This document shows, in pieces, positions 1 through 34,117 of a stretch of 34,117 nt of DNA. Below the pieces are notes generated by a model. The model was not told the origin of the DNA, did no database searches, and saw only the letters and a program-made list of their open reading frames with translations. Both the position numbers and the translations under genes were made by a program. This DNA is from Nemertoderma westbladi (Eukaryota > Animalia > Xenacoelomorpha), in contig JAUCBJ010006826.1 in NCBI GenBank assembly GCA_032718475.1, positions 1-34,117 of the forward strand. The letters run 5' to 3'. Every line of letters begins with the position of its first letter. Position 1 is the first letter of the stretch.

Positions 1-393
1 TCACCATGGATGGGCTTTACCGCTGTACTCGCATCTGCTGTCTCATTGGCTGCTTGATGCCTCCGATTAAGGGTCTAAGGACTTCAAGCTGGTCATTTGC
101 TTAGTTCTCTAATTGGAGGGATGTGAGTTTGGACCCTAGAAGAGCATTATTCTTTTTCCTAGCTCTTGGTTAACTCTAGCATACACTCTAGCTTCGACTC
201 TCCCAGCTATAGTGATAGTATGCAACTTTGGGAGTTAATGTGAGTAAAGGCCAAGAGATTAGACTTCAGGCTCCCTCTATTGGTTCATTCTTCTTAACTT
301 TATAAAATAACTCAACCCATATTTAAAGTTTTAAAAATTATGACTTAGTCGACTAATTTTCCAAGGTATATTATAAAAACATATAATTTCTTG

Positions 394-553
394 AATAAAT
401 AGACCTAATAGTAATAAATATTGTGGGGTAAATACATTTATAATACTAATATAATTATTATGGATAAATAGTCCTAATACTAATATAATTGTTATGGATA
501 AATAGTCCTAATACTAATATAATTGTTTTGGATAAATAGCCCTAATACTATTA
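394..553. repeat. 34-bp AT-rich tandem repeat, ~4.5 copies
   Basis: Unit GGATAAATAGTCCTAATACTAATATAATTGTTAT starts at 462, 496 and 530; degenerate copies lie upstream. Confidence 0.85.
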
Positions 554-578
554 TGAAAGGAACTCAAACAAACAAATG

Positions 579-1631
579 TCAATAGCGTCGTCCTGCGCGG
601 GCATTTACTGAGCGAGAGTTTTTTATCATAGGTCTTCGAAAATTAGTAAAAGCTGGTTGATTTACTTTACTTTCATCTTCCTCATTCCCCAACTGTTTCT
701 TAATTTTATTCAATTGTTCATTAATTTTCAGTAATTTACTTTTATTTCCCAGAACCTGTCTTAATATCTCTTCTCTATTTTCTTCATTTTCTTCCATTTG
801 TTTAATAAATTTCCGCATTTGATTTTTGTTTCCTAATATTTGTCTCAATATCTCTTCTTTATTTTCATCATTCTCTTCTAAATGTTTAATAAATTTCTGT
901 AATTTAATTTTACTTCCTAGAACTTGGGTCAATGTCGCCTCTTTATTTTCTTCATTTTCCTTCAAATGTTTAATAATTTTCCGCAATTGATTCTTATTTC
1001 CAAGTAATTGCCTCTTTATTTCCTCATTATCGTCATTTTCATCCTCTTCTCCACTTTCCTGATCTTCACTTTCTTCACCCTCTTTCTGACCTTCACTTTC
1101 ATCATCCTCTTCCCCGCCTTCACTTTCTTCATCCTCTTCCTGTTCTTCACTTTCTTCATCATCTTCCTGTTCTTCACTTTCTTCATTCTCTTCCGGACCT
1201 TCGCTATCTTCACCCTCTTCTTGACCTTCACTTTCTTCATCCTCTTCCTGATCTTCACTTTCTTCGTTCTCAACCTCACTCTCTTCAACTTCATCCTGAC
1301 CCTCACTATTTTCATTCTCCATCTCATCATCCTCTTCTTCTCCATCTTTCTCACTCAAATTTTCCTCATTTTCTAGGGGTAACTGTTTTTGTATCCCTTT
1401 CAAAATATTCATAACTTTATGAAATTTACTTTCCATTGTCTGTTTTATATTTAATATATCACGCTCATCTCTCTTTTTCTTTTCATCTTCACTAAAAATA
1501 TCTTCGGATTTTTTAAATTTTTTTGGTAATGGAGCCATTAGTTTTTCCTTTCCATGTGTTTCCATATGACGAGATAAATTGTCTTGTCTCATTTCTTTAT
1601 TACAGACCAAACAAGTTTCATGTCTATGCAT
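579..1631 (-). CDS. 350-aa protein: N-terminal atypical C2H2 zinc finger, basic NLS-like patch, long Glu/Asp tract of 9-aa repeats, four 28-aa helical repeats, basic tail
   Basis: Uninterrupted ATG-initiated ORF. CLVC-x11-H-x3-H (CLVCNKEMRQDNLSRHMETH); PLPKKFKK; EEDEESEGQ-type repeats; EEILRQILGNKNQMRKFIKQMEENEENR-type repeat x4. Promoter-like motifs lie upstream. Confidence 0.75.
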   Translation of the reverse strand: MHRHETCLVCNKEMRQDNLSRHMETHGKEKLMAPLPKKFKKSEDIFSEDEKKKRDERDILNIKQTMESKFHKVMNILKGIQKQLPLENEENLSEKDGEEEDDEMENENSEGQDEVEESEVENEESEDQEEDEESEGQEEGEDSEGPEENEESEEQEDDEESEEQEEDEESEGGEEDDESEGQKEGEESEDQESGEEDENDDNEEIKRQLLGNKNQLRKIIKHLKENEENKEATLTQVLGSKIKLQKFIKHLEENDENKEEILRQILGNKNQMRKFIKQMEENEENREEILRQVLGNKSKLLKINEQLNKIKKQLGNEEDESKVNQPAFTNFRRPMIKNSRSVNARAGRRY

Positions 1632-1771
1632 TATATAGCAATGTCAATTGAAAATATTGAATTTTAGCTAAATGATTTTACAAAATTTTAAATAAATTAA
1701 ACTTTTATGAAAATAAATAAAACTTTTTAATATAAAACTTAGAGAATGACTGGGAATGCGTTGAACGGGGG

Positions 1772-1869
1772 TTATTATAGAGGGAGGCTAGAATGGATTA
1801 TCCAATCAGAGTGCGAGGGTGAGTTAGGCAGCCAATCAGGACTCGAGGGAGGAAAGTTAAACAGCCAAT
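1772..1869 (-). promoter_or_regulatory. Candidate promoter of the 350-aa ORF: TATA-like box plus three CCAAT boxes
   Basis: Minus-strand TATAATAA at 1772-1779, ~140 nt before the ATG. CCAAT at 1802, 1832 and 1865 (30-33 bp spacing, the arrangement known for multi-NF-Y promoters). Confidence 0.45.
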
Positions 1870-2086
1870 GAGAGAGCAGATGCGAGTACAGGGGTAAAGT
1901 GCCCGCCCATCCATGGTGAGATAACGTCACACTAACTCTCAAGGATAGTTATACTCACCATTCAAATATCCCTCGCAAACCAGATTCCCCCCAGCATCTA
2001 ACGTATTCCACTTCAATGCAAAATATATAGAGCTTTAGTTGGATTTGAACCTGTGCTTGTAAACTTTTTTGTGCTCGTATATTGAA

Positions 2087-2764
2087 GTGAGGCATAGACT
2101 ATGCCTCACTGAGGCATAGTCTATGCCTCAGTGCCTTAGTGAGGCATAGTCTATGCCTCAATGAGTCATAGTCTATGCCTCAGTGCCTCAGTGAGGCATA
2201 GTCTATGCCTCAGTGAGTCATAGTCTATGCCTCAGTGCCTCAGTGAGGCATAGTCTATGCCTCAGTGAGGTCTAGTCTATGCCTCAGTGAGGCAGAGTCT
2301 ATCCCTCACTGCCTCAGTGAGGCACTGAGTGAGGCATAGACTATGCCTCAGTGAGTCATAGTCTATGCCTCAATGCCTCAGTGAGGCCTAGTCTATGCCT
2401 CAGTGAGGCATAGTCTATGCCTCAGTGAGGCATAGTCTATGCCTCAGTGAGTCATAGTCTATGCCTCAGTGCCTCAGTGAGGCAGTGAGGCATAGTCTAT
2501 GCCTCAGTGAGGCATAGTCTATGCCTCAGTGAGTCATAGTCTATGCCTCAGTGAGTCATAGTCTATGCCTCAGTGCCTCAGTGAGACCTAGTCTATGCCT
2601 CAGTGAGGCCTAGTCTATGCCTCAGTGAGGCATAGTCTATGCCTCAGTGAGGCATAGTCTATGCCTCAGTGCCTCAGTGAGGCATAGTCTATGCCTCAGT
2701 GCCTCAATGAGGCATAGTCTATGCCTCAGTGAGTCATAGTCTATGCCTCGGTGAGGCATAGTCT
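2087..2764. repeat. Minisatellite of a palindromic 22-bp unit with interspersed 8-bp half units
   Basis: Unit TGAGGCATAG-T-CTATGCCTCA-G (10-bp arms, 1-nt centre). Variants TGAGTCATAG and TGAGGCCTAG occur, with TGCCTCAG inserts. There are no unique spacers. Confidence 0.95.
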
Positions 2765-2959
2765 GTGTCAAGTCTTAAATGAGAGTCTTACAAATTCGAA
2801 CGTCAACGAACAAATTCGAAGGTTACTGTTCCACCTTGGTGTAGTGGTTGCGTAGAATTCACATCTCTCGTATGTCATGGGTTCGACCCCTGCATGAACC
2901 AGGGCAGTTTTCGTTCGATCAGCAATAGGTCTAACGTTGCAAAATGCAGTATTATTGCC

Positions 2960-3460
2960 TAGTAACCAATTCATGGCTACGGTATGGTTTTCACTTTGAG
3001 ACATTAAGCCCTCTAGCGGCAGACTGGGGAACTTCAGACTACTCTGTGACCCTGCAAAAGATATAGCCTATGCCGTAATAGATGCCGATTGGGGGGTCAA
3101 ATTAAGTAATAATATATCTAAATAAGCCTCAAACATCTTGCCTCATGGCTCTCCCCTTAGAACTCTTGAGCAATATAACTTCATGGTTTTGCGGATTGTA
3201 AATAACAAAGCTAGAGAAGATGTTAATTTTTAAACAATACGCCCTCTAGCGGCAGACTATGGAACTGCAGGCGGTTGGATATAGGTAAGAGTAATTAGTA
3301 ATCAGAGCTGTCACGGGGTGGGGGCAGGGGCGCTTGGATACAACTATCATTAATATGCTGTTGCTTGGTTAAAGCTAATTGGGGGGTCAAAGGTCAAAGG
3401 TCAACGATAAAGCTGTCTGGATATAGATAAGAGTAATTAGTTACCAGTAAGGGAGCTGTA
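2960..3460 (-). mobile_element. Fragment of the same repeat family as the 27349-28618 insertion, reverse orientation
   Basis: Minus strand reads CAGTCTGCCGCTAGAGGGCTTAATGTCTCAAAGTGAAAACC (~2986-3026), similar to GCCGCTAGAGGGCTAAATGTATGAAAGTGAAAACC at 28357-28391. A second motif lies at 3241-3252. Boundaries are approximate. Confidence 0.65.
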
Positions 3461-3594
3461 TACCCATAAAGTACAAATGAATAATTAATTTAGAATTAAA
3501 TACGAATAAAATAAAATGCAAATAATTAATTAAAATTAAATATAAATAAATAGGTATTAATGAATAAAAGAGCTGCGGTGTCACTTATGACACC

Positions 3595-3903
3595 CTCTTC
3601 CCCCTTCTCTGCGACAGTTGGACAACACTGATGACCCATTGTGTGTCAGGGCGCTAATCAGTCTGATTAATTAGGATAATCAATTAAACCCTAATTAGGA
3701 GTCATATGACACCTGTTAGGGTTTAATTGTACTAATTAATTGATGACACCTGTCAATTAGGGTCTAATTAGCCTAATTGGGAGGTGTCACCCAGACAGTC
3801 TGGCGCCAATGACACCCAATGACACCCATAGGGTGATAATTGGGTGTCATATGACACCCAATGGGTGTCAGTTAGGTCCAACTGTCACAGAGAGGAGGAA
3901 GAC
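3595..3903. mobile_element. Foldback/MITE-like element built from TGACACCC and CTAATTA motifs
   Basis: ~45-bp imperfect inverted repeats (CTCTGCGACAGTTGGAC...ACCCATTG 3595-3641 vs CAATGGGTGTCAG...GTCCAACTGTCACAGAG 3859-3903). Perfect 24-bp palindrome at 3839-3862. No TSD identified. Confidence 0.6.
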
Positions 3904-3974
3904 CCTACTACTTACACTAAACATCAGGTATGGTAATAGGAATAACATAGCTGGGTATTTGTATGCAAAGTTGG

Positions 3975-6900
3975 TAGTGCCCCGAAAGTTTATTAGCAGC
4001 GGAATTATAGAGTTTTCCGATGAGATTCAGGAGATCTGCAGACAATTAGATTGGCTAGGTAAGTCTCATGAGTATCAGAATACTATGGTTATTAGAGCAG
4101 TGGCTTCTACTTTACCGAAGGGTGGAGTAGGTACACGCTGGGATAAGAAAGTGTTATATATGATGGAACAACAACGATGAGACCCTACCATGGCTGATCT
4201 CATGTCATTCTTAGATGGAGAAGTGAAATTACAGCTCCTGAAACTGTCCAGAGAGAAGACACCGGAAAACAAGGTAAGTGAAAAACCCGTCTCTAGGAGA
4301 AAGGTAACACCAGTGTGTTATACAGACGACGGCGAAAGCCAGACTTCTCAAGGAGAAGATAGCGGGAAAGACACTGATAGATCTTATTACGTAAATAAAA
4401 TGCCTAAAGATCAGGTAAGTAAATTCAAGTCTCGAACAAATGACAGGAGAGAACAGGTAAGAAAAACTCCTCCTACGTCTCCCAAGAGAATTCAGGTGAG
4501 AAATCCCGAAGAAAAAGCAAGTGTACACAATGTTACGCAAAATAAGGTGAGTAACATCAAACCGAAATGTGCGCTATGTGATGGGACCCATCGTTTGAAT
4601 ATGTGTGATGAATTCCTGAAGAAATCATTAACGGAGAGACGAGAAGTCATGTGGGATAAGCGGTTATGTTATAATTGCCTCAGACAAGGACACCAACGGC
4701 GAACCTGTTACTCTGACATAAGGTGTGCAAAGTGTGGTGCGAAACATCATATCTTGTTGCACGCTGAATTCGATCGAAATAGTCCTAATCAGGTAAGTGA
4801 TTCCGAACTACATGTCCAATTCAGTGATGTGAACGACACTGATCAATCTGAGATGGAAGGATTCTATACGGACGAGTTCTCCGACGAAAACGAATCCTGT
4901 TACATGATAAATACCGCAGTGTATCGAGCACTCACATATGAAAAAGATACAGATAGCGATTTCACTCTAGCTACTTCTGATCGACAACCATCGTGGAAAG
5001 CACCAACTTCCGATGTAGGAATCCGAGAATTTCCTGTAGTCCAGTTACGGGTCCATGGACCTCAGAAGAGCTATATAGTGAACGCCCTCCTGGACTCCGG
5101 CAGCACAGGTACATTCATTGATAAAGAACTAGCCGAAGACATATTTGCTGGACAACCCAAGTTCCGAACTAAGCTAAACATGTCCGGCATTATGCAAGTG
5201 TGGAAATCTACAGTAACAGCTGATTATTATGTAGGCGCGCTGTCCACCCCACAGGACGAACTAGGAGAACATAGCATAAGGTCAGTGAAAATGGTGGCTA
5301 TAAAGAACTTCGCTACTACTCAAGCAGACCTTTATAATTGGGACGAGGATGAGAGCATCCAACATCTTAACATACCTCGATTCCAGACTGATTATCCTGG
5401 AGTGCAAATACTCATCGGCCAAAACGCGCATGAGGCGCTGGAGACATTAGAGAAACGGCCTGCTCAACCGCAGCCACTACAGACCTATGCGGTAAGAACT
5501 AGAGTAGGTTGGTACTTTACTGGCCCTTCCCGTAGAACACTCAGAGAAAGACTACCGCAAGAGCGCATCTGCCAGGTGAGTGAATGGGAAGATGATGCTA
5601 GTGAGGGAGACGATTTAACTGAGGGAACCCCATACTCCTCAGATAACGACGACGTTCACCAGCTTTTTGATGAGGAGAATACCATCGATCTCCTTAAGGA
5701 AAACGAGGCTTGGCAAAACCAAGTGAACTTATGTCAACTTCTCTATCCATCTGAACGAGAAGCTTATAACGACGAGTTAAATGACGTCATTGAGCGTTGC
5801 AATGCCAAGACTCGAGATGAACATGCCGTACGATTCTTTACGCAAGAGGCGGTAGAGCCCAATTCCTACGATAAAGCCTTATCGGTGGAAGAGGAAAGGG
5901 CCAAGCAGATCCAAGAGACAACTACACGTTTCCTCAAAGATCAAGGTAGGTATGAAGTCGGTCTACCTTTCCGCAAGAGAGAACCGAAGTTCATCAATAA
6001 CAGACCCTTGGCGGAAAAAAGAATCGCGCAACTCCATCGACGCCTTACGGCTAATTCTTCAGCTAAAGAAATGTATCAAACACAGCTGGAGAAATTTATT
6101 AGTAAGGGATACGCGGAGAGAGTACCGGAAGAAACACCTGTGACTGAAAGAACGTATTACTTAACTCACCATTACGTTCCTAAACCCGGTAAACCACATG
6201 AAGTGAGAGTAGTGTTTGATGGCTCCGCTCTTTACATGGGTCAATCCCTTAACTCTGAATTGTTACCCGGACCCAACTTACTTCAATCTTTGTTGGGAAT
6301 TCTTTTAAGATTGAGACAATATTCGATTGCTTTCGCCTCCGATATAGAAGGCATGTTCTTACAAGTCAAGGTGTTAGATAGGGATCGAGATAGTCTACGA
6401 TTTCTGTGGTGGCCCGAAGGAGACCTCAACCAGAAACCGGTGGAGTACTGGATGACCATCCAGGCCTTTGGGATAATCTCAAGCCCTTCCAACGCCTGTT
6501 CGGTAGTGCGTACCACTGCAGAGGACAACCGAGAGGCATTCTCTAAGGAAGTGATCGACAACATCAAGAGAGACATATATATGGACGATAATCTGAAGTC
6601 CCTTCCATCAGTTGAGGAAGCCATTGAGGTCGTTAAAGGAACGGTAGAGTGCTTACAAAGAGGTGGGTTTCGATTAACGAAATTCACCAGCAACTCCCGT
6701 GAGTTTCTGGAGTCGATCCCTGCGGAAGATCGAGGGGCGAAAGATCTAGATTTGATCAAAGATGATCTGCCAGAAACCAAGACACTTGGCTTGAAATGGG
6801 ACACAGAGCGAGATATCCTGTTTTTCCAGCTAAAACAGCGAGATAATCCAATTAGAACCAAACGGATTTGCTTAAGTATACTGAGCACTTATTTCGATCC

Positions 6901-9463
6901 ATTGGGATTTATTAGCCCAGTTATATTGATTGCTCGTAGTTTGGTACAACAAATGTGGCTTGAAAACCACTCATGGGACGATCCACTTAAGGGAGAATTA
7001 TTAAAGAAGTGGATGAAATGGGAAGATTCTCTGCCGGCTATCGAGGATTTTATAATTTCCCGTTCATATTTTGGTCATGTTCTCCCTACGTATTCCTATC
7101 AACTCCATGTGTTTGGAGACGCCAGCGATATGGAAATAGGTATAGTAGCCTATCTAAGAGTGGAAACTCCGGATGGAATCAAAGTCGCCTTGGTTACTTC
7201 TAAGGCATTAATCAACAACAAGTTGAAAGTTCCTCGAGCGGAGTTAAAAGCGGCTCTATACGCTACAGCCATCGGCTGGAATGTAACAGAACAGATTGAC
7301 TATCCATTAGAGAAAACTGTCTATTGGACCGACGCTTTACTCGTGTTAGAGTATATAACCAATGAAGTCTGTCAGTTCAGCGTCTTCGTTACCAACAGAG
7401 TAGCCATCATACTTAGTCGCACGACGATGGACCAATGGAGACATTGCCCCGGAACGATTAATCCAGCAGACATCGCTTCCCGAGGAGCGACTCCAAAGGA
7501 ATTGGTAAATACTCCCGAATGGTTAGGTGGACCCGACTTTCTCTACAGAGAAGAAGAAGAATGGCCTCCCCATCTCACAACAGCAGAGATCAGACAGGCC
7601 AAGGGAGCGGAGAAAGTTAAACCCAAAACTCGAGCGAGTAAATCGAAGTTGTTTAAACCTGCGGTTGATCTATCTGTATTATTTACTTCCGGAGAGGATG
7701 CTTTGGATCAGAAACCCACCGCCTCGACTAAAGAAGTCTTGGAAATCCGTGACAAGGATTGGAAATCTGGAATACCAGATATCGCGCAAGGACTCTCACC
7801 CCTCTTGCAGAGAGCGATACGTCACTACAGTTCCTGGAATCGGCTCTGTAAAGCCGTCACCTATTTAAAACGATGTTTTCATCATCGTTACTCCGGGACA
7901 AAGACCAATAGTGATGATGCTCCATCAACATCTGCACGAGTCCATGTTGTTAAAGATCTTCCTAAATACAAGATATCCGACAGGTTTCTAAAGGAGAAGA
8001 TCAGTTACCAGGAGCATGATGAAACCAACAAACAGATGCTGAGACTCCTACAATGCTATGAGGATTCCGATAAGTATTTCCTGTTGTTAAGAAATCCGCA
8101 GATGCGCTTAAGGGATCGCTTCTCTAGTACCATGATAGATGGGTTAATACGTGTTGGAGGCAGGCTTACCAACGCCCCATTATCCTTTGACACTAAGTTT
8201 CCCATACTCATTAGAAATCTTGACATACAAATCAAGATGATTGTAGATGTTCATAGCAAACTGTATCATGCTGGCAGAGAACGAGTTCTGAGCGAAATTC
8301 GAACTCGCTTCTATTTTTATAAACCCCGTAGGGCTCTGAACCAAGTCCTTAGGAACTGTATACCCTGTAGGAAAGCATTCAGTAGGCCTTTGACACAGCG
8401 AGAGGCAGAATTACCTAGGGAAAGAGTAAGCTTCTACGAACCACCCTTTACTAATACCGGTGTGGATTTATTTGGCCCTATTGAAGTATATCGTGCCCGG
8501 ACTATAGTCAAGAGATGGTGTGTCATCTTCGTTTGTATGACTTGTAGAGCTATCCATCTCGATATGGTAAATGATCTATCCACCAACAGCTTCGTGTTGA
8601 GTCTACGATGACAGATCGCTCGTTTCGGAACCAGTAACACGATGAGATCGGATAAGGGAACGAACTTCATTGGCGCCAACAACGAAATTCAAGCTTACGT
8701 AAAGGACTGGAACAAGAGACAGGTGGACGATCAGCTAAAGATAACAGCGTCTAGCTGGACCTTCAACGCCGCCGACGCCCCTTGGTGGGGAGGAAGTTGG
8801 GAGAGATTGATTAGGAGCGTGAAGACTGCGTTCCACTTTATTGTACCTTGTCGCGCTTATCTCACCGACGAACTATTGCGGACGTTAATGGAGGAAATCG
8901 CCGCTTATCTCAACGAAAGACCGCTTATGCCAGTCTCTTCAAGTCCTGATTCCCTGGAAGCGCTAACACCCGCGCACTTTCTACTGAAGAAACCCGTAGC
9001 CATGCTCCCACGATCGGAGATCACAGACGGAGACGAGTACTGCCATCGAACCTGGCAACTTATGCAGTTGCTATCCCGTCGTTTCGCTGACCATTTCGAG
9101 AAACATTACCTGCCCACTCTACAACTTCGAACTAAGTGGTTTGCGCAGCAAGAAAACGTCAGCGCTGGAGACATGGTGCTTATTGTGGACCCCGATCTCC
9201 CACGTAAGCGATGGCAAACAGGACGTATCATCGAGACTCATATCTCGAGCGATGGTTTGGTGCGATCAGTAGAACTCGTCGTCATGCGGCGTAACTTTAA
9301 GAAACCAGGGATAGTCTTTGAGACTCAACAGCTCAACCGCCCAGTGGGTCGTTTATGTTTACTGGAAAGAGACAGAGAGCTCTCCGGAAACTATGGAAGG
9401 CAAGAAACTCTTCCCACGACCACTTCCCTAATCCAGCCGACATCTGGGGACTCCCCAACTTAA
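3975..9463 (+). pseudogene. BEL/Pao gag-pol polyprotein with two in-frame stops (4178-4180, 8609-8611)
   Basis: ORFs 3809-4180, 4190-8611 and 8642-9463 share one frame. Triple Cys/His knuckle (CALCDGTH, CYNCLRQGH, CAKCGAKHHILLH); protease LLDSGS; RT SDIEGMFLQV and YMDD; RNase H FGDAS/ELKAA/WTDA/NPADIASRG; integrase H-H-C-C, GVDLFGP, RSDKGTNF and WERLIRSVK. Confidence 0.93.
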
Positions 9464-9481
9464 TATCGTTCGGAGTGGGCG

Positions 9482-9891
9482 TGTGACTCTATTATTTTAT
9501 ATTATTTTATTATTTTTATATTTATGTATGTATTACTATGTAATTTTATTTTAATCGTTTTATTTAATTTTATTTAGTAACATGTTATTTTAGTGATCAT
9601 TTAGTAGATTAGTGCAATATATTAGTGTTTATTACGTACGTAATTACTTATAATATATATTTAGTGCGACGGCGAGAAATAATTATTTTTCTCTTTCCTT
9701 ACTGCCCGTATTACATTATCAATACGTGACTACAGTAAGATGAAATATCCGTACTTATTAAAGTACAATAAAGCCACTACTATATTTAAGTATTATTGGT
9801 AGGCAGAGTATTAGGAATGCAAAGTTCAGATCCTCGTGTCTCGGCTAAACCAAGCTCTGGGTAGACCTTGGAAACGACTTGCCTCTTCACA
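9482..9891 (+). repeat. 3' LTR of the BEL/Pao element (410 bp)
   Basis: Begins TGTGA just after GGAGTGGGCG, 18 nt past the pol stop, and ends TCACA (5-bp inverted termini). AATAAA at 9767-9772. No partner LTR in the window confirms it. Confidence 0.7.
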
Positions 9892-10014
9892 CTGACATTG
9901 CTTCGTGCGATATTGCTCTCATACCGTATATTAAATAATACATATAGTAGCGTGATGTCCCTTTAACAGTAGCGTATAACGCAAAATAAATCTGTTAAAC
10001 CCTTTCACCATCTG

Positions 10015-10370
10015 CAATTCTAGTCGATTAAGATATCGCGGCACCCACCGATATACTTGAAAGACAAATTTTAGAATCAGTGGTTAAAGTCCCCAGACAA
10101 GTTCTGGAATAAATTGGTGCCCATCTCAAATATTAATTATTTAATATTTGCAAATCTAATAAATCAAATCTGTAAAATTCAGATCCTTCAACAATTCTAG
10201 TCAATTAAGATATCGTAGCATTTACCGATATTCTTAAAAAGACAATTTTCATAGAATTAAGGATCTTGTGTCCCCAGACATGTTCTAGAATCAAAATATG
10301 TCCATTTAATTATCAAATAATAAAATTTCAGGGAATAAATTTAAATTCATGCCTTTTAATGAATTTAATA
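10015..10370. repeat. Diverged ~177-bp tandem dimer
   Basis: CAATTCTAGTC(G/A)ATTAAGATATCG...ACCGATAT...GTCCCCAGACA(A/T)GTTCT at 10015 and 10192. Confidence 0.75.
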
Positions 10371-11122
10371 AATTGCCATTTTTACGCAATTTATAACATT
10401 CCCAAAATTCCATTAATTAATAGATCAAGGGAGCGGAGATTTATCTTATTATAAGTATGAGTGTGCGAAGTCTCCCAAACATAGTCAATAGCCGATAAAA
10501 TTCATAAAGTCATGTATAAAACAGGACATTGACCATTAAAGAATTACTATTAAATAACATCCCAGATCTGTATGCATTAGAATTACCCTAATTCTACTGC
10601 TAGCTTTACATAATGTCACCATAGCAACAACCACGCTAGAATTAGAATTGAGTTAAAAGAACAATAGACAGCTTGTCCCATTGAATAGCATAGGGAATAA
10701 ATAGCGCACTGCTAGTATCCAAGGATACATAATAATACAGTGACATTCTGGAAGGCATTGACTAACGGACAAATGGCCCGAGTGTGTGTAATTTGTGACA
10801 AGTTGTGTGTGTGGTATTTGTGAGTTTATAGGCGAATGTTACTACTAAGGTGTGTTTACAGTAGCGAGTCGCAATTGTGAAAGTAACCCTAACTCTCCAG
10901 TAAGAACCTGAGGTGTATCTAAGCCTTTGGGACGGACAGTCGAGTGACTTGTGCCGGTTGTCGTTGTCGTTGTGCGGCTACGTCGTTGGCGAAAGTACAG
11001 CGGCGACGACACATCGGCGCTGAGGATCTCGCACTGTCCGGGGGCTGATTGGGGTAGGCAGCGACGCTCGCTAGCCTAAATATAAACTCATTATGATATT
11101 AATAAACTCATATATAGCAGAT

Positions 11123-12632
11123 ATGACGGAGTTGATAGAAGATGGTCTTGGTATCAGGGAGCGATATACTCTACCTTTACAAGCGTTTGTTGATAGCTTG
11201 ATACGCGGCGACGTTGGTCCAACTACTACGGAGGACGATGGTCGTTATATCTAACCGCCAATGTCCCGGAAGCAACTTGCGCGTGGGTTAGACTGTAGAA
11301 AATTCACCGCTCGCTATACGCATCGTAATGGTACGTATATGGACTTCTTAACTACTGGTCATCCTATCGACCTACACGATACGAACGATATAGGCACCAA
11401 AGGGAAATGGTTTATTTAAATATCATACCCAGCGGAAGCGGAACGATAAACTGAGACTCGAACACGAAAATTCTATTCGAAACCGACTCGAAAGTGCAGA
11501 TGTCGAAGAGCCGGATAAACGCAGCGACTCCACCAAATACCTGGAATTCTTGAGAGACACCTATCTCGATATTACCAGTCAACAGAATCTAGAAACTCGA
11601 TATCCTCAAGGTATACATCCAGACCCTATGATGGAACTCAAATGGCTCTATTTTACGATGATGTATCTTACCTCCGATCGACCTATCGATCGATAGCTTC
11701 GAACAGATGGAGGAATATTGTAAAACTGGAGAGCGATCACCCGCGTTTGCCCTTCAAGACGTGCGTCTTTGGTATTATTACGATAAATGCCCTAGACCCA
11801 GCCAAGAAACGGAAAGACATAAACATCCACGGAAACGTTGTGTTAAACACAGTTGTGCTCGTTATATTTACTGGAGTTTCGAGCGAAGCTTGTTTGACGT
11901 ATCACCTATGCTCACTCGGCTCGAACGATCCTGGAGTAAACCTACGATCAGAGTCCCGGAATACTCGGTCAAACCTCCTCATTCCTTAGTTGGACCTCAG
12001 ACCTGCGATCCTGGTGGTGTCGCGGATCCTCGCGGACTGTATTCACTGTTCAAAGATCTAGTGCTACCCTAACAATTAATCGGTAACACTCCTACAGTGA
12101 TTTCTAGCTAGCCGCCCATCTTACCTAGCTGGATTGTGACGCGGACACCTAATATCACTATCCAACCGTATGGTCGTCCCCGTTTAACGCGATACAACCC
12201 TTCATCAAGGTGAAGGAGAGCGTTGTACGAAACGAGTTAAACGCTATTCTATAAAGATCAAAAAAGAAACCTGCGTTTGTTCAGATAAACGTAAGTTATA
12301 ACAGTAAGTCCAATCGATAAACGAATTGGCCTTATCTCAGTTCGATTGGGAAATCTCGAATCTCTAAGAAGATATCAAGCTTAGAAAACCCTATTCTCTG
12401 CGAGAGTTTTGGACGAACGTATCCCATGACAAGCGGAGGAAAATCAGCTCGAGGAGAAGCATATCGAAATGGACAAGGCTCCGACCGTAAACCCAAACCT
12501 TCTAATGCAATTGTATTGCACCCTTTACCCAGGAGTTATAGCCTTTCTAGTAAAGTGGCTCGCCCCAAAGAGAAAAGGACTCTTGCTGGCCTCGGGAAAC
12601 TGCGTGAACGCCGTCCGCGCAAGGAAAACTAA
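11123..12632 (+). pseudogene. Decayed ORF of unknown function upstream of an LTR-like sequence
   Basis: GC-balanced, CpG-rich stretch with consecutive protein-like segments broken by stops and frameshifts (MTELIEDGLGIRERY..., KLRLEHENSIRNRLES..., MEEYCKTGERSP..., MDKAPTVNPNLL...). No domain was recognised. Confidence 0.4.
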
Positions 12633-12710
12633 CTGTTTAGAGTATCTTTATGTTTTAGAAACTGTGATTTTTATATTTTATAGACTGAAAATCCCATTTT
12701 CTGGGAGCGG

Positions 12711-13378
12711 TGTAAAAGCCTTTGCTGAATTGCCCCGTTATTTTTCTTATTTTTACATTAAAATACTCTGTAGTTGATTTAATAGGCGTAGGAAACCGTA
12801 TTATTGCTGTATCGGTGTTTTTTAGAGGATCTAAGAGCTATTTCCTCCGTATGTGTACTGTGGAAGGCATAGTTGATGATTCTATGGCAATTCCGTGACG
12901 CAAAAGGGGATAGCTACTCTTGAACAGTAGTTACTATGACGACGGTTAACAGCTGATATTCATACGTGTCGATTTTCTTTGTTCTACGGCGTCTCTCAGT
13001 TCAGTCAGCCAATCAGAGCATTTTTATGGCTCTTGTACAGACATTTCCTAGAAATCACGCAATGCTTTATGTGCAGTGTTTACATTCTGTCCTGAGCCAG
13101 GAGAGAGTGGCTTTGGAATATTTTGTGCTTTTCTGTTTTAGCCTAACACTAGTAGGCTTAATTATAAGGACATATATCCGTTATCTAATCAAACCAACAC
13201 TTAATATCTTACTGACACTGCATACTGTGTAACACTGTGCATACTTTATATTGTTATACTGCTATTTACTGTCGGTTATTCATAATATGGTAGATGAATT
13301 ATTATATTTGGAATAACGATAAATAACCCCGAAAACCCAATATTCTTGATATACCGAAGGTAAGAGAGAAAGGTTACA
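12711..13378 (+). repeat. Candidate LTR of a second, unrelated LTR element (668 bp)
   Basis: Preceded by GGGAGCGG. Termini TGTAAAAGCCTTT...AAAGGTTACA are imperfectly inverted. Internal CCAAT. No resemblance seen to the 9482-9891 LTR. Confidence 0.45.
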
Positions 13379-13939
13379 TATAACGATTGTGACTTATGTT
13401 AAAGTGGTTTGAAGTGAATCTAATGTTATTTGATAGACCGGTCCGTGTTCCTTTTATATGTGACTAAAATCAGTGAAGATCGGCAGATCCGTGTGCAGTA
13501 TTGTGCAGCATTGTGTATGAGTGAGACTGATAACGAAGCATTTCCTAAAGAATGCGCCATATATGTGAATTGTAACTAAGCCATATCGTTGTGAGTAGTT
13601 TAAGTCATATCTCTGTTTATAGATAGAGCGCCACGTCCTAAAGGAACTGTTAATATTCCCCAAAGGTGAATAATATTGTCAGAGATTATATAATACTGTC
13701 AGTCGAATAATACATTAGGCTTACATAGCAATACGATTAAGCCGTCGAACCCAATCTCCCGGGTATATCCAGCGGGTGAATGATCGCGCACCGATTGGTT
13801 TCGACTAGTGTAGTGAATCAAATACTTGTCAGAGGCTAAAAGTGATTTATTATCTAGAAGACATCCTAATTTGGCGGGTTAAACTGCCAAAGGTCTGAAA
13901 GCGCGAACATTTTCAGTTTCACTAAAAGTTCCAACTAAT

Positions 13940-14980
13940 GGTCCAGATAACACATTCCCAGTTTCGTAAAATTTTATCGCGAAGTCTATGTCCAAATGAG
14001 TTATTTTTGTATAAAAACATCTGTTTTCAGCGGTTGTCATGGTAACTGCAAAATTAAACAATGAAATTCGGACGCAGAATAAGTTATATAGTGGGGGTAG
14101 GGGTTGTTCCCAAGTCATAACACCTTAACCTTAGGCTTCAAATTAACATTTTATAAATTTTAACATCTGTTTAGCCCGGTTGCCACGGTAACTGGATTTT
14201 ATATTTAACCTCAATCGGCTCTGCTGCGGACCTTATAGTTGAGTTGAGAAACCCCAAGTTTATATCTATTATAGTTTTTCTACAAATAGAGTTATAAATA
14301 TTGACTTGAAATACATAGACTTTTTTCTAAGTCCGTTGCCATGGAAACCAGATTTTTCCTGGATATGAGACCCATCCCACACGAGTAGTACATACATGCA
14401 AAATTTCAGGGTACTTTTAAAGGCTAGTTTTTTCCGGAATCAAAAAACACTAAATCTGCCTCATACAAGTAAAATAGCCCACTATGAATAGACCATCTCA
14501 GCTAAGGAAAATCTTTCTTAGCGAAAGTAGTTGATTTTCCTTAGCTTCGTGGATAAAATTTGTGTTTGGTTTGATAATTCTGAACGTACGTGATTACGAG
14601 AAAGGCATTTCCTAAAGGAAATGCAACCACGAAGCTAAGGAAAATTAAACAAACGGCCACACTTTGGTTCGTTGCTTAGCCTCGTTAAGTAGCAATTGTC
14701 AATAATTAACTTCTATTCCCATGGAAACTAGAGTTCTCTGGAACTGTTGCTTTAACCTTTGAAACAAAATTCAGTACAGATTGTGGTTCAGTTCAGATAA
14801 CACATATACTGAGTTTCAGAAAATATTGTAGTTTATGTCCAAATTACCGATTTTCTGTCAAAATGCATCTGTTTGCAGTGGTTGTCATGGAAACTGGAAA
14901 ATAGAACAATGTAATTCGAATGCAGAATAAGTCATATAGTGGGGGTAGGGGTTAGTCCCAAGTCATAATACTATTAACCC
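13940..14980 (+). repeat. Diverged ~150-165-bp-period repeat carrying GTTGYCATGGWAAC palindromes
   Basis: Motifs at 14033, 14179, 14335, 14715 (partial) and 14881. A ~190-bp block at 13943-14130 recurs at ~14793-14980. Confidence 0.75.
14487..14717. mobile_element. Small foldback insertion within the X-box repeat
   Basis: AATAG...CTATT ends. Perfect 19-bp inverted repeat at 14534-14552 / 14627-14645 and hairpin GCATTTCCT-AA-AGGAAATGC. Removing ~225-230 bp restores the host repeat period. Confidence 0.45.
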
Positions 14981-15381
14981 AGCAGCGCCCAACGTCTACA
15001 TTTGTAACCCCATAATGGACTGTTTTCAAATCAATGCTGTAGTTACCTAAAATATCCTATAACTATTATAATGCTATAATATGATTAATTAAAGGTGCAT
15101 CTATATGACTGACACTTAAAAAACGGTAAATTTTAAAAATTTTCATTTCTAAATTGACTCTAAAAATCGGAAATATATTTTTTCAGACATCGATTGGCAT
15201 TACTTCATTCTATGTAACTATATGGTTATAGACAACAGGGATTGTGGCATATTTTTATTGTCAGATAATGGGAGATTTAGTAAAACAATAAAATATTATG
15301 TAGTCTGCCCTCTTTAGTCTAGCAAATTCAACTTATTTACAGAAGACTACATTTGTAGTGCTTGGGCACTACATAGTGATT
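14974..15381. mobile_element. Old MITE with degenerate TIRs (possibly piggyBac-like); related end at ~18847-18880
   Basis: TTAACCCAGCAGCGCCCAACGTCTACATTTGTA at the left and inverted TACATTTGTAGTGCTTGGGCACT at ~15349-15371. AGCGCCCAAGTACTACATTTGTA recurs at 18853. Confidence 0.35.
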
Positions 15382-16336
15382 GATACTTTTAGACACAATC
15401 TGTATGTGATACCAGCTGACCAGAGGTACCGGTACCCAGAATATTACTACAGTACGGCCTGACAGTACTGCAGTAGGTACTACACCTTCCACTGTCAGAC
15501 TATACCACTTTCCTAATGCAGGAGTTACTGGTACCTATACAGCAGTAACAATACAGCAATAGGCTACACTAGCCCGCTAGCATTCCAAGGCATTAAAATG
15601 ATTGATTGTGCCTGTCTCAAAGTCTGGCAATTTCTGAATGCAGTTCAAAACTTTTGAACGCAGGAATTTTTGTAAATAAAATATAATTGCTGCTTCTAAC
15701 AGCAGAACAGTCTGAACTCTATTTTAAATACCACTGAACCATTGCCCTGTACTCTGGGCTACAACTGTACTCCCTTCACCCAAGTCTAAACACTACATGC
15801 GCACATGCACATGCCCACTTAAGATTGTTGCTGTGATTGTGACGCTCACCACATGGCTGCATGGTGCATTGGCAGATTGGCATGGAATCTACTCCACTTC
15901 ACCCAACACCTACTAATAAACTTGCAGTTCAGCTAGGACGGTATTAGTACGTTTGAACGACACTAGCCAAACAAGCCTAAAATCAGATAAATAATGGTAC
16001 CGGTACCGGTATAGCAGTATTGTTCACCACCTTGCGGATTGCATGGGTATTATTTATTAAGTTCTTTGAAGGGAATGTATTATTTTAATCTATATTACTT
16101 ACTACTACTATTATTACTACTATTACTATTATTTACTAGCTTAATTATGTAATATTTTAGCTTAATCTATTAGTTTAATTACGATTTACTATGCGTACGT
16201 AATCTTAATTACAGTCTACCGTACATACATATTTCTAATATTATAATTAATATTTACCCCGACTGAGGGTGTATCTTATTGTAAAAAAATATTACAAGCT
16301 AATAACGCTGTTGCGATACGGTTGTTTATTTCATAT

Positions 16337-16470
16337 GTTGGCCCTGAAAAGGGCCGTTTGGGTTGGTTAAGTCAGGTCATACAGTAGATGGCCCTGAAAA
16401 GGGCCGTTTGGGTTGAAGTCAGGTCGTACAGTAGTTGGCCCTGAAAAGGGCCGTTTGGGTTGGTTAAGGT
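16337..16470 (-). terminator. Three tandem histone-mRNA-type 3' stem-loops (47-50-bp repeat)
   Basis: Minus strand CCCAAAC-GGCCCT-TTTC-AGGGCC-A at 16437-16452, 16390-16405 and 16340-16355. This matches the metazoan consensus GGCYCTTTTMAGRGCC with an A/C-rich 5' flank. AATAAA (minus) at 16325-16330. Confidence 0.85.
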
Positions 16471-16490
16471 ATAAGGTACAGTATAGACAT

Positions 16491-17065
16491 TCAGCAAGGG
16501 TAGTAATGTTTGAAAAGTGCAAGGAGATTTGAGAAAGGTCGGTCGCGATTTAAAAGTCTCCACCGAAATTCTGCCAGGTGGCCAGCAATAAGTTGCGGTG
16601 TTGTGCATTTCTTATTGCGGATGACTGACGTCTTTAAGTGGCCCCACATCGACTCTATACTCTATACGTTGAGTTGTGGGATCCATTGCCTTGCACCCCA
16701 ACAATGTCGCCTAGCAACAGATGTGCAGTACGCATTCGAACTTCGAGAGCAAACGAATACGTGATGGCAAGAATCTGCCGAACCTCGAATCGACTCTTCT
16801 CAAACCACGTTCCAGAACGTGCAGTTCGCTTGTGCTTATTAGCACCGGAGCAACGCCAAACAAGCCGCATGAATCCCCTGTCCTTCACCAGCGTAATTTT
16901 AGCTTGCGCAGTACAACCCGGAAAAGGACAAAGACGTAGGGTTGGTTGCCCATTTGATTGTAGAGTTCGGGGGAGAAGCTCCACGCTTTGAGCAAACTCA
17001 ATAGCGCGCTCCTCAGTCTCGATAAGTTTCCCAATCTCAATGAAATTTAATTCAGCCATAGTCAT
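16491..17065 (-). pseudogene. Merlin/IS1595-like transposase: N- and C-terminal parts joined, central catalytic region missing
   Basis: N-terminus AIEFAQSVELL...CPFPGC...WRC...RSGTWFEKS...QILAITYSF. After frameshifts the C-terminus reads (H)TQRIESMWGHLK...LIAGHLAEFRWR...FSNLLALFKHYYPC*, with the stop at 16491-16493. No VEIDE- or SD.W-type segments are present. Confidence 0.85.
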
Positions 17066-17066
17066 G

Positions 17067-17204
17067 ATGAGTACAGTATACAAACAGTAGGCCAGTAAGT
17101 AACAGTACAGTCAATGAGTACAGTATACAAACAGTAGGCCAGTAAGTAACAGTACAGTCAATGAGTACAGTATACAAACAGTAGGCCAGTAAGTAACAGT
17201 ACAG
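17067..17204. repeat. 47-bp tandem repeat x3 directly upstream of the transposase ATG
   Basis: ATGAGTACAGTATACAAACAGTAGGCCAGTAAGTAACAGTACAGTCA at 17067, 17114 and 17161. Confidence 0.95.
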
Positions 17205-17319
17205 CAGTAGGCCTAACAATACTGCTATACCGGTACCGGTAACAATTTTTATCAGTTTCTATCTGATTTCATGATTGTTTGGCTAGTGTCGTTCAAACGT
17301 ACTAATACCAGCTAGGACT

Positions 17320-18640
17320 ATGGATTCCGATGCCGACTCTGTCGCTGATCGCTACATTCCTTTCGACGGCTTTCACAGGTCACTGGCTGACTGGTGGATG
17401 TCAACGAAATGCAAACCAAACATCAACCCACCCCCCAGTTCAGCAGTTGACGTTGTGGAAGAAGAGCCCCTGCCAGCCCGCAACTCGATCAAGTTGAACA
17501 TGAAGCCTACAGTCAGACAGTCTCAGCGGCAGTGCTGCTAGTATCAGCAGAACCAGAAGTAACCGATACCAGTACAGACTTTCTCAAACAAAACCGGACG
17601 ACAGCAAAATCCCACGTAACATGACTCAAACCATAAGTAAGCAACCACATTGAAGGACAGGGCAGCTGCAGTACCTACGCTAAAGCTGCTACTAGAAGAC
17701 CTAACCGACGTCATTCTGGCTGTCTGGAGTGCGCCGCCATCGATACACATGAAAACTCTCCAAACAGTCAGTCAGTCAGCCACTCAGAGAACATGGCGAC
17801 GTGGATCTCCTCAGTGTGCAATGCAACTAATGCATGCTGCTGCAGCACTGCTGTGCAAACCTACCTATACACCCGTTCCGGTACACAGTCCATTGTCTCG
17901 GGTCCGAGTTCTCGAATGGCTGCCCGATTGGCCCGTCAAGAACTCGAAGCCAACCTCGAACTCGAACATTTTGACAAAACTCAATCATCACACGATCGTG
18001 AAGGCGAACTGGCCACATTTGCCACTCGGCAGGCTGCTGACCAAGCTGCCCAAAACCTAAAACTCCCGTCTGAGTGCCGTAAAATGACGCTATGAAACTA
18101 TCAAAGAACTTGAACTGAGAGTGGAGCGTTCCAGTCTCGCTTCTCGCTCTACTCCCGATCAGGAGAACGAGGACAGCACGTCCAACATTGGAGTGAATCC
18201 CGATGTTCCTGAGCCTACACAAGCCAGCCTCCCTGCGGCCACAGCTGCCCCCTCCATGGTATCAGTTGGCCCCCCGACGGGCCCCCCGTGGGTTCCCCCG
18301 GCTGCCCCGCTCGCAGTCGCATTGACAACTGGAAACCCGTTATTCCTACCCCCTTCCAGTTAGGTGACCTTGGCTCCTGTGAACCTGTTGCCGTCCTCCA
18401 TCGGGACTCTATTTTCTCTCACCTACCTGTCCATTCCACGCTCTCTCAGCAGCGTGAACTCGCCGGAGTTCTTTTCGACTTCAGCGCTCAGCTTCACATT
18501 GATAACTGCCGCTTCCAATTGTCCAATCGCCACTCCTTGAGAAACTGCCCCTGTTTAGCGTCCCCAGCCAGGCCGACACCGAGAGTTCCCGGCTTCCCCC
18601 TGGATCCTTACTATCCTTACAATTGCTATTTGAAGTAATG
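17320..18640 (+). pseudogene. Decayed coding-like region, possibly an LTR-retrotransposon gag N-terminus, interrupted upstream by the Merlin insertion
   Basis: GC-rich broken ORFs with a Ser-rich then coiled-coil segment (SSRMAARLARQELEANLELE...IKELELR) followed by a Pro-rich segment. No catalytic motif. Confidence 0.3.
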
Positions 18641-19019
18641 GACCCGGGGGGGGGGGGGGGGGGGGTGGACACTACAAATACTATATTATCTTGAAATTTT
18701 TAACTCAATTTTAGATTAAAAACTTTTTTAAACATTTGCTTTTGTGTATACTCAATTCTACACCCACCAAAGTAGTTAATAACATCCTTTATATTATCCT
18801 TTATAAACAAATTGGTGTTATTTTTATGAATATATACTGTAAATACCTCCATAGCGCCCAAGTACTACATTTGTACCCTACCTAATAAATCGAGATTGGT
18901 TAAAGTTTTGATACTGGTGTTGAAACTATGTTTAAGTTAGACCATTTGGACTTAGTTCTGAAAATATGAATAAATTACCTCGAGTTTTTAGATGTCTGGG
19001 TTTTGCTGGGTTTAAGTTA

Positions 19020-20021
19020 GGTATACTAATGGGGTTCTGTGCAGAATTCAATATGGCTCTTAATAAAAATAAATCGAAATTCATGACATTTAATGGGGAG
19101 GATTCCGATAAATTACCATTAGTGGTGAATGGTTTTGTTTTTGAATATTGTACAGAATATACCTACCTAGGCTCGTTGTTCACTGATGGTAATAATTTTA
19201 CTGCAGATTTAGCAGCCCATATAAAAGCGAAGCAGTCTAATGTATTAAAGTTTTCTGCATTTCTACACCGCAACTATGATATGCCTTTTGCTCGGAAACT
19301 AAAAGTTTTTCACCATTATTGCCTCTTAGCTTCGATTTTATATGGCTGCGAAACTTGGTTAAAGGGTTCTTATAAGGGTGTTGTTGCCACTTTATATATA
19401 AAATGCATTAAGCTGTTAGTTAGGGTAGATTGAGTACGAGTAACCATGTGTGTCTAGCGGAGTTAGGTTTACCTCGTGTAGATGCGTTAATATCACATCA
19501 GAGAAAACTTTTTCTTACGAAATTCAGTGTTCATACGCCAGGAATAAAGATATTAGACGATTGCCTATCTGCGTCTATTAATTTTATTCAGGCAGATATT
19601 AATGCAACCAAAGCGTATATACGTAGTAACGCCAGTACTCATACTAAGCTTATGACGTATCTGTCATTCAACAATAATTTAGTAAGACAAAACATATATG
19701 GTGCAAATAATGTATACCTACCTACCTGACAATCTACGTGTAAGCTTTACAAGATTAAGACTTTCAAGTCATTATCTCAAGATGGAGACTGGACGGCGGT
19801 CTAGAACTCCCCGCGCACGTCGTGTCTGTCCGTGTACAAATAGGGACATTCAGGACGAAACACATGTGTTGTTCGTTTGCGAAATAACACTCCCTATACG
19901 TTCGAAATATAACATTCAAGCTGTAGCCATAAGCGACCTTGACAACATTGACAGATATAAATTGTGCCTCTATATTTTTAGCGACATTCACCTAATGCTA
20001 TTATTCCGTGAAAGCAATTAA
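19020..20021 (+). pseudogene. 3' fragment of a non-LTR retrotransposon ORF2 (RTE-X-like), frameshifted
   Basis: RT C-terminal motifs NKNKSKFM, YTYLG and ILYGCETW. C-terminal LRLSSHYLKMETGR...CPC...DETHVLFVC zinc finger. Confidence 0.8.
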
Positions 20022-20889
20022 TTTAATTAGGTTATTTAACGGTACATTCGTTGTTATTTGGATATTCATTTGAAATAGAAATTTAATACTGGTCATGTTT
20101 CTGTATGATTTTTGATAATGTTCGTGTTTCTGTGTAATTTTGATAATGTTCATAATAATGTTTTTCATGGCATGACAATAATATATATAATATATATATA
20201 AACTGTGAAAGAAACGAAAACCAGCGTAATATTTGAATACTTTGTCCAAAGGTAATCGGTTCAAGTATCATAATAATTCGTTGGTAGTAGTTCTAGAATA
20301 CAGGCTGGTGTTTTACAGTAAGCAATGTAGTGTTTTACAATAGGCAATCTGGTGAATCTATTATAAGAATTCAGTGCAATCTACCCTTTTCGTTATGAAA
20401 TTATATTTTAAAATAGAACTGTTTGCATTCTATCTTTTTGTTATGATGTGATTTTTACTGCCGAAATTGCACTATAAATATTTTATGAGGTGCTTTTAGA
20501 TTTAAGTTCGAACACGACACCTATATGTCCCTATCGATCTAAAGCCTATTTTAAGATGCGGTAATTATACTTTTTAATACACGTTCCATGATACGAGATA
20601 CCACCAATCCCATGTCCCTACAATACCATAATGTTACTACAACCTACTTTTATTTTATGCGTCAGTAAATAAACTTCAAACAACTTAACACATAAATAGT
20701 ATTGAGTGTACAGTATAGGCCTATATGGCGGGAATTCTACAAAACAGCCATCCGAAGTTGTTAAGGGTGGTTTTCGATTTTGGGATAAAACCAGGGAATT
20801 TAAAATTGATATCGATGCCATTGCAAGTTACTGAATGAATATCATGCATTTAATACATTGAATGTGCACTAATTACATACAGTAATAGT

Positions 20890-21538
20890 AAGTTCAAAGG
20901 ATGTTATACTTGAGCATGCGGACAACTTCTGATCATGGATCCGGAAGTCAGTCGACCTTCGATTTCGTAAGGGAAAGGCATGGGCAGCAATATTGTAAAT
21001 GAGCTTTCCAGGATTTGGAAGTCACACAGAATTTATCGAAAACTTAAGGTCCGATTATTTAGAGCAGCAGTAGTTCCAGTACTCCTCTATGGGAGTCTAA
21101 CTCCCATAGAGGGTCTAACTGCTGAGAATACCAAATCTCTGGATGGCACATTCACAAGAATGCGGCGTCGGGTTCATTGTGTCATGTACAATGCACACAT
21201 CTCCAACCAGACTCTATATAAGGTGTCTCATTGGTTCCCCCAAGCTTGACAGTAGAACAAAGCCGCCTCCGCTTTGCAGGACATTGCTTTCGCCGTGAGG
21301 ACCAGCCAGTGAATAATCTTGTACTTTGGCAGCCTCATGGAGTGAATAAGCATGGTGGACAGCCCATGACTTTCTTGAGACGCATATTAAAGGACACTGG
21401 CCTTGAAAATGCGGATGATCTAGCAAATGTCATGGGTGATAGGGAGTTGTGGCGGCGCAATTTTGTCGACAAGCCGGCACAGCATTCTTAAAAATGCAGC
21501 TGCAATGCAGCATGCCGATCCTAGTAGTAGTAGTAGTA
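20890..21538 (+). pseudogene. 3' fragment of an RTE-clade LINE with (TAG)n tail
   Basis: LFRAAVVPVLLYGS, LDGTFTRM, RLRFAGHCFR, LVLWQP and MGDRELWR. (TAG)5 at 21522-21536. Confidence 0.85.
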
Positions 21539-22724
21539 TGGTAATAATGGAATAATAACTTCGCTTGTGATTATGAATGTTGAATTAAAACCAGCACCAA
21601 AAAAATAGCACACTGGGGACCGGCTTAAATCATAAAACTGTAAGAAGTTAATTACATTATTTTTTAATTAAATGACTAAAAATGTAAATGTAAAAAAATA
21701 TTGGGTAGTTATGGAGTGTGCTCTCTTGGAAGTTAGTGTGGCGACATACCTGTTTTACATGTAATAGCCAAGAGAGAAGAGCCTTTGGGTTGTGCCTGTT
21801 GTTTTCAGTTTTACACTCACCAAAACTTTATTATAGATTTCATATTCTGTTGTTACATTATATTCAATTACAAAGCTATCTAGTTGCCTCCAAATCCTGA
21901 ATCTCGGTATATTTTTGTTGTGATTGGTTATCAAATGGCCAAATATACCATATGATATACCAATATACTAAAACCCATTAAATATCTATGCCACTTCTGC
22001 CAAAATCCATGTACAATTATTTCGTATTATTTCATGTATAATTATAATGTTCGATGCTTGTATAAAATCCTCGGCCTTCGGCCTGAGCAATTATATGGTT
22101 TATTTTGTTTCAGGTGAATATATCCGCATATCACCTCTAAACATTTAATAATATCAGTACATTATTCTCCTGCATCCACACAAAATATCCACCCACTCAA
22201 CCCCTCCCACTCTGCACACTTATCTATAAGCCACTTTTATGAACTGATCGTTTTAATGATGGGAACATTGCAATCATGAGGCTTCCATTAAATTAATTCT
22301 TTCATACTTTTTGACAGAAGGCATGGGACTCATTAAATAATATAATATTTTAATTGACAAGAGTTATTAGTTCTAGCTTCAAATGATGCCATATTGTATG
22401 ATTCTATCACTCAATTATTCAATTTGTAAAATAAGAATGGTAAAATCTGTTAGGCTTATTAAGCCAAGGAATGCCCGTTCACCACCACGGATGATCTTCC
22501 ACACTACACCCATCCATTAGGCTACATACATGTTGTTGCCTGTTTCCCTCATGCAGCAGCTCTATGTATAATATTAAAAAATTATGTCTCGAGTAATTAA
22601 ATAAGGTAATGTAATGACGAACTAAAGTGTTATCTAATACAAAAATAACTTGCTTTACTTTAAGGAGGTTATCTGAAGACGTCAAGAATTCCCACAAGGC
22701 ATAATTGCACGTGGCACCTACAAC

Positions 22725-22900
22725 TGTGTGGCGAGCCACGAAGTAAGTGAGCTTTAGCATAGGGGTACAATTATTCAACCTGTCGTTCTGTTGTTCTGTC
22801 ACTATTTTTTGCTGTGTTCAATTTTGAACGTTAATAACTCGATCAATCCTCGATGAAATGTAACCAAACTTGGCAGACAAATAGTCTGTCAAAAGTTTAG
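22725..22900 (+). mobile_element. 5' end of an element related to the 27349-28618 insertion
   Basis: TGTGTGGCGAGCCACGAAGT...GAGCTTTAGC vs TGTGGGGCGAGCCACGAAGT...GAGCCTTAGC, followed by a short GTTCT/GTC simple repeat and TTTTGA...TAATAACT. The right end is unclear. Confidence 0.6.
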
Positions 22901-24042
22901 AAATTTTCGAAGTAGAATTTGTGTGGGTCTTTCATGCAGCACCTGTTAAATCTTTTGCGGCAAAATTGTGTTGTTTTTGTGCAATTCGCGAACTACTCTA
23001 AAAAGGCCAACATTGTTCTAAGGTGTTGGAGAAAGTTTAAACTTATGCCCTCTAGCGTCTGTAACTAACATGACGAAATTTACCAGCTGTTTCTTTAACT
23101 GTTTCTTAATCTGTTTGTTAACGATTACTACATGTAATACATTCCTAAAGAATGTAAACATTTTCATTACCCTGCAAACAATTTAACGTTAATAATGCAT
23201 TAATATACGTTATTTTCTGACAATGCCAACGTTAATTTATTAACGTAAAAATACATATAAATAACGTTAGTTTGGCCGCCCTTTTTACGTTAAAAATTAA
23301 CGCAAATTAACGTTAATTTTAAACGGTAAGTAAGTATTAGGATCGTCAAAATATATTGTACGTTAAAAAATGACATATTATTGACAATCAGTTTGGATGG
23401 TTGAAATATATTGTATGTTTAACGTTAAAAAATCACAAACAACTGACAATAATAAAAACAAATGTAATGATTAACGCTTAATTAATGTTAAAGTTAATTA
23501 AACGTTAACAAATAATGACATATTCCAGACAATTGCTATTATCTTATCTAGCTGACTATTGGTTTTGGCCGCCCTGGCAATCAGTTTAAACTTACATCTT
23601 GACGGTCAGAACGGTAGACAGTGATAACTCGAAAACTAAAAACGAACTCGCTTAAAGCACCTGCCACCTAAGAAGGCATTCTCATATTAAACAGTTAGGG
23701 TAGGGTGGGTTGACCTCAGGTGACTAATGGAATTTATAACAACAGTTAAATTAAAAGCTTTCTCCCATCAGGGCTTCTTCGGGTAATTAATAAAAATGCA
23801 TACAAACAGATCTCGCCCAATCAATTTTCAGATTTGAAATCCTCTATTTTATGTCTTTTGTATTGCACTTAGGATCTTTTTCCTTTGTAACACTAGGCAG
23901 GCCCTATACATATGTGTGACTTACCGGCCTTTTTACATTGACTATCATTGGACAACACTGTAAAGTACTTTGCAACAAGTATGTATGTAAAAAAAAAAAA
24001 AAAAAAAAAAAAAGAAATAATTCAATTTTATTAGCCTTAAAA

Positions 24043-24066
24043 CTTCAGTCAGCAAGCTGACTGAAG
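24043..24066 (-). other. 3'-terminal stem-loop of the LINE
   Basis: CTTCAGTCAGC-AA-GCTGACTGAAG with perfect 11-bp arms, 10 nt before the minus-strand AATAAA (24027-24032). Confidence 0.7.
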
Positions 24067-24466
24067 GCAGTTATTAGTATACTAAATACACCGTAACTGA
24101 TAATTAAAAAGGCCAAAGTCGACGGGCTCAAATGTTTAGAACAAATGTATAATGTAATGTGACTAATATGCTATTTATACAGTATAAGTTTAATATATAC
24201 ACTAAAGTTAATGGTTAAAACCAGGCCTAGACATACATACAGATATAATACATACAGGAGAGGGTAAGTGTTCATCACACAGATGTGCCTGCCTACGGTA
24301 AGATTTCCATTCATACATACAGTACACACTACATACAAACATAGACCATACAAACACAGACAAAGCTAAGTACTAGCACAATGGTAGGCGTATCTGACGA
24401 GGGAGAGCGCAATATAATAATGTGTAATGTGTGATTTTATAATATATTTGAGTTATTTTTTTGTTG

Positions 24467-27348
24467 CTAGGTGATGGCTGACCTGTCGTATTGTTCCATG
24501 AAATGTTTTTTGAATTGTGGGATGAAGTTGTTATTGCGAATTTTATCACGTACGACTTTTCTTAATCTATTCCATGTGCGACTGCAGGCGACAAAGAATG
24601 AGTATGTACCATACTTGTTATTTGTCTTTGGTATCTTGATTGTGTTTGTGCGTACATTTAGTAATTTTTTATTATTATTTAGTAATTGTGAAAGGAATGG
24701 TAGTTTTAGGTTTTGGAATGGCGCGATTTGATTTGTAACATATTTGTAGAGGTATTTGAGTGCGTGGTATTCCCGTAGTGCATTCAAGTGTGGCAATTTG
24801 GCTAATTTTCTAAGTTGAGTACCTGTCATGTCTCGTATCTTTTTGTTATAAACTAATCGCAGGGCATAGTTCTGTATTTTGTCCATTTTATATAATTTTC
24901 CTTTGTATCCGTGTTTGTCATGAAAGGGTGTAAATAGTGCACTGCAGTAATTGTGGTAAGGCATGACCAATGTCTTGTAGAGCATTAATTTTGTTGATGT
25001 GGGAAGCTGACCCTTAATTTGGCGTAACCCGGATGTTGCTGCTGACATTTTGTGTGATGTGGCATCGATTTGGTTTTCCCATGTTAGATTATTGTTGATT
25101 ATAATTCCTAAGTATGTAATTTCCGACGATTGCGCAATAATCTTATTATGTAGTGTGAGACTATAATTGTTTGTTTCTGAGGTTCTTTTTGTAGGTGATA
25201 AGAGCATAAGTTCTGTTTTGTTAGTGTTTATTTGCATGCATAGTGATCCTAATATATTTTCAATGTTTAATATTTGCTCATTAAGGAGCTTTATCGCAGT
25301 GGCTGGGCTTTTATCTGAGCAGTATACTAGTGTGTCATCAGCGTATTGTATTGTCTCAAGATTAATCTGCTCAGCAATATCATTCACGTATATTAAGAAG
25401 AATAGAGGTCCCAATTTTGTTCCCTTTGGAATGCCTCTATTACAAATGGACCACTCTGAGAATATGTTCTGGAGCTTCACGGCCTGCGGACGGTTGCTCA
25501 GGTAGCTCTTGATTAGTTTCGATGCATCAGATTGGAAACCAATTTCATCCAGCTTTGTTAATAGGATGGAGTGATGTAATGAATTGAATGCCTTGGATAG
25601 GTCTAACACACCAATTGCTACATACTTGTTATTATCTAATTCCCACCTCCATGATTCGGTTGCGTAAATGACCGCATCCATTGTACTGTATCCCTTTCTG
25701 AAACCAAATTGTTTATTTTGTAATATTTTATTATTATTTAGGTAGTTCATGATTTGTTTGTATAGAATTGTTTCAAAGATTCGTTCTAGTGTGGTGGTGA
25801 CTGATATTGGTCTGTAGTTTGTTGCGTCTTCCCTATCACCCTTTTTAAATACTGGTGTAATATATGTGGACTTTAGTTTGTCTGGGAAAATACTTTTTGT
25901 CAAACATAGATTAATGGTATGAGTAAGCGGCGTTAGTATGATAGGGGCAATAAGCTTAATTGTTTTCGGTGAAAATATGGATGGGCCATTTGGCTTATTT
26001 GTATCAATTTTTGTAATTATCTCATATATGTCTAATTTTGATATATTAGTGAAACTGAAACTAGATTTAGCTATTTTTTTTGAATTTTTATATGTCCCTC
26101 GCGATGGAAAGTTTCCCAATCCTAAGTATGCGTCGTTCAATATGTTGGCTATTGGAATTGATTCGTATATAAGTTTCTTAGTAACAGTGTTGAATAATGC
26201 AATAATCCCCCCCTCCTCTTGTTTGTTCCTATTTGTTATTTTATTTATGACGGTCCATTTCTCTTTTGCATTTTTGGCGCCATTAAATTTTGATTTCACG
26301 TATTGGTTTTTTAGGTTTTTGTTTAGCGTGTTAAATTTATTTCTTGTTAGTTTAAAATCGTTGTAATCAGATTCTTTTTTTGAATGTCTCCAAAGTATAA
26401 GTTTTTTCTGTTTTTCTAAGTTTAATGATACTATTTCGTGTGTCCACCACGGCGCCATTTTATTTTTATCTTTGGTTTTGTTGTATTTCTTTGTTATTAT
26501 GGGGATATGTTTGTTGTATAATTGTTCAATTATCTCCTCAAAATGGTTGTATGCTACATTGACATCAGTTTCTTGGTATACTTCTGTCCATATAATTTTG
26601 CTTGCATCGCTTATGAATAATTTCTCATTTAAGTTTTTGTAGTCTCGGTATGTGATATTTACTGGTTTCTTCTGTTTTTTGGTTTGTGTGGTGTTCGAAT
26701 TGGTTTTCAGCTGTGTGGTTAATACTATGATTTCGTGATCAGAGAAATCTGATGGGAATGTATTACATTCTTTGGCTATGTTTATATTTGATGTGATGAA
26801 TAGATCGATCAGAGAACTACTTTTTGGTGTATATCTTGTTGGGTGTTCAGTATTGAGTGTCATGAGGTTATATGTTGCCAGTATTTCTTGAAATTTTGTA
26901 TTTTTGTAATATGCTGATGTGTTATTTTTATTAGAGGATTTTGTAGCTTTATAATCGATATTGAAATCCCCCATAAGGAGTATGTTGGTGGATGTGTTTG
27001 TTGCATTTTCGAGCTCCTCGGTTATATCACTCCAGAAGTTATTAGCCTTTGGTGGTATGTAGAACAGTCCTACTAAAGTGCCATACGTTTCAATCCATAG
27101 TGAGTCATGTTGTTTATTCGTGCTATTGCTTGTGTTAATGTCGTTTCTTAATTTGTATTTCGTGTTACTCGGGATGTAGTACATTAGCCCTCCCCCTTTC
27201 TTCTTTTTACGATCAGACCTGACAATAGTGTAACCGGGCAGACCTATAGATTGCGATGAAATATTGCGCTTTAGCCATGTCTCTGATATGCCAATTATTG
27301 TGCTATTCCTATAATCTTGGTCGTTCTGAAGGAGATCCCTGAGATCAT
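24467..27348 (-). pseudogene. LINE ORF2, downstream part: AP endonuclease and reverse transcriptase
   Basis: The frame is open from 27348 (NDLRDLL...GISETWL...RSDR...GGGLMYY), then MGDFN, SLIDLF, SDH, PVFKKG, NYRPIS, QFGFR, LDLSKAF, GIPKGTKLGP, YADDT and YLGI. Confidence 0.95.
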
Positions 27349-27423
27349 TGTGGGGCGAGCCACGAAGTTGGCGGAGCCTTAGCGAATTGACACTGTTAGG
27401 GGGTGGGTCAATTTATGCAAATA

Positions 27424-27492
27424 GTTGTCGTCGTCGTCGTCGTCGTCGTTGTCGTCGTCGTCGTTGTCGTCGTCGTCGTTGTCGTCGTCGTT
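27424..27492. repeat. (GTC/GTT)n microsatellite
   Basis: About 23 trinucleotide units. Confidence 0.97.
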
Positions 27493-27612
27493 ACGATTTT
27501 GACATGCTAATAACTTTGTCGGATTTAAAGCTGCCAAGTTGAAAATTTGTAGGTATCAATATGAGCAAAAGTTGAGATTTTTGAGAGACTTTCAGACACC
27601 ATCAGTGCAATG

Positions 27613-28520
27613 GTCTCCCGCTAGAGGGCCACATGTCTAAACATTAAATGGCCACCCATTTCTTTGCTTTTAATCCGTTTAAGCTGAAACTTGGGAAGTA
27701 TGTACTAGACCATTAGCTGTAAATTTCAAAGGAGGCTAATCTGTCTGCAGTTCTCCAGTCTGCCGCTAGAGGGCGAAATGTCCCGAATGTGAAATTATTC
27801 TTCCATTTAGTTGTTTATGATCTGATTACGCTGAAACTTGTCATATATGTACTAGATGACATCCTGAGTCTTTGTGTGGATTGTAATCGGTCCGAAGTTT
27901 TCCAGTCTCCCGCTAGAGGGCCACATGTCTAAACATTAAATGGCCACCCATTTCTTTGCTTTTAATCCGTTTAAGCTGAAACTTGGGAAGTATGTACTAG
28001 ACCATTAGCTGTAAATTTCAAAGGAGGCTAATCTGTCTGCAGTTCTCCAGTCTGCCGCTAGAGGGCGAAATGTCCCGAATGTGAAATTATTCTTCCATTT
28101 AGTTGTTTATGATCTGATTACGCTGAAACTTGTCATATATGTACTAGAAGACATCCTAAGTCTTTGTGTGGACAGTAATCGGTCCGGAGTTTTCGAGTCT
28201 GCCGCTAGAGGGCGAAATGTAGGAAAGTGATAACCTTTGCGAATTCCTTGATCTTAATCTATTTAAGCTGAATTTTGGAATATACAGTACCGGTATGTAC
28301 TAGACCACATGCCTCGTCTTTGTGAGGAAGGTGATCGATCCGTAGTTCTTTAATATGCCGCTAGAGGGCTAAATGTATGAAAGTGAAAACCTTCCAACAT
28401 TTCGTTATTTATGATCCGTCAATCGGAAACTTGGTAGATATGTAATAGACCATAGGATGTGGCTTTGTAGGGAAACTAATCCTTCCTTCTTCAGTTACCC
28501 AGTCTCCCGCTAGAGGGTTA
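27613..28520 (+). repeat. Tandem array of ~146-bp units with a 292-bp higher-order dimer; each unit carries CCGCTAGAGGG
   Basis: Motif starts at 27618, 27763, 27910, 28055, 28202, 28358 and 28507. Confidence 0.93.
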
Positions 28521-28618
28521 ACGTTTTCCGGGAAAATCTTCTCCTATGTTTTTATAATCCTTTCGAGTTGATACTTAGCATTAACTCATTTCACGTGCTG
28601 CGCGAAGGCCCCACTTCG

Positions 28619-29780
28619 TGTAGTGCTTTGTATGGCTTCTGGCATTTATGTGAATTAATTTTATATGGTCTGTATTGTTGTTCAAATATTGTGGTATATG
28701 GTACATATTCGTCCACAGGGGACCTTGTGGTATTAGTGGGCCTGGATTTGGGTGCACATTGCCAGACATTAGAATGGCCTGTCGAATTGTGAGACTTATT
28801 ATAATTAATATATCTATGCCTGATGTGAGGTATAATTGTGTGATATAGATAAGGATTTTAATAGCTGTTATATAATGTTTGTAATTCGTATTATACCACA
28901 ATTTGAATAATCCCTTTGTGACATGTTTTGTATATGTATTAGGATTTGTCTGTATTTTGTTGTTGTTTAATGTCGTCCCCCAAGCACTATTAAATGTAAT
29001 TAATATTACCAAAGATTCGTATAATCTGAGTTTTTTTTTAATTGTTATTAACTTGATGAAAATGGACAGTGATATCAGTATTAAAAATATTGCTATGGTT
29101 AGAGTAGATATATATATGTCTTTTGTTGGTGACATGTTTGAATTTAATGATGCTGCTATAAGTATTGAGTAGACGGTGGAAAATGTGAAATATGGCAACA
29201 GTGTAGTTTTTTGGTTTCTTATATGAAATTTCTGCCGTTTATGTCTTTTACTAAGTCTTTTGTCAGTGCAATACATTCTATTTAGCTTTAATTTCATACA
29301 CACTATATATTTGCAGAGGGACTCATATATTCCTCTAGGCCTGGCCTTATATATCAAAATTGGGCAAACTCTGATTACACTGCAATATAGTTTTGCACAG
29401 CAAATTATCAATATGGTTGCACGGATAAAACATAGGTAAAATTTACAATAAGACGTGGCGTTCTGCCCGTCGAACTTTGGCCAAAATGCTAAATTATAGA
29501 GTACTATGTTAAGTATCGGTATGTAATTAAAAGTAAACACGTCCATGGCTGATGCTACTTGTGATGATATCCAAGTAAATATAAGTGTGCTGAAATAATA
29601 TACACAATTAATTGCACTACTGGTACTGTATCGGTCACATGGTATGAGTGTGGTCGAACCTATAGCTATAGCTACGTACAATATAATTTTAAAATATCCT
29701 ATAGTCGATAATATACTCGATATTAAAAAGTTTTGAGTCCAAGATATAAGTTTCAGACTATTTAAAATGTTTGTATACAC
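28619..29780 (-). pseudogene. LINE ORF2, upstream part: hydrophobic leader, 2A-like motif, start of APE
   Basis: Same reading frame as the downstream part once the insertion is removed. AILMSGNVHPNPGP, then KLIHINARS (first APE motif). The start codon is uncertain (the ORF track uses GTG). Confidence 0.85.
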
Positions 29781-29971
29781 GATACATATAATTACAATTA
29801 TATATAATCGACGAAATAATAGTTTCCATGGATATGTGCTTACGAGAATATGGTATAATATTGATAATAATACGATATAGTTTAGTAATATTAATTCTAC
29901 GAATTTAATTTATTGGGAAATAAAAAAAAAGAAAAGGAAGTTTCCATTGTTACTGTACCATAGCAGTTAAT

Positions 29972-31591
29972 TTACGAATTATCTGGATTGATTACTTTCA
30001 GTAGAGAAATAAGGGCCGTAATGAGACCTTTGCCATTGTTAACCTGGGAGACTGCAGTTGGTACTGGTACTGGTGAGGCTGAGGAGTGAGTGGGCGTGGG
30101 TGATTGAGTGGTGGGCGGGGGAAGTGGTGGGGTTGGTAGAAGGACTGGACGGGAATATATTGGATTGAACGGGGGACCCACGGGAGTTGGCAGTAGTGCT
30201 GGGCGGGACATGGAGGGAGTAATAAAACATGAGTCAGGGAGAGGAGACGGTGGATTAGAAAGGGGAAGAGGAAGTAATGGCTGTCTACCGGTGGTAACTG
30301 CAGCGAAGGATCGTGTTTGAGAGACTTTACTGTGTGGCAATATGTTTAAAGGGGGACTTGGTTGCGGTTGCTTATTATAGAATAGATGGTGTTTTATTGA
30401 AGCTGCTAGTTGCGGGACATATCTAGCTGATACGTGCTTGTTATCATATAGTTGGGACTTGTTTATCATTGAGTGGTTAGCGTATATTATACCGTGTTTG
30501 TTGCATAATCGTGATATATTACTGTTGATTCTTTGAACTACTTTATCTTTCCTCGCCAATATGGAACCCACAACGATCCGAATCCCTCTCCACTCTTTCT
30601 TAGCGATCTCTATCACCTTTTCAAAGTTGGATATTATCTTTTGGGATCCTCCTTTGTGGTCTAGGTCATTTGTACCGCAGTGTATGTACAGGCGCTTGGT
30701 ATTCGGATATTTGTTAACCGCGGAGTTGATATTCACAACGAGGTGGTCGGTTGTTGGTGTGAAAGTCATTCGTGTATTGTAATCGATCTTTCGCTGGTCA
30801 ATAAAACGTTTATTACTGTCCATGAACATTAGCGTATTCGCTCGGTCATTGCGTTTCTTTGAACTGCTAGATAGGCCTATCTCGATGTAGGAGTTTCTTT
30901 TTTCATCTGTGTCTATCGTGATTGGATCCGTACTAACCTGGCTAACGTCGAGCATAGTTGTAGGAATATGCCTTTCTGTTGGTGTTCGACCATCCGGCAT
31001 TAGACCTACCGATACCGGTATGACCGTTGACGATAGGACTGAATTGACTGACTCCATGTTGAACGATTCGAACATTTCACACGTGGTGAAGCTATCGGGT
31101 TCGTATATTAGGTCTATGTTAGTTGCGATCTGACTGTTGATTTCAGCCGGTGTTGGGTTGGTTTCAGCCCGGGATGGGTTGATTTCAGCAGAGTCTGTAT
31201 TGGGTTCCGCTACCGCGACTAGTATTCCAGTCGCTATTTGCGGTACCGGTACCTGAATGGTGGGTTGGGTGTCTGGTGTATCGGTACGGGTTTCATTAAT
31301 TTCGATTAGCAACGGGTTGCGGTTTATAACCACTGTGTCATCTTGATCCACGTTTACAGTCCCGGCCCATGAAGGGGGCTCGGGCCCGGGCCCGGTACTA
31401 CTGGTAGTAGGCCTACCGCTACCGTATCGGCATTCCCGGATGGCGATCGGGAGAGCCGCACACAGACCACAGATATACGGTCGATTGTGGATCGTGCTGT
31501 ATATCTCTCGTGTCGTTAGAATTTCCGTCCACACACTAATACACACCGTGCATTTGACTCTGATCTTTATCGTTTCATCGTAATCCATCAT
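29972..31591 (-). CDS. LINE ORF1p with N-terminal Cys cluster, SGNH-type esterase domain and Pro-rich tail
   Basis: CTVC...YICGLC; FMDSN (GDS-like), IHCGTND and DNKH (DxxH). Esterase-bearing ORF1s are established in CR1/L2-group LINEs. Confidence 0.85.
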   Translation of the reverse strand: MMDYDETIKIRVKCTVCISVWTEILTTREIYSTIHNRPYICGLCAALPIAIRECRYGSGRPTTSSTGPGPEPPSWAGTVNVDQDDTVVINRNPLLIEINETRTDTPDTQPTIQVPVPQIATGILVAVAEPNTDSAEINPSRAETNPTPAEINSQIATNIDLIYEPDSFTTCEMFESFNMESVNSVLSSTVIPVSVGLMPDGRTPTERHIPTTMLDVSQVSTDPITIDTDEKRNSYIEIGLSSSSKKRNDRANTLMFMDSNKRFIDQRKIDYNTRMTFTPTTDHLVVNINSAVNKYPNTKRLYIHCGTNDLDHKGGSQKIISNFEKVIEIAKKEWRGIRIVVGSILARKDKVVQRINSNISRLCNKHGIIYANHSMINKSQLYDNKHVSARYVPQLAASIKHHLFYNKQPQPSPPLNILPHSKVSQTRSFAAVTTGRQPLLPLPLSNPPSPLPDSCFITPSMSRPALLPTPVGPPFNPIYSRPVLLPTPPLPPPTTQSPTPTHSSASPVPVPTAVSQVNNGKGLITALISLLKVINPDNS

Positions 31592-31962
31592 ATGTAATTA
31601 TAGTTAATACTGTAATAATAGTTTGTAACAGAGTAGTGTTCAGCAGTCAGGCAAGTTAGGACCGTCGCCGCCGTCACCATATTACCGGTACATTCATGTA
31701 GTTTTATTACAAAATTTTAACATTCCGAAATGATTGTACATATATTATAAGTGATAGAATCTGCACAAATTATATTAGTTGCTGTATAAATAATTGTAAA
31801 AATGACATAAATTATGTTACAAATAAGTTAGCTTATATTTATGGTGGCGTTTGGAGCCATGTTATAATAATATAGCTAGGCCCAACTGGTTATTAATAGC
31901 TATACCCCGCCTACCGGTAGGTAATGCATTAGGCCTATCTGGCTGTCAGGCAAATTTCCACC

Positions 31963-32052
31963 TATTGTTTACGTGGTAACCAATGACGGCGTTAAGTAAT
32001 GTCCACTAGGGGGACATTACTTAACGCCGTCATGGTTACCACGTAAACAATA
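31963..32052. repeat. Near-perfect hairpin: 41-42-bp arms, 7-nt loop
   Basis: TATTGTTTACGTGGTAACCAATGACGGCGTTAAGTAATGTCC-ACTAGGG-GGACATTACTTAACGCCGTCATGGTTACCACGTAAACAATA, with one bulged base. Confidence 0.92.
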
Positions 32053-32242
32053 ACACCAAATACAATACTAAATGAACAGGCCAATACAATGCTGTAATGT
32101 CCTCAAAAGTTGTAAATTGCTAAATAACAACTCGCTGTTAATACTAACGGCGTTGAGTAATGTTACAATTTTGGAATAAAATAATTTTAATGTAAACTTT
32201 ATATATGACACGAGCATCCGAATTTACTGTTATTGGTTTCAG

Positions 32243-32679
32243 AAACATTCCTGCAATTCCTGAGTATCCTTATGTAACATCGCTTGCACCGCCGGTGGTG
32301 CAACAGGATCTTGAGTTTTCGCAATTACCAAGTGATGAATACTTGCAGTGTGAATCAAATTCAATACTGAATATTGGACAACTAGAACCACGTAGCATCT
32401 CTCTACTTTCCAATGAAGAACGCTCTCAGCGCGCTTTCTCCCCATCCACATTGGCCCCGCAACCTGTCCCGGTCTCATTCGATTTTTCGCAATCGACCAC
32501 TACTTTGGACCGGCCACATTCACATCCCACGGTAGTTGGCCGTCCACATCCACGGCCCAGTGTCGACCGCCCACACTCGCAACCCATTATCATTGACCGT
32601 CAATCTCATCAAGCCATGTTCGATCGCTCAGCGACTATTTCTGACCGGCCAGTTTCAAACCCAAGAATTGGAGTTTCAC
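32243..32679 (+). CDS. Candidate coding exon, Pro/Ser-rich with DRPHS repeats
   Basis: GC-richer open frame bounded by TTTCAG| and |GTAAGT in AT-rich flanks. Confidence 0.45.
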
Positions 32680-33257
32680 GTAAGTTGCAGCGTAAATGGT
32701 TTATTGTACTTTTAGACAAATTGTAAAGTAAATACTGTAATAAATATTTACATACATGTCTGTAAATATGTAGCGCTTAAATTGTGTGGAACCAAGTGGT
32801 TTGTTACAAGAACGAACGAAGTGAGCGAGTGTAAAGAAGACAAAATAATTTTATATGATATTATAATATTCTAGAATATTAAGTAAACCATGGATACCAT
32901 CAGCCAGCGCTATCTTTTTTAAATGCAATATTATTATTAATTATTAATATCATGGAAATTACTTTGAAATTAAATTGCTCTAAAGTCGGTTCTAATCGGT
33001 ACTGTATGCACGGGTGTAATGTTATTTCTTGTCCTCGTTAGATATGGGGGGGGGGGGGGGGGGGGGGGTTGCGTCCGTTGTTTAACCATTATTTTGCTAT
33101 AAACTATATGCATAGGCCTACTATTAATATCATACTATTGTACCAATTAATACTGTGTAGGGACGATTTAAATTTTTGTTATAAATCATATTTAATAAAT
33201 ATGATTTAATCATAATATTGATATCTGTTATAAATATATGATTATTCTGTATTATAG

Positions 33258-33355
33258 GAGCTGTTCTTCTCAACGATTTTGAAGATGGTGCGGTGGATGG
33301 CGCTATATCGGCGTTTTTTCGGCAGGCAAGCAATAGACCTGGAGGGGATAATTAG
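33258..33355 (+). CDS. Candidate exon AVLLNDFEDGAVDGAISAFFRQASNRPGG, resembling BEN/DUF4806 C-termini
   Basis: TATAG| acceptor, phase-compatible with the previous exon, ending at TAG/GTAAGT. The domain resemblance is from memory of a W/F-x-R-x-A-x-D/N-R-x-GG pattern only. Confidence 0.35.
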
Positions 33356-33530
33356 TAAGTATTACTGTAATTAAATGAAATCGTTTTATTAATTCAATGA
33401 ATGCTGTTGTTGAGTTGGGTCAGGGGTGGGTTAGGTTTGGTTAGGGTTCACGCTGGTTTAGGTTTCAGAAAGGGGTTGGGGTAGTAGTGTGAGCGTGGAG
33501 CAATAATTGGGATAGGGTTAAGATGAGTTA

Positions 33531-34116
33531 GGATTGGGTTAGTACTGTAGGCCTACATTATGGGGGATTGGGTTAGTACTGTAGGCCTACATTATTGGGG
33601 ATTGGGTTAGTACTGTAGGCCTACATTATGGGGATTGGGTTAGTACTGTAGGCCTACATTATGGGGGATTGGGTTAGTACTGTAGGCCTACATTATGGGG
33701 GATTGGGTTAGTACTGTAGGCCTACATTATGGGGGATTGGGTTAGTACTGTAGGCCTACATTATGGGGGATTGGGTTAGTACTGTAGGCCTACATTATGG
33801 GGGATTGGGTTAGTACTGTAGGCCTACATTATGGGGATTGGGTTAGTACTGTAGGCCTACATTATGGGGGATTGGGTTAGTACTGTAGGCCTACATTATG
33901 GGGGATTGGGTTAGTACTGTAGGCCTACATTATGGGGGATTGGGTTAGTACTGTAGGCCTACATTATGGGGGATTGGGTTAGTACTGTAGGCCTACATTA
34001 TGGGGGATTGGGTTAGTACTGTAGGCCTACATTATGGGGGATTGGGTTAGTACTGTAGGCCTACATTATGGGGGATTTGGTTAGTACTGTAGGCCTACAT
34101 TATGGGGGATTGGGTT
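33531..34116. repeat. 34-bp satellite, ~17 near-identical copies, running to the window end
   Basis: Unit TTAGTACTGTAGGCCTACATTATGGGGGATTGGG; variation is almost only in G-run length. Confidence 0.97.
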
Positions 34117-34117
34117 C

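Follow-up and report, generated by a model that had tools for sequence, protein, structure and literature searches.

Histone-type stem-loops behind the transposase stop codon of Merlin transposons: candidate SLBP and U7 snRNP substrates

Histone mRNA 3' ends and Merlin transposons

The 3' ends of metazoan replication-dependent histone mRNAs consist of a stem-loop (Rfam RF00032, Histone3) with a 6-bp stem, a 4-nt U-rich loop and an A/C-rich 5' flank, followed by an ACC 3' flank and a purine-rich downstream element (HDE) about 15 nt downstream, all placed soon past the stop codon. They are processed by SLBP, the U7 snRNP and CPSF73, and the anatomy of this substrate and the mechanism are described in PMC7026596. 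Within the histone-binding region of U7, the UCUUU box is reported to be universally conserved (PMC5054213). Histone mRNAs have been called the only known non-polyadenylated cellular mRNAs (PMC4604434). A dual 3' end is found on H2A.X (H2AFX), where a stem-loop has a poly(A) signal downstream.

Merlin elements are DNA transposons of the IS1595 (IS1016-related) type, reportedly as set out by Feschotte in 2004. Each has a single ORF of ~300 aa with a DDE_Tnp_IS1595 domain, as well as internal tandem repeats. By definition, their terminal inverted repeats (TIRs) measure 24-462 bp and have a terminal GG, and their target site duplication (TSD) has a size of 8 or 9 bp (PMC8101967).

A link between transposition and the cell cycle is known from IS10, through Dam hemimethylation, and from the P element, which acts near origins (both as cited in PMC3687335). 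Synchrony with S phase is, according to the same source, an expected advantage for cut-and-paste elements. The proposal made here for Merlins predicts the same aim, a tie between transposition and replication. IS10 and the P element, however, act through DNA state or target choice, whereas the Merlin coupling would be post-transcriptional and use the histone mRNA pathway.

Both parts, the Merlin transposon and the histone-type 3' end, are thus known, and their combination appears undescribed. We found no report of a histone-type 3' end on a Merlin in the openly accessible literature searched. In the main text of Lopes et al. 2021 (PMC8101967), the words 'histone', 'hairpin' and 'UTR' have no occurrences.

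The Merlin element of Nemertoderma westbladi and its hairpins

The window, as we call the whole 34,117-bp stretch analysed (contig JAUCBJ010006826.1 of Nemertoderma westbladi), contains a Merlin element of 1,370 bp at 15940-17309. Its GG-ended TIRs are perfect over 35 bp and imperfect to ~85 bp. The 3' TIR begins with GG and lies at 15940-16024 (imperfect to ~16024), and the 5' TIR lies at 17215-17309 (17275-17309 perfect). The element is enclosed by two identical 9-bp TSD copies, at 15931-15939 and 17310-17318. Both TIRs and TSD therefore agree with the Merlin definition. Three hairpin-free 47-bp tandem repeats (17067-17207, minus strand) adjoin the ATG upstream and have the heptamer TACTGTA in common with the repeat units at the 3' end.

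An ATG at 17065 on the minus strand opens a 136-aa frame. Its codons 1-129 (16679-17065) correspond to the N-terminal part of a Merlin transposase, with a zinc-ribbon-like part and a WFEKS motif. This remnant aligned with an alignment of 11 animal Merlin proteins (A2) by hhalign with a probability of 95.8 and an E value of 8e-9. A HMMER (phmmer) search over 1.84 billion proteins gave 10 hits, of which three were Merlins (P0002, P0005 and P0010; the first two carry Pfam DDE_Tnp_IS1595). The other seven were repetitive proteins and were rejected as relatives. A word-indexed protein search with the same remnant found nothing, and neither window remnant had a direct Pfam match. The C-terminal 53 codons, with the TGA at 16491-16493, occupy 16491-16652 on the minus strand, in a different frame from the 136-aa ATG frame. 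They also aligned with A2 (hhalign probability 88.9, E 2.4e-6), and their best tblastn match among the fetched loci was a hairpin-bearing Merlin, L039.

Between the two remnants, alignment A1 revealed that the DDE core is missing. The region at 16653-16678 (minus strand) holds the joint of the internal deletion, at ~16678, and a frame-shifting 7-bp duplication at 16653-16666, as seen in A1 and in Logan contigs. Unlike an autonomous Merlin, the window copy thus has no intact ORF with a DDE triad; because the core is absent and the frame is shifted, it is a non-autonomous deletion derivative of a Merlin family. Longer copies exist in the genome of the same species, since Logan contigs from three DNA runs part from the window sequence at 16678 and there go on with codons resembling, by eye, the conserved VDWYNF.RE motif. 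The 'Merlin transposase gene' of the initial annotation therefore holds as to its homology but not as to its intactness.

The TIR areas at 15940-16064 and 17208-17309 had deep coverage in run X4, with loose ends into unrelated sequence, and the ORF had almost none; this pattern suggests MITE families with TIRs common to the window element, with Logan depth figures not taken as copy numbers. To the left of the element, 15420-15560 has GGTACCGGTACC and TACAG-type motifs in common with the Merlin subterminal region; this short stretch may represent a related element that has decayed.

Behind the transposase stop codon, on the transposase strand and inside the TIRs, GGCCCTTTTCAGGGCC occurs three times in identical form, each time preceded by CCCAAAC and followed by A. 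Their minus-strand coordinates are 16437-16452, 16390-16405 and 16340-16355, at 38, 85 and 135 nt past the stop. They belong to a repeat unit of 47-50 bp, with start-to-start spacings of 47 and 50. These positions agree with the initial annotation, as does the AATAAA hexamer at 16325-16330, 9 nt past the last stem. The hexamer is part of GAAATAAA (16325-16332, minus strand), the sole purine-rich block near the last stem, at +8..+15. Among 100 shuffles of the window, none contained a match to GGCCCTTTTCAGGGCC, even with up to two mismatches, and none matched the degenerate histone consensus.

The three hairpins folded separately in both MFE and centroid structures. Histone3 was the top Rfam family for all of them, at 31.3 (the last hairpin), 29.4 and 26.5 bits and E values of 1e-6 to 7e-5. 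The hairpins fit the histone consensus exactly, yet these scores stay below the RF00032 gathering score of 34. Other Rfam hits of the window (mir-16, psbNH, Atu_C4) were far below their own cut-offs and were rejected. As in histone ends, the 5' flank is A-rich (CCCAAAC) and the first stem is close to the TGA. Unlike in histone ends, the 3' flanks are AAC, ATC and AAC instead of ACC, and at +15..+21, the position of the HDE, the three hairpins have 2, 2 and 4 purines out of 7.

The absence of a histone coding sequence nearby, which the initial annotation had noted, was upheld: no histone Pfam family was found in 96 stop-to-stop frames (45+ aa, 11.4-22.8 kb) around the element or in the nine long ORFs of the window.

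In the same species, short Logan contigs that do not span the DDE core showed single-hairpin variants, in which one and the same stop is followed by at least three distinct spacers. No RNA run was among the sequencing runs listed for the element. Contigs joined 16367 to 16481 via 21 other letters (three runs), 16370 to 16481 (two runs), or 16376 to 16482 via 22 other letters (two runs), and in one contig the last hairpin ran directly into the stop and the C-terminal codons. Because these variants carry one hairpin each, with differing spacers, we read the triplet of the window as a derived tandem duplication. Ordinary turnover of Merlin repeats may account for the triplication, as suggested by the triple 47-bp repeat of the 5' end, which shares TACTGTA with the 3' units.

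A different multi-copy locus (runs X2 and X4; a 669-nt record) has the same 35 nt as window positions 16332-16366, including the last hairpin and its 3' flank. The outer flanks of this locus were identical in two studies. It could be a histone gene, reflecting host histone practice, or another element.

Further content of the window included a BEL/Pao LTR retrotransposon polyprotein at 4190-9463 (plus strand; Peptidase_A17, integrase zinc domain), with two ORFs split at ~8611-8642. A non-LTR retrotransposon lies at 24467-31591 (minus strand), with an endonuclease-reverse transcriptase ORF of 905 aa and, upstream, a 539-aa ORF with a weak GDSL/SGNH esterase match. A 350-aa ORF at 579-1631 (minus strand), for which Pfam gave no convincing family, has a C2H2-like zinc finger at its N terminus, together with a long acidic repeat and a helical, repeated tail.

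Hairpin-bearing Merlins beyond the species

JGI metagenome contigs were scanned for a histone hairpin 165-225 nt downstream of DNA coding for T[NQ]x[IV]ExxW, the motif that holds the last catalytic residue of the Merlin transposase. The hairpin pattern required only the hairpin and one A, and tolerated mismatches at two stem positions. The scan gave 49 loci, a count that gives no share of Merlins, because motif and hairpin were demanded together. Directly upstream of the hairpin, 48 of them had a same-strand Merlin HMM match (E<0.01), including two weak matches (L012 and L047) whose C-terminal reading agrees with the others. At 80% DNA identity the 48 loci formed 25 families, although many are near-identical re-assemblies and may stem from few host species. 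The chance of a hairpin per Merlin locus was ~5e-7 with uniform bases; shuffle controls ignore relatedness. None of 80 IS1595-like loci from prokaryote genomes had the hairpin.

The remaining locus, L029, had no HMM match and read as a different gene; it was rejected as a Merlin and left out of the Merlin counts, but it was nonetheless included in the identity profile and the purine background. At L029:3-470, the end of an ORF that looks neither Merlin nor histone has two GGCCCTTTTCAGGGCC hairpins behind it, spaced by 49 nt and with window-like flanks. Pfam gave only a weak hint (TDBD, E 0.07), and the locus is a candidate for a further non-histone client.

Seven loci (L004, L005, L006, L020, L039, L040 and L041) have uninterrupted ORFs of 293-355 aa with the hairpin past the stop. 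Absence of the hairpin from autonomous relatives, which the initial annotation had envisaged as counter-evidence, was thus not what we found. Identity among the seven transposases is 33-71%, and to the window remnant it is 18-28%. Two of them (L006 and L041) score above the Pfam cut-off for DDE_Tnp_IS1595 and carry a TIR at either end. TIRs along with 8-bp TSDs were also found for L026, L027 and L038, whose hairpin sits 190-300 nt inward from the 3' end. The RF00032 gathering score was reached by 32 of the 48 Merlin loci. The distance from stop to stem was 18-69 nt in 13 families, a range partly set by the scan pattern. Tandem hairpins recurred in five of the 25 families. In L040, hairpin and purine block are found at 2588 and again 243 nt downstream at 2831, within a longer repeat, as two complete signals.

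Several features that the scan pattern did not demand were kept in the related Merlins. Behind the stem, 23 of 25 families have ACC, and A is found at -3 in 24 of 25. The downstream element proposed as a check in the initial annotation has a counterpart in the relatives, an HDE-like purine block. At +15..+21, 6 or 7 of the 7 positions are purines in 18/24 families, compared with 36/585 background heptamers further downstream (6%). RRRGR, the wobble-tolerant complement of the U7 UCUUU box (judged by the conserved box), occurs at +12..+25 in 19/24 families and in 23/422 control windows. Counting the AATAAA hexamer only, nine of the ten loci with a TIR pair (E<1e-5) lack it on the way from the stop region to the 3' TIR. 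The 3' TIR of L026 itself ends in AATAAA, and L008 has AATAAA at +43.

At the level of sequence, hairpin, histone-like flanks and purine block stand out as a conserved island, inside the TIRs of complete elements, from a 3' UTR that is unrelated elsewhere. Mean pairwise identity was 0.67 at -4..-1, 0.93 in the stem and 0.70 at +2..+8, and it was 0.26-0.28 at -40..-11 and +22..+40. All 156 stem cells (156/156) were paired. Uncompensated variation of the stems, which the initial annotation had said would count against its idea, was not what we saw: changes were either compensated or G-U, with G-U pairs in 2/26 rows and a U-A/C-G double change at one stem pair in 8/26 rows. On the tree, this compensatory switch needs three changes, at least two of them forced by starred branches. 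Selection for a histone-type 3' end on Merlins is well supported by these comparisons, because flanks, purine block and compensatory change were kept while the surrounding UTR was at chance identity.

The hairpin is probably patchy and not universal among Merlins, since 15 of the 30 Merlin proteins that came from JGI gave no matching hairpin locus despite having the motif and a fitting tail length; this is a protein-level view, and seven of the 15 are on contigs <1.2 kb. In a FastTree tree of 110 proteins, the hairpin-bearing rows fell in at least four separate places among 91 Merlins that were unscored for the hairpin. A more careful tree needed two changes relative to the bacterial outgroup and was also compatible with one origin. 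The history of the hairpin may thus be one old origin with losses, or several acquisitions.

Viral contigs had neither an exact match to the window hairpin nor Merlin relatives. One viral contig found with a loose pattern (L001) was rejected as a chance match. A 41.6-kb viral contig (L131:1501-1518) has an exact histone hairpin after a non-histone frame, followed by a T run and no purine block.

In a supplementary record (S2) of PMC8101967, what looks by eye like the end of an H1 gene has the hairpin of the window and a near-same 5' flank, then ACCAC and a purine run. We therefore judge the window hairpin to match a real invertebrate histone-type end, as far as this one H1-like record goes. 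Three Ptychodera records in the same supplement (LD373974.1, LD354680.1 and LD356481.1) contain, at a distance of ~1 kb from Merlin hits, a repeated sequence that bears the hairpin together with ACCAC and a purine run. The reading frames of this repeat are unlike a histone end, and it is possibly another hairpin-bearing element.

Proposed SLBP and U7 route and rival readings

Many animal Merlins have a histone-type stem-loop past the stop, in most of those sampled with a purine block, and we consider it likely that through this signal SLBP and the U7 snRNP take on the transposase mRNA as a client. By analogy with the known histone pathway, SLBP would bind the Merlin hairpin, U7 would pair with the purine block, and CPSF73 would cut between the two. 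The product would be a non-polyadenylated transposase mRNA that follows the histone schedule in its synthesis, translation and decay, in S phase and, through maternal storage, in cleavage divisions. Maternal storage via oocyte SLBP (PMC6239174) would put transposase into early embryos. Cut-and-paste elements would gain copies only when the element moves behind the fork or when the gap is repaired from the sister; a transposase limited to S phase would for this reason raise copy number. A move from replicated to unreplicated DNA would be one such route. The use of SLBP and U7 and the S-phase timing are what we infer from the conserved signal. That animal Merlins have made non-polyadenylated transposase mRNA via SLBP and U7 for very long, or repeatedly, as a general strategy of synchronisation with S phase and early divisions, is a broader claim, towards which we lean with some reserve.

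The upstream gene differs from that of histone mRNAs: a histone there, a DDE transposase within TIRs here, and Merlin hairpins are often in tandem. The window family differs further in lacking ACC and the +15 purine block. There, a non-autonomous deletion derivative would have had its hairpin triplicated by tandem duplication. Its hairpins likely keep SLBP binding, and the neighbouring AATAAA, not U7, may set the end of its mRNA. For this family a U7 step is doubtful, given the missing ACC flank and the low purine counts (2, 2 and 4 of 7) at +15..+21. For the SLBP/U7 idea of the initial annotation, the relatives, with their intact ORFs, paired stems and purine block, thus spoke in favour, while the window family, with its doubtful U7 step and no working transposase encoded, did not. 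The window family and L008 resemble H2A.X in having a stem-loop with a poly(A) signal downstream. H2A.X, however, is a histone that keeps the HDE, and the window AATAAA is only 9 nt past the stem and known from sequence alone.

The same features of the window, no ACC, no purine block at +15..+21 and AATAAA 9 nt past the last stem, would be expected if SLBP docked at the hairpin of a polyadenylated transposase mRNA, for translation, maternal storage or stability, and the hairpin were not a signal for U7 cleavage and S-phase decay. Extra tandem hairpins would add binding sites, not cleavage signals, and the polyadenylated H2AFX isoform is reported to be bound by SLBP (PMC4604434). Docking is most plausible for the window's own family. 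Docking alone leaves unexplained the purine block at a fixed distance in 18/24 families and the absence of AATAAA before the TIR in 9/10 loci, and we judge it unlikely overall. A role at the DNA level, as a subterminal transposase-binding or cruciform repeat with an incidental histone likeness, would fit the three 47-50-bp repeats at both ends of the window element with TACTGTA in common, and could well account for the triplication; Merlins often have internal tandem repeats (PMC8101967). The hairpin is, however, found at the 3' end only and in a single orientation, tolerates G-U pairs (2/26 rows), has strand-specific RNA-processing flanks and is common to families with unrelated TIRs. Of all readings considered, we give this one the least credence.

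DNA transposons capture host fragments, and the hairpins could be pieces of histone 3' UTRs that were picked up once or repeatedly and carried without function. Possible donors exist, such as the H1-like gene end in the PMC8101967 supplement with the same hairpin and near-same 5' flank, and in the window's species the multi-copy locus with the same 35 nt includes hairpin and 3' flank. A neutral passenger would decay like the spacer, but the neighbouring UTR is at chance identity and the compensatory change was repeated. Place and orientation are also the same across transposases down to 33% identity, and no histone coding remnant was found in the 96 frames near the window hairpins. Passive capture is largely refuted by the conservation island and is, in our view, very improbable.

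We therefore return to the reading of Merlin transposase mRNAs as likely clients of SLBP and U7. If it is true, RNA-seq with poly(A) selection overlooks such mRNAs, and it would be wrong to set Rfam Histone3 matches aside as pseudogene debris where no histone gene is present. The old idea of replication-tied cut-and-paste transposition becomes directly testable, with one 16-nt element to mutate. In the histone mRNA field, the stem-loop/U7 pathway is taken to belong to replication-dependent histones only; the conserved signal in at least 25 Merlin families would, if the reading is true, end that exclusivity and provide the first class of non-histone protein-coding clients.
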